Source of the DNA: an uncultured Chloroflexia bacterium
Lineage (GTDB): Bacteria; Chloroflexota; Limnocylindria; Limnocylindrales; CSP1-4
NCBI GenBank assembly: GCA_963813535.1
Contig: CAWEZH010000003.1
Coordinates: forward strand, 608,001 to 672,000
DNA length: 64,000 nt
Reading direction: 5' to 3'
Of the stretch, positions 1 through 64,000 are shown piece after piece; position 1 is the stretch's first letter; each line of letters opens with the position of its first letter. The notes beneath the pieces were generated by a model, which was given only the letters and a program-made list of their open reading frames with translations, searched no databases and had not been told where the DNA came from. The translations under genes and the position numbers were made by a program.

Positions 1-13
1 GACGTGGGGATGG

Positions 14-556
14 GTGGCGCTCTGGACGATCATCGGCGTCCGCATCCATGACGCGATCTCGGGCTTCGCCGAGGCCGGCCGGATCCTCCGGGGAGGCGGT
101 CAGAACATCCAGGGCGCAGGAGCCCAGCTGGGCGACGCCCTCGGCGGGCTACCGCTGGTGGGTGCCGGTGTCGACGACCTGACGACCCAAACGTTCGCGA
201 CCGCCGGAGAGCCGTTCATCTACGTCGGCGGTGAGCTCGAGTCGCTCCTGCTCTTCATCGCGCGGTTGCTCGGCGTGCTCGTCGTCGCGGTGTTCCTGAT
301 CCCGTGGCTCGTCAGGTACGTGCCATGGCGTGCCCAACGGTTGGCCACCGTCCGGGCGGCGCACCAGGCCATCCGCCGGGCGCCCGTCGACGTGTCCGAT
401 GCCGCGATGCAGCGCAGCCTGGCGACGCGAGCGCTCAACCGGCTGTCGTACCCCGAGCTGCTCGAGCACACGTCCGACCCGTTCGGCGACTTCGCGGCCG
501 GCCACTTCGAGCGACTGGCACGGGCCGAGCTCGCCAGTGTCGGCCTGCGACGCTGA
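14..556 (+). CDS. Hypothetical membrane protein (5' end probably outside window)
   Basis: Two hydrophobic segments, GC3-biased codons; frame is open back to the window edge. Confidence 0.7.
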   Translation: MALWTIIGVRIHDAISGFAEAGRILRGGGQNIQGAGAQLGDALGGLPLVGAGVDDLTTQTFATAGEPFIYVGGELESLLLFIARLLGVLVVAVFLIPWLVRYVPWRAQRLATVRAAHQAIRRAPVDVSDAAMQRSLATRALNRLSYPELLEHTSDPFGDFAAGHFERLARAELASVGLRR

Positions 557-591
557 CGCCGTCGACCGGCAGTCTCCGCTAGCATCGCGTC

Positions 592-1356
592 GTGCCCACC
601 GTCGCCCGCTTCTCGATCGCACCAGTCAGGAGTCTCGGCCTCCAGCACCCGAGCGAGATCGACGTCACCGAGCTCGGTGTCGTCGAGGACCGGCGGTTCT
701 TCCTGACGAATGACGCCAATCGACTGATCGATCAGCTGATCGTCTTCAAGCTCGTGCAGGTCGCATCAAGGACGGACCCGGACGCGACCACGTTGTGGCT
801 TCGCTTCCCGGACGGGACCGTCGTCGACGCCCCTATCGAGCTCGGCGAGGCGGTCGAGACGCCCATCCACGGGCGCACCGGCGTCGGGCATCGCGTGGTC
901 GGACCGTGGGACGAGGCGCTCAGCGACTTCGTCGGCATGCCGATCCGGGTCATACGCTGCGATCGGCCCGGTGGCACGCGCAGTGGCAACCCGACCTCCA
1001 TCATCTCGGACGGATCACTCCGTGAGCTGGCGGCGCACGCCGGTGTGGATTCGGTCGACGGCCGGCGGTTCCGGATGCTGATCGACCTGGACGGTGCCGT
1101 GGCCCACGAAGAGGACGGCTGGATCGGCAAACGGATCGGCCTCGGCGAGGCGATCCTGCGCGTGACGAAGCACGATGCTCGGTGCGCGATGACGACGCAC
1201 GACCCCGAAACCGGCGAGCCCGACCTCGACACGCTCCGGACGTTGATCTCGTATCGCGGCCTGCGGGAGGGCAAGCACGCCGACTTCGGCGTCCTGGCCG
1301 ACGTCGATCAGCCCGGCCGGATCCGTGTCGGCGACGCGGTGACGTTGCTCGACTGA
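592..1356 (+). CDS. MOSC domain-containing protein (YcbX/mARC-like)
   Basis: N-terminal 'IAPVRSL..DRRF', 'RRFRMLI' and conserved Cys in 'ARCAMTTHDP'; leaderless TAGCAT 6 nt before GTG. Confidence 0.9.
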   Translation: MPTVARFSIAPVRSLGLQHPSEIDVTELGVVEDRRFFLTNDANRLIDQLIVFKLVQVASRTDPDATTLWLRFPDGTVVDAPIELGEAVETPIHGRTGVGHRVVGPWDEALSDFVGMPIRVIRCDRPGGTRSGNPTSIISDGSLRELAAHAGVDSVDGRRFRMLIDLDGAVAHEEDGWIGKRIGLGEAILRVTKHDARCAMTTHDPETGEPDLDTLRTLISYRGLREGKHADFGVLADVDQPGRIRVGDAVTLLD

Positions 1357-1853
1357 CCCCCGTATCGCCGCTCGAGGCGGCGGAGGGCGATCACCCAGAC
1401 CACAGCTGCGATCGCGACGAGCGGTGCGACTCGGATCGCCGACGCGACACCCATGCGGATGATCTCGCCGAGCGCGAGACCGGTGAACTCGGTGAATTCG
1501 GACACGGCGACCACGACGAAGACAGCGATCCCGGTCGACAGGGCCGCTGCGACCGGGGCGCCGATCGCCAGCGCGACGCCGACGACGACCGCGTCGACCC
1601 GCGAGCCGACCGCGGTGGGTGCCAATGCGGCACCGAGCAAAGCCAGGGCCGGCACCGCCATCAAGGCGATCGCGACGGGCACCGACCATGGTCGTCCGGC
1701 AGCCTCGGGAGCGACGATGCCGGCGATCGCCGTCACCCCGCCGAGCAGGACTGCAGCGAGCGCTGCCCCCCGTCGAGCCGTGCGGATGGACGCCAGCCGA
1801 TGACCCGTCGGATCGGGCCGCCAGTTCGGAGACCAGGGGTTCGCGGGACCCAT
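1308..1853 (-). CDS. Hypothetical membrane protein (about 4 TM)
   Basis: Four hydrophobic helices; TACTCT -10 box 6 nt before ATG 1853. Confidence 0.65.
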   Translation of the reverse strand: MGPANPWSPNWRPDPTGHRLASIRTARRGAALAAVLLGGVTAIAGIVAPEAAGRPWSVPVAIALMAVPALALLGAALAPTAVGSRVDAVVVGVALAIGAPVAAALSTGIAVFVVVAVSEFTEFTGLALGEIIRMGVASAIRVAPLVAIAAVVWVIALRRLERRYGGQSSNVTASPTRIRPG

Positions 1854-1946
1854 GGCCGGAGAGTACCTTCGTTCTGGGGGTTCGCGGTGCATACGGGCAC
1901 CAGAGGTTGATGCGTTGTCGCTGATGGCGGCCGGTACGATGCCCCG

Positions 1947-2756
1947 GTGAATCCGGCCCTACGGCTCGAGCGGACTGGTCCCGGTGGCGTGGTCGCGCAT
2001 GTCACGCTCGCGCGCCCCGACGTCCACAACGCCTTCGACGCATCCCTGATCGCCGAGTTGCTGTCGACCTTCATGGCCCTGGCGCGCGAGGACGAGTCGG
2101 CCCTCCGCGCTGTGGTGATCGCCGGCGACGGGCCCTCGTTCTGTGCCGGAGCGGACATCGCGTGGATGCGCGCGGCTATGGCACTCGATGTCGAAGGCAA
2201 CGAGCAGGACGCGATGGCGATGGCCGACATGTTCGAGACCATCGATGTCTGTCCGGTGCCGGTCATCGCACGGGTCCACGGTGCGGCCCTGGGTGGCGGC
2301 ATGGGGCTGTGCGCGGTCGCCGACCTGGTCATCGCCGAGAGCGGCACGAGGTTCGGGTTCACCGAGACGCGGCTCGGCATCCTGCCCGCCGTCATCGCCC
2401 CGTTCGTGATCGCCAAGATCGGCGAGACAAACGCTCGCGCCCTGTTCCCCGGTGGTCGCCGGTTCGATGCCGTGCGGGCACAGCGGATCGGGCTCGTCCA
2501 CGAGCTCGCCGAGGGCGAGGACGCGCTCGATTCCGCCGTCGAGTCGGCGGTGAGCGATGTCCTTGCCGCGGGACCGACGGCCGCTCGCGCGGCGAAGGCG
2601 ATCATCCGCGAGGTCCGCGGCCTCGGCCACGGATCGGCGAAGTGGCACACGGCGCGGGTCATCGCACGCCAGCGCGTCAGCGACGAGGCCCGCGAAGGCT
2701 TTGCGGCCTTCGCCGAGAAACGCCAGCCGGCGTGGCAGTCAGAGGTCGATGACTGA
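1947..2756 (+). CDS. liuC: Enoyl-CoA hydratase family, likely methylglutaconyl-CoA hydratase
   Basis: 'FCAGADI', 'HGAALGGGMGL', 'ETRLGILP'; clustered with biotin carboxylase and HMG-CoA lyase. Confidence 0.85.
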   Translation: MNPALRLERTGPGGVVAHVTLARPDVHNAFDASLIAELLSTFMALAREDESALRAVVIAGDGPSFCAGADIAWMRAAMALDVEGNEQDAMAMADMFETIDVCPVPVIARVHGAALGGGMGLCAVADLVIAESGTRFGFTETRLGILPAVIAPFVIAKIGETNARALFPGGRRFDAVRAQRIGLVHELAEGEDALDSAVESAVSDVLAAGPTAARAAKAIIREVRGLGHGSAKWHTARVIARQRVSDEAREGFAAFAEKRQPAWQSEVDD

Positions 2757-3261
2757 GCCTCGTGTCGCGTGCGTCGGTTGCGGCGGGCTGGTGCCGGACA
2801 TCGAGGGACCGGTCCACCGCTACATGCTCGCCGCACCCGGGTGCTGGGCGGCCTACACCTCGCTCTTGGGTAGCGTGCTCGCCGGCCTGACCGTGCCGGA
2901 ACCGCACCTGTCGCTGATGGTCGATGCCTACGCCGTCCAGCATCCGGGTGTGCCCAACCCGCAGGCGACGCAGTCGGTGTGGGTCCATCTCATCACGCTC
3001 CACATGGCCCTGGAACGTGGCTGGCCGCCGGCGAGGCTGGTCCAGATCAGACGCGTCGGTGCCGATTCCGCGGACGGCTGGCCGTGGTTGGAACCACCTC
3101 GGTCGATGGGTGACGTGACGGCCATCGACGTCGCCTCGAGCATGCCCGACACCGCCCCTCATCTCGTCCGCGAGTGGACCGATGGCGCGTGGGCAGCGTG
3201 GGATCGCCACCAAAACGCCGTACGCCAGCGCGCGATGGACCTGGTCGCGTTGTTCGGCTAG
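2749..3261 (+). CDS. DUF5946-like protein
   Basis: 'CxGCG', 'PGCWAAY', 'VDAYAVQHP', 'SVWVHLITL' motifs; start overlaps the previous stop. Confidence 0.75.
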   Translation: MTEPRVACVGCGGLVPDIEGPVHRYMLAAPGCWAAYTSLLGSVLAGLTVPEPHLSLMVDAYAVQHPGVPNPQATQSVWVHLITLHMALERGWPPARLVQIRRVGADSADGWPWLEPPRSMGDVTAIDVASSMPDTAPHLVREWTDGAWAAWDRHQNAVRQRAMDLVALFG

Positions 3262-3310
3262 TCGTCCGCCGCTAGTCGTACGCCGCGCCGTATGCGACAC
3301 TCGCGACGGA

Positions 3311-5293
3311 ATGGCCGAAGAACTGAGCCCAAGCGAGGTCGCGCGTCGGCTCGGAACGTCCACCCGCTCCGTCCAGCGTTGGATCGCCAACGGTCGACTC
3401 CCGGCTCGGCGTGTTGGAGGGCGCTGGCGTGTCGCGTTTGACGCGTTTGACGCACCAGAACGCCCACAGGAACGCCCAGCCGCCATCGCGAACGTCTTCA
3501 TCGCCAATCGTGGCGAGATCGCGGACCGCATCGCCCGTACGTGCGAGCGGCTGGGGATCATCGCCGTCGCTCCGCCGATCAGCGGCGACAACGCCGTCGA
3601 CCTGCTTGACCCCACTGCGGTCATCGCCGCCGCACGCGCTGCCGGCGCTGACGCGGTCCATCCGGGCTTCGGCTTCCTTGCCGAGAACGCCGATTTCGCC
3701 CAGTCGGTGATCGACGCCGGCCTCCGGTGGATCGGGCCGCCACCCTCTGCGATCCGCGCGATGGGCGACAAAGCGGCCGCGCGTCGCCTCGCAGCACGTC
3801 TCGGCGTACCGACGCCGGCCGGCTACGACGACGCCGACCAGGCCGACGGGATGCTTGCGGCAGCGGCCGAGCGGATCGGCGTGCCGCTCCTGATCAAACC
3901 CGCCGCAGGCGGTGGTGGGAAGGGGATGCGCACGGTCCGCGACCTCGCGCGACTGCCGAGCGAGATCGCGGCCGCTCGGCGCGAGGCGCATGCCGCGTTC
4001 GGCGACGATCGCCTCATCCTGGAGCGGCTCGTCGAGGGCGCCCGGCACGTCGAGATCCAGGTCCTCTTCGACCGACACGGCCACGGCGTGCACCTCGGGG
4101 AGCGTGACTGCTCGATCCAGCGTCGGCATCAGAAGGTCCTCGAGGAGGCGGGTTCACCGGCCGTCGATGCCCCGCTCCGGGAACGGATGGGCGCGGCCGC
4201 GCTGGCCCTCGCGACAGAGGTCGGCTACGAAAGCGCAGGCACCTGCGAGTTCCTGCTCGACGATCGTGGCGCGTTCACGTTCCTCGAGATGAACACTCGC
4301 CTCCAGGTCGAGCACCCGGTCACGGAGTTCGTGACCGGCCGCGACCTCGTCGCCGACCAGATCCGGATCGCCGGCGGCGAGCCGCTCGGGTTCGACCAGG
4401 GGGACGTGCGACGCGACGGTCACGCGATCGAGGTCCGCCTCTACGCCGAGGATGCCGAGCAGGGGTTCCTGCCCGCGACCGGCGAGGTCCATCGACTGCG
4501 CTGGCCGACGGGCGAGGGCATCCGCGTCGACGCGGGTGTCATGGCGGGCGATGCGGTCGGTGGCCGCTTCGACCCGATGCTCGCGAAGATCATCGCGCAC
4601 GGCCACGACCGGGACGACGCGCTGGATCGCCTGACCCGGGCCCTCGACGACACGCTGATCCTTGGGCTGACGACCAACCTGCGTTTCCTCCGATGGCTCG
4701 TCCGGGAACCCGTCATCCGCGAGGGGGCCGCGCGAACCGACACCCTCGACCGGATCTGGCCGCCCGACGACTGGGCACGCCGGACGCGGATCCCGGAGGC
4801 GGCGTGGTCGGCCGCGACCCGCCTGCTGCTGGGTGGCCGGACATCGGGCGACGGATTCCGCCTCAATGCCGCCCCGACAGCCCGAGTCACGGCCGGGGAG
4901 GAGACACAGACGATCCGACTGGTACCGGGCAGCGCCACGCTGCGCTCCGCGAGCGTCGTCGTCGGCGACACCGTCCACCTCGACATCGCCGGGCGCAGCG
5001 TCGCCTTCCGGATCTCACCACCGCCGGATGTCGACCGGGCCGCCAGCGCCGCAGCGGCCGCGCACGGATCGGGCCCGGCCGAGCTCGTCGCGCCCATGCC
5101 GGGCCAGGTGCTCTCCATCGGCGCACCAGTCGGCACGATCGTCGAGGTCGGCGACACCGTCGTGGTCCTCGAAGCCATGAAGATGGAGCACGCCGTGACG
5201 GCTCCGCGGACGGGTGTCATCCGCGATGTCTTCGTGGGGGCCGGCGACCAGGTGGCCCGCGGCCAGCCGCTCGCGGTGGTCGAGCCCGCCTGA
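3311..5293 (+). CDS. liuD: Acyl-CoA carboxylase alpha subunit (BC + BCCP, methylcrotonyl-CoA carboxylase-like) with N-terminal HTH_17/excisionase-like domain
   Basis: 'IANRGEIA', 'HPGFGFLAEN', 'GGGGKGM', 'EMNTRLQVEHPVTE', biotinylation motif 'EAMKM'; N-terminus 'LSPSEVARRLGTSTRSVQRWIANGRLPARRVGGRWRV'. Confidence 0.88.
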   Translation: MAEELSPSEVARRLGTSTRSVQRWIANGRLPARRVGGRWRVAFDAFDAPERPQERPAAIANVFIANRGEIADRIARTCERLGIIAVAPPISGDNAVDLLDPTAVIAAARAAGADAVHPGFGFLAENADFAQSVIDAGLRWIGPPPSAIRAMGDKAAARRLAARLGVPTPAGYDDADQADGMLAAAAERIGVPLLIKPAAGGGGKGMRTVRDLARLPSEIAAARREAHAAFGDDRLILERLVEGARHVEIQVLFDRHGHGVHLGERDCSIQRRHQKVLEEAGSPAVDAPLRERMGAAALALATEVGYESAGTCEFLLDDRGAFTFLEMNTRLQVEHPVTEFVTGRDLVADQIRIAGGEPLGFDQGDVRRDGHAIEVRLYAEDAEQGFLPATGEVHRLRWPTGEGIRVDAGVMAGDAVGGRFDPMLAKIIAHGHDRDDALDRLTRALDDTLILGLTTNLRFLRWLVREPVIREGAARTDTLDRIWPPDDWARRTRIPEAAWSAATRLLLGGRTSGDGFRLNAAPTARVTAGEETQTIRLVPGSATLRSASVVVGDTVHLDIAGRSVAFRISPPPDVDRAASAAAAAHGSGPAELVAPMPGQVLSIGAPVGTIVEVGDTVVVLEAMKMEHAVTAPRTGVIRDVFVGAGDQVARGQPLAVVEPA

Positions 5294-5317
5294 GGGGCGA
5301 CGCGGTACGCTTCGGCC

Positions 5318-5533
5318 ATGGCGAACGACGACAAGGGACGACCGCCTTCCGGCGGCACCACGAAGCTCCCGAAGACCCGAGCCGAGCTCCTCGCCCTGCA
5401 CCGCGAGACACGGGCGCGTCGGAATGCAGCGGCACACGGTAGCCCGGAGCACGTGGAGGCGATCGACCTGATCGGTCGCATCGAGATCGAGATCGCCCGC
5501 ATCGAGCGGGCGATGGATCCGCCCGTCGTCTGA
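5318..5533 (+). CDS. Small hypothetical helical protein
   Basis: 71 aa with good codon bias; TACGCT -10 box 6 nt upstream. Confidence 0.7.
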   Translation: MANDDKGRPPSGGTTKLPKTRAELLALHRETRARRNAAAHGSPEHVEAIDLIGRIEIEIARIERAMDPPVV

Positions 5534-5543
5534 CCTCCGGCCG

Positions 5544-6488
5544 ATGACCCCGAGACCCGGCGATGGTCGCGTCCGGATCTATGAGGTCGGGCCCCGCGAC
5601 GGGCTCCAGAACGAGTCGGTCGCGATACCGACCGACGTCAAGCTCCGCTTCATCGAGCTGCTGGTCGACGCCGGTCTGCGGGAGATCGAGGCGACGTCAT
5701 TCGTCTCGCCGCGGGCGATCCCCCAGCTGGCCGACGCCGACGACCTCGTCGCACGGCTGCCGCTCCGGCCAGGCGTTCGCTATCCGGTCCTGATCCCGAA
5801 CCAGCGCGGCCTCGCGCGGGCGGAGGCCGCCGGCGTTGACGCCATCGCGGTCTTCACCGCGGCGACGGACGCGTTCACACAGCACAACATCGGGATGACG
5901 GTCGACGAGTCGCTCGCAGCCTTCCAGCCCGTCCTGGCCAGGGCCGACGAGCTCGGCTGGTGGCGCCGCGCCTACGTCTCGACCGCCTTCGGATGCCCCT
6001 ACACCGGGCGGGTGGACCCACGGGACGCGGTCGCGGTCGCCGTCCGCCTCATGGCGCTCGGCGTCGACGAGATCTGCTTCGGCGACACCATCGGTGTCGG
6101 TGTGCCGGATCAGGTCGCCGAGCTGGTGGGACTCGTCGAGGCCGCTGGCATCCCGCCCGCCCGACAGGCCTACCACTTCCACGACACGCGGGGAACCGCG
6201 CTCGCCAACGTCGCGATGGGACTCGCAGCGGGCGTACGGACGTTCGACGCGTCGACCGGCGGAACCGGCGGCTGCCCGTATGCGCCGGGCGCGGCCGGCA
6301 ACCTCGCGACCGAGGACCTGGTCTACCTGCTCGATGCATCCGGCTACGAGCACGGAGTCGCCCTCGACGGTGTCCTGACCGCGGCACGCTTCATCGCCGA
6401 TGCCCTGGGCAAGCCTCTCGCGACGAAAGTCGGTCAGGCGGGTGGCTGGGACGGGGCGACAGGCCACGCGACCGGCCGCGGGGACTGA
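5544..6488 (+). CDS. hmgL: Hydroxymethylglutaryl-CoA lyase
   Basis: 'EVGPRDGLQNE', 'HFHDT', 'GGCPYAPGAAGNLATED'. Confidence 0.95.
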   Translation: MTPRPGDGRVRIYEVGPRDGLQNESVAIPTDVKLRFIELLVDAGLREIEATSFVSPRAIPQLADADDLVARLPLRPGVRYPVLIPNQRGLARAEAAGVDAIAVFTAATDAFTQHNIGMTVDESLAAFQPVLARADELGWWRRAYVSTAFGCPYTGRVDPRDAVAVAVRLMALGVDEICFGDTIGVGVPDQVAELVGLVEAAGIPPARQAYHFHDTRGTALANVAMGLAAGVRTFDASTGGTGGCPYAPGAAGNLATEDLVYLLDASGYEHGVALDGVLTAARFIADALGKPLATKVGQAGGWDGATGHATGRGD

Positions 6489-6551
6489 CGGCCGGCCGCC
6501 TGGTCGCGAACGGGGGGCCTGCTCCGGTGAACTTGCTATCCTCCGCCCACC

Positions 6552-7067
6552 ATGGACGGCGTCGTTCTCGTTCTGAACCAGAACTACGAGCCGCTCAACG
6601 TCTGCAATCTCCCGAGGGCCTTCCGTCTCCTCTTCGGTGAGAAGGCCGAGGTGATCGAGTACGACCACCAGATGATTCGGACGCCGCGGACGGAGTTCCG
6701 CGCGCCCTCGGTGATCCGGCTCCAGCACCTCATCAAGCGACCGCGACCCAGGGTCAAGCTGTCGCGGCGCGAGGTCTTCGCCCGCGATCGGCATACCTGT
6801 CAGTACTGCGGCCGGCAGACCCATGACCTCACGCTCGACCACGTGGTCCCCCGCCACCGTGGCGGTGGGCACAGCTGGGAGAACCTCGTGACCGCGTGCA
6901 AGTCGTGCAACCATCGCAAGGGCGGCAAGACGCTCGACGAGGCCCGGCTACGCCTCCAGCATGCCCCGTTCGAGCCGCGCAGCGACATCTATTCGCTCTT
7001 CACCCCGTACCTCTCGGACGACCGCAACGACGCATGGCGCACGTACCTGTTCCTGGGGAGGAACTGA
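6552..7067 (+). CDS. HNH endonuclease (widespread VLVLN-type)
   Basis: 'VLVLNQNYEPL', 'CQYCG', 'TLDHVVPRHRGG..WENLVTACKSCNHRKG'. Confidence 0.92.
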   Translation: MDGVVLVLNQNYEPLNVCNLPRAFRLLFGEKAEVIEYDHQMIRTPRTEFRAPSVIRLQHLIKRPRPRVKLSRREVFARDRHTCQYCGRQTHDLTLDHVVPRHRGGGHSWENLVTACKSCNHRKGGKTLDEARLRLQHAPFEPRSDIYSLFTPYLSDDRNDAWRTYLFLGRN

Positions 7068-8449
7068 CGCTCGACGCGGGTCCGTCTCCGGTCGATCCAT
7101 CTCCGGCGTTCCCCGCAGCCGTCCAGGAGCTGCTCGACGGGCTGTGGTCGGCCGGCCATGCCGCGTACGTCGTCGGCGGTTCGCTGCGCGACACGCTCGC
7201 CGGCCGCGTGCCGAAGGACTGGGACCTGGCCACGTCGGCGCTGCCCGAGGTGACCGCAGGTCTGTTCCCTGGCGCGGTCTACGAGAACGCGTTCGGCACG
7301 GTCGCGGTCCGCACCGCCGATCCCGAAGTCCAGGACGTCGAGATCACGACGTTCCGGTCCGACCACGACTACGCGGACTTCCGGCGTCCCCATCGGGTCG
7401 AGTTCAGCGACTCGATCGAGCTCGACCTCGCCCGGCGGGACTTCACCGTGAACGCCATCGCCTGGGGGGCCGAGCCGGGCGCCACGCCGCGGCTGGTCGA
7501 TCCGCACGGCGGGCGCGGCGACCTCGCGCGACGGACGCTCCGCGCGGTCGGCGACCCGGCGACGCGTTTCGGTGAGGACGCGCTCCGCATGCTTCGGGCC
7601 GCGCGGCTCTCGGCCACGCTCGACTTCACGATCGATCCGCCGACCTTCGAGGCGATGCGGGAGCAAGCGGAGCTCGTCCGACACCTCTCGGGCGAGAGGA
7701 TCGCTGCGGAGATGCGGCTGTTGCTGACGGCCGAGCGGCCATCGATCGGGCTCCGACCGCTTGCCGAGAGCGGACTGCTCGATCACATCGCGCCAGAGCT
7801 CGCATCGCAGCGAGGCGTTCCGCAGAACAAGGTCCCGGGCGAAGACCTTTGGGATCACACGGTCCGGTCGGTCGACGGCGCCGTGCTCGAACCGCCGCTG
7901 ATCCGGCTCGCGGCATTGCTCCACGACCTCGGCAAGCCATCCACGATGGCCGACGGACGGTTCGTCGGCCACGAGATCGTCGGCGCGGACATGGCCCGGG
8001 CACTGCTCGATCGCTGGCACTGGCCGACCGCGGAACGCGACCGGGTCGCCCGGCTCATCCGTCATCACATGTTCGGCTACGTGCCGAGCTGGTCGGACAC
8101 GGCCATCCGGCGGTTCATCGTGAAGGTGGGGACGGATGCCCTCGACGACCTGTTCCTCCTGCGCGAGGCGGACAACATCGGCTCGGGGCTGGCAGCCGAC
8201 GCCGGCGGTCTCGCCGAGTTCCGATCGCGCGTGGCGGGGCAGGTGGAGTCCGGGGCCGCCCTCGACCTGCGCGCCCTCGCCGTCGACGGCACCGACCTCA
8301 TGACCGAGTTCGGCTGGTCGCCCGGTCCGATCGTCGGCGAGACCCTGCAGCGGCTGCTCGATCGCGTCATCGGCGATCCGTCGCTCAACACCCGCGAACG
8401 CCTGCTGGCGGTCGCGCGGTCGATGGTCGCCGTCGAGCCCGGCTCGTGA
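7034..8449 (+). CDS. cca: CCA tRNA nucleotidyltransferase with HD domain (start uncertain: ATG 7034 or CTG 7064)
   Basis: 'VGGSLRD', 'DWDLAT', 'DLARRDFTVNA', 'EDALRMLR', 'ALLHDLGK'. Confidence 0.9.
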   Translation: MAHVPVPGEELTLDAGPSPVDPSPAFPAAVQELLDGLWSAGHAAYVVGGSLRDTLAGRVPKDWDLATSALPEVTAGLFPGAVYENAFGTVAVRTADPEVQDVEITTFRSDHDYADFRRPHRVEFSDSIELDLARRDFTVNAIAWGAEPGATPRLVDPHGGRGDLARRTLRAVGDPATRFGEDALRMLRAARLSATLDFTIDPPTFEAMREQAELVRHLSGERIAAEMRLLLTAERPSIGLRPLAESGLLDHIAPELASQRGVPQNKVPGEDLWDHTVRSVDGAVLEPPLIRLAALLHDLGKPSTMADGRFVGHEIVGADMARALLDRWHWPTAERDRVARLIRHHMFGYVPSWSDTAIRRFIVKVGTDALDDLFLLREADNIGSGLAADAGGLAEFRSRVAGQVESGAALDLRALAVDGTDLMTEFGWSPGPIVGETLQRLLDRVIGDPSLNTRERLLAVARSMVAVEPGS

Positions 8450-8859
8450 TCGAGCTGCTGCTCGAAGCCGAGCGGGCCATGTCGTTCGGTCGCCTCGACC
8501 GCGCCGAGGAGATCTATCGGCAGGTCGTCGCGTCCGACCCGCACAACTCGATCGCGGTCGTCGGACTGGCCCGAGTCGCGCTCGATCGCGGCGACGACCT
8601 GGCCTCCTATCGCCTCGCCCGCCAGGCCCTGGGCATCGACCCCGAGAACGACGCCGCGCGTCGGATGGCCGTCCGGCTCGAGGAGGTGCTCGCCACGCGC
8701 GGTCAGCCCGTGGACGACCCGATGCCGCAGGTGTCCGGAACACCTCCGCCGCCGTCGGCTCCGCCGGCTGCGCCGGATGCGCCGGCCCCAACACCTGCAG
8801 CCGCGGCACCCGTCCCGCCCCAGCGCCGGTCCATCATCGACCGACTGCGGCAACGCTAA
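8446..8859 (+). CDS. Tetratricopeptide repeat protein with Pro/Ala-rich tail
   Basis: TPR pattern 'AEEIYRQVVASDPHN..GLARVAL'; GTGA overlap with cca stop. Confidence 0.8.
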   Translation: MIELLLEAERAMSFGRLDRAEEIYRQVVASDPHNSIAVVGLARVALDRGDDLASYRLARQALGIDPENDAARRMAVRLEEVLATRGQPVDDPMPQVSGTPPPPSAPPAAPDAPAPTPAAAAPVPPQRRSIIDRLRQR

Positions 8860-8869
8860 GGTTCGCGGG

Positions 8870-9868
8870 ATGGCGCGGATCCTCGTGACCGGCGGGGCTG
8901 GGTACGTCGGGGCGGTCTCGGCCGAAGCGTTCCTGGCGGTGGGCCACGACGTCGTGGTGCTCGACGACCTCTCGACCGGGCATCGGGCGGCAGTCCCGGA
9001 TGGCGCGCGGCTGGTCGTCGGGGACTACACGGATCGGGCGACCGTCGCCACCGTGCTCGCAGAGGGGTCGATCGATGCGATCCTCCACTGCGCGGCGCTC
9101 TCGCTGGTCGGTGAGTCGCTCCAGGACCCGGCGCGGTACTTCGGGGACAACGTCGCGGGCGGGATCGCGATGCTCGATACGGCCCGGGCCGCAGGCGTCC
9201 AGCGCTTCGTGCTGTCCTCGACCGCCGCGGTCTACGGGGTACCCGACACCACGCCGGTCGACGAGGATGCCCCGCTGCGACCGATCAACCCGTACGGCGA
9301 GAGCAAGCGGACCTTCGAAGCCGTGCTCCAGTGGTACGGCCGGGCCTACGGCATGCGGAGCGTCTCGCTGCGGTACTTCAACGTGGCGGGTGCCACGGAG
9401 GCGATCGGCGAGGACCATGATCCCGAGACCCACCTCATCCCGGCCGTCCTCGCCGCCGCAGAGGCCGGACGTCCCGCGACGATCTTCGGCGGCGACTACC
9501 CGACCCGCGACGGGACGAACGTGCGCGACTACATCCACGTAGCTGACCTCGCGGACGCCCACCTCCGGGCGATCGAAGCGACGGCGCCCGGGGACGAGCG
9601 GATCGGCGATGGCCTCCTCGTGTGCAACCTCGGGAACGGCGGCGGCTTCACCAACCTCGAGGTCCTCGCGGCGGCCGAGACCGTCGTCGGGCGCCCGATC
9701 CCGCGTGAGGTCGGGCCTCGCAGACCAGGCGACCCGCCGACCCTGGTCGCCGCCGCGGACCGCGCGGCTGATGTCCTCGGCTGGCGACCACGACGACCCA
9801 GCCTCGACGAGATGGTCGGATCGGCGTGGGCCTGGCGCCGGTCGCACCCGGACGGCTACGCCGACTAG
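8870..9868 (+). CDS. galE: UDP-glucose 4-epimerase
   Basis: 'TGGAGYVG', 'SSTAAVYG', 'YGESK', 'LRYFNVAGA', 'RDYIHV'. Confidence 0.95.
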   Translation: MARILVTGGAGYVGAVSAEAFLAVGHDVVVLDDLSTGHRAAVPDGARLVVGDYTDRATVATVLAEGSIDAILHCAALSLVGESLQDPARYFGDNVAGGIAMLDTARAAGVQRFVLSSTAAVYGVPDTTPVDEDAPLRPINPYGESKRTFEAVLQWYGRAYGMRSVSLRYFNVAGATEAIGEDHDPETHLIPAVLAAAEAGRPATIFGGDYPTRDGTNVRDYIHVADLADAHLRAIEATAPGDERIGDGLLVCNLGNGGGFTNLEVLAAAETVVGRPIPREVGPRRPGDPPTLVAAADRAADVLGWRPRRPSLDEMVGSAWAWRRSHPDGYAD

Positions 9869-11244
9869 GTCTCCCGCGGCTCGATCGGTGCGCTGGCAGG
9901 GGCGAGTCGCTCTGGCGGCACGACCACGGCATCTGCCGCGAGCTCGTGACTACCCGACCAGTCGTCGCGCACCGGCCACACGAGCCACACTCCGATCAGC
10001 ATCGTGACCAGCAAGCTCAGGACCGCGACCTGGAACGCGCCGTTCCCGATCCGGTCGATGAGGAGGAACAGGATCAGCCCGTACAGCAGCGTGCCGATCA
10101 CCTGCGAGCCCTTCCCGACGAGGCCGTAGAGACCGAAGAACTCGCCGATCCTCTCGGGCGGCGACAGGCGGATCATGAGGACGCGGTCGGCGACCGTGAC
10201 GCCGCCAAGCCCCGATCCCAGGATCGCGCCGGCGACCAGGAACGGCGCCAGGCCGGCCGGCCCGAGGCCGATCGCGAACCCGCCGAGCAGGAGGCCGACA
10301 GCCCACGTCGCGAGCACGGTGATGAGCGTCCGCTTCGGACCGATCCGGTCGCAGAGCCAGCCCCACAGGAAGCTCATGGCGATCGCGACGATCGTCAGCC
10401 CCAGCAGGATCGTGTTGGCGTCGCGGACGGAGACGCCGAGCGCCTCGACCGTCACGACGCTCATCACCACGATCACCGTGTTGACCGCGTCGCTGTAGAA
10501 GAAGCGCCCGACGAGGAAACGCCCGAGTCCCGGGACAGCCCGAGCGTGCTCGATCGACGTCCGCAGTTGCCCGAAGGCGTCGACCACGTCGCGCGCCGTG
10601 ATGCGCGGCTCGTCCTTGGGCCGCGGCTCGCGGACCACCAGGAAGATCGGGATCGCGAATACGAGGAACAGCAATGCCGTGAGCCGGAAGCGGTCGGCGA
10701 CCGGGATGTCGAGCAGGAAGATGAGCAGTCCGACGACGACGGTCCCGCAGTAGCCGATGGCGGTGCCGATGCCGGACAGCCGGCCGCGCGACACCGGATA
10801 GGACACGGTCTTGAGCGTCGCGTCGTAATAGATGAGCGCGGCCTGGTACGAGAAGTTGGCGACGATGAAGAGCGCCAGTCCGATGAGCGGCGGCACGTTC
10901 GCGATGAAGAACGTCGCGACGATGCACTGCGCGGTGAAGAGGAGCAGGAACGGCATCCGTCGGCCGCCCCGGTCCGAGATGGCGCCGAGGATCGGCGACA
11001 CGAGCGCATTGATCCCGACGCTCAGCGCTACGGACACCGCCAGAAGGACGCCGCCGTCGCGACGGCCGAACTCGTCGTTCAGGTAGAGACCGATGGCCCC
11101 CGATACGACGGCGAAGCTGAAGATCGTGTTCGCGAAGTCGTACAGGGCCCACGAGGCCGGCACGATCGCGCGCCCACTCGGCGTCAGGGCCGCGAGGCCG
11201 CGGGCGCTGGGCGCTGGGCCGACGGACGGGGCGGCGCTGGCCAC
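9865..11244 (-). CDS. MFS transporter (UMF1/ATG22-like)
   Basis: 'SWALYDFANTIF', 'GAISDRGG', about 12 TM; GTG 6 nt after TATCAT. Confidence 0.9.
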   Translation of the reverse strand: MASAAPSVGPAPSARGLAALTPSGRAIVPASWALYDFANTIFSFAVVSGAIGLYLNDEFGRRDGGVLLAVSVALSVGINALVSPILGAISDRGGRRMPFLLLFTAQCIVATFFIANVPPLIGLALFIVANFSYQAALIYYDATLKTVSYPVSRGRLSGIGTAIGYCGTVVVGLLIFLLDIPVADRFRLTALLFLVFAIPIFLVVREPRPKDEPRITARDVVDAFGQLRTSIEHARAVPGLGRFLVGRFFYSDAVNTVIVVMSVVTVEALGVSVRDANTILLGLTIVAIAMSFLWGWLCDRIGPKRTLITVLATWAVGLLLGGFAIGLGPAGLAPFLVAGAILGSGLGGVTVADRVLMIRLSPPERIGEFFGLYGLVGKGSQVIGTLLYGLILFLLIDRIGNGAFQVAVLSLLVTMLIGVWLVWPVRDDWSGSHELAADAVVVPPERLAPASAPIEPRET

Positions 11245-11286
11245 GGCCGGATGATACGCGTGGCCCGTCCCGCTACGATGCCAGCG
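11245..11286. promoter_or_regulatory. Back-to-back leaderless promoters
   Basis: Minus-strand TATCAT (11256-11251) 6 nt before GTG 11244; plus-strand TACGAT (11274-11279) 7 nt before ATG 11287. Confidence 0.6.
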
Positions 11287-11988
11287 ATGGACGGCACCGA
11301 CCCGCACGACCTGGCCAGGGGACTCCACCCGCAGGAGTTCGGCAAGACCCGCCTCATGTCGATCGACGATCCGCTGGTCGAACCGGCGTGGCCGGGGCTC
11401 CGCGTGATCGTTGCTGTCGGCGAAGGACGGGCGACCCTCTGGCTCGACGGCGAGCGCCTCGAGGAGCACGTATCCCTTGGCCCGGCACTCAGGGCCGCGA
11501 CGGTCGGCGTTGCTGGTGCCGACGCGATCTTCGATGGCTACCTCACCAAGACGAAGGCGACCGAGGGCATCGGGACCCAGATCGGGGTCTACGAGTACCC
11601 CTCGATCGGCAGCCAGGTGACGAGGTTCTTCATCGGCGGACGACGGGATCGCGCGGAGGAGATGCAGAAACGTCGCGAGGCGGAAGCCGAGGACGCGCGA
11701 TTCGACGAGACCGATGTCGTGAGCCTCATCGTCAACGACCTGCTCTGGCTCGACGGCACGTGGCTGCTCGACGTCCCGCTGCTCGAGCGCAAGCGCGTCC
11801 TCGAGTCGATCCTCCCGCCGGGCCGACTGGTCCGACCTGGGCTCTACGTGCGGATGCCGATCGACTCGTTGATCGGCTCCTGGCGGGCACAGGGCTTCCG
11901 GGGCATGGCCTTCAAGGCGGCCAATTCGCGCTACCGCCCGGGCGAGACGGCCGACGACTGGACCCTCGCCGACATGCCCCGCCGCTAA
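11287..11988 (+). CDS. ATP-dependent DNA ligase adenylation-domain homolog with degenerate catalytic residues
   Basis: 'EPAWPGLR' in place of ExKxDGxR; 'DLLWLDG', 'PLLERKRVL', 'GMAFKAANSRYRPG..DW'; no OB domain. Confidence 0.75.
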   Translation: MDGTDPHDLARGLHPQEFGKTRLMSIDDPLVEPAWPGLRVIVAVGEGRATLWLDGERLEEHVSLGPALRAATVGVAGADAIFDGYLTKTKATEGIGTQIGVYEYPSIGSQVTRFFIGGRRDRAEEMQKRREAEAEDARFDETDVVSLIVNDLLWLDGTWLLDVPLLERKRVLESILPPGRLVRPGLYVRMPIDSLIGSWRAQGFRGMAFKAANSRYRPGETADDWTLADMPRR

Positions 11989-12009
11989 AGGGGAGTGGCG
12001 GGCACTTCG

Positions 12010-12128
12010 GCGGGCGCCAGCCTCGGTCCATGGCGGCGTTGCATCCTCCGCGCGCTCGCTCACGCACCTCGAGGTGCGCTCGCTCACGTGCTCGGCTGCG
12101 CCTTGCCACGTCCCGCTCTGGCACCCGC
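12010..12128. repeat. Long imperfect hairpin, ERIC-like miniature element
   Basis: GCGGGCGCCAG (12010-12020) pairs with CTGGCACCCGC (12118-12128); central CGCACCTCGAGGTGCG palindrome; GCGTTG...GCCTTG landmarks. Confidence 0.5.
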
Positions 12129-12189
12129 TACCAGTTCAGGGGGCCGGTGCACCAAGCGCGGGATCGTCGTGCGGTGTACGGTCTAGGGG

Positions 12190-13605
12190 ATGCCCTCAAC
12201 CGTGCTGACACCGACGGTCCGGGATCAGATCGCCCGCCTCGGCAAGGCCGACATCATGGTCGGCATCCCAAGCTTCAAGAACGCGGCGACGATCGGCTAC
12301 GTCGTGCGCGCCGCGCAGGCCGGCCTCGTCCAGTACTTCCCCGACCTCCGGCCCGTGGTGGTCAATTCGGACGCCGGCTCGCCCGACGGCACGGGTCGCG
12401 TCGTCATCGAGACCGAACCGCCCGACTACGTCGAGCAGATCCTGCTCACGCGGCCCAACCACAAGCTCGAGCGGGTCAGCCTGACCTACCCCGAGATCGA
12501 TGGGGTCGGTGGCAAGGGCGCCGCGCTGCGGACGATCTTCGAGATCGCCGCAGCGCTGGAGGTCCAGGCGCTCGTCGTCGTCAATTCCGACCTGCGCTCG
12601 ATCGTGCCCGAGTGGATCGAGTTGCTGTCCGGCCCGATCCTCAAGGGCGGCTACGACTTCGTCGCCCCGCTCTACGCGCGATACAAGTACGACGGCACGA
12701 TCACCAACACCGTCACGTATCCGTTGACGCGAGCACTGTACGGACATCGCATCCGCCAGCCGATCGGTGGCGACTTCGGGGTGAGCGGCGACCTCGTGCG
12801 CCACTACCTCACGCTCGATGACTGGACCGACGACGTCAGCAAGTTCGGCATCGACATCTGGATGACGACCTCGGCGCTGACCGGCGGGTTCGCCGTCTGC
12901 CAGACCCGGCTCGGCGCGAAGATCCACGACCCGAAGGACCCGGGCTCGGACCTCGGGCCGATGTTCCGCCAGGTCGTCGGCACGATCCTGCGCCTCGCCG
13001 TCCGGAACGCCGACGAGTGGTTGACGATCCGCGGGAGCCACAGCGTGCCGGCCTACGGCTTCGAGCGGATGATCGACCCGCCGCCGCTCGAGGTGAACAC
13101 GCTTCGTCTCCTCTCGGAGTTCCACGCCGGCTCGCTGACCCTGACCGAGATGTGGCGATCGATGCTGTCGCCCGAGTCGCTCGAGGCCGTGCTGGAGCTG
13201 GCGGCCGAGGCCGGCCGGCTGGGCGATGTCGCGCGGGCCCGACTGGGCATCGGGGGCGACGTGGCGTCGACGACGGCGACGACGCTCGAGATGGCCGAGG
13301 CGGCCAGCACGTTCCACTTCCCCGATGACCTGTGGGCCAAGGTCGTCTACGACCTCGTCGTGACGGCGCGCAACCCGAGCCATCCCCTCGAGAGCCTGGT
13401 CGCCGCCCTTGTGCCGATCTATTTCGGGCGGGTCGGCTCGTTCGTGATCGAGAACCGGCACATCACGACCGAGCAGGCGGAGGAGCGCGTCGAGCGCCAG
13501 GCGCGCGAATTCGAGCTGCTCAAGCCCTACCTCGCCCAGCGCTGGACGGCCGCGACCGACAGCGGCGACGGCTCTGCCACGACCGACGGCAAGGGCGGCG
13601 CATGA
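12190..13605 (+). CDS. GT-A glycosyltransferase, glucosylglycerate/mannosylglycerate synthase-like
   Basis: 'GIPSFKNAATI', 'GKGAAL', 'YARYKYDGTITN', 'RQPIGGDFG', 'FGIDIWMT', 'KIHDPKDP'. Confidence 0.8.
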   Translation: MPSTVLTPTVRDQIARLGKADIMVGIPSFKNAATIGYVVRAAQAGLVQYFPDLRPVVVNSDAGSPDGTGRVVIETEPPDYVEQILLTRPNHKLERVSLTYPEIDGVGGKGAALRTIFEIAAALEVQALVVVNSDLRSIVPEWIELLSGPILKGGYDFVAPLYARYKYDGTITNTVTYPLTRALYGHRIRQPIGGDFGVSGDLVRHYLTLDDWTDDVSKFGIDIWMTTSALTGGFAVCQTRLGAKIHDPKDPGSDLGPMFRQVVGTILRLAVRNADEWLTIRGSHSVPAYGFERMIDPPPLEVNTLRLLSEFHAGSLTLTEMWRSMLSPESLEAVLELAAEAGRLGDVARARLGIGGDVASTTATTLEMAEAASTFHFPDDLWAKVVYDLVVTARNPSHPLESLVAALVPIYFGRVGSFVIENRHITTEQAEERVERQAREFELLKPYLAQRWTAATDSGDGSATTDGKGGA

Positions 13606-15548
13606 GCCCCAGATCGCCGCTCCCTGCTCGCATCCTGATCCCGGTCGCCAACCCCGGCACGGCCGAGGAGCTGATCCGGCTCGGCGCCGCGATGCTCGAC
13701 CCACGGGCTGGTGAGCTGTCGGCGCTGGGCATCGTCGAAGTGCCGGAGGGGATGCCGTTGTCCGAGGGCGCGACCCGAGCGCGGCACGCGCGGCGGCTGC
13801 TCCAGAAGGTCCTCGACTACGCCCCCGACGGGACGCCGATCCATCCGATCGTCCGAATCGGGCGGCATGCCTCGGAAGGCATCATCGAGGCATCCGCCGA
13901 GCAGGAATCCGATCTCATCATCTTCGGCTGGGGCGGCAAGGCGCCGATCGGCAACGACGGTCGCAACGGTGGCCCGACGGTGTTCTCACCGACGATCGAC
14001 GAGGTCGTCCGCGAGTCGCCCTGCGATATCGCGGTCGTCAAGCAACGAGGGTCCCGGGACATCAAGCGCGTCCTGGTCCCCGTCCGCGGCGGACCGCATG
14101 CCGAGCTGGCGATGCGCTTCGCCGATGCCATCGCGACCTATCACGGCGGCACGGTCGTCGTGCTTCACCTCGTCCCGCCGGGCATCACCATGGCCGTCCG
14201 GGCGCAGGCGGAACGGGCGCTCGCCACGTTCATCAAGCAGCACCTCAAGGGCAAGGGCGAGGCGGTTCTTCGTGAGGCGCCCAACGTCCGGAACGCCATC
14301 CTGCGCGAGGCCGAGAAGGCCGACCTTGTCGTGATGGGCGCATCGGCAGTGCCGGGGGCCGACGGCGCGGACTCCTACCTGTTCGGCGCCCTGCCGGAGG
14401 CGATCGCGGCCCGCGCCAAGCCGTCCGTCGTGGTGGTCAAGACCCGCGAGGAGATCGGCGGCACGACGTTCGACACGCTGGCATCGAAGGCAGAGTCGCT
14501 CATCGCCGCCGACCGTGCGGCCGAGGAGGCGCGCGCCGTGCCGGCACGCGTCGAGCGCTGGTTCGGCGAATCGAACTTCCACCATGCCGAGTTCGCCGAC
14601 CTGCGACGGCTCGTCCAGCTCAAGGAGAAGCAGGGCGTGACGGTCTCGCTCGTCCTGCCCACGCTGGACGAGGAGGAGACCATCGGGCCGATCGTGCGCA
14701 AGGCGGTGCGCGAGATGATCGGACGCGTCCCGCTGCTGGACGAGATCCTCGTGATCGACTCGGCCTCGACCGACCGCACGCGCGAGATCGCCGAGGCGGA
14801 GGGAGCTCGGGTGATCCAGCACCCCGACGTCCTCGCGCGCTACGGCTCATTCCGCGGCAAGGGCGAGGCGCTCTGGAAGTCGTTGTTCGCGACGACCGGC
14901 GACATCGTCGTGTGGGCCGATACCGACGTCCGCCACTGGCACCACCGGATGGTCTACGGGACCCTTGGACCGCTCCTCCACGAGCCGCGTCTGCAGTACG
15001 TGAAGGGCTACTACCAGCGGCCGATCGTGCAGGAGGGCGTCCTCAAGGAGGGCGGTGGCGGTCGGGTCACGGAGCTCGTCGCCCGTCCGCTGATCAACCT
15101 GTTCTACCCGGAGCTCTCGGGGATGATCCAGCCGCTCGCGGGCGAGTACGCCGGCCGCCGCACGCTGCTCGAGTCGATCCCGTTCTTCACCGGCTACGCC
15201 GTCGAGATCGGCCACCTCATCGACGCCGCCGAGCGGGTCGGCATCGAGGGTCTCGGCCAGGTCGACCTGGAGCGACGCGTGCATCGCAACCAGGAGCTCG
15301 AGGGCCTGTCGCGGATGTCGTTCGTGATCCTGCAGGCCGTCATGAAGCGGCTCGAGGAGCGCCGCAAGGCGCGCCTGTTCGCGGAGCTCGGTTCGACGAT
15401 GAAGTTGCCGCGCTCCGGCAAGGGGCGACTGTCGCTGGAGGTCATCGAGCTGGCCGACCAGGAGCGCCCGCCGATGATCCGCATCCCGGAGTACCTCGAA
15501 CTGCGACGCCCTGCGGCCGAATCGATCCTCGACCCGTCGGTCCGGTGA
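13602..15548 (+). CDS. gpgS: Tandem universal stress protein domains fused to glucosyl-3-phosphoglycerate synthase
   Basis: Two USP repeats ('RILIPVAN', 'RVLVPVRGGPHA'), then 'LPTLDEEETI', 'GKGEALW', 'DTD', 'GGRVTELVARP', 'QPLAGEYA', 'HRNQ'. Confidence 0.88.
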   Translation: MSPRSPLPARILIPVANPGTAEELIRLGAAMLDPRAGELSALGIVEVPEGMPLSEGATRARHARRLLQKVLDYAPDGTPIHPIVRIGRHASEGIIEASAEQESDLIIFGWGGKAPIGNDGRNGGPTVFSPTIDEVVRESPCDIAVVKQRGSRDIKRVLVPVRGGPHAELAMRFADAIATYHGGTVVVLHLVPPGITMAVRAQAERALATFIKQHLKGKGEAVLREAPNVRNAILREAEKADLVVMGASAVPGADGADSYLFGALPEAIAARAKPSVVVVKTREEIGGTTFDTLASKAESLIAADRAAEEARAVPARVERWFGESNFHHAEFADLRRLVQLKEKQGVTVSLVLPTLDEEETIGPIVRKAVREMIGRVPLLDEILVIDSASTDRTREIAEAEGARVIQHPDVLARYGSFRGKGEALWKSLFATTGDIVVWADTDVRHWHHRMVYGTLGPLLHEPRLQYVKGYYQRPIVQEGVLKEGGGGRVTELVARPLINLFYPELSGMIQPLAGEYAGRRTLLESIPFFTGYAVEIGHLIDAAERVGIEGLGQVDLERRVHRNQELEGLSRMSFVILQAVMKRLEERRKARLFAELGSTMKLPRSGKGRLSLEVIELADQERPPMIRIPEYLELRRPAAESILDPSVR

Positions 15549-16060
15549 ACATCGAGGCACTCGATCCCGCGGCGTACGACGCCGCGATCGAGGGGCTCGG
15601 CGCCCTGCTCAGGGACGCGGTCGACGGCGGGGCCTCGGTCAACTTCCTGGCCGGCGCGACGCCCGGGGAGACGGCCGGCTGGTGGGCCGACCGGGCCAAC
15701 CTCGTGAAGGCAGGCACGATCACCGTATTCGTCGCCCGGGAGGACGGCCGTATCGTCGGCTCCACGCTGCTCGAGCGCTCGCGCAACCCGAACTCACCGC
15801 ATCGCGCCGAGATCGGCAAGGTCATCGTCCATCGGTCGATGCGGCGGCAGGGCCTCGGCCGAGCGCTGATGGAGGCCGCCGAGGAACGCGCCCGCGCCGA
15901 GGGCCGCTGGATGCTCATCCTGGACACGGTGACCGGGAGCGCGGCCGCGGCCCTGTACGAGTCCCTCGGCTGGCAGACGGTCGGCACGATCCCCGCCTAT
16001 GCGCTCGACACCGGGGGCGAGCCCGAGGCCGCCACCTATTACTACAAGGACCTGCGATGA
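15545..16060 (+). CDS. GNAT family N-acetyltransferase
   Basis: 'HRAEIGKVIVH', 'RRQGLGRALM', 'LDTVTG', 'YESLGW'. Confidence 0.9.
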   Translation: MNIEALDPAAYDAAIEGLGALLRDAVDGGASVNFLAGATPGETAGWWADRANLVKAGTITVFVAREDGRIVGSTLLERSRNPNSPHRAEIGKVIVHRSMRRQGLGRALMEAAEERARAEGRWMLILDTVTGSAAAALYESLGWQTVGTIPAYALDTGGEPEAATYYYKDLR

Positions 16061-17127
16061 CCACCCGGCGGACCGTGCTGATCGCACCCGATTCGTTCAA
16101 GGGGTCGCTGACGTCGGTCGAGGTCGCGCGCGCCCTGGCCGACGGCTGGTCGCGTGCCCGCCCGGACGATGCGGTGGTGATCTGTCCGCTGGCCGATGGC
16201 GGTGAAGGCACGCTCGCCGCGATCGAGGCGGCCGGCGGCTGGACGTCCCGTCGCGCGACCGTGCACGACCCGCTGCGGCGGCCGATCGAGGCCCGCTGGC
16301 TGCTGTCGGCCGATGGGTCGCGTGCGGTGGTCGAGATGGCCGAGGCATCGGGCTTGTCGCGCCTCGCGGCGGACGAGCTCGACCCGATCGGCGCGACGTC
16401 GGTCGGGACGGGAGAACTCGTCGCCGTCGCGATCGACGCCGGCGCCCGGCACATCACGCTCGGCATCGGCGGCAGCGCGACGACCGACGGCGGGCGTGGA
16501 CTGCTCGAGGGCCTCGGTGATGGGACGCGACTCGACACCGTCGACGTCGAGGTCGCCTGTGACGTCTCGAACCCCCTCCTCGGGCCGACCGGCGCCGCGG
16601 CCACCTACGGACCGCAGAAGGGCGCCTCGCCGGACGATATCGTGGCGCTCGATGCACGGAACGCCGCATGGGCCGACGAGCTCGAGGCATCGGAGGGTCG
16701 CCGGGAACGCGACACCCCGGGGGCCGGCGCAGCCGGGGGCGTGGGGTTCGGATTACTGGCCGCGCAGGGTCGCTTCCGATCGTTCGCGCTGCGGCCGGGG
16801 ATCGACCTCGTGATGGAGGCGACAGATTTCCCGGCGCGTCTTGCGCGCGCCGCACTCGTGATCACTGGCGAGGGCCGGATCGACGCGCAGACGGGCTTCG
16901 GCAAGACGGCACTCGGCGTCGCGAAGCGGGCCGCGACGGCCGGCGTGCCATGCATCGCGGTCGGGGGCGGCGTCGAACCTGATGGGATCGCCGCGCTTTC
17001 GGGCGTCGGGGCCGTGGCGGTCCCGGTGATCGAGCGGCCGATGTCCATCGAGGAAGCGATGGCCGCCGGCACGGCGCCGCTCGAACGGACCGGCGAACGG
17101 ATCGCCCGGCTCGTGTCGACATGGTGA
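16057..17127 (+). CDS. glxK: Glycerate kinase (GlxK/GarK family)
   Basis: 'IAPDSFKGSL', 'PLADGGEGT', 'GGSATTDGG', 'ITGEGRIDAQT'. Confidence 0.92.
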   Translation: MTTRRTVLIAPDSFKGSLTSVEVARALADGWSRARPDDAVVICPLADGGEGTLAAIEAAGGWTSRRATVHDPLRRPIEARWLLSADGSRAVVEMAEASGLSRLAADELDPIGATSVGTGELVAVAIDAGARHITLGIGGSATTDGGRGLLEGLGDGTRLDTVDVEVACDVSNPLLGPTGAAATYGPQKGASPDDIVALDARNAAWADELEASEGRRERDTPGAGAAGGVGFGLLAAQGRFRSFALRPGIDLVMEATDFPARLARAALVITGEGRIDAQTGFGKTALGVAKRAATAGVPCIAVGGGVEPDGIAALSGVGAVAVPVIERPMSIEEAMAAGTAPLERTGERIARLVSTW

Positions 17128-17957
17128 CGCCGGGCGCCGCACCGCGGCCGAAGAAGCGCCGCCCGAAGAAGCGCAAATTCACGAACCCCGGTGCGAGCTA
17201 CGCGAAGCGCCTCGAGCGGTACCGCCCAGGGCTCGCCCGATTCACGCTCGTCGAGCTGGCCGGGCTGTACGGACGTCCGGTCTGGGAGCGCCGCCTGGAC
17301 CCGACCAGCGAGCTGATCCTCACGATCCTCACCCAGAACACCGCCGACGTGAATGCCGAGGTCGCGTTCGAGGCGCTCCGCCACACGTACCCCAGCGGCC
17401 TGCCGGCAGTGGCGCACAACCCGGGTGCCGGCTGGGGCGGGGTCGGGCTTCCCGATGGAGCGCCGCCCGATTGGAGCGCCGTCGAGGTCGCGCCGCTCCC
17501 GGAGCTGACCGACGTGATCCGGCCGGGTGGCCTGGCCAACCAGAAGGCGCCACGTATCCAGGCGGCCCTGCGCAAGATCCGCGAAGAGCGCGGCGATCAC
17601 TCCCTCGAGTTCCTGGGCGACATGCAGGCGATCGAGGCGCGCGACTGGCTGACCCAGATCGATGGCATCGGCAAGAAGACCGCCTCGATCGTCCTGTTGT
17701 TCTGCTTCGGCCAGCCGCTCTTCCCGATCGACCGCCACATCGAGCGGATCCTGCTCCGCGTCGGCCTGATGCCACCCAAGGCGACGCTCGAGGAGGCCCA
17801 CGAGCTGTTCCTCGGCGTCTTCCAGCCGGACGAGATGTACGAGGCCCATGTGAACCTCATCCAGCACGGCCGCAAGGTGTGCCACGCCCAGCGACCGGAC
17901 CACGACGCGTGCCCCCTCCGCGTGCGGTGCCGGTTCTACGACCCCAAGGCGCCCTAG
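17121..17957 (+). CDS. nth: Endonuclease III / HhH-GPD DNA glycosylase
   Basis: 'TILTQNT', HhH 'IDGIGKKTA', 'PIDRH', FeS motif C-x6-H-x2-C-x5-C. Confidence 0.85.
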   Translation: MVTPGAAPRPKKRRPKKRKFTNPGASYAKRLERYRPGLARFTLVELAGLYGRPVWERRLDPTSELILTILTQNTADVNAEVAFEALRHTYPSGLPAVAHNPGAGWGGVGLPDGAPPDWSAVEVAPLPELTDVIRPGGLANQKAPRIQAALRKIREERGDHSLEFLGDMQAIEARDWLTQIDGIGKKTASIVLLFCFGQPLFPIDRHIERILLRVGLMPPKATLEEAHELFLGVFQPDEMYEAHVNLIQHGRKVCHAQRPDHDACPLRVRCRFYDPKAP

Positions 17958-17996
17958 CGCGGCCTGCCTCTCTCGCACGAACCTATACTCGCCGCG

Positions 17997-18746
17997 ATGC
18001 TCGGTGGCGGCCGCGTGTACCGGATCCTGTTGGTCGACGACGATCACAACATGCTCGCGCTGCTCGCCGACCAGTTGCGGGCGGATGGCTTCGAGGTCAT
18101 GACGGCACGCGACGGCGAGGAGGCGCTTCGTCGACTGCGGGCGAGCTGGCCTGACCTCCTGGTCATCGACATGATGATGCCGCGGCTCGACGGCCTGTCC
18201 CTCGCACGGGAGATCAAGGCCCAGGCCGACCTGCCGATCATCGTCCTGTCGGCCATCGACGCGGGTGACTCGAAGGCGGACCTCCTCGAAGAGGTCGCCG
18301 AGGACTACGTCACCAAGCCGTACCACTACCCGGAGCTGCGCGCACGGATCAACCGCGTCCTGCGGCGTCTCGGCGATTCCGTCCCGCGCAGGAGCCTGGT
18401 CCTCGGTCCGGATCTGACCCTCGACCTCCATCGGCGCGAGGCGACGGTCGGCGGCCAGACGGTCCAGCTGACGCCGACCGAATCGCGGCTTCTGTACGCC
18501 CTCGCGGCGAAGATCGGTCAGACGGTCCCCACCGAGACGCTCCTGGCCCGTGGCTGGGCCGAGACCGAGGACGCCGACCCGTCGTACGTCTGGGTCACGA
18601 TGCGACGGCTGCGCCAGAAGGTGGAGATCGACCCCAATCGGCCCGTCCACCTGCAGACCGTGCGTGGCGTCGGCTATCGCCTGGTGGGTGCGACGACCAA
18701 CGTGCAGGCCGGGGCGGGTGGGACCGAGGACATCGGGCCCTCCTGA
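17997..18746 (+). CDS. OmpR-family response regulator
   Basis: 'ILLVDDD', 'DMMMP', 'YVTKP', winged helix 'TVRGVGY'. Confidence 0.95.
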   Translation: MLGGGRVYRILLVDDDHNMLALLADQLRADGFEVMTARDGEEALRRLRASWPDLLVIDMMMPRLDGLSLAREIKAQADLPIIVLSAIDAGDSKADLLEEVAEDYVTKPYHYPELRARINRVLRRLGDSVPRRSLVLGPDLTLDLHRREATVGGQTVQLTPTESRLLYALAAKIGQTVPTETLLARGWAETEDADPSYVWVTMRRLRQKVEIDPNRPVHLQTVRGVGYRLVGATTNVQAGAGGTEDIGPS

Positions 18747-20224
18747 TGATCGACGAACGAACGGAGCGCTCGACGACCTCCGCCGACGGTGCGGCCGTGG
18801 ATGACGAGGAGGATGCCTCGGCCAGCGGGCGCCTGAGCTTCAGGATGCGGCTGGTCCTGGCCCTGCTCCTGACGTCGATCATGCCGCTGGCGGTGTTCGG
18901 GGTGATCGTGCTGTTCGCCGAGTTGATCCTCGGCCGCCAGGGCGCCGATGCCGCGATGGGTCAGGTGGTGCTCTTCGCGTTCGCCGTGCTGCTGGCGGTG
19001 GCGATCTTCACCTCCTTCGGCCTGGCGAACGAGCTGACGGCCCCGCTGCGCCATGTCGCAGCCGCGGTCGATCGTGTCTCGAAGGGTGACCTCGGGAACC
19101 CGATCCGCGTCGCCGGCGACGACGAGCTGGCTCGTCTGGCCGACAGCCACAACCGGCTGGCCGCCGACCTCGAGCGGCGGAATCGCGAGCTCGGACGCAT
19201 CCTCGAGTCGATCGACGAGGTGTCGCCGCGCGACGATGTCGATGCGATCGTCGAACGCGTCGGGCCTGATGCGATCGCCGCCTTCGAGCTGATCGACGCG
19301 GTGGTGATCATGGGCGATCCGGGCACGATCGGACTCGAGGACGTCGTCCCCGGGGTGTCGCGACCGCTCCGTGCCGTCATGCGCGCGGGAGGCGCCGATA
19401 TCGGCGTGCTCATCGGGCGACTGTCCGCGACACGCCGCTGGGAGCCCGCCGACCAGGACCTCTTCGAGCTGTTCGCGAGCGCGATGGCGGCCGCCATCCG
19501 CAACGCCCAGTTGTTCGCGACCGTCGAGAGCCAGAACCGCCAGCTGCTCGAGCTCGACGCGGCCAAGGACGAATTCTTGCGCGGTGTGAGCCACAACCTC
19601 CAGACGCCCCTGACGAGCATCCGCGCCTATGCCGAGCAACTGGACCAATCGGCACCCGATCGTCGGCTGGGGATCATCGCCGAGCAATCGGAACGGCTGT
19701 CCCGGATGGTCCGCCAGCTGCTCACGGTGACCCGCCTCGAGTCGGGCGCGCTCCGGCCGCGCAGCGAGGTCGTGTCACTCGCCACCCGGGTGCGGAAGGC
19801 GTGGGAGGGGCTTGGCGCCGACGCGGTCGCGTTCGAGGTCGACGATGACGCGCGGGGCTGGCTGGCCGTCGCCGACCCCGACCAACTCGACCAGGTCCTC
19901 TGGGCGCTTCTCGACAACGCGATCAAGTACGGTGACGGCGCCCCCGTCACCGCCGTGGTCGTCGTGGACGACGAGGACCAGCAGATCCACCTCACGATCG
20001 CGGACCGCGGGCCCGGCGTGGACGAGGCGGATCGCGACCGACTGTTCACGCGGTTCCAGCGGGGATCGTCGAGCGTGAGCGACGGTGGGAGCGGGCTCGG
20101 CCTGTACGTCTCGCGCGAACTGTGCCGCGCGATGGGGGGCGATCTCATCCTGGCCCCACCATCGAACGGCGGGGGCGCCGCGTTCACGGTCAAGCTCCCG
20201 GGGGAGGCGGGCGAGGAAGCCTAG
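18746..20224 (+). CDS. Sensor histidine kinase (2 TM, HAMP, GAF-like, HisKA, HATPase)
   Basis: 'SHNLQTPL', 'NAIKY', 'DRGPG', 'GSGLGL'. Confidence 0.93.
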   Translation: MIDERTERSTTSADGAAVDDEEDASASGRLSFRMRLVLALLLTSIMPLAVFGVIVLFAELILGRQGADAAMGQVVLFAFAVLLAVAIFTSFGLANELTAPLRHVAAAVDRVSKGDLGNPIRVAGDDELARLADSHNRLAADLERRNRELGRILESIDEVSPRDDVDAIVERVGPDAIAAFELIDAVVIMGDPGTIGLEDVVPGVSRPLRAVMRAGGADIGVLIGRLSATRRWEPADQDLFELFASAMAAAIRNAQLFATVESQNRQLLELDAAKDEFLRGVSHNLQTPLTSIRAYAEQLDQSAPDRRLGIIAEQSERLSRMVRQLLTVTRLESGALRPRSEVVSLATRVRKAWEGLGADAVAFEVDDDARGWLAVADPDQLDQVLWALLDNAIKYGDGAPVTAVVVVDDEDQQIHLTIADRGPGVDEADRDRLFTRFQRGSSSVSDGGSGLGLYVSRELCRAMGGDLILAPPSNGGGAAFTVKLPGEAGEEA

Positions 20225-20309
20225 GAGATCCGCGTTCGGACCGGGAATCGTGACGCCGACCCTTTCGGGGCCGGCGTCGTCGCGTGCGCGTGCGGTCGGA
20301 AGCGTCGGG

Positions 20310-20531
20310 TCAGGCGGCCTTGGCCTTGACGGCAGGCACGCTGCCCGAGGCGTCGACTGCCGCCTTCGCCTTCCAGATGATGTGCCGGGGATCGCCGGCG
20401 ACCAGCGCCGCGGCCACCGCTCCGATGAGCGGGCCGAGCAATGGGCTGACGTGAACGAACTCGGCGATGATGGCGCCCGCGTACCAGCCGGCATAGAACC
20501 AGAGGAACGCAGCGAGGATGCGCTTCTTCAT
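20310..20531 (-). CDS. Small two-helix membrane protein
   Basis: 'MKKRILAAFLWFYAGWYAG...LVAGDPRHIIW'. Confidence 0.7.
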   Translation of the reverse strand: MKKRILAAFLWFYAGWYAGAIIAEFVHVSPLLGPLIGAVAAALVAGDPRHIIWKAKAAVDASGSVPAVKAKAA

Positions 20532-20694
20532 GTCCGAGAGCGTGCGCCCTCGGCCCGCGGTCGAACAGTCACACAGAGGTACCACTCACCGAGCTGCCAC
20601 AGGAACCGGTGGTGTCGTCGATGCGCACCACAAGACAGGTGGACTGCAAGCTACGCGTGGGACTATCGGCTTAGTACCTCGTATCTTGAGACCG

Positions 20695-22266
20695 ATGTCC
20701 CTCTCTCTTTTGTCCCGCGTTAGCCGCCGATGGGCCAGCCGTAGCCGAGCTGGCCGCGTACGCCGCCGTTCCCGAGGCCAGAGCATGGTCGAGTTCGCTC
20801 TGGTGGCTCCGATCCTGCTGCTGGCGTTTGCGGCCGCTGCCGATCTCGGCCGCGGCTTCTATGCCTACGTCGCCATCGAGAACGCGGCGAAGGAAGGGGC
20901 GTTCTTCGGGTCTCGTCAGCCGCTCTGCGATGACGCCTCAGCCCCAGGCTGCTCGGATCCGAACAACGTCAGATGGCGCGTTCGGAACGAACTGTACGAG
21001 CAGGGCATCCGGGACGCATCCGGCAACGAGCTCGTGCCGACGATCGAGTGTCTCGGGCCGGGCGGTGCGCCGCGAGTCCCTCTGAAGACCTGCACGGAGG
21101 GTGACACCTACTCCGTGTCGCTCGTCTACGAGTACCGGCCACTCACCCCGGTGATCGGCAGCATCGTCGGAAATCTCAACCTCACGTCGACGTCGCAGGC
21201 GGTCGTCCTCAACCTGGCCTTCGACCCGACGCCAGGCGCCAGCATCCAGAAGTTCGTGTCACCGATCGGTGCGACGAACGGCGGCGAGGTCATCGGCAGG
21301 TGTCTGGAACCGGACGATCAGGATGCAAATGGATTCTACCGATCCCCCTGCCTCGATTCGTCGACGTCCGACCCGAGCGACAGGGTCCAGCTCCGATTCG
21401 AGCAAGGAACGACGATCGCCTACCGGCTACGGGTCGGCAACAGCGGGGGGCAGACGCTGACCAGCGCGACCGTGAGTGACTCCAAGGGTTCCACCGGGTG
21501 CAGCTTCCCGTCGTCGATGCCGGTCGGGTACGTCCAGATCTGCAACTACACCCGTGTCGCCCCGAACGTCACCGGTTCGGGGGTCAGCCAGGATTACATC
21601 AACGTCGGCACGATCGATTCGGCGCAGACGCTGCCCACCACCTCTGACGTCACCGTGACGATCGAGAAGCCTCCCGCCCGGCTCCAGGTCGGAAAGTGGG
21701 TCAGCCCGTTCGCCCTCGGCGGGGACGAGGGTGACGGCGACCCGAATTTCGGTTTCGACGATGACATCACCGTGACCCATACGACGCAGGTCGCCACCCC
21801 GTCGGCGTGGTTCAAGATCATCGTCGTCAACACGGGCGGCCAGACTGCGACCGGTTTGCAGATCACCGACTCACGGGGGCCGCTGCCGACCAACTCGAAC
21901 TGTCCGGCGCTGTCGACTCTCGCGGCGGGCGCGGTGTACACATGTCGGTACCAAGCGACATTCACCTCGTCCTCGCCGGCGACGAACAGCAATACGGCGA
22001 GCGCCACTGGCACGAACGTGACCCCTGACGGTGATGACAGCCATACGGCCGTGGTGCGCGTGTCTGCCTGTACGGGAACGAATGACCGGACGGTCCCCAA
22101 CCTCATCGGGCTGTCCAAGTCGGCGGCGACGGCGGCGTGGACATCGGCGGGCTTCACCACGACCCTGTCGACATGGAACGGTGGCACGGGATCGTCGGTC
22201 GCCACGCAGACCCGCCCGGCCTTCGGCTGTATCCCGCGGACGTCGACGATGGTAGTCGACCGATGA
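20695..22266 (+). CDS. Large TadE-like pseudopilin with two Ig-like (DUF11-like) repeats and a C-terminal PASTA-like domain
   Basis: Prepilin site 'RG|QSMVEFALVAP', 'NAAKEGA', repeats 'YRLRVGNSGGQTL'/'FKIIVVNTGGQTA', PASTA-like 'VPNLIGLSKSAA'. Confidence 0.8.
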   Translation: MSLSLLSRVSRRWASRSRAGRVRRRSRGQSMVEFALVAPILLLAFAAAADLGRGFYAYVAIENAAKEGAFFGSRQPLCDDASAPGCSDPNNVRWRVRNELYEQGIRDASGNELVPTIECLGPGGAPRVPLKTCTEGDTYSVSLVYEYRPLTPVIGSIVGNLNLTSTSQAVVLNLAFDPTPGASIQKFVSPIGATNGGEVIGRCLEPDDQDANGFYRSPCLDSSTSDPSDRVQLRFEQGTTIAYRLRVGNSGGQTLTSATVSDSKGSTGCSFPSSMPVGYVQICNYTRVAPNVTGSGVSQDYINVGTIDSAQTLPTTSDVTVTIEKPPARLQVGKWVSPFALGGDEGDGDPNFGFDDDITVTHTTQVATPSAWFKIIVVNTGGQTATGLQITDSRGPLPTNSNCPALSTLAAGAVYTCRYQATFTSSSPATNSNTASATGTNVTPDGDDSHTAVVRVSACTGTNDRTVPNLIGLSKSAATAAWTSAGFTTTLSTWNGGTGSSVATQTRPAFGCIPRTSTMVVDR

Positions 22267-22712
22267 ACCGCCGCCAGCGCGGCCGCGGCCAGGCGCTCGC
22301 CGAGTTCGCCCTCGTCGTGCCGATCTTCCTGGTGTTCGTGTTCGCGATCATCGATTTCGGCCGGTACGTCTACACGGCCAATACCCTCAGCAACAGCGCG
22401 CGTGAGGCGGCCCGCATCGGATCCGTCGGCGCTCGGCCGACCGAGTGCAACGGGCTGTCCCGCCAGGCCTGTGTCGAGCGGATCGCCCGGGATCGATCGT
22501 GGGGCCTACCGGGACCGGTCACGACGACCGTCATATGCGAGCGCGTGTCCCTCGCCGGAGGGATCAGCGTCGTGGCCACCGCGACCTGTCGATCGGGAGA
22601 TCTGCTGCGGGTCCGCACGCAGATGCCGTTCTCTGTACTCACGCCCGTGGCCGGGCAGATCCTCGGCGGCGTCAGCGTCGCCGGCGAGACACGTGTGACC
22701 GTCAACCAATGA
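22263..22712 (+). CDS. TadE-like pseudopilin
   Basis: 'RG|QALAEFALVVP', 'NSAREAAR'. Confidence 0.88.
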   Translation: MNRRQRGRGQALAEFALVVPIFLVFVFAIIDFGRYVYTANTLSNSAREAARIGSVGARPTECNGLSRQACVERIARDRSWGLPGPVTTTVICERVSLAGGISVVATATCRSGDLLRVRTQMPFSVLTPVAGQILGGVSVAGETRVTVNQ

Positions 22713-22723
22713 GGAGAACCAAC

Positions 22724-23824
22724 GTGGCCCGCAACGCCGCTCCAAGGTCCGCACGGGGACAGATCCTCGTCATCGTCGCGGGAGGACTCATCGGGCTTCT
22801 CGCTTTCGCTGGACTCGCACTCGAGGGCGGCACGCTCGTGCTCAACCGGCGCGACGGCCAGAACTCGTCCGACCTCGCCGCCGTGGCTGGCGCCCGGATG
22901 GTCGCGCTGAACTACACGGAAGCCGGCGGCAAGACGCAGGCCGACGTCTTCGATGCGCTCACATCGAGCATGGACGCCAACGGCTGTGTCGCCCCTGCGC
23001 CGTGCACCTGGACGGCGAACTTCGTTGGGAGTGGCTTGTCGAACCTCAGCTCTGTCAGCAACAGCGGAGCAGCGATCCCCGGGGGTTCGCTGGGTGTCCG
23101 CGTGCAGGTCACCCGAACCCCGGGCGCGATGCTCGGTCGGATGCTCGGCTTCACCACGTGGACCGTGTCCACCGAAGGGACCGCGATCAGCACGAAGGTG
23201 TCGAGCGCCGCTTCGGGGATCGTGCTGCCGATCGCGATGTGTGGCTGGACGAACCCGACATCGAACGACTGCATCCAGGCGACGACGTCCAATGGCCTCG
23301 ATTTCCAGACCGGGCAGGTCTATGACCTCACCGATGGGAAGGATGCCCCGGGGGGCTTCGGCTGGCTGTCGTGGAACGGCAGCAACAGCGCAGGCGCCCT
23401 GTCCGACAGCGTCTGCACTCCCAACAACCCGGGGTTCAGCATCGACAGTCCGTACGACAGCCCGGGTTCGCCAGGCACGATGGGGACCAGCCCATCGAGC
23501 GGCGAGACCTGGTTCCCCGTTGACCCTGGCAAGTCCAACAAGAGCAGCGTGAGATCGTGTCTTGATGGCTGGATCGCCCGGGGGACGACCGTCCTCGTTC
23601 CGATCTACGACATCATCGAAACGACAGGCGGCGGAGGTGGGAACAACCTGTGGTACCACATCACCGGTGTGGCGGCCTTCGTGTTGTCGTCTCGCGACCA
23701 GCCAGCGGTCGACAACATCCAGGGCTATTTCGTCGAGTATGTCCCGTTCTCGGGCGACCCGACCGGCGGAACGCTGCCGCCAGATGAGAGTGACACCACG
23801 GTCTTCATCGGGCTCGTGAAGTAG
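22724..23824 (+). CDS. TadG-like (Tad domain) pilus tip protein
   Basis: 'RG|QILVIVA', 'QNSSDLAAVAGA', 'PGGFGWL', 'LVPIYD'; GAGGAG RBS before GTG. Confidence 0.8.
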   Translation: MARNAAPRSARGQILVIVAGGLIGLLAFAGLALEGGTLVLNRRDGQNSSDLAAVAGARMVALNYTEAGGKTQADVFDALTSSMDANGCVAPAPCTWTANFVGSGLSNLSSVSNSGAAIPGGSLGVRVQVTRTPGAMLGRMLGFTTWTVSTEGTAISTKVSSAASGIVLPIAMCGWTNPTSNDCIQATTSNGLDFQTGQVYDLTDGKDAPGGFGWLSWNGSNSAGALSDSVCTPNNPGFSIDSPYDSPGSPGTMGTSPSSGETWFPVDPGKSNKSSVRSCLDGWIARGTTVLVPIYDIIETTGGGGGNNLWYHITGVAAFVLSSRDQPAVDNIQGYFVEYVPFSGDPTGGTLPPDESDTTVFIGLVK

Positions 23825-23937
23825 CGGCGCCACCGGTGCGGCCGGGCACCACTCCCCGCGCCGCTGTAAGGATGGACGCAAGGTCGGCGCCGGAAGATAC
23901 GGCCCTGACGCACTCTTCCGATCTCAGACGGGGGTGA

Positions 23938-23975
23938 GTCGAGCGCCAGGTGGCGACAGGCACCTGGCGCTCGAC
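23938..23975. repeat. Perfect 15-bp inverted repeat
   Basis: GTCGAGCGCCAGGTG - 8 nt loop - CACCTGGCGCTCGAC. Confidence 0.85.
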
Positions 23976-24095
23976 GTGTCCGGTCATCGGAGTCCCGAAG
24001 CATGTCCGCCGGCACACGTGGTTCTGCAATGGCGATTGCAAGGTTGGTCCATCAGAATCGGTCGCAGTGAGCCGCCGTATGGCGGAGGACTCATG

Positions 24096-24131
24096 TGGGA
24101 AGCCGTGTCGGGGGACGCGGCTTTTCCATTT
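24096..24131 (+). terminator. Intrinsic terminator-like hairpin
   Basis: TGGGAAGCCGTGTC/GACGCGGCTTTTCCA with G-U pairs valid on the + strand, followed by TTT. Confidence 0.55.
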
Positions 24132-24163
24132 CCGGCCCGCAGTGGTCCGCCGGGCGCGACGCC

Positions 24164-24982
24164 CTACACCAGGCGGTAGGCGTCCGGTCGGCGGTTTGCG
24201 AGCGACGGGATCTGGCGTCGGACCGACTTGACGCGGTCGGTGTCGACCTCCGCTCGGACGATCCCGACGCCGTCGGGCGCCTGCGCGACGACCGTCCCCC
24301 ACGGGTCGATGACCATCGAGCGCCCGAATGCCGGCTGCCCGGGCGGTCCACCAGCCTGACCTGGAGCCAGGACCCATGCGCCGTTCTCGATCGCCCGCGC
24401 CCGCAGCAGGACCTCCCAATGGTCGCGGCCCGTCCGTTCGGTGAAATTCGCCGGGACCGTCAGGACCTCGGCACCGGCCAGCGCGAGCGTCCGATAGAGC
24501 TCCGGGAAGCGGAGGTCGTAGCAGATGCTCAGACCGACGCTCACGCCCTCGACATCGACGACGACCGGGGTGTCGCCGGCCGTCACCCGAGCCGATTCGC
24601 GATCCACGGGGCCGTCATCCACATCGACATCGAACATGTGGATCTTCCGGTAGGTCGCTGCGATCGAGCCGTCGGGCGCGAACAGCACGCTGGTGTTGCA
24701 CGGGCGATCCGGGTCGCCGCCCGACTCGGCCAGGCTGCCCGCCAGGATCCAGGCGCCGCGACGAGCCGCGACGTCAGCAAAGGCATCTGTGAATGGACCG
24801 GGGATCGGGCGGGCAGATGCACGGAAGCCCGCGTCGTCTCCGCGGTACTGCAGGTACTCGGGCAGCACGACGAGTCGCGCTCCCGAGGCGGCGGCATCGT
24901 CGGCCAGGCTCGTCGCTCGGTCGATGTTCGCGTCGACATCACCGGTGGCATCGAGCTGCACGAGGGCGACGGCCAATCGCAT
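24164..24982 (-). CDS. Carbon-nitrogen hydrolase (Nit1/deaminated glutathione amidase-like)
   Basis: Triad motifs 'LPEY', 'YRKIHMFD', 'ICYDLRFPE', plus 'RARAIEN'. Confidence 0.92.
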   Translation of the reverse strand: MRLAVALVQLDATGDVDANIDRATSLADDAAASGARLVVLPEYLQYRGDDAGFRASARPIPGPFTDAFADVAARRGAWILAGSLAESGGDPDRPCNTSVLFAPDGSIAATYRKIHMFDVDVDDGPVDRESARVTAGDTPVVVDVEGVSVGLSICYDLRFPELYRTLALAGAEVLTVPANFTERTGRDHWEVLLRARAIENGAWVLAPGQAGGPPGQPAFGRSMVIDPWGTVVAQAPDGVGIVRAEVDTDRVKSVRRQIPSLANRRPDAYRLV

Positions 24983-25037
24983 CGCAGCATCCTATCGCCG
25001 ACACGGCGGCGGAACCCGGATGGGTCGCGAGGGCCGG

Positions 25038-25775
25038 TCAGCGGATGCCGGTGTCGAACGCCAGCGTGACCTCGGTGATCCGGCCGTCCTCCACCGTGAC
25101 GCGCTGCGCCTCCGGACCATCCATGAAACCGGCGACGCCCTCGGCGGTAACCGCGTAGGCGCCCGGCTGCAGGCCGAGGAACCGTTGACCCGCTGCGTCC
25201 AGGACGACCTTCTCCCGGACGGCTCCGCCCGCGTCCATCACGAGCACGGTGATATTGGGGACCGGCTTGGGAGCACAGGCCGGGTCGGGCGGCACGGTCT
25301 CGACCGGACAGGTCGGCCCGGCGACAGCGATCACGTGGATGCCCGTCCCCGTTCCGTCGCCTCCACCGGGCGACGGGAACGCCGCCGGCGGCACCTCGGC
25401 GCCACCCTCGGACTGGAGCGTCACCGTCCCGTCCGGACCCACGGCATACACCCATGTGTGCTCGTCGATGCAGCCAGCCTGGCAGTCGCCCCAGCCCACG
25501 CGCATGCTGACCAGGAACGCCCCGACACCGGACGCCGGTGCGACCTCGTACCAGCTCGACTGGCCGATCATGCCCGGGTCGCGCGGCCGGATGCCCGTGA
25601 AACGCGGCTCGTGGGCGATCACCCGGGCCACCGCATCGGCTCCCGTCGTCACCGGACCGCCGGCAGGAGGGACGGACGGGTCGGCCGATCCGGATGGGGC
25701 AGCGCCGGCACCGCATGCGGCGAGCGACAGCAGGGCCGTTACGATGAGCACGATCGGGATGACGAGTCTCGGCAT
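25038..25775 (-). CDS. Hypothetical lipoprotein
   Basis: Lipobox 'LAAC'; 'GWGDCQAGCID' and 'GPTCPVE..DPAC' motifs; GGAAC-N17-CGT ECF-like promoter upstream. Confidence 0.75.
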   Translation of the reverse strand: MPRLVIPIVLIVTALLSLAACGAGAAPSGSADPSVPPAGGPVTTGADAVARVIAHEPRFTGIRPRDPGMIGQSSWYEVAPASGVGAFLVSMRVGWGDCQAGCIDEHTWVYAVGPDGTVTLQSEGGAEVPPAAFPSPGGGDGTGTGIHVIAVAGPTCPVETVPPDPACAPKPVPNITVLVMDAGGAVREKVVLDAAGQRFLGLQPGAYAVTAEGVAGFMDGPEAQRVTVEDGRITEVTLAFDTGIR

Positions 25776-25814
25776 GCCCTTCCGGACGGTCGCGTTCCGG
25801 CTACAGTTCCGCGG

Positions 25815-26522
25815 ATGCCGCCGATCGACTTCACCGACGTCGAGGCCCTGACCTTCGACTGCTACGGGACGCTGATCGACTGGGAGGCTGGGCTGACCGC
25901 GGCCTTCCAAGTCGTCCTCGACGCCCATGGCGTGCGGCACGACCCGGAGGACGTGCTGACTCGCTATGCCCGACACGAGGCGACCGCCGAGGGCGGCCCA
26001 TACCGGACGTACGCGGAGGTGCTCGCGGCGGGACTTCGCGGTGTCGGAGCAGAGCTCGGGTTCGAGCCGACGGGGGACGAGGTCGCCGCCTTCTCCCGGT
26101 CGGTCGAGGCGTGGCCCGCGTTCCCGGACGCTTCCGAGGCGCTGCAGCGGCTCAAGCGTCGGTTCCGACTCGGCGTCCTGACCAACTGCGATGACGATCT
26201 GTTCGCCCCATCGAACCGGCGCCTGGGCGTCGAGTTCGACTGGGTCGTCACCGCGCAGCAGGTCGGTTCCTACAAGCCGAACGAGCGCAACTTCAACGTC
26301 TTGCTCGACCGGCTCGGCCTGCCGACGGATCGGGTCGTGCACGTGGCCCAGAGCCTCTTCCACGATCACGCGCCGGCCAAGCGACTCGGGCTGACGACGG
26401 TCTGGATCGACCGGCGCCACGATCGTCCCGGCTCGGGTGCGACGCCGCCGGCCAATGCCCAGCCCGACGCCACGTATCCGGATATGGCGTCCTTGGCCGA
26501 GGCCGCGGTCCCGGACGTCTAA
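25815..26522 (+). CDS. Haloacid dehalogenase type II
   Basis: 'FDCYGTLIDW', 'LTNCD', 'SYKP', 'HVAQSLFHD'. Confidence 0.9.
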   Translation: MPPIDFTDVEALTFDCYGTLIDWEAGLTAAFQVVLDAHGVRHDPEDVLTRYARHEATAEGGPYRTYAEVLAAGLRGVGAELGFEPTGDEVAAFSRSVEAWPAFPDASEALQRLKRRFRLGVLTNCDDDLFAPSNRRLGVEFDWVVTAQQVGSYKPNERNFNVLLDRLGLPTDRVVHVAQSLFHDHAPAKRLGLTTVWIDRRHDRPGSGATPPANAQPDATYPDMASLAEAAVPDV

Positions 26523-26533
26523 ACGACCCGACC

Positions 26534-27427
26534 TCAACCGGCTTTCGGCGGTTCCTCGTTCGATGCGTCCAGGAACCCGCGGAAGCTTTCCGCCAATGCC
26601 GTGACCTCGAGCGGCAGGATGTACTTCGTCGACGGGCTGGCACCCAGTGCCTTGAACGCCTCGAGGTACTGGAGGGCCATCGTCTTCTGGTCCACCTGCG
26701 ACGCGGCGCGATAGATCTGCTCGAGCGCGAGCGCGAACCCTTCCGCGCGCAGGATCGCCGCCTGGCGGTCGCCCTCGGCCCGCAGGATCTCGGCCTGCTT
26801 GGTGCCCTCGGCCACGTTGATGGCCGACTGCCGACTCCCTTCGGATTCGGTGATGACCGCGCGGCGCGTCCGCTCCGCGGACAGCTGGCGGTTCATCGCG
26901 TCCTGGACGTCGCGCGGCGGCGTGATCTCGCGGATCTCGACGGTCGTGACCTTGCCGCCCCACCGCTCGGTCACCTCGTCGAGCTTGACGCGGAGGACCT
27001 CGTTGATCTGCTCGCGCTTGGACAGAACGTCGTCGAGGAGGATGTCGCCCACCACCGCTCGCAGCGTCGTCGTGGCGATGTTCTGGAGTGCGCCGTTGAA
27101 GTTCTGGACCTCGATGACGCTCTTGTACGGGTCGGCGATCCGCCAGTAGATCAGGAAGTCGATGCTGATCGGGGCGTTGTCCTTGGTGATACCCGTCTGG
27201 CTCGGGACTTCGATGAACTGCTCGCGCAGGTCGACACGCACACCACGCTGCAGGATCGGCACGACGAACACCCAACCCGGACCCTTGACCTCGTCGGGAC
27301 TGGTCCGGCCCAGGGTGAACACGAGAAGGCGCTCGTACTGGTTGACGATCTTGATCGCGGCCCAGAACAGGAGCAGGCCGACGGCAAGGAGGAAGGCGAC
27401 CGCCAAGGCGACGACCACGATGTCCAC
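26534..27427 (-). CDS. SPFH/stomatin-like (band 7) protein
   Basis: N-terminal TM, 'ITKDNAPISID', 'TTLRAVVG', 'AERTRRA'. Confidence 0.93.
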   Translation of the reverse strand: MDIVVVALAVAFLLAVGLLLFWAAIKIVNQYERLLVFTLGRTSPDEVKGPGWVFVVPILQRGVRVDLREQFIEVPSQTGITKDNAPISIDFLIYWRIADPYKSVIEVQNFNGALQNIATTTLRAVVGDILLDDVLSKREQINEVLRVKLDEVTERWGGKVTTVEIREITPPRDVQDAMNRQLSAERTRRAVITESEGSRQSAINVAEGTKQAEILRAEGDRQAAILRAEGFALALEQIYRAASQVDQKTMALQYLEAFKALGASPSTKYILPLEVTALAESFRGFLDASNEEPPKAG

Positions 27428-27439
27428 TCTGGGCTCCTT

Positions 27440-27766
27440 CTACTGTGCCGGACTTTCGACCGGCGATGCGACGACGATGAGGATGAGGCCGTCCTGGCCG
27501 ACGACCCGGACCGACGCACCCGATCCGATGGTCGATCCGTTGCTCGAGCGAGCGGTCCATTCCTCGCCCGCCGCGTAGACGACGCCGGTCCGCGCGATCG
27601 CAGTCCGGGCGACACCGTCCGTGCCCACCGGGACGGTGTTCGTCCCACCGGCACCGAACGCCTCTGCATCGTGGCGGCGTCGGAGGATGATGCGGAGCAC
27701 GCCGACGATCGCGAAGATCGCGATCACCGTCACGAACGCTGCAGGCAGGACCTGATCGGTCGTCAC
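27440..27766 (-). CDS. Short NfeD-like protein (TM + C-terminal OB domain)
   Basis: 'GVVYAAGEEWTARS..VRVVGQDGLILIV'; GTG overlaps stop of the long NfeD. Confidence 0.85.
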   Translation of the reverse strand: MTTDQVLPAAFVTVIAIFAIVGVLRIILRRRHDAEAFGAGGTNTVPVGTDGVARTAIARTGVVYAAGEEWTARSSNGSTIGSGASVRVVGQDGLILIVVASPVESPAQ

Positions 27767-29180
27767 GATGCGCTCCCCTCGATGGCCGACCCGGCTCCCG
27801 GTCCGGGTTCGACGATGAGGGTAAGCCCGTCCTGACCGACGACGCGGATCTCCTGACCGGGAGGGATCTCGTCCCCGCTGCTCGAGCGTGCCGTCCACTC
27901 CTCGCCGGCCGCATAGACGACACCGAGCGGCGCGAGCGAAGTCCGGACGATCCCCTCGCTGCCGGCCGGCACCATGCTGCTGCCACCGGCGCCATAGACA
28001 TGCGCGTATGCCAGGCTGCGGCGGCGGACGCGCACGATGGTGAACAGGGCGACGACCATGAACGCCGCCGTCGCGACGGCTGTGAGCACGACGAGCGGTG
28101 CCGCGACCGTGACGTCCGGGGCCGTCGGCGAGCCCGGCGCCGTGTAGAGCGTGGACGCGCCCAGCACGAAGCAGACGAGCCCGCCGACGGCCAGGAGGCC
28201 GTGACTGGCCACGGTCAGCTCGAGGACGAAGAGCAGCACGGCGAGCCCGATGAGGATCAGACCCGCCACGTTGAGCGGCAGGCTGCCGAAGCCGATGAAG
28301 GCCAGGATCAGCGCGATCGCGCCGAGGATGCCGGTCACGAAGTTCGGGCTCTGGAGCTCGAACAGGAGGCCGTAGAAGCCGAGCGTCAGCAGGATGAACG
28401 CGACATTCGGATCGGACAGCAGGTGGATGATCGACTGGAACGGGTTCATGCCGACATCGACGAACGCGGCGTCGGTCAGTTCGAGCGTCACGGGCTCGGA
28501 TCGGACCTCGACCGTCTGGCCGTCCGCCTGGCTTCGGACATCCTCGAGCGACGTGGCGATGCCATCGACTGCGCCGACCGCGACCGCTTCGCTGGCCGTC
28601 GACGACACCGCCTTGTCGACGGTCGAGACGGCCCACTCGACGTTGCGACCGCGATGCTCGGCGATCGACCGGATGTTGGCGATGGCATCGTTCTTGACCT
28701 TGTCCCCGATGGTGCCCGTCAGTTCCTCGCCGCCGGCACCGACCGGTGACGCTGCGCCGATGTTCGTTCCCGGCGCCATGTACGCGAGGTTGGCGGCGAG
28801 CGTGATGAACGTCCCGGCGCTGGCAGCCCGGCCGCCACTGGGCGCCACCCAGACGATCGTCGGCACGGGAGCCTCGAGCAGGGCCGACACGATCCGCTGG
28901 GTCGCGTCGAGGCTGCCGCCCGGCGTGTTGAGGGTCACGATCACGGCCGATGCACCACCGTCCAACGCCTGCGCCACGCCCTGCTCGACATACGTCGCCA
29001 TGACGTTGTCGACGACACCCGTCGCCGTCAGCACGTCGATATGCCTGCGGTCTCGTCGGCGCCGCGGACGATGACGACCGGCTGGCGTATGGCGGCCAGC
29101 AACAACCACGCCATCCCGGCGAGGAGGATCGAACGACTGAGGCGAGCCGCGGATCGGCTCGCCCGCGCGGATGGACGCAT
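27763..29180 (-). CDS. nfeD: Long NfeD (ClpP-class protease + TM + OB domain); signal peptide separated by a frameshift near 29045
   Basis: 'NTPGG', 'AASAGTFI', 'TNIGAASPV'; signal-peptide-like 'MRPSARASRSAARLSRSILLAGMAWLLLAAI' from ATG 29180 is out of frame. Confidence 0.85.
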
Positions 29181-29308
29181 CGGAAACGCTCGTGCGCATT
29201 ATCGCGCGCCCTCGACCAAAACCTCCTCGATGACATCACGTCGCGTGCACACACGATGGCCGGGCCCTGTTCGGGACCCGGCCACCGAGTAGCGGCGTGC
29301 GCGGCGCG

Positions 29309-29647
29309 CTACATGATCCCGACGATGTGACCCTCGGGATCGGCGAAGAGTGCGACGTTCGTCTCGGGAGCGACCTCGGTCAGCGGCATGATCACGCGAC
29401 CGCCACCTGCCGCCGCCTTGTCGAGCACACCCTGCGGGTCGTCGGTGTGGACGTAGAAGGTCACGTGACCCTGACCGCCGTCCTGGCTGGCGCCGATCCC
29501 ACCGGTCAGCCCGCCATCCTGGCGATACATCCCGTAGCCGCCGGGATTGCTCGTGTCCAGGCTCCACCCGAACACGTCCTTGTAGAACTGCTGCAGCGCC
29601 GGCCCGTCCTTGCCGACGACCTCGACGTGTACGACCGTCGTCCCCAT
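29309..29647 (-). CDS. VOC/glyoxalase family protein
   Basis: 'VVHVEV', 'FYKDVFGW', 'FADPEGH'. Confidence 0.9.
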   Translation of the reverse strand: MGTTVVHVEVVGKDGPALQQFYKDVFGWSLDTSNPGGYGMYRQDGGLTGGIGASQDGGQGHVTFYVHTDDPQGVLDKAAAGGGRVIMPLTEVAPETNVALFADPEGHIVGIM

Positions 29648-29758
29648 GGGAGACCTCCATTCTGTTTCGGCGGCAGATCGGCCGCCCCATCACTCACACG
29701 ACGAACGGGGACAACGCGAATCGACAGGGTGCAGATCGCGGCTCCCCGGGCCCAACGC

Positions 29759-30835
29759 CTATGGCAGCGGTCGCCAGGCCTGCGCGAGCAGGACGGCCAG
29801 CGCAACGAGCACCGCCCCGAGGGCCACGAACAGCACGCTGATCTCCATGATCTCGTGCTTGGTGATGAGGTTGGTCGGGAGGTTCTCGAAGACCGTGTGG
29901 AGCTCGTCGGCGCTCTCGGCCGGGTAGTACGTCCCGCCTGTCGCGTCGGCGACGGCTTTCAGCGTCTCCTCATCGATCGCGCGCCGGAACCCGCCGCCGC
30001 CCCCACCGCCGCCACCGGTCCCGCCGAAGCCGAACTGGTCGGCGGGTTCGCGACCGACGAACTGGAGGCCGCACGGTGGTCGCTCCGCGTTGGGGTCCGC
30101 CGTCCCGAAGCCGATCGTGTAGACGCGGATGCCTCGGGCCGCGGCCTCGGCGGCGGCCTCCACAGGGACGGGGCCGGCGTTGCTGGCGCCATCGGTCAGC
30201 AGCACGATGATCGCGGGGGCGTAGGCCCCACGCGGCACCGGGCTTGGCACGGTTGCTGGATCGGAGCCGCCGGCCGGCAGCGGGGCGACGCTGTCATCGA
30301 TCTCGGCGATGGCGTCGAGCAATTCGAGGATCGCGCTGCCGATCGCGGTTCGCCGTCCTGTCGTCAGGCTCTCGACGACGTCCAGCAACACCTCCTGGTC
30401 GGTCGTGGGTGTCTGCACGATCTCGGCGAAACCGGCGAACGCGACGATGCCGATCTGCGTGCTCGATCCCTGCCGGTCGATGAACGAGGCGGCGGCCTCT
30501 TCGGCTGCGACCAGTCGGTTGGGTGGGATGTCGGTGGCGCACATGCTGCGCGAGACGTCCATCGCGAGGATCACCGTCGTCCGGCCGGCCGGCACGCTCA
30601 CGATCTGGACCGGCCGCGCCATCGCCACGACCAGGCTCGCGAGACCGAGCGTGAACAGGGCGAACGGCAGGTGTCGGCGGATCCATGAGGAACCGGTCAC
30701 GGCCTCCCGGATGAGTGCGAGGCTGGAGTAGCGCAGTGCCGGCTTCCTGCGCCTCAGCAGCCAGATCCGGGCGACGACCAGGATCGGGACGATGGCCAGG
30801 AGCAGGAAGGCCCCGGGCGCGAGGACGTCCATCAC
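29759..30835 (-). CDS. BatA-like VWA domain membrane protein
   Basis: MIDAS 'DVSRS', 'TAIG', 'LLTDG'. Confidence 0.9.
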   Translation of the reverse strand: MMDVLAPGAFLLLAIVPILVVARIWLLRRRKPALRYSSLALIREAVTGSSWIRRHLPFALFTLGLASLVVAMARPVQIVSVPAGRTTVILAMDVSRSMCATDIPPNRLVAAEEAAASFIDRQGSSTQIGIVAFAGFAEIVQTPTTDQEVLLDVVESLTTGRRTAIGSAILELLDAIAEIDDSVAPLPAGGSDPATVPSPVPRGAYAPAIIVLLTDGASNAGPVPVEAAAEAAARGIRVYTIGFGTADPNAERPPCGLQFVGREPADQFGFGGTGGGGGGGGGFRRAIDEETLKAVADATGGTYYPAESADELHTVFENLPTNLITKHEIMEISVLFVALGAVLVALAVLLAQAWRPLP

Positions 30836-31852
30836 GGCAGTCGCCCCAGCCAGAGGAGCGCCCCCGCCGCACCCACGAGGAGGATCAGGACGCCCGCCCC
30901 GGCGAAGAGCGAGGTGACCTCGGTCGCCTCGGGCCGGATGACGAACCGGGTCTCGATGTCGTCGTAGATCGACGCCAGCTCCGCCGGGTCCGCCGCGGCG
31001 TAGTACGCGCCGTCGGTGAGCTCCGCGATACGGCGGAGCGATGGTTCGTCGAGCTGGCTATGGACACGGAAACCCTCGACCTCCAGCGTCGCGCCCTCCT
31101 TCGTGCCGAGACCGACCGTGAAGATGCGGACGCCCCGCTCGGCCGCGGCCCCTGCCGCTTCGAGTGGATCCGGCCGCTGGTTGTTCTCGCCGTCGGTGAG
31201 CAGGACGATCGCCGCCGGGGCATGCGTCCCGGGCGGAACGACCGGGGGCAGCGGATCGGGATCCGGCGAGCGGTTCGTGTAGTAGCCGGCCTCTGGGTCC
31301 CGGTCGGCGGCCGCGATCGCGGTCAGCGAGGAGACGATGCCGCGGGCGATCGATGTCCCGCGTTCGGGTCCCAGCCGGTCGATCGCCGCGAGGACCTGCG
31401 CCTGGTCGGAGGTGGGCACGAGCATCGAGAAGCCGGTGTCACTGAACGCGACGATGCCGATGAAGGATCGTCGTCGGCTGGCGGGAGACGAACGTCCGAG
31501 CTGCGGCCTTGGCCGCCTCCATGCGGCTCGGATCCATATCCGTGGCGGCCATGCTGCCGGACACGTCGAACGACAGGATGACCGTCCCCTCGAACCGTGG
31601 GACGCCGATGACGCTCTGCGGTCTGGCCAGAGCCAGGACGAGGACCGTCATCCCGGTCAGCAACAGGGCGGCCGGGATCCGGCGTCGCAGCGTACTGCGG
31701 CGGCCCGCTCCTCCCGCTGGCGTCGGGCTTGCCCGGAGCGCGCCGAGCGCATCGATCCGTCGTCGACGCCGCGCTTCGCGCCGGGCGTAGAGCGCGGCAC
31801 CCAACGGGATAGCCAGGAGCAGCAGCAGCATCGACGGCCAGAGGAAGCTCAC
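30832..31852 (-). CDS. BatA-like VWA domain protein, frameshifted near 31464
   Basis: 'DVSGS' in the first frame; an extra T in ATC CT(T)C ATC GGC shifts 'TTILIGIVAFSD'; 'LLTDGEN' in the second frame. Confidence 0.85.
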
Positions 31853-31854
31853 GC

Positions 31855-32754
31855 CTATGTCCGTCGGCGCCGGCGGCGCAGTGTGGCCATCCGAACGATC
31901 GCCTGGACCAGGTCGTCATCGGTCGACAGGGCGACCGCGTCCACGCCCGCCTTCCGGAACGCATCCCGGAGCGTCACCTCTCGACGCTCCGACGCCTCGC
32001 GGAAGCGACGACGAAACGCCGTGTCATGCGTGTCGACGTAGAGCTGCTCGCCGGTCTCGGCGTCCTCCATGAGGAGCGGGCCGACATCGGGCAGCTCGAC
32101 TTCCCGCCGGTCGAACAGCCGGACGGCCATCACCTCGTGGCGCTGGGTCAGCATGTTCAGCGGGCGCTCCCACCCGGGTGCGCTGATGAAGTCCGAGATC
32201 ACGAAGACCAGCGACCGGCGCTTGATGGTCTGCCGACCGGCGTCGAGCAGCGGCGCGAGATCGGTGAAGGGCGATGACGCCAGTCGCGGCTGGTCGAGCA
32301 GGTCGTTGACGAGCCGCAGGACCTGGACCCGACCGCCACGCGCAGGGATCGTCCGATCCACCTGGCTCCCGAAGAGGATCGCCCCGACGCGGTTTCCGCG
32401 GCGGGTCAGGAGTCGAGCAAGCGTCGTGACGAAGTCGATCAGGACGCTCCGCTTGAGCCGCTCGCCCTCGACCGTGCCGAAGTCGACCGACGGGCTGAGG
32501 TCGAGGAGGAACCAGGCTGTGACCTCGCGATCCTCGACGTATTGCCGCACGTAGGGCGTCGATGTCCGCGCCGTGACGTTCCAGTCGATGTATCGGACGT
32601 CGTCGCCCCACTGGTATTCGCGGAGGTCCGCGAAGTCGATGCCGCTGCCGTGGAACAGCGTCCGGTAGTCGCCCTGCAGCAGGCCGTCGAGTCTGCGGAC
32701 GACCTGCCAGTCGAGGCGCTGGAGGATGCGCTCAGGCGCTGACGACGCTGCCAT
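31855..32754 (-). CDS. DUF58 domain protein
   Basis: 'FADLREYQWGDDVRYIDWNVTAR', 'ISDF'. Confidence 0.93.
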   Translation of the reverse strand: MAASSAPERILQRLDWQVVRRLDGLLQGDYRTLFHGSGIDFADLREYQWGDDVRYIDWNVTARTSTPYVRQYVEDREVTAWFLLDLSPSVDFGTVEGERLKRSVLIDFVTTLARLLTRRGNRVGAILFGSQVDRTIPARGGRVQVLRLVNDLLDQPRLASSPFTDLAPLLDAGRQTIKRRSLVFVISDFISAPGWERPLNMLTQRHEVMAVRLFDRREVELPDVGPLLMEDAETGEQLYVDTHDTAFRRRFREASERREVTLRDAFRKAGVDAVALSTDDDLVQAIVRMATLRRRRRRT

Positions 32755-33739
32755 GGTCGCGCAACGGGACGACAGGGACCGGGATGCGGTCGATGATCGT
32801 CGTGAGGAGGTCGTCGCTGTCGATGTCGTCGGACAGCGCTTCGAACGAGAGCACCAGCCGGTGGCGCAGGACGTCGAGGGCCATGTCGAGCACGTCCTCC
32901 GGGAGTGCGTAGTCGCGACCGCGGACGAACGCCAGGGCACGCGCCGTGAGGATCAGGTTGATCGACGCGCGCGGGCTGGCGCCGAAGGTGATGTAGCGAC
33001 TGAGCTCCCCGAGACCATGCGCCTCCGGTTCTCGGGTCGCCGTGGCGAGCCGAACGGCGTATTCCATCAACGCCGGATCGACGAAGACGCGGTCGGCGGC
33101 ACGCTGCATCTCGATCAGCGACTGGGTCGACAGCACTTCGTGCGCCGTCGGGACCGAGCCGGTCATGCGCTCGACGATGACGAACTCCTCGGTCGGGCTC
33201 GGGTAGCCGACGAGGACCTTCAGCATGAACCGGTCGATCTGGGCCTCGGGGAGCGCGTAGGTCCCCTCGGTCTCGATCGGGTTCTGGGTCGCCAGCACGA
33301 GGAAGGGATCCGGGACCTTGTAGGACTCCTTGCCGATCGTGACCTGACGCTCCTGCATGACCTCGAGGAGCGCGCTCTGGACCTTGGCCGGGGCGCGGTT
33401 GATCTCGTCGGCCAGCAGGAGATTCGCGAACACGGGCCCGAGCGACGTCCCGAAATCGCCCGTCTTCTGGTTGTAGATGCGAGTGCCGACCAGATCGGCA
33501 GGGACGAGGTCCGGCGTGAACTGGATCCGCTTGAACTCACCACCGATGGCCTCGGCCAGGGTCCGGATAGCCATCGTCTTGGCCAGTCCGGGCACGCCTT
33601 CGACGAGGATGTGACCCCGGGCGAGGAGCGCCACGATGAGTCGCTCGAGCAGGTGATCCTGCCCGACGATCACCTTCTTGACCTCGTACAACAGCCGCTC
33701 CATCGGGGCGGCTCCGTCCTGGCTGGCTGAGTGGTCCAC
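32732..33739 (-). CDS. moxR: MoxR family AAA+ ATPase
   Basis: 'GVPGLAKT', 'RIQFTPDL', 'DEINRA', 'ATQNPIE'. Confidence 0.95.
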   Translation of the reverse strand: MDHSASQDGAAPMERLLYEVKKVIVGQDHLLERLIVALLARGHILVEGVPGLAKTMAIRTLAEAIGGEFKRIQFTPDLVPADLVGTRIYNQKTGDFGTSLGPVFANLLLADEINRAPAKVQSALLEVMQERQVTIGKESYKVPDPFLVLATQNPIETEGTYALPEAQIDRFMLKVLVGYPSPTEEFVIVERMTGSVPTAHEVLSTQSLIEMQRAADRVFVDPALMEYAVRLATATREPEAHGLGELSRYITFGASPRASINLILTARALAFVRGRDYALPEDVLDMALDVLRHRLVLSFEALSDDIDSDDLLTTIIDRIPVPVVPLRDHGSVVSA

Positions 33740-33780
33740 GCGTCGATCCCCTGCGCTACGGATGATGTCGGGCGATGGCG

Positions 33781-34605
33781 TCAGTAGGGCGGGAGCCCGG
33801 CGGCGCCGCCTGCGACGTCGATCGGCACGGCCAGGCCGATGCCGATGAAGACGTCGTCATTCGTTGGATTCAGCAGCGCCGTGACGATGCCGATGACATG
33901 TCCCTCTCTATCGAGTAACGGTCCGCCGGAGTTGCCCGGATTGACCGCCGCATCGATCTGGATCAAGCCGCGCAACACGACCCCGTTCTCCTCGAGCTTG
34001 AAGGAGCGGCCGAGCCCGGAGATCACGCCCTCGCTCATCGAGGCGGCAAGGCCGAACGGGCTGCCGACCGCGTAGGCCTCGCTCCCCTCGCGGACACCGT
34101 TCGGGTCGCCCAGGGTCGCGGGCACGATCTCTGCCGGTGGGCTCGCCGCGCGAAGCACCGCGATGTCGTTGGACGCGTCACGGGCCACGATCTCGGCCGG
34201 GGATCGGGTGCCGTCGGCGAACGTCACCGCGACGTCCGTGGCGTCGCCGACGACATGCAGGCTTGTCAGTATGTCGCCCGCGAGGTTGATCACGACCCCG
34301 CTGCCGACCCCCTCATCGGCACCTGTCCCGCCGTTCGCAGCCGGCCGCTCGATCTCGATGAGCACGACCGATGGTCGGACTGCGGCGTACACGGTTTCCG
34401 AGAAGGCCGGCGGGGGCGTCACCGACGCCAAGGCCTCACCGACCTGCGCGTCGACGTCGTCCCGCGTCAGCGGCGGTGGCCCGGGGAACACGACGTTGTA
34501 CGCGACCACGGCCCCGAAGGCGACGACGGCGCCGACGACGTACGGGACCGACCGACCGAGTCGGCGTATCCGTCGCGGCGCGTCTCCCGATGGGGGCCCT
34601 GTCAT
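33781..34605 (-). CDS. Trypsin-like (S1C/HtrA-like) serine protease without PDZ
   Basis: 'LTSLHVV', 'DIAVL', 'NPGNSGGPL'; N-terminal TM. Confidence 0.9.
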   Translation of the reverse strand: MTGPPSGDAPRRIRRLGRSVPYVVGAVVAFGAVVAYNVVFPGPPPLTRDDVDAQVGEALASVTPPPAFSETVYAAVRPSVVLIEIERPAANGGTGADEGVGSGVVINLAGDILTSLHVVGDATDVAVTFADGTRSPAEIVARDASNDIAVLRAASPPAEIVPATLGDPNGVREGSEAYAVGSPFGLAASMSEGVISGLGRSFKLEENGVVLRGLIQIDAAVNPGNSGGPLLDREGHVIGIVTALLNPTNDDVFIGIGLAVPIDVAGGAAGLPPY

Positions 34606-34699
34606 CTCGTCCACCCGTGCGGCCTGACCGCAGTCTAGCGCGAGGTCACCGATGGCCGGGATCGAGCCCCCCGCTCGTAGGCCTGATCGGGTCGGTCGC

Positions 34700-35575
34700 T
34701 CAGCGACCCGCAGCGACCGGCATGCCGACGAGCTCGGCGCTGACCTGCCACAGACGTGCCGTGGTGGCCCGGTCGTAGGAGGTCGCCTGGGAGGTCTTGG
34801 CCTTTGCGCCGGCGAAGTAGGTGCCGGTGATGCCCTCGACGTCGGCCGAACTGGCCAGATGGACCGAGGTCTCGGCACCACGTTCGGGGCTCTTCATGAA
34901 GGGTCGCATGAGGGCGATGAGCGGGCCCCATCCACGCGCGGTGTCCTCCCTCCCGAAGGCGGTGCTCGTCACGCCGGGGTGCAGGACGGTGGCGGTGACC
35001 CCAGTCCCTTCGAGCCGGCGTGCCAGCTCGTAGGTGAACATCACGTTGGCCAGCTTCGACTGGTTGTACGCACGCTGGCCGGAGTAATCGGGCTTGCCCA
35101 TCAGGTCATCGAAATCGATCCTGCCCATCGATTGGGCTCCAGACGACACGGTCACGATGCGCGCGGGCGCGCTGGCCTTGAGCCGATCCAGAAGGAGGTC
35201 GGTCAGCAGGAATGGCGCCAGGTGATTGAGCGCGAACGTGCGCTCCAACCCGTCCGTGGTCAGATGCCTGTGGGCCCAGAACCCGCCGACGTTGTTGAGG
35301 AGCACGTCGAGCCGCGGGTAGGCGGCGAGCACCTCGCCGGCCAGCCGCCGGACTCCGGCCTGCGAGGACATGTCGGCGACGAACACATCCACCGCCGCGT
35401 TGCCCGACACGCTGGCGATCTCCGACGCCGCCTGCTCTGCCCGCGCGAGGTCGCGGCCCGTGATGCCCACGCGGGCACCCATCGAGGCAAGGCCGATCGC
35501 CGACGCCTTGCCGATCCCGCCGGTGCCACCAGTGACCAGTACGGTCTTGCCGGTCATCGACGAGGTGGCAACCAT
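34700..35575 (-). CDS. SDR oxidoreductase (retinol dehydrogenase-like)
   Basis: 'TGGTGGIG', 'NNVG', 'YNQSK'. Confidence 0.92.
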   Translation of the reverse strand: MVATSSMTGKTVLVTGGTGGIGKASAIGLASMGARVGITGRDLARAEQAASEIASVSGNAAVDVFVADMSSQAGVRRLAGEVLAAYPRLDVLLNNVGGFWAHRHLTTDGLERTFALNHLAPFLLTDLLLDRLKASAPARIVTVSSGAQSMGRIDFDDLMGKPDYSGQRAYNQSKLANVMFTYELARRLEGTGVTATVLHPGVTSTAFGREDTARGWGPLIALMRPFMKSPERGAETSVHLASSADVEGITGTYFAGAKAKTSQATSYDRATTARLWQVSAELVGMPVAAGR

Positions 35576-35660
35576 CGTGCGCTTCCTTTCGGTGTCAGTG
35601 CGGCGCCCGACATCCCTTGACGGGGTGTTCGGGCGCCGCGAGTGCTCGGACGGCGATGCG

Positions 35661-36068
35661 TCAGACGGTGATCGGCGCAGGCACGCGACGGGAGGCGGCC
35701 AGGGCCGTGCCATCCGGCCCGACGATCACGTAGGCGATCATCGCCAGGAACCCGAAGTTGAAGATCCCCAGCAGCAGCAGCGCGAGGAACCAGGCTTTGC
35801 TGTCGAGCTGCGCCGTGTTCAACAGCGCTCCGATCCACGACACGAGGCCGCCGATCATCGCGCCGACGATCGCGAAACCGCCGGCCACGCCGACCGCGAG
35901 CAAGGCAAGGGCGAGCGGCCCGCCATTGACGCCGACGACGTTGTTGCCGTTCATGACGAACACATCGTTCGCCATCGCGAGGCCCACGGCGATGATCAGG
36001 AGGATGGCGCCCGCGACTGCTGCGATGACGCTGCCGATGAAGAGTCGGGTGACTGTTGCCTTGGACAC
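35661..36068 (-). CDS. Hypothetical membrane protein
   Basis: Three to four TM, 'WIGALLNTAQL..KAWF'; AGGAG RBS before GTG. Confidence 0.75.
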   Translation of the reverse strand: MSKATVTRLFIGSVIAAVAGAILLIIAVGLAMANDVFVMNGNNVVGVNGGPLALALLAVGVAGGFAIVGAMIGGLVSWIGALLNTAQLDSKAWFLALLLLGIFNFGFLAMIAYVIVGPDGTALAASRRVPAPITV

Positions 36069-36127
36069 GGGAGGTCTCCTTTGTGTCGATGTCGGACTCG
36101 TGGTGTGGACTGGATCCGTGTGGATCC

Positions 36128-37153
36128 TCATGCGGCGGTCCCTGCCAGCGTCAGCGCTTGTGCAGGAGCGCTCGACGTCGCGGATGGCGACGGCGCCACC
36201 GCGACGACGATCGTGCCGCGGGCGTGACCCTGAGCGACGTGCTCGATGGCATCACGCGTTCGCTCCAGCGGGTACGTCCCACCGATGACCGGCGCGATCC
36301 TCCCGGCTTCGCTCAGCGCCTTGAGTTCCAGCAGGTCGGCAGCGTTCTGGGTCTTCAATGACGGCCCGGCCTGCTGGCGTACGAACATGGACACGATCGC
36401 GGTCCTGATCGTCCGGCTGAGCTTGCCGCCGGCGTGGCCACCGCCGTTGGAGATCAGCTTCCCGTTCGGCGTGAGGGCTCGCCTCGTCTCGGCCATCGAG
36501 TGGTTCCCGACGTTGTCGAGGATGAGGTCGAAGCGCTGTCCGCCCTTCGTGAAGTCTTCAGCGGTGTAGTCGATGACATGATCGGCGCCGATCGAGCGCA
36601 CGAGGTCGACGTTCCTGGTGCTGGTGACGCCGGTGACCTCGGCTCCGAGCGCCTTGGCGATCTGCACGCCGAATGAGCCCACCCCTCCCGATGCCCCATT
36701 GATCAGGACCTTCTGCCCGGGCTGGACGCGTCCGTCATCGCGGAGGAGCTGGAGGGCGGTCGTCGCCGACACGCCCACGGCGGCCGCTTGCTCGAACGTG
36801 AGGTCGGCCGGCTTCTTGACCAACTGGTCCTCGGTCGCCCGTGCGTACTCGGCGAACGCTCCATCGGCCCAGCCGAAGACCTCGTCGCCTGGGATGAATC
36901 CGCGCACGTCCCTGCCGACCGCCTCGACGGTGCCCGCGAGATCCGTGCCGGGAACCGGGTTCTTCGGCTTGCGCAGTCCGGTGGCGAAGCGCATGACGAA
37001 CGGCGTGCCGGTCATGAGGATCCAATCACCGACGTGGATCGATGCGGCATGAACGCGGACCAGGACCTCGTCGTCGCCGATCTCTGGCTTGTCGACATCC
37101 CGCGCCTGCAGGACGGCAGGTGAGCCGTAGCTGTCTTGGACGATCGCCCTCAT
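36128..37153 (-). CDS. NAD(P)-dependent MDR/quinone oxidoreductase-like protein
   Basis: 'GAFAEY', 'INGASGGVG', 'GADHVIDY'. Confidence 0.92.
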   Translation of the reverse strand: MRAIVQDSYGSPAVLQARDVDKPEIGDDEVLVRVHAASIHVGDWILMTGTPFVMRFATGLRKPKNPVPGTDLAGTVEAVGRDVRGFIPGDEVFGWADGAFAEYARATEDQLVKKPADLTFEQAAAVGVSATTALQLLRDDGRVQPGQKVLINGASGGVGSFGVQIAKALGAEVTGVTSTRNVDLVRSIGADHVIDYTAEDFTKGGQRFDLILDNVGNHSMAETRRALTPNGKLISNGGGHAGGKLSRTIRTAIVSMFVRQQAGPSLKTQNAADLLELKALSEAGRIAPVIGGTYPLERTRDAIEHVAQGHARGTIVVAVAPSPSATSSAPAQALTLAGTAA

Positions 37154-37167
37154 CTGTGTCTCCCGAC

Positions 37168-37223
37168 TTTACGATGTAAACCTGACGCCGTAAACCATAC
37201 GGTGTAAAGTAGACAGTGTCAAC
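37168..37223. promoter_or_regulatory. Array of four 14-bp palindromic TetR operator-like units
   Basis: TTTACGATGTAAAC / CTGACGCCGTAAAC / CATACGGTGTAAAG / TAGACAGTGTCAAC between divergent genes. Confidence 0.75.
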
Positions 37224-37259
37224 AGCACATATCACGCGAACCGCTTCCTGGAGAAGTCG

Positions 37260-37934
37260 ATGACCACGCAGACCGACGAAACCACCCAGCGACGTGTCCC
37301 ACTGACGCGCGCTCGGGTCCTCGAGATCGCCGTCGCGCGTGCCGATGTCGGCGGCCTCGAGGCCCTCTCGATGCGCAAGCTGGGCCAGGAGCTCGGTGTC
37401 GAGGCGATGGCGCTCTACCACCACTTCGCGAACAAGGACGACCTCGTGGACGGGATGGTCGATCTGGTCTTCACCGAGATCGAGCTGCCTGACTCCGGGC
37501 CTGACTGGAGGAGCGCCATGCGCAAGAGGGCTGTCTCGGTGCGTGACGCGCTGCTCCGCCACCGCTGGGCGATCGGCTTGATGGAGTCGCGCCGGGCGCC
37601 CGGTCCGGCGAACCTTCGACACCACGACGCGGTGATCGGCAGCCTTCGCGCAGGCGGCTTCGACATCGCGATGGCCGCCCACGCCTACTCGCTACTGGAC
37701 AGCTACATCTACGGCTTTGCGCTCACCAAGATGAACCTCCCCTTCCAATCCTCAGAGGAGGTCGGCGACGTGGCCGAGGCCATGCTCGCGCCGTTCCCGG
37801 CAGGTGAGTACCCGCATCTCCTCGAGATCCTGACCGACCACGTGATGCAGCCTGGGTACGACTACGGCGACGAGTTCGAACTCGGGCTGGATCTCATCCT
37901 CGACGGCCTCGAGCGGATGCGCAACGAAGCCTGA
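37260..37934 (+). CDS. TetR family regulator (TetR_C)
   Basis: '[21 protein letters not shown]', '[11 protein letters not shown]'. Confidence 0.95.
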
Positions 37935-38016
37935 CCTCGGTGGCCCCATCGGCCATGCGTGGAGCCGTGACTATGAGGTCAGGGACCGTCGCCGCATCGG
38001 GGCGCAGGATCGATCG

Positions 38017-39279
38017 ATGCGATCGCCGGCTCCACTCGCGTCCAGCGTCAGCGTGGCGCGGCCCCATCCGTCGCGAGCGTGGCTCTCCGTCCAGCCCCGC
38101 CGGCTCCTGGCCAGGATCCGCGAGAGCGAGTACGCGACCGTCGGAGCGAGCCCTCGATTCCGTGCCGTCCAGCGACGTCGGACCGTAGCAGCCAGTCGCG
38201 TCGGGTTCGTCGTCATCGCGGCCGCCGTCTTCTTCGACGCGATCGCGTTGTACGACATCCAACCGGGCATGGGGCCCATCCTTCTCGCGCTGAACGGCAC
38301 GGTCGCCGCCCTCGCACTCCTCGGCGTCTACGCCCTCGGCCACGGGCTTCGCCGACGACCCGAACCGATCACCGCGCTCGTCACGCTGGCCGTCGTGTTC
38401 GCGACGGCGATGACTGCCTTCCTCGTGCCTGAGCTCGCGGTCCAGACCATCGGCTACCTGCTGCTCATCCCGGGCCTCGTCGCGTTGATCGTCCCCTGGA
38501 GCACGCGCGCACATGTGTGGTGGCTGGCGGGGTACGCCGTGATCGCCTATGGCTATCTCATGTTCGGGCCGAGCCCGGTCCTCAGCGTCGTGGACCGCAG
38601 CGACCTGATCGTCGTGGGCGTCATCGCGGTCGCCACGAGCCTGGCCGGTCACGTCCTGCTGCAGCGCGCCCAGATCAAGAATCACACCCAGTTGCAGAAG
38701 ATCCAGTCGCTCCATCGCCGAGCCGACGCGGATATGGCCGAGCTCGCGCGCGTCCACCACGCCCTCGAGGAAACGGCGCGGGTGGATCCGTTGACCGGTG
38801 CCGGCAACCGCCTTCGATTGCGCGAGGACCTCCGCTCTACCCGGGCCCGCATGAACCGACTCCATCACAGCTACGGACTCGTCGTGCTCGATCTCGATCA
38901 CTTCAAGCGCGTCAACGACGAGCTCGGCCATCTCGCCGGCGACGCGGCCCTCAAGGGCGTCGTCGCCGCGATCAAGGACACCATTCGCGCCGAGGACGCG
39001 ATCTATCGCTTCGGCGGCGAGGAGTTCCTCGTCGTCCTGCGCCTCGACACGTTCGAGAACCTGACGACAGCTGCCGAGCGCCTGCGGGCGGCTGTCGCCG
39101 ATGCCCGGATCGCGCATCCCTCGAACGAGCCGCTGGACGTCGTGACGATCAGCCTTGGCTGCGTGCTCCTGACCCCGGGCGACCTCAGTCAGTCCGACGA
39201 CGAGTGGTTCGCCAGGGCCGATGCCGCGCTCTACCGGGCCAAGGCCAACGGTCGCAATCGGGCCGAGGTCACCGCCTGA
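38017..39279 (+). CDS. Membrane diguanylate cyclase (GGEEF, intact RxxD I-site)
   Basis: About 5-6 TM, 'DLDHFKRVND', 'RAEDAIYRFGGEEF'; start uncertain. Confidence 0.9.
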   Translation: MRSPAPLASSVSVARPHPSRAWLSVQPRRLLARIRESEYATVGASPRFRAVQRRRTVAASRVGFVVIAAAVFFDAIALYDIQPGMGPILLALNGTVAALALLGVYALGHGLRRRPEPITALVTLAVVFATAMTAFLVPELAVQTIGYLLLIPGLVALIVPWSTRAHVWWLAGYAVIAYGYLMFGPSPVLSVVDRSDLIVVGVIAVATSLAGHVLLQRAQIKNHTQLQKIQSLHRRADADMAELARVHHALEETARVDPLTGAGNRLRLREDLRSTRARMNRLHHSYGLVVLDLDHFKRVNDELGHLAGDAALKGVVAAIKDTIRAEDAIYRFGGEEFLVVLRLDTFENLTTAAERLRAAVADARIAHPSNEPLDVVTISLGCVLLTPGDLSQSDDEWFARADAALYRAKANGRNRAEVTA

Positions 39280-39282
39280 GGA

Positions 39283-39945
39283 TCACTCGGGGAACGTGAC
39301 CGAGTGGAGCAGCTCGAGGAACGTGGCGCGATCGGCCGGGTCGTTGGCGGCGTGGATGGCCGGATCGCGGAAGCCGAACAGGTAGGCGTTCCCATCGTGG
39401 ACGGCGATCGCGTTGTTGATCAGGATCCCGCAGTCCCATCCCAACAGGACGGCAGCCTCGCCCCCGATGTCGATCGGATCGTTGACCTCAGGCACAGCCG
39501 GGCACGTGTCGCTGTGCTCCGCGGCATTGATGGCAATGCTTTCCTTGACCTTGCCGGCCAGGTCCTTGGTCGTCGGTGCCTCGAACAACCAGGCACTCGA
39601 CGCCGCCCGACTGATGAACTGATCCGCCTGCGGCACGTCGTGGAATGGGGCTCCCTTGCCGTCCCATGCCTTGGTCGCCTGGATCGCCGTCCAGCCGGCC
39701 GGTAGCGTCAGCGAGTAGCCGTACGTCTTCGAGGTGAAACTCGTGGTTGCCGCCGACGCACTCGGGGATACGGTCACCGCGGGGCTCGGCGCCGACGGCG
39801 ACGCCGAGGCCACCGTTGACGCGGAGGCTGCCGGTTCGCTCGACGGCGTCGCGGATGCGTCGATCGTAGGCGAGGAGCCACCGGCACAGGCGGCGACGAC
39901 CAGCGCGGCCGCGATGCCGACCGAGGCGCGAACGATGTTCGACAT
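39283..39945 (-). CDS. Hypothetical lipoprotein with Ser/Pro linker (PsbP-like fold possible)
   Basis: Lipobox 'VAAC', 'YGYSLTLPAGW'; GGAGG RBS. Confidence 0.75.
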   Translation of the reverse strand: MSNIVRASVGIAAALVVAACAGGSSPTIDASATPSSEPAASASTVASASPSAPSPAVTVSPSASAATTSFTSKTYGYSLTLPAGWTAIQATKAWDGKGAPFHDVPQADQFISRAASSAWLFEAPTTKDLAGKVKESIAINAAEHSDTCPAVPEVNDPIDIGGEAAVLLGWDCGILINNAIAVHDGNAYLFGFRDPAIHAANDPADRATFLELLHSVTFPE

Positions 39946-40007
39946 CAGATCCTCCATTCGAACGGCACATGCCGCAATCAACGTCGATGGCTGCATCCCT
40001 GACCTCC

Positions 40008-41333
40008 TCATGGTTCGAGCCGTTGCCAGCTCGGCTTGCAGACGACCCGGCCATCGACGCTCTGCAACGTCACCGGGGGTTGCCGAAGCTCTCGATCGAT
40101 CGAGCGCAAGACGCTGCGAAATGTCGCGGAGTCCGACGAACTGACCTCGACCCAGAGCAATGCGGCCCCGTCCGGAGACCAGACGAACCACTCGGACTCG
40201 GGTCCGAGGACGGGCTCACCAGAGGGCATCGATCCCTCCATGTGCACGGTGGTCAGGCGGTGCACCGCTCCGTCGGCAGACGATTCGTACGCCAGGATCT
40301 CGCCGTCCGGCGACCACTCGGGTTGGCTCTCGGTATCTGGCGTGTGGGTGATCTCCCGATCGCCGGTCCCGTCGGCGCCGATCACGAAGATGTCGCGCGG
40401 TGGGTAGGCGGATGGGGCTGGGTCGATGCCCGGCGAGGAAGCTGGCTGACCATCGGGCAGACCGACGTAGGCGATCGTCTGGCCATCCGGTGACCACGAC
40501 ATCCCGTCGTCGAGGAGGGCTGGCCGGGTCGTCAGGCGGCGCAGATCGGCTCCGTCCGCGTCGATCACGTCGATGGCCGAACGCACGTGCACGCCGGTGC
40601 TGGGGTCCGTGACGAATGCCGCGAAGGCGAGGCGACGGCCATCCGGTGACCACACCGGGGAGGCGTAGTTCGATGACGCGTCCCCTGACAGGATGCGGTC
40701 GGGCGCACCGCCGTCCAGTGGCGCGACCCAGAGCTCGACGCTGTCGGCGAGCTCTTTGAACCATGCGACACGGGTCCCATCGGGCGACAGGGCATATGCC
40801 ACCGATGTGGGCGGCTCATCGACGAGGAGGATCGTCCTGGCCGGTGTCCCATCGGCGCGCTCGACAACGAGGGACGCCGCCCCCTCGTACGAGACGGCCG
40901 CGAGCACGCTTCCGTCCGCCGAGTAGGTCGGACAGCGACCGGATTCGATGCCGTGATCGCCCGATCCGTCCGGGTTGATCAGATGCGTCCCGGCGGCCTG
41001 GTGGTTGTTGCCCTGGACCGTGAAGACGATGACGCCATTGCGTGCCAGGGGCAGGAGCGGCTCGGTCTGGAACGCGCCGACGGCGAGGGCGGCGAGGACG
41101 ACGATCAGCAGGAGGCTCAACAGGAGCAGGACGTACGCGGCGCGCACCGCCGGTCGGCCCATCCCCATGCGCTCCGCCCAACGTCGAAGCCGGTCGCTCA
41201 GCGCGCCACTGCCGGTTCGGTCGTCTGCGATCGCTCCACGCGCGATGGCTGTGTCGTCCATCGCCGGCGCGAGGTCGGCATAGCGTGCCAGCGCGTCGGC
41301 AAATCGGGTCTCGAAGGTCGGGTCGTCACGCAT
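40008..41333 (-). CDS. Putative anti-sigma factor with extracellular TolB/PD40 beta-propeller
   Basis: Short cytoplasmic N-terminus, TM, repeated 'WSPDG'; overlaps the ECF sigma gene. Confidence 0.75.
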   Translation of the reverse strand: MRDDPTFETRFADALARYADLAPAMDDTAIARGAIADDRTGSGALSDRLRRWAERMGMGRPAVRAAYVLLLLSLLLIVVLAALAVGAFQTEPLLPLARNGVIVFTVQGNNHQAAGTHLINPDGSGDHGIESGRCPTYSADGSVLAAVSYEGAASLVVERADGTPARTILLVDEPPTSVAYALSPDGTRVAWFKELADSVELWVAPLDGGAPDRILSGDASSNYASPVWSPDGRRLAFAAFVTDPSTGVHVRSAIDVIDADGADLRRLTTRPALLDDGMSWSPDGQTIAYVGLPDGQPASSPGIDPAPSAYPPRDIFVIGADGTGDREITHTPDTESQPEWSPDGEILAYESSADGAVHRLTTVHMEGSMPSGEPVLGPESEWFVWSPDGAALLWVEVSSSDSATFRSVLRSIDRELRQPPVTLQSVDGRVVCKPSWQRLEP

Positions 41334-41871
41334 GGTCGATATCCGTTCGGAGTCTTTCCATGAGCCGCGCCAGGCGAGTCCGGACCCCTGACGCCGACAG
41401 ACCGACGTGGCGAGCGATCTGCGTCGAATCGAGATCTGCCACGAACCGCAATGCCAGGAGCCGTCGGTCGTCCGGGCTCAGTCGTGCCAGCGCGCGCTGG
41501 AGATCGACAAGGCCGATGACATCGGCTGGGTCGCCGCCGGCAGCCACGTCAAGCACGTTGGAGATGTCGATGACCGGGCGACGTCGTTGCCCGCGCATGG
41601 ACTGGCGAGCTTCGTTGGCAGCGATGGCGATGAGCCAGGGCCGCACCTGATCCGGGTCACGCAATGTCGGCAGACGACGCCACGCGATCGACCAGGCTGC
41701 CTGGACGGCGTCGCGCGTCGCCTCGGGATCGCCGCAGATGACGAACGCGACTCGCGCCATGGCCTCGCGGTGCTGTGACACGAGGCGCGTGAAGGCTCCC
41801 TCGTCACCTTCCGCCGCGAGGCGGACCGTCGTCGCCACGACCGATGCGTCCTGCACGGCGATCCCCGTCAT
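41326..41871 (-). CDS. ECF RNA polymerase sigma factor
   Basis: Region 2 'DAVQAAWSIAW..WLIAIAAN', region 4 'IARHVGLSASGVRTRLAR'. Confidence 0.9.
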   Translation of the reverse strand: MTGIAVQDASVVATTVRLAAEGDEGAFTRLVSQHREAMARVAFVICGDPEATRDAVQAAWSIAWRRLPTLRDPDQVRPWLIAIAANEARQSMRGQRRRPVIDISNVLDVAAGGDPADVIGLVDLQRALARLSPDDRRLLALRFVADLDSTQIARHVGLSASGVRTRLARLMERLRTDIDHA

Positions 41872-42048
41872 ATGAGGTAGATGCCGTCGAGGTGGCAAGT
41901 GTCCCACCATCTGCCGTCGTCGCTGTCAGCCGATCACGATGCGGCAGGCCGCCTGGCGCTCCCCGGACGGCGTGGTCAGCGCCGCATTCCAGTACCAATC
42001 GGTCATGGCGTGAAGGAGCGTGTCCTTCGTACGGTGCGGTCTAGCACC

Positions 42049-44610
42049 ATGCCATCGCGCCTCGATCCCCAAGCCGTCTTCGGCGTGCTCGCCCGCGTCC
42101 CACGGCGAGCCGGTTTCCGCGCGCTCGTCGTCATACCGGCGGTCGCCGTCATCGTGGCCATGGCCATCGTCGTCTCGAACCGCGTCGCCGACGAGCTCCG
42201 CGAGAGCGCAAAGGAGTCGGCGATCCAGAACATCGAGGCGATCGTGCGTGGCTATGTCGATCCAGACCTCGACGAGACGAGCCTCGACCTCGATGCCCCG
42301 CGCGACGTCGATGTCGATCCCCAACTCGAGCGGCTGATCCTGTCCGGCGAGATCCGCCGCGTCAACGTCTGGTCGCGCGACGGGCGCATCGTCTACTCGA
42401 GCTCGCCGGAACTCCGCGGCCAGCGCTTTTCGATCGGTCCACTGCTCTCGAGCGCGTACGCGGGCGATGGGGTGGCCCGCTACATCGATGCCGACACCGC
42501 GAACGCATCGGGTGACACCCGGCCCGGTGCCGAGTCGCTCGCAAGCGGTCGCTATCTCGAGCTGTTCGTCCCGATCCGAGGGATGGTCGACGGCAATCCC
42601 ATCGGCGTCTACGACGTCTACCAGGATGCCGGCCGCATCGAGGAACGCATCGCGGCGACCCGCCTGGGTGTGTTCATGGTCGCCCTCATCGCCGCGAGCA
42701 TGCTGACCGCGCTCATCATGTTGTCGTTCGGCGGCGCCTCGAGGGTCCTGACCCGTCAGAATCGCCAGCTGCAGGACCAGGCCGCGACCGAACGACTGCT
42801 GCTCGTCGACCTGCAGCGGAGCGAGGAGCGCTTCCGCTCGCTGGTCCGGAACGCCTCGGATGGCGTGATCGTCCTCGGCGCCGACGGTCTCGTCAGGTAT
42901 GAGAGCCCGGCTGTCGAACGGATCCTGGGGCGAACCGACGCCGAGAGGATCGGGCGCACGGCGACGACCGACGTCCACGCCGACGATCGCGCCGCCGTCC
43001 AGCGGCGTCTCGCCGAGGTCGCCAGTGCGAGCGGCTCAGAGGCGACCTTCGAGTTCCGGGCGCGTCACGCCGACGAATCCTGGCGAACGCTCGAGGCGAT
43101 CGCCAAGAACCTGCTCGATGACCCGGCGGTCGGGGGGGTCGTCGTGAACTACCGCGACATCACCGAGCGCAAGGCCCTCGAGGAGCAGCTCCGCCATCAG
43201 GCCTTCCACGACGTGCTCACCGGGCTGGCCAACCGCTCGCTCTTCCGCGATCGTCTCGGTCACGCCCTCGCGCGGGCAGCCCGTGGGGCGAGCCCCACGG
43301 CGGTCCTGTATCTCGACATCGACGATTTCAAGTCGGTCAACGATCGGTTCGGGCACACCGAGGGCGACCGACTCCTCATCGCCGTCGGCCAGCGCCTGCA
43401 GTCGGCGACCCGCGCCGGCGACACGGTGGCGCGGCTGGGTGGCGACGAGTTCGCGGTGATCGTGGAGGAAACGGATCCCGTCGAAGCGCGACATGCGGCA
43501 GATCGGATCCTCGAGATCCTGGCCGAGCCCTTCGACCTCGGCGGGCGGGAGACGACGGTCCGGGCGAGCATCGGCATCGCCAGCCAGGCGGTCGACGGCG
43601 CCGACGCCGACGAGCTGCTGCGGCGCGCCGACATCGCGATGTACGCGGCGAAGTCCCGGGGTGGCGATGGTCATGCCACATACGAGGCTCGTCTCTACGA
43701 GGCGACGGTCGCCCGCATGGAGATCAAGGCGGACCTGCAGGGCGCGCTCGAACGGGGCGAGCTCGGCGTGGCCTATCAGCCGATCGTCGACATCGGGACA
43801 GGCGCCGTCACGGGGACCGAGGCGTTGATGCGCTGGCAGCACCCGGACCGCGGTCTGATCCCGCCGTCCGACTTCATCCCGCTGGCCGAGGAGAACGGGC
43901 TGATCCTCGAGCTTGGCCGATGGATCCTCGAGAAGGCATGCCATCAAACGAAGGGTTGGCAGCTCGAGGCCGGCCGCCCGGAACTCACGGTCAGCGTCAA
44001 CCTCTCCGGCCGCCAGATCGCCGATGGCGACCTCGTCGGCGATGTCGCCCGGGCGCTCGCGGCGTCGGGTCTCGACCCGTCCTGCCTGACCCTCGAGATC
44101 ACCGAGAGTGTCCTGGTCCGGGACATCGAGGCGACCGTCGCGGCGTTCCGCGCGCTCAAGAGCCTGGGCATCAGGCTGGCCATCGATGACTTCGGCACCG
44201 GCTACTCGTCACTGAGCTATCTGCGCCAGTTCCCCATCGACATCCTCAAGATCGATCAGTCCTTCGTGGCCAGTCTCGACGAGGGCGCCGACTCGAGCGC
44301 CCTCGTGCGCTCGATCCTCAATCTGAGCACGACGCTCCACCTCGAAACGGTCGCCGAGGGGATCGAGACGGCCGAGCAGCGGTCGGCGCTCGAGTCATTG
44401 GGCGCGAACCATGGTCAGGGCTACCTATTCGCTCGACCGATGAGCTCGGCCGATCTCGGCAGCCTGCTCGCCGTCGGTGGGAGGGGCGTCGCCGAGACCG
44501 GGCCCTCCGCCGGGGCAGCCCCGCCGACCACTCCGCCATCACGCAGGCGCGCCGCAGGTCTGCGTGCGAGCCACCGCCGACCCACCACGCAACGTGAGGT
44601 TCGACCATGA
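42049..44610 (+). CDS. Membrane sensor-PAS-GGDEF-EAL protein
   Basis: 2 TM flanking a sensor domain, PAS, 'RLGGDEF', 'TEALMRW', 'DDFGTGYSSL'. Confidence 0.93.
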   Translation: MPSRLDPQAVFGVLARVPRRAGFRALVVIPAVAVIVAMAIVVSNRVADELRESAKESAIQNIEAIVRGYVDPDLDETSLDLDAPRDVDVDPQLERLILSGEIRRVNVWSRDGRIVYSSSPELRGQRFSIGPLLSSAYAGDGVARYIDADTANASGDTRPGAESLASGRYLELFVPIRGMVDGNPIGVYDVYQDAGRIEERIAATRLGVFMVALIAASMLTALIMLSFGGASRVLTRQNRQLQDQAATERLLLVDLQRSEERFRSLVRNASDGVIVLGADGLVRYESPAVERILGRTDAERIGRTATTDVHADDRAAVQRRLAEVASASGSEATFEFRARHADESWRTLEAIAKNLLDDPAVGGVVVNYRDITERKALEEQLRHQAFHDVLTGLANRSLFRDRLGHALARAARGASPTAVLYLDIDDFKSVNDRFGHTEGDRLLIAVGQRLQSATRAGDTVARLGGDEFAVIVEETDPVEARHAADRILEILAEPFDLGGRETTVRASIGIASQAVDGADADELLRRADIAMYAAKSRGGDGHATYEARLYEATVARMEIKADLQGALERGELGVAYQPIVDIGTGAVTGTEALMRWQHPDRGLIPPSDFIPLAEENGLILELGRWILEKACHQTKGWQLEAGRPELTVSVNLSGRQIADGDLVGDVARALAASGLDPSCLTLEITESVLVRDIEATVAAFRALKSLGIRLAIDDFGTGYSSLSYLRQFPIDILKIDQSFVASLDEGADSSALVRSILNLSTTLHLETVAEGIETAEQRSALESLGANHGQGYLFARPMSSADLGSLLAVGGRGVAETGPSAGAAPPTTPPSRRRAAGLRASHRRPTTQREVRP

Positions 44611-45056
44611 CGCCCACCACGCAAGCACCCGCGCGCACGGCCCCACCGCCACGCATGCTGCTTCTCGGCCTCGTCGTCGCGGCGATCGCCGGGGCAGCCC
44701 TGCTCGTCGCGTTGCGGCCGTCGGCCGCCGTCGCGCCCCGGACGATCGCTCTCGAGACCCTCAACGCCTCCGGCGTCACCGGTGCCGTCACGTTCACCGA
44801 CCTCGGCGGCCGCACGCGTGTGGACGTCACGGTCGAGCCCGCCGGCAACCGGGATATGCCGGCCCATATCCATCCGGGAACCTGCGCCGATCTCACGCCG
44901 CAACCCAAGTTCCCGCTCGAGAACGTCCGCGACGGTCGCTCGACCACGGATGTCCCGGCCCCGCTCGGTGAGCTCTTCGGAGGCAACCTCGCCGTCAACA
45001 TCCACAAGTCCAACGACGACCTCAAGACCTACACGGCGTGCGTGGACATCCGTTAG
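44607..45056 (+). CDS. Secreted CHRD/CuZn-SOD-like small protein
   Basis: TM/signal, 'PAHIHPGTC', 'AVNIHKS..YTAC'; ATGA overlap with the upstream gene. Confidence 0.7.
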   Translation: MTPTTQAPARTAPPPRMLLLGLVVAAIAGAALLVALRPSAAVAPRTIALETLNASGVTGAVTFTDLGGRTRVDVTVEPAGNRDMPAHIHPGTCADLTPQPKFPLENVRDGRSTTDVPAPLGELFGGNLAVNIHKSNDDLKTYTACVDIR

Positions 45057-45448
45057 ACCGTCGCTTGTGTCGCGCTCTCGGATCGACCCTCATCGCGGTC
45101 ATCACGGCGGGCTGTGCCGACGCGGGCGAGGCGAGTCCGAACCCATCCTCGGCCGTCGAAGTCACCATCGCGACGGCGGCCGGCGATAGGCTCGCGTTCG
45201 AACCTGCCGAGGTCAGCGTGCCCTCGGCAGGCACGCTGACCATCACCTTCCACAATGGTTCGGCGCTGGCCCACAACCTCGTGTTCACGTCCGGCATCAG
45301 CGTGTCCACGGGCTCGATCGTCGAGCCCGGCTCCATCGAACGGCTATCGGTGGCGCCGCTCAAACCCGGTCGCTACCGGTTCGTGTGCACGATCCACGAG
45401 GGGATGGCAGGCTCGCTCGTCGTCGAGGGAGCGACCGCCCTCCGCTAG
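45038..45448 (+). CDS. Cupredoxin (type-1 copper) lipoprotein; start uncertain
   Basis: 'HNLVF' and 'YRFVCTIHEGMAG' give His/Cys/His/Met ligands. Confidence 0.82.
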   Translation: MRGHPLDRRLCRALGSTLIAVITAGCADAGEASPNPSSAVEVTIATAAGDRLAFEPAEVSVPSAGTLTITFHNGSALAHNLVFTSGISVSTGSIVEPGSIERLSVAPLKPGRYRFVCTIHEGMAGSLVVEGATALR

Positions 45449-45461
45449 CGTCGACCCGACG

Positions 45462-47633
45462 TCAGCGCGCGAGCCGGATATGGCCGTTCGACCCGATGGC
45501 CTCGATGTCCCATCGCTTCCCAAAGGCCGGCAGACCGCCGATGAAGACGCGACCGATCGCTTCGGGTAGGTGCGGGTCCAGCACCAATGCGCCATCGACC
45601 GCGTCCAGGCCGAGCATGGCTCGGACGAGCGCGACCGGTGTGCCGGTCGCCCACGCCTGCGGGCTGCAGGCCGTCGGGTAGGGGATCGGGAACCGGCCGA
45701 CCGATCGCTCGTACCCCGAGAAGGCCTCCGGCAGCCGGTACCCGGAGAACGCCGCAGCCTCCAGCAGTGGCATCGCGATCCGGTTCACCTCGTCCCGGAA
45801 CCCGTAACGCGCGAGCCCCATGGCGATGATCGAGTTGTCGTGTGGCCATACCGTCCCGAGGTGGTAGCCGATCGGGTTGAACCCGCGGTCGTCGGTGGAG
45901 AGCGTGCGGACACCCCAGCCCGAATGGAGCGCATCGGACATCAGGTGGGCCGCGATGACCCCGGCTCGCTCCTGCGGCACGATGCCGGTCCAGAGCAACT
46001 GGCCGATGTTCGAGGTCATCGAATCGATCCGACGCTTGTCACCGTCGAGCCCGATCGCGTAGTAGCCGCCCCGCTCGTCGATCCAGAAGTCGCGGTCGAA
46101 CCGCTCCTGGAGTGCCTGGGCCTCGGCCCGCAACCGCGTCGCGAGCGCGGGATCGGCAAGTGGACCGTCGGCGAGTTCGGCCAGTCGCTGCTTCGCGTCG
46201 TACACATAGCCCTGGATCTCGCAGGTCGCGATCGGCAGGGGCGGGATCGTCGCGTCGGCGAACTGGATCCCGTCCCACGAGTCTCGCCAGCACTGGTTGC
46301 CGAGGCCCTGCGACGAGCGCGTCGCGTATTCCACATACCCGTCGCCGTCGAGATCGCCGTATTCGTCGATCCAGCGCAGCGCGGCGAGGGCGTTGTCCCG
46401 CAGGGACACGACGAACTCGTCGTCCCTCGTCCAGCGCCAGTACTCGGAGAGCAGCGTCAGCCACAGGATCGTGGCATCCGCGGTGCCGTAGTAGGGGCTA
46501 TGCGGCTTGAGCTCCAGCCGGGTGAGCTCGCCGGCGCGCAGCTCGTGCGGGATCTTGCCCGGCTCCTCATCGCGGAAGTCGTCCATCTTCGTGCCCTGGA
46601 GCGTCCCAAGGGCGATCAACGCGCCGCGCGCGATCCGGGGCCCGAAAGCCACCAACTGGTACGACGTCAGGAGTGTGTCACGGCCGAAGAGTGTCAGGAA
46701 CCACGGCAGCCCGGCGGCCGGGAGCACGATGTTCTCGTGCGGGGTCTTCACCTCGATGCGGAGGGCCAGGATGTCGCGAGCGCTCTTGGCGATGACGTCC
46801 GTCAGGAGCTGCGAGTCCGACTCGAACCGCGGGATCTGCTCAAGCCACCGGCTGACCGGATCGGCACCCTCGGGGGCGAACGCCTCCCCGAAGTCGCGGT
46901 GCAACGGCTGGATCTCGTTGGGTCCGAGCCGCAGTGGTACGCGCACGTCGCACGTCCACTCGCCTCGAGGTGGCAATGCGAGATCCCAGACGAAGTCGTC
47001 ACCATCGAGCCGGTCGGGTGGCGTCGAGACCTCCACGACGGTCTCGGCATCGAACCCCTCGTTCGCATAGCGGAAGGCGAGCCTGGCGCCGTCCGGAGCG
47101 TGATCGCGGACGATCTGCGCCGATCGGTCGCGCACGACGTCCTTGACCTCGAAGAGGTCGGCGAAGTCGGTGCCGACGGCGAGTCGCAGCTCGACGTTGA
47201 CCGGCTTTTCCACGTAGTTGCTGACCTCGATGCGCTCGTGGAGGCCGTCGCCCACGAACCGGAGTCGGCGGATGCCGAGCGTATTCGGTGCGAGACCCGC
47301 CATCTGCGGGTTGGTCAGGAAGAACGCCGCCGAGTAGTGGTCGACCGTGCCTGATCGAAGGGCGAGCAGCCGTTCCCCATCGACCGTCAGGAGCCACTGG
47401 TCCAGGAACCGCGTGTCGGCGTGGATCAGGCCCCCGATCGAGCCTTTGGTGACGTCACCGACGGCGTCCGAGTACAGGAACGTCCGTCCCTCGAGGATCG
47501 CGATGGCATTCGGGCCAAGCTCAGGCGGCAGGTTCCGGCGCTTGGGGCTGGGGATGCTCCGGTCTACGGTCGAGCCGGGCATCGGATCGGCGGGCGTTGC
47601 CCGCTTGACGACGGTTTCAGCGATCTGCGCCAT
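45462..47633 (-). CDS. Amylo-alpha-1,6-glucosidase / glycogen debranching-like enzyme
   Basis: 'AGLPWFLTLFGRD', 'EEPGKIPHE', 'YYGTADAT', 'NQCWRDS', 'YHLGTVWPHDN', 'ACSPQAW'. Confidence 0.92.
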   Translation of the reverse strand: MAQIAETVVKRATPADPMPGSTVDRSIPSPKRRNLPPELGPNAIAILEGRTFLYSDAVGDVTKGSIGGLIHADTRFLDQWLLTVDGERLLALRSGTVDHYSAAFFLTNPQMAGLAPNTLGIRRLRFVGDGLHERIEVSNYVEKPVNVELRLAVGTDFADLFEVKDVVRDRSAQIVRDHAPDGARLAFRYANEGFDAETVVEVSTPPDRLDGDDFVWDLALPPRGEWTCDVRVPLRLGPNEIQPLHRDFGEAFAPEGADPVSRWLEQIPRFESDSQLLTDVIAKSARDILALRIEVKTPHENIVLPAAGLPWFLTLFGRDTLLTSYQLVAFGPRIARGALIALGTLQGTKMDDFRDEEPGKIPHELRAGELTRLELKPHSPYYGTADATILWLTLLSEYWRWTRDDEFVVSLRDNALAALRWIDEYGDLDGDGYVEYATRSSQGLGNQCWRDSWDGIQFADATIPPLPIATCEIQGYVYDAKQRLAELADGPLADPALATRLRAEAQALQERFDRDFWIDERGGYYAIGLDGDKRRIDSMTSNIGQLLWTGIVPQERAGVIAAHLMSDALHSGWGVRTLSTDDRGFNPIGYHLGTVWPHDNSIIAMGLARYGFRDEVNRIAMPLLEAAAFSGYRLPEAFSGYERSVGRFPIPYPTACSPQAWATGTPVALVRAMLGLDAVDGALVLDPHLPEAIGRVFIGGLPAFGKRWDIEAIGSNGHIRLAR

Positions 47634-47841
47634 GGTCGTCAGGTCCCCTGTGACTACGCCGACGTCAGGGCGATGGACGAACCCGTCTAGCCCTCGGCGA
47701 CCACCGCTGACGCATCGGTGAGCGAAGGCTCGCGTACGGGGCCTGGGACCACAAGGACGCGCACACTACCAACGCGTCGCCCGATCGGCTGACTCACACA
47801 CATATCGGAACGCCACAATGGGGCATGACTAGCTGCCCTCG

Positions 47842-48480
47842 ATGCGGGTTCTGATCCTCGGAGCGACTGGCCGGGTGGGCAATCTGGCCCTCGCGGGTGC
47901 CTTGGCCGCCGACCACGAGGTCGTGGCTCTTCTTCGAGGCCCCGGCCGGCTGGATGCTCGACCGGGCCTGACGGTCCTGGGCGGGGACATCACCGATGCT
48001 TCGGCCGTCGGCGGGGTGATGCGGGGTGTCGACGCGGTTATCGCGGCAGTCGGCCCGCGGGGAAACACCATCGAGGACGAGCGGGCGCTCGAGACCGGGA
48101 TGCGCAACGTCGTGACCGCGATGGGCGATGCGGGTGTTCGGCGCCTGGTCGCACTCTCAGGGGCGGGTATCGACGTTCCCGGCGACCGCAAGCCATGGCT
48201 CGATCGAGTCGCATCTCGGGTGGTTGGCCGCGTGGCGCGACACGTGGTCGGCGCGAAGCAACGTGAGTACGAGGTCTTTTCTGCAGCCGACTGCGACTGG
48301 ACGGCGTTGCGTCCACCCCTCGTCACCGACGGCCCGACACGGGGGTATCGGCTCGATCTCCGTCTGAAGCCTGGCGCGCGAGTGCGTCGAGCCGACGTTG
48401 CCTTGGCATTGGTCGACCAGTTAACGGACAGTCGCTTCCATCGGGCGGCGCCGTTCGTCCTGCCGCCGACCGAGCCATGA
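47842..48480 (+). CDS. NAD(P)H-binding protein (BLVRB/flavin reductase-like)
   Basis: 'ILGATGRVG', 'DWTALRPP', 'RADVA'. Confidence 0.88.
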   Translation: MRVLILGATGRVGNLALAGALAADHEVVALLRGPGRLDARPGLTVLGGDITDASAVGGVMRGVDAVIAAVGPRGNTIEDERALETGMRNVVTAMGDAGVRRLVALSGAGIDVPGDRKPWLDRVASRVVGRVARHVVGAKQREYEVFSAADCDWTALRPPLVTDGPTRGYRLDLRLKPGARVRRADVALALVDQLTDSRFHRAAPFVLPPTEP

Positions 48481-48543
48481 TCGTCCTCGACCGGCCATGC
48501 GCCCCGGTCGGACCGTGGCCGCCTGCTTCCGGCGCACACGGCC

Positions 48544-49677
48544 TCAGGTGGTGGACGGCGTCGGGGCCGTGTCAAGGCCGCCGAGCAACTCGCCCCAGTG
48601 GCCGCGGCGCATCACGAGCAGAAGCACCCACCCGACCGGGATCGGGACGAACCACTGGGCGATCCGGAACAGCATCACCGCGGCAGTGAGCTGCTCGGTC
48701 AACCCCGATCCGGCCACGCTTGACAGGATGCCGATGTAGGCGAATTCGGTGACGCCCACGCCGCCCGGCGTGATGGGCACCAGCGACACCATCCCGACGA
48801 CCGCCATCGCTGCCAGCACGGCCGACGGCGGGAGCACATCTGGGCCGACCCCAACGCACCAGAGGGCGACCACGAGCACGACGAACCAGGCGAGTTTGGC
48901 GGCCACGGCTGCGGCGAACCCACGCAGGCCGTGCTGCGTGAGGATGGCCTTCGAGCGCTCTCGAAGGTCAAGGATGCCCTCGACGATGCCCGTTGGCGGC
49001 GTCTTCCGGAAGAGCTTCCAGATGCGCTGGGCCATCCGGTCGAGCCAACCGCCCAGCTTCCGGGCTAGGCTCTCCGAGCGCACGATGGAGGACAGCAGGA
49101 CCGCCGCGGCGACGAGCACGATGAGGCCGATCAGCGCGAGCAGGAACGCACGCGTCTCGGCCGGGTGACCGGTGACGAGCAAACCGCCCGTGGCGATCAG
49201 CGGCAGGGCAAAGTAGGAGAACGTCTCGAAGAGGGCCGCGAGGACGATCCCGGCGCTCGCGATAGGGGTGGGGATCGACCACTGGCGGTACAGGAGGAGC
49301 CGCGTGGCGATGTCGGTCGGCCCGGGCACGGTGCTGACAACCGCGCGCGCAGCTAGGTCCGATCCGACCGCGTGCGGCCAGGACAGCCCGGGCACGAGGA
49401 CCCGGGTGGGGCCGGCGTTGGCGACGTAGGCGACCGCGCTGGCAGCGCCGAGAAGCGCGATCTGCCCGGGGGTCAGCGCCGCGAGCGCGGCCCGAACCAT
49501 GTCGTAGTCAATCAGGCGTGGCAGCACGACCCCGAACACGAACAGGAAGACCCCGACGAGCACGAGCACGCGCCCCGCCATCGCCCGACGGCTCGGGGCT
49601 GGCTGGGTGGCCGCTCCGCCGGGCGTGCTCGCGCTCGTCTCGGCGGATCCAGCGTGCGGCATGGCGTGAATAACCAT
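48544..49677 (-). CDS. Lysylphosphatidylglycerol synthase TM / flippase-like (UPF0104) protein
   Basis: Multiple TM, 'PITPGGVGVTE', 'LFRIAQW'. Confidence 0.85.
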   Translation of the reverse strand: MVIHAMPHAGSAETSASTPGGAATQPAPSRRAMAGRVLVLVGVFLFVFGVVLPRLIDYDMVRAALAALTPGQIALLGAASAVAYVANAGPTRVLVPGLSWPHAVGSDLAARAVVSTVPGPTDIATRLLLYRQWSIPTPIASAGIVLAALFETFSYFALPLIATGGLLVTGHPAETRAFLLALIGLIVLVAAAVLLSSIVRSESLARKLGGWLDRMAQRIWKLFRKTPPTGIVEGILDLRERSKAILTQHGLRGFAAAVAAKLAWFVVLVVALWCVGVGPDVLPPSAVLAAMAVVGMVSLVPITPGGVGVTEFAYIGILSSVAGSGLTEQLTAAVMLFRIAQWFVPIPVGWVLLLVMRRGHWGELLGGLDTAPTPSTT

Positions 49678-49749
49678 AGCGCGCGCAGATCTGCCCGCCC
49701 TCGTGGCACATCGGCGCCGGTCGGTGGATCGTGCTCGGACTCTTCAGCT

Positions 49750-50625
49750 CTAGAACGAGGCCAGGAACCCGTCGACCACGGCCGCGGTCTCGGCCGGCTG
49801 CTCGAGTTGTGGAAGATCCCCGGCGTGCGCGATCGTGATCCGTTCCAGATGGCCATTCGCCGTGACCAGCGCCTCCGCGGCCGCGGGGTCGGTAAAGCGG
49901 GGATGGTCCCCGAAGACGAGGAGCGTCGGGTTCGCCAGCCGCTTGTAGGCGCCCTCCGCCCGGGGGTCATCGAGCAACCCGGAGACGAACGCCAGCGGAG
50001 CTCGAAAGGCGCCTGGCTGCTGGCAGGTCCGCCAGCAATACCGCTCGTACTCCCGCGGGACCTGTTCCGGATCCGCAAAGATCTGCCGGAGGAACCAGCG
50101 GATGACCTGGCGCCGAGCAAGCACCTCGAACAGCAAGCGACCGATCCCCGTCAGGCGAAGGAACCGGTAGATGATCCGGGAGATTCTGCCGGCACTGCCC
50201 TTGAATCGGCCGAATCCGGTCGGACTGATGAGGACGATCCGGCCGAAGCGCTGCGGATCCTCCGCGGCGGAGGCCGCGACATACTGCCCCGGCAGCGAGA
50301 GCGCGACGACATCCATGGAGATCTCGCCCGGCTGCAGGGCGGCCGACCGGATGGCCTCGAGTTGGTCGCCGTAGAGTGCCCACCCATAGGGCGCATCGGG
50401 CCGATCCGATGTGCCGAATCCCAGCCAGTCGACCAGCACGACTCGTCGGTGCTCGGCCAGCCGTGACGCCAGCGGAGCGAGCTCGATCCCGGAACCGGCT
50501 GCGTTGAAGCTGTGCAGGAGCAGGACCGTCCGACCCTCGCCCAGCCGGTAGGCGGCAACCCGCCCGGCGGCAGTCTCCAGATCAAACGGGACCCCCGCTA
50601 CGGGCGAGGGCAAGGTGATCATCAC
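49750..50625 (-). CDS. Alpha/beta hydrolase fold protein (catalytic His position appears to be Asp)
   Basis: 'LLHSFNA', 'DWLGFGTSDRP', 'VALSLPG', 'AGDLPQLEQP'. Confidence 0.85.
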   Translation of the reverse strand: MMITLPSPVAGVPFDLETAAGRVAAYRLGEGRTVLLLHSFNAAGSGIELAPLASRLAEHRRVVLVDWLGFGTSDRPDAPYGWALYGDQLEAIRSAALQPGEISMDVVALSLPGQYVAASAAEDPQRFGRIVLISPTGFGRFKGSAGRISRIIYRFLRLTGIGRLLFEVLARRQVIRWFLRQIFADPEQVPREYERYCWRTCQQPGAFRAPLAFVSGLLDDPRAEGAYKRLANPTLLVFGDHPRFTDPAAAEALVTANGHLERITIAHAGDLPQLEQPAETAAVVDGFLASF

Positions 50626-51473
50626 GCCCGTGCCCTAAGCGCTTCGATCAGCTCGCCAAGCCCTCGCGGATCCGCGACCCAGCCGTCCGCACCGAGATCG
50701 AGTGCCACTCGTTCGTCCGGAACCGCGTTTCCGCCTACCAGGCGCGGAACCGACGGCCGTTCACGACGCGCGGCGGCCAGGAGGCGTCCGGCTGCGGGAC
50801 GACGCTCGATATCGACCACACTCACGACGACCGCTGCGAGAGGTCCCGCATCTCGCATCGCAGCGGCGAGTGACACGGTCGGCGTGTCGGGGCCCAGGTT
50901 GAGTACTTCATATCCGGCATCGGTCAGGATGTCGGCGAGCATCGCGACCCCCAGCCCATGACGCTCTCCGGGCGGCATCGCGACGATGACGACGCCTTTC
51001 TTGCGGCCTGGGTGCACGAACCGAGGGCCGAGACGTCCGATCAGCGTCGTGGCCACACTGCTCGCGAGATGCTCTTGGTCGACGGAGATGCCATCCGATG
51101 CCCACAGCGCCCCGATGGCGTGCAGCGACGGCGCGAGGACGCGGACGTAGATCTCGCCTGGCTCGAGGCCCGAGGCCATTGCAGCCTCGACGACCTGCCA
51201 GCTACCGGCGACGTCGCCGCTGAGCATCCGCGCCCGCAGCCGCTCCTGCCAGGTCGATACCCGGGGGTGGCTACCCCCGCGGCGGCGGCGACCACGGGCG
51301 GGCGTTGTCGTGGCGCCCGCGAGATCGGCAGGGTCGACCATCCACGTACCGCCGATCTTCCGGGCCGGCAGGATGCCCAGCCGGACGCGACGGTAGATCG
51401 TCATGTAGTGGACGCCCAGACGATCGGCCGCCTCGAGCAGGCTGAGATGGCCGGAAGGGTCCGACGGGGTCAA
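50622..51473 (-). CDS. CarH/LitR-like B12-binding photoreceptor regulator with HTH_17 DNA-binding domain
   Basis: HTH 'EAADRLGVHYMTIYRRVRLG', W-x9-EH ('WASDGISVDQEH'), B12 motif 'ERHGLG', 'LGPDTP'; TTG start overlaps the heliorhodopsin TGA. Confidence 0.88.
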   Translation of the reverse strand: MTPSDPSGHLSLLEAADRLGVHYMTIYRRVRLGILPARKIGGTWMVDPADLAGATTTPARGRRRRGGSHPRVSTWQERLRARMLSGDVAGSWQVVEAAMASGLEPGEIYVRVLAPSLHAIGALWASDGISVDQEHLASSVATTLIGRLGPRFVHPGRKKGVVIVAMPPGERHGLGVAMLADILTDAGYEVLNLGPDTPTVSLAAAMRDAGPLAAVVVSVVDIERRPAAGRLLAAARRERPSVPRLVGGNAVPDERVALDLGADGWVADPRGLGELIEALRARA

Positions 51474-51787
51474 CGCGCCAGATTCCCCGCGAACACCTGC
51501 CATGCGAGGGTCGACTTCGCGATCAAGCTGAGCATGAAGGAGGCCCTCTCGCCGAAGACGTTCGACTTCCACCGACCGACCCGCCGGTACTGGAGCCACA
51601 GGTTAAGCGCGAAGATGTCGAACGTCGCCGTCACCGGCAGCGCGTGAAGGCGGTGGCGAGGGCGAGGAAGGCGACCCCCTGACGGCATGGACAAGGCCGA
51701 GCCCGATATCGCAGTGCCGCAATGACGCGGCCCGAGACGCAGGGAGTTCGACCGTCGGCGTGGAATGAGTCGGTCGCTGGCGATCAC
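51470..51787 (-). pseudogene. heR: Heliorhodopsin remnant (helix A fused to helices F-G; internal deletion and frameshifts)
   Basis: C-terminus 'FALNLWLQYRRVGRW..FGERASFMLSLIAKSTLAWQVFAG' with retinal Lys (51517-51515); helix A 'LRHCDIGLGLVHA/QGVAFLALATAF/ALPVTATF' spread over three frames. Confidence 0.85.
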
Positions 51788-51866
51788 GAGGGAGTCCTGT
51801 ATGGGACGAGGGTGGGGCCTGCAGGAGGCAGGCCACACCCTCGAGTGGGAGCGATGGTACTGAGGA

Positions 51867-52448
51867 TCAGTCGGTCGGCGGCAAGATGACCTTGTCGATG
51901 ACGTGGATGACGCCATTCGACGCCATCACGTCGGGAGTCACGACCTTCGCACTGTCGTTCAGATAGACGACGCCGTCTTTGACGGCGATAGCGATCGGCG
52001 AGCCCTCGACCGAATCGGCTGAGGTGAGCCCGACGATCTGATCGGATGACACGGCCCCCGAGACGACGTGGTACAGCAGCACCTGCTTAAGCGCCTCCTT
52101 GTCGGCGAGCAGCCCCTCGAGCGTGCCGGCTGGGAGTGCCGCAAAGGCCTCGTCAGTGGGCGCAAGCACGGTGTAGGGACCCTCGCCCTGGAGCGTCTCC
52201 ACGAGCCCGGCGGCCTTGACGGCGGTCAGGAGGGTGGAAAAGGAGCCCGCCTCGGTGGCAGTCTGGACGATGTCCTTGGCCATGGTGGCTGCCGAAGCCG
52301 AAGGCGCGGCGCTTGGGGATGCGGCGGACGTGGCTGCCGGGCTCGGCGTCGACGCGTCGGTGGTCGACGCGCTCGGCGATGCAGCGGCGGAGCAGCCCGC
52401 GATCGCGATCGCGAGCGCTGGCACGAGGAGGGTGATGGATCGTTTCAT
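51867..52448 (-). CDS. Fasciclin (FAS1) domain lipoprotein
   Basis: 'IAGC' lipobox, '[11 protein letters not shown]', 'LLYHVV', '[11 protein letters not shown]'. Confidence 0.93.
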
Positions 52449-52516
52449 GACTGATGACTTCCCTTCGAGCTCTTGGCTTGGGTGTGATGTCGGGTCTGAC
52501 TGACTCGACCTCAGGT

Positions 52517-52545
52517 ATTATTTAGCACTAAATCTGCGTTGTCAA
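52517..52545 (-). promoter_or_regulatory. Sigma70-type promoter with palindromic operator for the fasciclin-heliorhodopsin-CarH operon
   Basis: Minus strand TTGACA-N17-AATAAT; ATTTAG-CA-CTAAAT (52520-52533) lies in the spacer and -10. Confidence 0.65.
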
Positions 52546-52784
52546 GCAACCAAAGGGGACTGGGCATCCCTTGGGCCCTCCCCACGCTCGAGCGCGCGTA
52601 GGGCTTGGTTTCACGGGCGGGCCCGCCCACACGAGCCCGTCGCACCGTGAACCGCAGACCTCAGACGGCCGACCCGGGCCGGGTTTCCGTCGGGCCTCCC
52701 AAAGGCGCAGTGATCGCGGTGGGCCGTAGCCGGCCGGGCCGGCCGCCTAGGGTTTCGAGCCCGATGATGCGAACGAAGTCGGCA

Positions 52785-53168
52785 TTACGGCGCGACGTGA
52801 TCGGCCTCGTCGGCGTCAGCCTCGGCCTTCGTTCGGTGGATCGTGTCCGGTGCGTGCTCAGGCGGCGCGTACATCGTGTACAGGCGGAGGTCGCTCGACC
52901 CCGTGTTCACGAAGTTGTGGCGCGTCCCGGCCGGAACGTGGACAAGGCGGTCGGGTCCTACGGGACTCTGCTCGTCATCGAGGATCGCGACACCCTCGCC
53001 CTGAACGAACGCCAGGACCTGGTCCGTGTGATCGTGGATCTCCTCCCCGATCTCGCCTCCCGACGGGATGCACATGACGACGACCTGGGCGTTCGGCCCG
53101 GTCGAGAGAACCTGCCTGAAGGATGTGTTCGTCTTCGCGGCGGCGACGATATCAACGTTGAACGCCAT
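52785..53168 (-). CDS. Cupin domain protein
   Basis: 'IGEEIHDHTDQ', 'VPAGTRHN', 'YAPPEH'. Confidence 0.9.
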   Translation of the reverse strand: MAFNVDIVAAAKTNTSFRQVLSTGPNAQVVVMCIPSGGEIGEEIHDHTDQVLAFVQGEGVAILDDEQSPVGPDRLVHVPAGTRHNFVNTGSSDLRLYTMYAPPEHAPDTIHRTKAEADADEADHVAP

Positions 53169-53449
53169 GCTGCACCTCACGCGACTCACTCCAGCGTCGA
53201 CCGATCGCGAACGTCTCCGATCGCCGACGGATGCCGAGATCGATCATCCGGGGCCCGAGCGGGGGTCTGCCAGAGCCAAACAGACGAAACGTACGGGCCG
53301 GCCGACCCGCCGGCGTCAGGGCGAACTGCGAACCCGTCGAACCCTCGGCGACCCCCTCTCTGACGCATCGGCGAGTCAGACTCGTGGCTCATCTCGATCG
53401 CCGTCAACGAGGCCCGACGGTTATCGCGTCGTCGGCGTCGAGGTCGGGC

Positions 53450-53478
53450 TTGACGCGCCGGCTGACTATACGTATACT
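53450..53478 (+). promoter_or_regulatory. Sigma70-type promoter with TATACGTATA palindrome (candidate EXLDI operator)
   Basis: TTGACG-N17-TATACT; palindrome at 53467-53476. Confidence 0.65.
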
Positions 53479-53521
53479 CATACACATCCAACGCACCCAC
53501 CAAGAGCGATACGATGCAGCC

Positions 53522-54040
53522 GTGCCGAACAAGACCATCTACGTCTCCGAAGGCGACCTCAAGCTCTATCAGCGGGCCCAGGAACTCGCGGGGGGCAACC
53601 TCTCCTCCGCGATCGCTACAGCCCTCCGCCGCTTCGTCGACCTCCAGGAGGGCCTCAAGGAGGGCTTCGACGACGTCGTCGTCCGCGTGGGTGTCGGCGG
53701 CGGGCGTAAGGTCCGGTTCACCGGCGTCCTGGTCGGGGAGTGGCTGGACAGCAGCACGAAGCGCGCCGTGCGTTACCGCGTCTGGCGCGGTCGCACCGGC
53801 AAGTACGTCCTCCACGTGGAACGCGAGCCGGACTTCTGGATGGTCGACGCCGAGGGCAATCCGGCCGGATGGCGCGGCCACCTGGGCATCGGCGACGTCC
53901 GCTATGGCAGCGTCCCCAAGGAGTCGACCATCGAGGTCGTCGCGACCGTCGACGATCTGCTTCTCATGGTCCCGTCTGAGCTCTACGACATGGTCGCGCG
54001 CTCCGCGCGCCTGCCGACCGTGGAGGAGCTCGAAATCTGA
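53522..54040 (+). CDS. EXLDI family protein (RHH-like N-terminus)
   Basis: 'MPNKTIYVS', 'GNLSSAI', C-terminal 'EELEI'; typical position before a drug ABC exporter. Confidence 0.88.
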   Translation: MPNKTIYVSEGDLKLYQRAQELAGGNLSSAIATALRRFVDLQEGLKEGFDDVVVRVGVGGGRKVRFTGVLVGEWLDSSTKRAVRYRVWRGRTGKYVLHVEREPDFWMVDAEGNPAGWRGHLGIGDVRYGSVPKESTIEVVATVDDLLLMVPSELYDMVARSARLPTVEELEI

Positions 54041-54076
54041 GCTGGGGCGCCACCCGGCCAACCCGGGAGGTGCCCG

Positions 54077-55075
54077 ATGATCCCGCAACCGCAGCCCACG
54101 CCCACGCTCGCCATCGAGGCCCGCGGCCTCAAGAAGGCCTACGACAAGCAGGTCGCCCTCGACGGGATCGACCTCGACGTCCCCGCCGGATCGGTGTTCG
54201 CCCTGCTCGGGCCCAACGGTGCCGGCAAGACGACGGCGATCCACGTCCTCGCCACGCTGATCTCGGCCGACGCAGGCGAGGCGCGGGTGGCCGGCTTCGA
54301 CGTCGCCCGCGAGCCCGACAAGGTGCGGCACACGATCGCCCTGACGGGCCAGATCTCCGCGGTCGACGGCCAGTTCACAGGCGAGGAGAACCTGCGCTTG
54401 ATGGCGGATCTCCTCCACCTCGGGCGCGAGGCGGGCAAGCGTCGCGTCGCGGAGCTGCTCCAGCGGTTCGACCTCGTGGCCGACGCGGGCCGGCCGGCAA
54501 TGACCTACTCGGGCGGGATGCGCCGGCGGCTCGACCTCGCGATGACCCTCGTGGGCAACCCGCGAATCATCTTCCTCGACGAGCCGACGACCGGGCTCGA
54601 TCCCCGGAGCCGCCGGGTGATGTGGGACGTGGTCCGAGGGCTGGTCGCCGACGGGGTGACGGTCCTCCTGACGACGCAGTACCTCGAAGAGGCCGACCGG
54701 CTGGCCGACCGGATCGCGCTGCTCGATGGTGGCCGGGTCGTCGCCAGCGGGACGCCGGCCGAGCTCAAGCGGCTCGTGCACGGTGGAAGCGTCCAGCTCG
54801 AGTTCGGCGACGAGGCTGCTTTGGACCGCGCCGCAGCGGTGCTCGGCGACGGGTCGCGCGACGAGCAGGGGCTTTCCCTGGAGGTGCCCAACGACGGCGG
54901 CGTGCGCTCGCTTCGCGCGCTGCTCGACCGGCTCGATGCCGCCTCGATCGAGGTCGACGGCCTGTCCGTCCGGTCGGCCGACCTCGACGACGTGTTCCTG
55001 TCGCTTACCGGGCGGCGCGACGGCGCCGAAGTCCCGGTGGCCCAGACCCTGCCCCCGAAGGAGGTCGCCCGATGA
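54077..55075 (+). CDS. ABC exporter ATP-binding protein (DrrA-like)
   Basis: 'GPNGAGKT', 'YSGGMRRR', 'FLDEPTTGLD', 'TTQYLEEA'. Confidence 0.95.
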   Translation: MIPQPQPTPTLAIEARGLKKAYDKQVALDGIDLDVPAGSVFALLGPNGAGKTTAIHVLATLISADAGEARVAGFDVAREPDKVRHTIALTGQISAVDGQFTGEENLRLMADLLHLGREAGKRRVAELLQRFDLVADAGRPAMTYSGGMRRRLDLAMTLVGNPRIIFLDEPTTGLDPRSRRVMWDVVRGLVADGVTVLLTTQYLEEADRLADRIALLDGGRVVASGTPAELKRLVHGGSVQLEFGDEAALDRAAAVLGDGSRDEQGLSLEVPNDGGVRSLRALLDRLDAASIEVDGLSVRSADLDDVFLSLTGRRDGAEVPVAQTLPPKEVAR

Positions 55076-55869
55076 TCGCCTACCCCGTCATCGACTCCAT
55101 GACGATGCTGCGCCGCAGCGTCCGCCGGATGCGCCGCTACCCGTCGCTGACCTTCTTCATCGCGGTGCTCCCCGTCGTGTTCCTGCTGCTCTTCGTATAT
55201 GTGCTGGGGGGCGCGATGGGGGCGGGGCTCGGGGCGGCGGCGCCTGCTGGCGGGCGGGACGCCTACCTCGCGTACTTGATGCCCGGGATCCTCGTCGCGA
55301 CCGTCGCCGGCGCGGGGACCGGGACGGCGATCTCGGTGGCGATGGACATGACCAACGGGATCATCGCCCGCTTCCGGACGATGGCGATCGCCCGAGCTTC
55401 CGTGCTTACAGGCCACGTGCTGGGCACCGTCATCCAGGTCGTGTTGGCGTCGCTACTCGTTCTCGTGATCGCGGTGGCGATCGGGTTCCGTCCGACGACC
55501 GAGCCCCTCTCCTGGCTTGCCGCGTTCGGGCTGCTCTTGCTCACGACGGTGGCGATCGCGTGGCTCTCGGTCGCGATGGGGCTCGTGACGGACAGCGTCG
55601 AGACGGCGAGCAACCTGCCCCAAGTGTTCCTGCTGCTCCTGTTCCTGAGCTCGGCATTCGTCCCGATCGAGACGCTGCCCGAGCCGCTGCGGACCTTCGT
55701 CCAATACCAGCCCTTCACGCCCATCATCGAGACGGTGCGCGGGCTGCTCTACGGGACGGAGACCGGTACGCATGGCGTGATCGCGGTGGCGTGGTGCGTC
55801 GTGTTCTCTGTCGTCGGGTACCTCTGGGCCACGCGGCTCTACGGGCGCGACTTCCGCGCGCCGGCCTAG
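55072..55869 (+). CDS. ABC-2 type permease (DrrB-like)
   Basis: Six TM, 'GIIARFRTM', 'LSSAFVP', 'QPFTP'. Confidence 0.93.
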   Translation: MIAYPVIDSMTMLRRSVRRMRRYPSLTFFIAVLPVVFLLLFVYVLGGAMGAGLGAAAPAGGRDAYLAYLMPGILVATVAGAGTGTAISVAMDMTNGIIARFRTMAIARASVLTGHVLGTVIQVVLASLLVLVIAVAIGFRPTTEPLSWLAAFGLLLLTTVAIAWLSVAMGLVTDSVETASNLPQVFLLLLFLSSAFVPIETLPEPLRTFVQYQPFTPIIETVRGLLYGTETGTHGVIAVAWCVVFSVVGYLWATRLYGRDFRAPA

Positions 55870-56014
55870 GCCCCGCGTGGAGATCCGAGGCTTGGATGTG
55901 TCCTTCGCATCCCGGCGCCGACACCGTCCCCGGAGTGTCTGGGCGTGATCCGCGCTGTTCGGGCGAGCGATCGATCTGACGCCCGTCTGCGAGCAGCACC
56001 TATACTCGATCGGC

Positions 56015-56089
56015 GCCGACATAGCTCAGCGGTAGAGCAGCTGTTTCGTAAACAGCAGGTCCGCAGTTCGAATCTGCGTGTCGGCTCCA
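56015..56089 (+). tRNA. tRNA-Thr (CGT), CCA encoded
   Basis: GCCGACA acceptor stem, D arm GCTCAGCGGTAGAGC, anticodon stem GCTGT/ACAGC with loop TTCGTAA, T arm CGCAG-TTCGAAT-CTGCG, ending TCCA. Confidence 0.97.
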
Positions 56090-56289
56090 GCCTTTCTCTC
56101 GTTCAGAATCGCCCGGTCCGGATGCGAATCTCGTCGCGTGCGTCTACCACAATGCTGAAGGCCTGCTAACTGATCGAATCTGGGGCACTCGCAGCCTGTC
56201 GTGCGGAGCACGCCGAGCGTGGCCAACGCGCCGACGATCCAACACCGTGGCTTCCTAGGCCTGCTGTCTTTGACACAGCTGGTCCTCGC

Positions 56290-56880
56290 TTAAACCGCAC
56301 CGATGCCACCATCAGCTGCGGGCGTCGCGAGTAGGGCCAGGGCGTTCTGGACTCCCTGCTCGAGGATCTCATCGGCAAGTGTTTGGTCGGCCAGGGCACG
56401 GGAGACCTGGAGCGTCCCAACCAACAAGGCGAAGACGCCGAGCGTCCTCACGCGCGCTGACTGGGGATCGTCCGGTGCCAATCGGGCGGCAACGTCATCG
56501 ATGATCGCCAGCTGCCCATCGGTGTAGGCGCGCTTCACGGCGTCGGACGACCGCGCTATCTCGTCGAGGAGCGCGGCCGATGGACAGCCGCCTTGCCTGT
56601 CGTCGCGGTGCTCAACGGACACGTACTCGCGAACGATCTCCTCGGGCGATTGGGCGCTGTACCGCTCGCGCTGCTCGCGGAGCTGATCTGCGACCGTGCT
56701 CGCGACGAGGTCCTCCTTCGAGTCGAAGTGGGCGTAAAAGGCGCCGTTGGTCAGGCCGGCGTCGGCCATGAGCGTCGCCACGCCGGAGCCATCGATCCCG
56801 TCCCGCTTGAGCCGACGGCCGGCCGCCTCGATGATCCGCCGCCGTGTCGCCTGCTTGTGCTCTTTCCCGTATCGGGCCAT
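56290..56880 (-). CDS. TetR/AcrR family regulator
   Basis: 'LMADAGLTNGAFYAHFDSKEDL', 'GCP'. Confidence 0.93.
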   Translation of the reverse strand: MARYGKEHKQATRRRIIEAAGRRLKRDGIDGSGVATLMADAGLTNGAFYAHFDSKEDLVASTVADQLREQRERYSAQSPEEIVREYVSVEHRDDRQGGCPSAALLDEIARSSDAVKRAYTDGQLAIIDDVAARLAPDDPQSARVRTLGVFALLVGTLQVSRALADQTLADEILEQGVQNALALLATPAADGGIGAV

Positions 56881-56906
56881 GCACGACTCCTTGTCGAAGT
56901 TCCTTC

Positions 56907-56940
56907 TTGACATTCATTCTATGTCGTCCGTAATATTACG
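56907..56940 (+). promoter_or_regulatory. Promoter/operator of the SDR-hydrolase unit
   Basis: TTGACA (56907-56912) and perfect palindrome CGTAATATTACG (56929-56940). Confidence 0.6.
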
Positions 56941-56972
56941 ACCATCAGCCAATAGGAGCAAGGGAGTCCACG

Positions 56973-57788
56973 ATGACAACAGCCAAGCCGGTCGCGCTCG
57001 TGACGGGCGCGTCCTCGGGCATTGGGAGGGCCGCCGCGGCCGCCCTCGCCGCGGCCGGTTTCGAGGTGGTCGGCACGAGCCGGAAAGCGTCTGGCATCGC
57101 CCCGCTCGCCGGCGTCAGGTTCCTCGACCTCGATATCACGAGCGACGAGTCGGTCAGCACGGCAGTCGGGCGCGTGATCAAGCAGTTCGGGCGGCTCGAC
57201 GTCCTGGTCAATAACGCGGGCACCGGCGCAGCCGGGGCCGCCGAGGAGAGCTCGGTCGCCCAAGATCAGCGCGTCTTCGACATCAACTTCTTCGGCCTCG
57301 TCCGGGTGACGAAGGCGGTCCTCCCGCACATGCGCGCCGCGGGAACGGGTCGGATCATCAACATCTCATCGGTCCTCGGACTCGTCCCTGCGCCGTACAT
57401 GGCCAGTTACGCCGCGACGAAGCACGCGATCGAGGGCTACTCAGAGTCGGTCGACCATGAGGTTCGAGAGCACGGCATCCGAGTGCTCCTCATCGAGCCT
57501 GCCTGGACCAAGACGGGCCTCGACGCGAACTCCATCCAGCCCGACGCTCCCCTCCCGATCTACGCACAGCAGCGGCGCACCTTCGATGGCGTGATCGCGC
57601 GTGCCATGACAGACGGCGATGACCCGTCCATCGTCGCCAACGCGATCGTCGCGGCAGCCACCGATCGGAAGCCGAAGCTGCGCTACACCGCCGGCTCCCT
57701 GTCCGGACGCGTCAGCGCCGCGCGCCGCTTCGCTCCCAGCCGGGTCTTCGACCGGCAGATCCGGAAGCTCAACCGCCTGCCCGCCTGA
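56973..57788 (+). CDS. SDR oxidoreductase
   Basis: 'TGASSGIG', 'NNAG', 'YAATK'. Confidence 0.93.
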   Translation: MTTAKPVALVTGASSGIGRAAAAALAAAGFEVVGTSRKASGIAPLAGVRFLDLDITSDESVSTAVGRVIKQFGRLDVLVNNAGTGAAGAAEESSVAQDQRVFDINFFGLVRVTKAVLPHMRAAGTGRIINISSVLGLVPAPYMASYAATKHAIEGYSESVDHEVREHGIRVLLIEPAWTKTGLDANSIQPDAPLPIYAQQRRTFDGVIARAMTDGDDPSIVANAIVAAATDRKPKLRYTAGSLSGRVSAARRFAPSRVFDRQIRKLNRLPA

Positions 57789-57828
57789 GGCTTGAACCCT
57801 CACTTAGCCCCACACAAGGAGAACCGTC

Positions 57829-58689
57829 ATGGGCACCACTAGCAACGACCCCGTCATCACGTCCTACGCGAAGGCGCCGACCCGCACCATCACCGCCGGC
57901 GGCGTGACGTACGCCTATCGCGAGCTCGGGCCGAAGGGCGGGATCCCCGTGATCTTCTTCGTCCACCTCGCCGCGAACCTGGACAACTGGGACCCGCGGA
58001 TCGTCGACCCGATCGCCAGGGAGCACCACGTCATCGCGTTCGACAACCGCGGCGTCGGTGCCTCCACCGGCAAGGTTCCCGAGAGCGTCGAGACGATGGC
58101 CGACGATGCCTACACCTTCATCCGCGCGCTCGGCTTCGACGAGGTCGACATCTTCTCGTTCTCCCTCGGTGGCTTTGTCGCCCAGGCCCTCGTGGTCAAG
58201 CACCCAGACCTGGTTCGCAAGCTGATCCTCACCGGAACCGGCCCTGCCGGCGGCAAGGACATCGACAAGGTGGCCGGTATCACCTACTACGACATCCTCC
58301 GGGCGACCTTGACCCGGTCGGACCCGAAGGAGTACCTGTTCTTCAATCGCAACGCCAGCGGCAAGCCGGCCGCCAGGGCATTTGTCAAACGGCTAAAGGA
58401 GCGCACGGTCGACCGCGACGCCCCGGTCGCGCTGAGCACGCTCCAGACGCAGCTCAAGGCGATCAAGCGGTGGGGCCGCTTGGCGCCCGCAGACCTGTCG
58501 ACGATCAGCCAGCCCACCCTCATCGCCAACGGCGACAACGACCGGATGGTGCCCTCGGTGCTCTCCGAGGACCTGCACCGCCGCATCAAGGGCTCCGAGC
58601 TCATTGTCTACCCCGACTCCGGGCACGGCGGCATTTTCCAGTTCCACGACACGTTCGCGCCGGTCGCCGTCGCGTTCCTCGACCGCTGA
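57829..58689 (+). CDS. Alpha/beta hydrolase
   Basis: 'FDNRGVG', 'SFSLGG', 'GDND', 'DSGHG'. Confidence 0.92.
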   Translation: MGTTSNDPVITSYAKAPTRTITAGGVTYAYRELGPKGGIPVIFFVHLAANLDNWDPRIVDPIAREHHVIAFDNRGVGASTGKVPESVETMADDAYTFIRALGFDEVDIFSFSLGGFVAQALVVKHPDLVRKLILTGTGPAGGKDIDKVAGITYYDILRATLTRSDPKEYLFFNRNASGKPAARAFVKRLKERTVDRDAPVALSTLQTQLKAIKRWGRLAPADLSTISQPTLIANGDNDRMVPSVLSEDLHRRIKGSELIVYPDSGHGGIFQFHDTFAPVAVAFLDR

Positions 58690-58715
58690 CGCACACTGCG
58701 AACGAAGGCACGAAG

Positions 58716-59510
58716 GTGGTAACTACACCTCCCTCGGCGAGGAGGGCCCTCGTCTCATCGATCCTGCTATGGATGCGGACCGATCAGCCCCGGCAGCAGG
58801 GCATGGACCACTGGAAAGGCCCGCACTCGAAGATCATCTCCGCCACGCCGGGGATGGAGGAGTACCGCCAGATCCACCTAGCGGAGAACAATCCCGGCTT
58901 GTGGCCGGCCATCAGCGGGGTCGAGACGGTCATCCCGGCCGAGCGCAGGATCGACGGCGTCGCCGAGATCACGTTCACGTCCGTTCTCTCGCCGCTGTGG
59001 GGTCGTAAACAGACCAGGCTCGCGTACAAGGATGAAGTGAACGTGTTTCGACGCACCCTGCTCTACGTGGGGCCACCGTACTCGGCCCGCTGGTACAGCG
59101 TGGCCGGTCCCGGGGAGATGGTGGGAGCGCGGAGCCTGATCTACATCCGCAAGCGGGAAGGCGTCAAGATCGGTGCGTTCCGGAGGCTCCTCACGGACGA
59201 GATTGTTCCCGCTCTCGTCAAGGCTGGTTCCCTGAAGGAACTCCGATCGCAGGTCTTCATGCCCTGGATCAAGCGGCTCTGGGACACGCCGAATGTCGCG
59301 CACGACAACCCGGCCGACCAGCGGTTCCATGCCTCGTTGATCCTCGGCTTCGCCGATACCAATGCCTTGGAGGCGTTCTTCGGTGGCGGAGAGATCGCGA
59401 CCCTTTCAGGCAAGCTGCCGGAGTTCGTTTCGGCGGTCCACGCCTACGAGGTCACCGAAGCGCTGACATACGTGAAAGACGGCATCGTCCTCTCGCATTA
59501 TCAGACGTAA
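58716..59510 (+). CDS. EthD-like dimeric alpha/beta barrel protein
   Basis: 'DHWKGPH', 'EYRQIHL', 'IDGVAE', 'DEVNVF'. Confidence 0.7.
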   Translation: MVTTPPSARRALVSSILLWMRTDQPRQQGMDHWKGPHSKIISATPGMEEYRQIHLAENNPGLWPAISGVETVIPAERRIDGVAEITFTSVLSPLWGRKQTRLAYKDEVNVFRRTLLYVGPPYSARWYSVAGPGEMVGARSLIYIRKREGVKIGAFRRLLTDEIVPALVKAGSLKELRSQVFMPWIKRLWDTPNVAHDNPADQRFHASLILGFADTNALEAFFGGGEIATLSGKLPEFVSAVHAYEVTEALTYVKDGIVLSHYQT

Positions 59511-59735
59511 CGGCGCCGGGTCCCGTCGCTCGGTTAACCGAGGAGCCGACCAAGCGCCCGGAGTTGTAGGCCCTAGCGGGCGTTGGCGGCTCAGGGCGTC
59601 ATCCGGCACCGGGTACAAGAGCGTCGACTACAGCGCACCTACGGAGGCCACGCGAGAGCGCAAACGAAGACCTGCTAACTGAGCGGCCTACGCTCGCGAT
59701 TCCACGCTCCGGCCACAACGCTTAGGCCCACCTAG

Positions 59736-59780
59736 TTCGTAAACAGCAGGTCCTCGGTTCAAATCCGAGTGTCGGCTCCA
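59736..59780 (+). repeat. att site: displaced 3' half of tRNA-Thr
   Basis: TTCGTAAACAGCAGGTC-CTCGG-TTCAAAT-CCGAG-TGTCGGCTCCA versus tRNA 56045-56089. Confidence 0.9.
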
Positions 59781-59934
59781 CTACCCCGCTTCTGAGCGTG
59801 GGCAGACCGACTGTCTCAGGACGGATGGTCGGAACCGACCCGCCATTGCCGATGCGCGGCGCGGATCCGGGACCGAGGTCCTTCGCGTCGAACCCGCCAG
59901 AGCCTCTTGCATCCGCTGATTCATCCGCGTATAG

Positions 59935-59950
59935 TGAACCACATGGTTCA
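59935..59950. promoter_or_regulatory. ArsR operator-like palindrome over the start codon
   Basis: TGAACCA-CA-TGGTTCA. Confidence 0.7.
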
Positions 59951-60308
59951 GTATGTGAGCGGACGACTCGATGCCTCCTTCGCCGCGCTCTCGGACGCGA
60001 CCCGACGTGGCGTCTTGGAGCGCCTGGGGCGTGGCGATGCTTCGATCACGGATCTGGCCCAGGCCTTCCACATGACCCTCACGGGCATGAAGAAGCACGT
60101 CGGCGTCCTGGAGCACGCTGAGCTCGTCACCACGGAGAAGGTCGGGCGCGTGCGGACGTGCAAGCTCGGCCCGCACCGACTGGAAGAAGAGACGGACTGG
60201 CTCGAGAGGCACCGCCGGCTCTGGGACGCACGCTTCGACGAGCTGGACAAGGTTGTCGAGGGACTGAAACGGAAGGAGAAGATCGATGGACGCAACACGG
60301 ACAAGTGA
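59943..60308 (+). CDS. ArsR/SmtB family regulator
   Basis: 'FAALSDATRRGVL', 'KHVGVLE', 'KVGRVRTC'. Confidence 0.92.
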   Translation: MVQYVSGRLDASFAALSDATRRGVLERLGRGDASITDLAQAFHMTLTGMKKHVGVLEHAELVTTEKVGRVRTCKLGPHRLEEETDWLERHRRLWDARFDELDKVVEGLKRKEKIDGRNTDK

Positions 60309-60798
60309 GCCCACCCCCGTGAAGACGAACTCCACGACGGTGGAACGGGTCTCAGAGCGTGAGCTCGTCGTCACGCGAACGTTCAACGGCCCGGCGCGCC
60401 TTGTGTTCGAGGCGTGGACCAAGCCCGAGCTGTTCAGGCAGTGGTGGCTGCCGAAGTCGATGGGCATGTCGCTGCGTTCCTGCGAGATGGATGTTCGTGT
60501 CGGGGGCACGTACCGTCTCGCGTTCGAACCCGATGGTGTGGCGTTCTTCGGCACGTACCGCGAAGTGACACCGCACTCGCGCCTCGTCTGGACCAATGAG
60601 GAAGGTGACGAGAGTTCCGTCACGACCGTGACCTTCGAGGAACAGGGCGGCAGGACGTTGTTGGTCATGCACGAGCTGTATCCCTCGAAGGAAGCCCTCG
60701 ACGCTGCCGGGACGGGGGCGGCGGATGCGACGGTCGAGACATTCGCACAACTGGACGAGCTTCTCGTCACCCTCGGCGCGAGCGACGGACGGTCATGA
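60286..60798 (+). CDS. SRPBCC/AHSA1 domain protein
   Basis: 'LVFEAWTKPE', 'DVRVGGTY'. Confidence 0.9.
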   Translation: MDATRTSEPTPVKTNSTTVERVSERELVVTRTFNGPARLVFEAWTKPELFRQWWLPKSMGMSLRSCEMDVRVGGTYRLAFEPDGVAFFGTYREVTPHSRLVWTNEEGDESSVTTVTFEEQGGRTLLVMHELYPSKEALDAAGTGAADATVETFAQLDELLVTLGASDGRS

Positions 60799-60841
60799 AG
60801 GACGGACAGCCGCAGCCGTAGGCGGCCCTCTCCCTGGCTCC

Positions 60842-61264
60842 CTACACTGCCGGCCAGCGCTGGAGGACGATCTCCGCATCGGCGGGATCCATCCGGTAGC
60901 CCCGCGCGTCGGCATCCCAGGCGATCAGGTCTCGGCGGGCGACCCGGCGCATGACCTTGTTCGGCCCGGCGACGATTCCTGCGAACGCCGTGCCGGTGCG
61001 CTTCCCGTACCTGGCGGCAAGGTCGGCATCGAGGACGAGCGCCTCGTCTCGACTGGCCAGCTCGGCGACCTCGCGCAGCAAACGGCGGCTGTCGGCCCCC
61101 CGGATACCATTCAGCACCTCGCCCAGCTGCCGGCGGCGCAGATCGGCCTGGTCGGCCTGGTCCGGGACCAGGCTATCGGCATCTCGCTGTGGACCCATCA
61201 CCCAGCGCCACGCGAGCGCCAGCAGCTGCTCCTCCGTGTCCGCCTCGAACTCGACTCTAGGCAC
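60842..61264 (-). CDS. Hypothetical protein (possible winged helix)
   Basis: GC3-biased 140-aa ORF; no recognised family. Confidence 0.6.
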   Translation of the reverse strand: MPRVEFEADTEEQLLALAWRWVMGPQRDADSLVPDQADQADLRRRQLGEVLNGIRGADSRRLLREVAELASRDEALVLDADLAARYGKRTGTAFAGIVAGPNKVMRRVARRDLIAWDADARGYRMDPADAEIVLQRWPAV

Positions 61265-61472
61265 CTGAACTCACCTGTATAGGTCTGTAACTTATCTGCT
61301 TCGAATATAACACGTGGCATTTCGAGATGATACGTGGTACAGTGCGCGTATTCGGCTGCAAGGCTGCGAACCGCTTGATCCTCTGGCCCTTCGAACGACG
61401 GCGAGCCACCGGCATATCCCGCTTCGTGTCGACTTGGCCGCACAAACGCACCGACGACCAGAGGAGATACAC

Positions 61473-61778
61473 ATGCAGTACACCAGACTCTCCACGTACG
61501 ACCTGACCAAGGGCAGCTTCAACGAGCTGACCGGCATCGTCGAGAAGGGCCTCCTGCCGACCTTCGCCAAGGAGCCCGGCTTCGTGAACTACGGACTGGT
61601 CGATGCCGGCGACCACAAGGTCGTCGCGATCAGCATCTGGGAGACCCGCGAGCAGGCCCACAAGTCGGCCACCATGGCGACGACCTGGGTCCAGACGAAC
61701 ATCGCCGACCGCGTTCGGCCGCTGACCACCCAGATCGGTGACCTCGCCCTCTTCCGTGGGATGCCCGTCGCCGTCTAG
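61473..61778 (+). CDS. Small ABM-like (dimeric alpha/beta barrel) protein
   Basis: 'PGFVNY', 'SIWET'; GAGGAG RBS. Confidence 0.75.
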   Translation: MQYTRLSTYDLTKGSFNELTGIVEKGLLPTFAKEPGFVNYGLVDAGDHKVVAISIWETREQAHKSATMATTWVQTNIADRVRPLTTQIGDLALFRGMPVAV

Positions 61779-61934
61779 GCCTCGGCTACCGCATCGCTGC
61801 GCGCTCGGGTCGGGGCCTACCCGCCGACCCCGCGCACGCGGCGATCACAGACCGCCCCGGCTCGTGCCGAGGCGGTCTTTGCTTGTCCAAGTCGGCCGCT
61901 TCTCGAACGTCCGCCGCGATAATGGCCGGCACTG

Positions 61935-62609
61935 ATGGCCACGTTTGCATTCATCCACGGAGCCGGCGACGTCGGCTGGTACTGGCACCTGGTCGGCGCC
62001 GAGCTGCAGCGTCGCGGCCATGAGACCGTCGCACCCGATCTCCCGATCGAGGACGACAGCGCCGGGCTGTCGCGGTATGCAGATGTCGTCGTCGACGCGA
62101 TCGGCGACCGGCGCGACGTCGTCGTGGTCGCCCAGTCGTTCGGTGGTTACGTCGCGCCGATCGTCGCGGAGCGGTTCGGTGCGCGATCGATCGTTCTCGT
62201 AGCGGGGATGGTGCCCTTGCCTGGCGAAACGGCGGAGGAGATGTTCGCCAACACCGGTTGGCAACCGGAGCGGCTCGATGACTCGAGCGCACGGTCGGTC
62301 TTCTACCACGACGTCCCGTCGAACCTCGCAGACGAGGCGCTCGCGCATGAACGACGCCAGTCCGACACGCCCGGCCGAGAGCCATGGCCACTCCCTGCAT
62401 GGCCCGCGATCCCGATCCGATTCGTCCTGTGCCGCAACGATCGGTTCTTTCCCGCGACGTGGCTACGGCCGGTCGTTCGCGATCGCCTCGGGATCGAACC
62501 CGAGGAGATCGACAGTGGTCACTGTCCGGCGCTGAGCCAGCCGGTTGCGCTCGCCACGCTCCTTGACCGGGGCGTTGGAGATGAGGTCACCGAGCGCCCA
62601 GCCCGGTGA
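61935..62609 (+). CDS. Alpha/beta hydrolase (Abhydrolase_6)
   Basis: 'IHGAG', 'AQSFGG', 'DSGHCP'. Confidence 0.9.
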   Translation: MATFAFIHGAGDVGWYWHLVGAELQRRGHETVAPDLPIEDDSAGLSRYADVVVDAIGDRRDVVVVAQSFGGYVAPIVAERFGARSIVLVAGMVPLPGETAEEMFANTGWQPERLDDSSARSVFYHDVPSNLADEALAHERRQSDTPGREPWPLPAWPAIPIRFVLCRNDRFFPATWLRPVVRDRLGIEPEEIDSGHCPALSQPVALATLLDRGVGDEVTERPAR

Positions 62610-62636
62610 TCGCTGGGCGGCGGCGATGGTACGCCC

Positions 62637-63050
62637 ATGAGAGACACGACCGTCTATCGTTCGGCGATGCCGCGCGATCCGAACGTCCCCGACGCGTTCG
62701 ACGTGTACACGCTGGTGCTCCTGCGCCGCCCAGGCGACGCCCCGGAGATGTCGGAGGACGAGCTCGACGCCCTGCAGGCACGGCACCTGGCCTATCGAGC
62801 GAAGCTGCGCGATGACGGCGTACTCGTTGCCAATGGCCCGCTCGGGGAGCAGTCGGATCCGTCCCTTCGAGGGCTCTCGATCCTGTCGTGCGATCTGGAC
62901 GAAGCCCGGCGCCTCACCGACCTCGACCCGTCCGTCCAGGCCGGGCGCCTGACCTACGACGTGTTCGAGTGGTGGGTTGCCGCCGGGACGTTGGCGTTCC
63001 CGGCGACGGCGAACACGGTCGGCGAGCGCCGGTCGATGTCCGACGACTGA
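62637..63050 (+). CDS. YCII-related domain protein
   Basis: 'QARHLAY', 'ANGP', 'DPSVQAGRL'. Confidence 0.82.
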   Translation: MRDTTVYRSAMPRDPNVPDAFDVYTLVLLRRPGDAPEMSEDELDALQARHLAYRAKLRDDGVLVANGPLGEQSDPSLRGLSILSCDLDEARRLTDLDPSVQAGRLTYDVFEWWVAAGTLAFPATANTVGERRSMSDD

Positions 63051-63074
63051 CGCTCGGAACGTCGGTGCGCCGGC

Positions 63075-63722
63075 CTACGCTGCCCCCTCCGGGGGTGCGT
63101 AGAACGTGGTCGTGTTCGCAACGTTGCGGGCGACCACCTCAGGATCGACGCCCGCGGCTCGGCTGGCCTCGCCCCAGGCCACGCTGCTCCGCGTCGCGAA
63201 GTCGCGTCCCTCGGCGGACAGCTGCCATGCCTCCGGATCGCCGACCGATCCGCCGCGGAGATGGAGCTCCAGCCCGAGCGTGCCCATGTCCCAACCGACG
63301 CCGACCGCACCCGGCCCGTATTCGCCCCACATCTCCTCGGGCACGACGGCGGTGTGTTCGAGCACGAAGACCGTCGCCTCGTCGCCCGCAGGCTCCAGCC
63401 GGACCTCCAGCTCCGAGTCGGCATTCGCGCCGGCCATCTCGCCGTATCCCCACGTGACGCGGAGCCGATTCGGGCGGTCGCATGCCACGATCTCACCGCC
63501 GGCATTACCCTCGAACTGGTAGCGCCCGCCGAGGCGGTAGTCACCGCTGATCGGCAGGAACCAGCGGCCGATCCGCTCGGGGTTGGTGAGCGCATCCCAG
63601 ACGTCCTCGATCGGGGCGTCGTAGGTCCGGCGTAGACGGACGGTATGGCCCTCGCCGGCCGCGATGCGGCCCTCGCCGACCTCGCGCTGGATGGCGTCGA
63701 TCTCACGAACGATGTCGATCAT
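63075..63722 (-). CDS. SRPBCC family protein
   Basis: 'DVWDALTNPERIGRWF', 'GPGAVGVGWD'. Confidence 0.9.
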   Translation of the reverse strand: MIDIVREIDAIQREVGEGRIAAGEGHTVRLRRTYDAPIEDVWDALTNPERIGRWFLPISGDYRLGGRYQFEGNAGGEIVACDRPNRLRVTWGYGEMAGANADSELEVRLEPAGDEATVFVLEHTAVVPEEMWGEYGPGAVGVGWDMGTLGLELHLRGGSVGDPEAWQLSAEGRDFATRSSVAWGEASRAAGVDPEVVARNVANTTTFYAPPEGAA

Positions 63723-64000
63723 CGGTCTTGTCTCCTATCGAGCTGTGGGTGGGGAGCCGCCCGAACGCGGCGCTCGCGCTTGCCGCGGGCGAGCTCCGTC
63801 GCAAGCGAATCGAGGCGCTGCCCCCAGAAGCGTCGGAAGTGGTCGAGCCAGTCATCGAGCTCGAGGAACGGGGCGGCGTCGACGGCATACAGCCGGCGGG
63901 TGCCCTCCGGCCGGACGGTCGTGAACCCGCTGTCACGGAGGACCTTGAGGTGCTGCGAGACGGCCGGTTGCGTGATCCCGAACTCGGCCTGGACGACCGA
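63719..64000 (-). CDS. ArsR family regulator (5' end outside window)
   Basis: Read directly from the sequence: 'EFGITQPAVSQHLKVLRDSG..EGTRRLYAVD..WLDHFRRFW'; TGA overlaps the next ATG. Confidence 0.9.
   Translation of the reverse strand, partial: SVVQAEFGITQPAVSQHLKVLRDSGFTTVRPEGTRRLYAVDAAPFLELDDWLDHFRRFWGQRLDSLATELARGKRERRVRAAPHPQLDRRQDR

Follow-up and report, generated by a model that had tools for sequence, protein, structure and literature searches.

The window (the whole stretch of 64,000 nucleotides analysed here) encodes a biotin carboxylase-BCCP polypeptide whose N-terminus is an Xis/BldC-like helix-turn-helix (HTH) domain, and this fusion is real, conserved and under selection. Comparison of HTH-bearing with HTH-less loci makes it somewhat probable that the HTH of this MCC-alpha-type subunit is a BldC-like autorepressor module acting at its own promoter. 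Only a small number of enzymes are also transcription factors, and every one of them has been instructive about the link between metabolism and gene expression; if the autorepressor reading is true, a biotin-dependent carboxylase would become a new member of this set, and a BldC/Xis-type monomeric winged helix would for the first time be seen as an enzyme-fused module. It would also provide a simple, testable case in which one subunit of a two-subunit enzyme limits its own synthesis, the genes of the two subunits being transcribed separately. The host lineage is widespread and uncultured, and occurs in soil and freshwater.

Results

The fusion gene and its distribution

Translation of the forward strand from 3311 to 5293 (Table 1) yields 660 aa uninterrupted by a stop. 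An earlier note, made from the letters of this DNA, had described a clean HTH_17 domain in the first ~45 aa, fused in frame to a BC-BCCP polypeptide that keeps EAMKM, and this description was borne out: the single frame carries HTH_17 at residues 5-48, a complete biotin carboxylase with Biotin_carb_N, CPSase_L_D2 and Biotin_carb_C in the expected order (Pfam), and the EAMKM motif within Biotin_lipoyl. The linker between HTH and carboxylase varies among homologues in both length and sequence (mean pairwise identity 0.21 in the family alignment, versus 0.73 for the HTH and 0.72 for the biotin carboxylase domain, so that the HTH is conserved as strongly as the catalytic domain), and pLDDT falls below 50 at residues 48-55 of the full-length model. 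Although the reading frame is open upstream to an ATG at 3182, the added part runs into the preceding gene, whose end is at 3261; ATG 3311 is taken as the start because homologues begin with M-(A/S)-(E/D)-E-L-S-P. No in-frame ATG, GTG or TTG occurs between 3311 and 3700, and the carboxylase therefore cannot be made without the HTH.

Table 1 Positions of the fusion gene, its parts, candidate sites and neighbours within the window
Feature	Position	Strand	Basis or remark
Enoyl-CoA hydratase (methylglutaconyl-CoA hydratase-like) gene	1947..2756	+	Pfam ECH_1
DUF5946 gene, directly upstream of fusion gene	2749..3261 (about)	+	Pfam PF19371, 94 bits
14-bp tandem duplication (GCTAGTCGTCCGCC / GCTAGTCGTACGCC), upstream of promoter, strain-specific	3257..3284	+	Sequence; run contigs
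-35-like hexamer TAGTCG, 17 bp upstream of GACACT (putative)	3273..3278	+	Read from upstream sequences
Candidate site O1: GCGACACTCGCGAC, two GCGAC(A) units 9 bp apart	3294..3307	+	Comparison of HTH-bearing loci
HTH-biotin carboxylase-BCCP gene (MCC alpha-like)	3311..5293	+	660 aa plus stop; translated ORF, Pfam
HTH_17 winged helix-turn-helix, Xis/BldC-like, residues 5-48	3323..3454	+	Pfam, PDB profile search, model, Foldseek
Candidate site O2: three 9-bp units (GCGTCAAAC GCGTCAAAC GCGAC)	3431..3453	-	Inside HTH codons 41-48
Variable linker, residues 49-60	3455..3490	+	Low identity among homologues, low pLDDT
Biotin carboxylase (ATP-grasp) part, N-terminal subdomain 19 residues shorter	3491..4750	+	Pfam, PDB sequence matches
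Biotinyl (BCCP) domain with EAMKM	5081..5278	+	Pfam Biotin_lipoyl, residues 591-656; sequence
71-aa ORF, no family match	5318..5533	+	Conserved between carboxylase and lyase genes in family f1
HMG-CoA lyase gene	5544..6488	+	NCBIfam NF004283, 360 bits versus cut-off 246; Pfam HMGL-like

An artefactual fusion, in which a lost stop, frameshift or assembly error joined a small regulator gene to a carboxylase gene, has a negligible probability. Such an origin would suit one relative (G074), in which the HTH and carboxylase parts lie in different frames, as well as the 23 of the 120 best database homologues that are called without an HTH. However, six of these 23 are mis-called starts, since their starts fall inside the HTH; the other 17 begin at or beyond the carboxylase start, or follow a short extension. 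Of the 28 HTH-bearing loci read, all but G074 (27 loci) have the in-frame architecture, as do hundreds of database clusters. Moreover, contigs from other, independent public runs cross the HTH-linker-carboxylase junction without a gap (X2 record 12, 3425-3692; X20 record 18, 3413-3666; X1 record 1, 3461-3611). Recurrence, the absent start codon of a separate carboxylase and the junction-bridging contigs together rule out an assembly or gene-call artefact for practical purposes.

Across genomes, the architecture recurs in two families (f1, which includes the window, and f4) of one Chloroflexota class, for which the sources name Candidatus Limnocylindrales; of the 401 genomes searched across the phylum, the remaining 360 gave no instance of it. 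PF12728 is present in 97 of the 120 best homologues. A search of 201 genomes of the class matched 97 other genomes at E <= 1e-150, and 87 of these align from query residue 7 or earlier, a count that includes four rows from unpublished genomes (G159, G087, G096 and G123) as well as G134, later found to be HTH-less. The HTH is shared at E <= 0.001 by 792 proteins (363-1155 aa), with carboxylase domains in all 120 listed. Among the 150 matches listed from a 50%-identity representative library, every hit that covers the HTH as well as the beginning of the carboxylase shares 49% identity or more with the first 130 residues of the query. These hits form a single coherent family, with no sign of a second, distant fusion among the 150. 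Relatives encoding the two parts separately, which the earlier note had weighed against its own reading, were encountered in marginal cases only: besides the frames of G074, the HTH is absent from two f1 genomes (G134 and G107) and from all 20 sampled f3 orthologues.

Carboxylase identity and gene neighbourhood

By sequence, the carboxylase is best matched in the PDB by 9yx0_D and MCC alpha 3u9s, at E 1e-134 or better, and M623, K624 and M625 of the biotinyl motif are invariant in the homologue alignment. A carboxyltransferase gene 3.4 kb upstream (G000:C3:606286-607920 = L009:10286-11920) scores 748 bits to MCC beta 3u9r; its scores to GCC beta 5ikl (448 bits) and PCC beta (270 bits) are lower. 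Together with the HMG-CoA lyase and ECH neighbours, the BC-BCCP domains and this MCC-beta-type partner support, at the level of sequence, the MCC alpha identity given in the earlier note and a setting in a liu-like cluster. The best NCBIfam models of the hydratase gene are PRK07468 and PRK05674, each under its cut-off. The placement of the fusion gene between the hydratase-like and HMG-CoA lyase genes needs amending: both do flank it, but the DUF5946 gene and the 71-aa ORF intervene. The latter gave no Pfam match at E <= 1, and its identification as a known carboxylase epsilon subunit was rejected. The carboxyltransferase and hydratase genes both lie upstream of the fusion-gene promoter. The HMG-CoA lyase gene is probably co-transcribed with the fusion gene, the intervening gaps being 24 and 10 nt.

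The HTH domain belongs to the Xis/BldC type

The full protein matches HTH_17 with an E-value of 7e-12 and 45.8 bits (cut-off 27), and the domain searched alone scores 51 bits against the same cut-off; the NCBIfam model TIGR01764 'excise' is matched at 41.3 bits versus a cut-off of 28.8, while the Pfam MerR score of 22-27 bits is under the cut-off of 28.2. Profile comparison against the PDB retrieved Pukovnik Xis (1.7e-8), RacA (3.9e-6) and BldC (1.7e-4). The predicted secondary structure is H-H-E-E-H (H7-14, H18-26, E32-35, E38-42, H43-47), with pLDDT of 81-91 over residues 1-40. The best fold matches of the HTH model are Xis, BldC, RacA and RdfS, led in the Foldseek search of a 58-residue model by 4j2n and 6ama/6amk (TM 0.70-0.79; all E-values above 0.001). 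As modelled, the fold comprises alpha1-alpha2-beta hairpin-alpha3 without the MerR dimerisation helix and is followed by a low-confidence linker; the C-terminal coiled-coil/effector domain of classical MerR proteins is absent, the HTH being followed by the 12-residue variable linker and then the carboxylase.

The invariant HTH residues are P7, A11, R19, Q22, R23, W24, I25, G28, R34, G36 and R38. In the HMMER alignment, with a numbering offset inferred from Trp31, R19, R23, W24, G36 and R38 align with BldC Lys26, Arg30, Trp31, Gly44 and His46, which the BldC study assigns to DNA contacts or to the head-tail interface (PMC5859096). The predicted fold and the conserved basic residues point to DNA binding.

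A repeated motif overlaps the predicted fusion-gene promoter

All 28 HTH-bearing loci of f1 and f4 match GCGACA-N3-GCGAC at no fewer than 12 of its 14 positions, with the match ending 0-5 nt ahead of the start codon; the motif occurs in none of 22 HTH-less orthologues by position weight matrix (PWM), their best score being at most 6.4 versus a training minimum of 21. In these sequences the 9-bp-spaced GCGACA units thus co-occur with the HTH, a pattern that may reflect as little as a single gain with two or three losses, given that related genomes do not count as independent cases. The exact O1 pattern occurs once in the genome (3.28 Mb). Among 17 genome matches to GCGACA-N3-GCGAC, O1 alone falls in sequence that lacks coding periodicity, which led us to reject a wider regulon in this genome, and the PWM and motif scan saw no candidate sites at the carboxyltransferase, hydratase or lyase genes.

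O1 overlaps a TG-extended -10 (TG 3293-3294, GACACT 3296-3301), and 3 nt separate it from the ATG; many relatives have TTGCNN at the -35-like position, at the same distance. A generic sigma-70 promoter and terminator scan of 2700-5700 returned no match. From this layout we infer a leaderless-type promoter, with the mRNA start point predicted at or almost at the ATG. If so, little or none of the conserved element, which ends 0-5 nt before the start codon at the -10 position, would be transcribed, and an RNA element upstream of the start was rejected on that account. The left O1 unit belongs to a -10 variant, TGcGACA(A/C)T, that also stands before other leaderless-type genes of the genome and before the HTH-less orthologues of f3 genus g20 (GCGACAATCTCCGCACATG), and part of the O1 conservation is therefore plain promoter conservation. 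As a control, the leaderless-type promoters of typA and polA were compared in the same 27 genomes: the -10 is conserved together with a few bases upstream of it, but the 6-9 nt that separate the -10 from the start codon are not. GACACT is not enriched before gene starts, where 16 of its 408 occurrences lie, versus 34 of 73 for TACACT. The O1 units are direct repeats over the -10/start region, unlike the palindromic operator, within a long promoter spacer, of classical MerR regulators such as LiuR.

Rare codons hold a second candidate site within the HTH coding sequence

The three-unit O2 pattern likewise occurs once in the 3.28 Mb genome, and in the window's family f1 its units are inverted relative to O1, about 135 bp downstream. 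A PWM site at +119/+128 is present in 14 of the 28 loci, the others being under threshold; O2 is absent from f4, and it overlaps conserved residues. Among 24 f1 loci, A or T occupies the third codon position in 96% at codon 40, 100% at codon 43 and 83% at codon 46, versus 12.5% genome-wide, and at codon 43 this holds despite a residue that varies among F, S, N and T. The codons used at O2 are rare in the genome (TTT, 2% of Phe; ATT, 0.7% of Ile; TTA, 0.1% of Leu). On this codon evidence, the candidate O2 units are held by very rare codons within the HTH coding sequence. A reading of O2 as an antisense promoter was rejected, its hexamers being without the -10 key bases.

Comparison with known systems

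In BirA, PutA and NadR, the coupling of catalysis to DNA binding has been shown by experiment. These trigger enzymes likewise combine an enzyme with a DNA-binding domain on a single polypeptide, and the fusion gene resembles them in an operator-like site at a same-pathway promoter, here suggested by comparative data; they differ in enzyme class and HTH family, although the N-terminal wHTH of BirA is a weak fold match to the fusion HTH (1hxd). LiuR, a MerR-family regulator of liu genes in Proteobacteria, also links a MerR-superfamily HTH to leucine catabolic genes, but it is a protein in its own right, dimeric and equipped with a coiled-coil and an effector part, neither of which the fusion HTH has. 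Pukovnik Xis has no enzyme part; it serves a phage as recombination directionality factor and binds tandem sites in attP. It is the closest solved relative by both sequence and fold (mycobacteriophage Gp37, PDB 4j2n; TM 0.74-0.79, 38% identity). BldC, a Streptomyces developmental regulator (PDB 6ama, 6amk), has the same MerR-like winged helix without dimerisation helix (TM 0.70-0.78, rmsd 1.1-1.5 A over 46-49 columns). According to PMC5859096, BldC protomers each occupy a 9-bp direct repeat, head to tail, a spacing identical to that of the GCGACA units. BldC, however, is free-standing and 68 residues long, and has a wide regulon and AT-rich repeats (AATTXXXXC), whereas the fusion HTH is the N-terminus of a 660-aa enzyme subunit, with GC-rich units at its own gene only. 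At the level of titles and abstracts, the literature yielded no report of a biotin-dependent carboxylase as a trigger enzyme or of the fusion itself; passages of PMC12776079 concern an unrelated structural motif in a carboxylase beta subunit.

Discussion

In the model that we infer, for DNA binding, repression and the transcription start as for any link to enzyme state, a flexible linker would tie the small Xis/BldC-type winged-helix domain to the N-terminus of the MCC alpha subunit, and this domain would bind the 9-bp-spaced GCGACA units head to tail, like BldC and phage Xis. The two units of O1 would cover the -10 hexamer and the start point of the gene's own promoter, leaving an mRNA leader that is nil or nearly nil, and in the window's family the three inverted units of O2 would add sites within the HTH coding sequence. 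Occupied O1 and O2 would block RNA polymerase, so that the alpha subunit limits its own synthesis, and repression would probably extend to the co-oriented small ORF and HMG-CoA lyase. The earlier suggestion that the enzyme regulates its own operon according to biotinylation or substrate state thus survives in part: conserved candidate sites lie on its own promoter and fit an enzyme-borne regulator of the BirA/PutA kind, the analogy then drawn, but control of the whole liu cluster is unsupported, the full motif being at the fusion gene only, and so is biotinylation or substrate state as the signal.

Two other roles of the HTH have to be set against autorepression. It may no longer bind DNA and instead serve the protein, replacing a lost part of the biotin carboxylase N-subdomain or acting in assembly or partner contact, with the upstream DNA merely a promoter. 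This is fairly unlikely, although the N-subdomain has undergone stepwise deletions in the HTH-bearing lineage (the ANRGE-to-HPG distance is 74 residues in the HTH-less f3, 65 in f4 and 55 in f1) and the left half of O1 is the recurrent -10 variant. A docked structural element would not be expected on a linker that is variable and modelled as disordered, G134 retains the 55-residue form though HTH-less, the residues matching the BldC DNA contacts are invariant, and the rare-codon pattern of O2 is unexplained by promoter function.

Alternatively, the HTH may bind DNA otherwise, by activating the promoter, acting on other targets or tethering the carboxylase to DNA, which we regard as unlikely. 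The fold and conserved basic residues would suit any DNA-binding role, MerR-type domains are often activators, and RacA, a close profile match, is a chromosome anchor. However, O1 sits on the -10 and start point, neither in the promoter spacer nor upstream. Further high-scoring PWM sites exist in the genome, for example C3:815826 at 24.2, and are candidates, conservation aside; against other targets stand the uniqueness of the exact O1 and three-unit patterns to the fusion gene and the form of the remaining PWM matches, GCGACGATCGCGAC, which is common in GC-rich coding sequence.

A bolder version, which we consider quite unlikely, makes the assembled carboxylase itself the regulator: tethered HTHs would bridge the inverted O1 and O2 and loop the promoter, and beta-subunit assembly or a substrate-driven oligomeric change would set HTH access. 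The usual particle form of such a carboxylase is alpha6-beta6, and this particle, if formed, would carry six tethered BldC-like domains. Were the looped arrangement true, it would be the first biotin-dependent carboxylase serving as a transcription factor, and transcription would be under direct feedback from leucine-catabolic flux or from the alpha/beta balance.

Autorepression at O1, if true, would also mark a class of leaderless-type promoters in the host Chloroflexota lineage. Upstream of the promoter, one copy of the 14-bp tandem duplication is missing in the X3 and X20 run contigs (14 letters left out at 3257), and the second copy contains the -35-like hexamer.

A helix-turn-helix domain in frame with a carboxylase subunit

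The fusion gene forms a single open frame whose 660-aa product contains five Pfam domains: HTH_17, three biotin carboxylase (BC) domains and a biotinyl (BCCP) domain, with the EAMKM motif kept. This confirms the earlier note's reading of a helix-turn-helix (HTH) joined in frame to a BC-BCCP polypeptide. The frame extends upstream of the ATG at 3311 as far as an ATG at 3182; a start there would overlap the DUF5946 gene, and the homologues' starts correspond to the ATG at 3311. Because the first in-frame ATG, GTG or TTG after 3311 lies only beyond 3700, the carboxylase is not translatable alone. Of the solved proteins, those nearest in sequence are the 'biotin carboxylase' chain 9yx0_D and the alpha subunits of methylcrotonyl-CoA carboxylase (MCC) 3u9s and 8j4z. 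The carboxyltransferase (CT) gene just upstream of the window scores 748 bits against MCC beta 3u9r, 448 against geranyl-CoA carboxylase beta and about 270 against PCC beta. Sequence and gene context give good support to the assignment of the fusion protein as a putative MCC alpha subunit. No description of an HTH-carboxylase fusion was found in literature listings and abstracts, and 'helix-turn-helix' as used in PMC12776079 denotes a structural motif within the beta subunit; some family members are already annotated as 'excisionase family DNA binding protein' by public pipelines.

Features of the fusion gene and its surroundings (window positions unless otherwise stated)
Feature	Position	Strand	Remark
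Small ORF	L009 (window's upstream region) 9806-10270	-	signal-peptide-like start
CT	L009:10286-11920		first in gene order
205-aa unknown	14-556		gene start upstream of window
MOSC	592-1356
Enoyl-CoA hydratase	1947-2756
DUF5946	about 2749-3261
14-bp tandem duplication	3257-3284		second copy with -35-like hexamer
O1	3294-3307		candidate site
HTH-BC-BCCP	3311-5293	+	uninterrupted frame, 660 codons
HTH_17	residues 5-48		Pfam 45.8 bits, cut-off 27
O2	3431-3453	-	GCGTCAAAC-GCGTCAAAC-GCGAC, inside codons 41-48
BC N-subdomain	3491-3660		stepwise deletion
Biotinyl domain	residues 591-656		Pfam
71-aa ORF	5318-5533	+	Pfam: no match
HMG-CoA lyase	5544-6488		NCBIfam 360 bits, cut-off 246
Second HTH match	51336-51446	-	within a 326-codon open frame
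Linker break in G074	L030 3303-3518	-	HTH and carboxylase out of frame

Distribution of the fusion

HTH and carboxylase recur together, both in database homologues and in genomes of the window's family (f1) and a second family (f4). Of the 120 closest homologues in the database, at 70-100% identity, 97 contain PF12728. The other 23, judged from their protein records, comprise six that start inside the HTH, and are therefore mis-called starts, 11 that start at or inside the carboxylase start, and six with a short non-HTH extension. Residues 1-52 scored alone matched 792 database proteins (363-1155 aa, E <= 0.001), whose source names point to Candidatus Limnocylindrales or Chloroflexi; each of the best 120 of these also has PF02786 and/or PF00289 from the carboxylase, a few being truncated or having other domains further on (for example, P0137).

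Among 201 genomes of the class, 97 besides the window's own gave matches at E <= 1e-150, the matches lying in f1 and f4, and the alignment began at query residue 7 or earlier in 87 of them, a count that includes G134, which lacks the HTH by tblastn; four rows of this search are unpublished genomes (G159, G087, G096 and G123). G107 is a further f1 genome without the HTH. In family f3, the orthologues (45-50% identity) begin with the carboxylase. In a phylum sample of 401 genomes searched with residues 1-130 at E <= 1e-12, matches were found in 9 of 23 f1 and 16 of 16 f4 genomes, a single match in family f9 covered the carboxylase part only, and the other families gave none. The alternative of separate ORFs in relatives may hold for one genome, G074, where the two parts lie in different frames with the break within the linker. 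Contigs of other public runs span the HTH-linker-carboxylase junction without gaps. Since the G074 assembly comprises just seven or so contigs, the frame difference may be either an indel error or a true split.

An excisionase- and BldC-like domain on a variable linker

Mean pairwise identity is 0.73 for the HTH, 0.72 for the catalytic domain and 0.21 for the 12-residue linker, whose length varies among homologues. A profile of 27 HTHs matched Pukovnik Xis (E 1.7e-8), RacA (E 3.9e-6) and BldC (E 1.7e-4). AlphaFold models residues 1-58 as a helix-helix-hairpin-helix (pLDDT 81-91 across residues 1-40), and the best Foldseek matches of this model were Xis (TM 0.74-0.79) and DNA-bound BldC (TM 0.70-0.78, rmsd 1.1-1.5 A), every E-value being above 0.001, which is to be expected of such a short model. 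The full-length model has a mean pLDDT of 88 and values under 50 at residues 48-55, consistent with a flexible tether. Residues R19, R23, W24, G36 and R38, all invariant, align with BldC Lys26, Arg30, Trp31, Gly44 and His46, for which PMC5859096 describes base contacts, a minor-groove contact and the head-tail interface; this mapping combines the alignment with that paper, the numbering offset being inferred from Trp31.

The sole other HTH match in the genome (E 3e-4) shows 46% identity over residues 5-41. In a representative library, the HTH matched P0221, P0270, P0287 and P0307 (254-479 aa) in four to six separate stretches; these look like tandem wHTH arrays within a single polypeptide and may be the covalent counterpart of head-to-tail multimers.

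A candidate site at the promoter

All 28 HTH-bearing loci (the window and 27 genomes of f1 and f4) match the pattern GCGACA(A/C/G)TCGCG(A/C)C (site O1) at no fewer than 12 of its 14 positions, and the match ends 0-5 nt ahead of the start codon; the most degenerate copy (12/14) is that of G074. The window's 3.28-Mb genome has a single exact match to the pattern. For 22 HTH-less orthologues (two f1, 20 f3), the top PWM score within 400 nt upstream was at most 6.4, as compared with a training minimum of 21.

Part of this conservation has a simpler source. A long-ORF start follows TACACT within 5-9 nt in 34 of 73 cases and TACAAT in 5 of 13 cases in this genome (control hexamers, 2-6%), and these hexamers form a lineage-specific -10 consensus. 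Leaderless-type starts are common here, 88 being listed with TACACT/TACAAT 6-9 nt ahead of start codons. The fusion gene reads TG-c-GACACT-cgcgacgga-ATG (hexamer from 3296), a predicted extended -10 variant at leaderless distance, with TTGCNN 17 bp upstream in many relatives. On this reading O1 would cover both -10 and start point. Its left unit, GCGACA(A/C)T, is a recurrent -10 variant that precedes typA and several other genes in the window's genome as well as HTH-less orthologues of the f3 genus g20; GACACT alone is unenriched ahead of starts (16/408). Judged from sequence, O1 conservation is thus partly plain promoter conservation. The promoters used as controls, those of typA and polA in the 27 genomes, retain the -10 with a few bases upstream of it, but not the 6-9 nt from there to the start codon. 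At the fusion gene, CGCG(A/C)C in this interval is kept across f1 and f4, and it is this part of O1 that needs an extra explanation. In most cases the f3 carboxylase gene directly adjoins the hydratase gene or overlaps it, and that of f1 and f4 has its own promoter.

Just upstream of the promoter lies the 14-bp tandem duplication; contigs of two other runs hold a single copy, so the duplication is strain-specific.

A second candidate site within the HTH coding sequence

The three-unit pattern of the inverted candidate site O2 also occurs once in the genome. Half of the loci (14 of 28) have a PWM site at +119 or +128, and three more have an inverted one at -114 to -121 instead; the four f4 loci have no O2-type PWM site. 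Across 24 f1 loci, the third base is A/T in 96% at codon 40 (CGT), 100% at codon 43, where the residue varies (F, S, N, T), and 83% at codon 46 (genome-wide, 12.5%). Codons 41-45 read GTC GCG NNT GAC GCG in 20 of the 24, as taken from the codon table, and the codons used are rare in the genome (TTT, 2% of Phe; ATT, 0.7% of Ile; TTA, 0.1% of Leu). They show that the DNA is under constraint, not the protein alone. The units are spaced 9 bp apart, the same length of DNA that each BldC protomer occupies in a head-to-tail array.

Proposed autoregulation

The BldC/Xis-like domain on the alpha subunit would bind the repeated units and, once bound, would occlude its own leaderless-type promoter at the -10 and start, limiting its own synthesis. 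The 71-aa ORF and the lyase would probably be limited along with it, since the gaps are only 24 and 10 nt. The gene for the beta subunit belongs to a separate transcription unit, 3.4 kb upstream, which makes balancing of alpha against beta a plausible, though speculative, purpose; a role for substrate or biotinylation in the regulation is likewise speculation.

Catalytic part and neighboring genes

The BC N-subdomain underwent a stepwise deletion relative to f3 and solved carboxylases, of nine residues in f4 and then 19 in f1 (ANRGE-to-HPG distance 74 in HTH-less f3, 65 in f4, 55 in f1). G134 keeps the 55-residue form without the HTH; therefore, the HTH is not needed to offset the deletion. 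Elsewhere the genome has two more BC paralogues and two more CT loci. Neither the 15 kb ahead of the window nor its first 12 kb showed an isovaleryl-CoA dehydrogenase gene. The hydratase and HMG-CoA lyase genes said to flank the fusion are both present, but DUF5946 and the 71-aa ORF intervene. The latter might be a small accessory subunit; by tblastn, 22 of the 24 f1 loci with the HTH have it in the same position, and the four f4 loci gave no match. Upstream of the window, the small ORF lies between the CT gene and a weak MarR-like gene (MarR_2, 23.6 bits, under the cut-off of 27).
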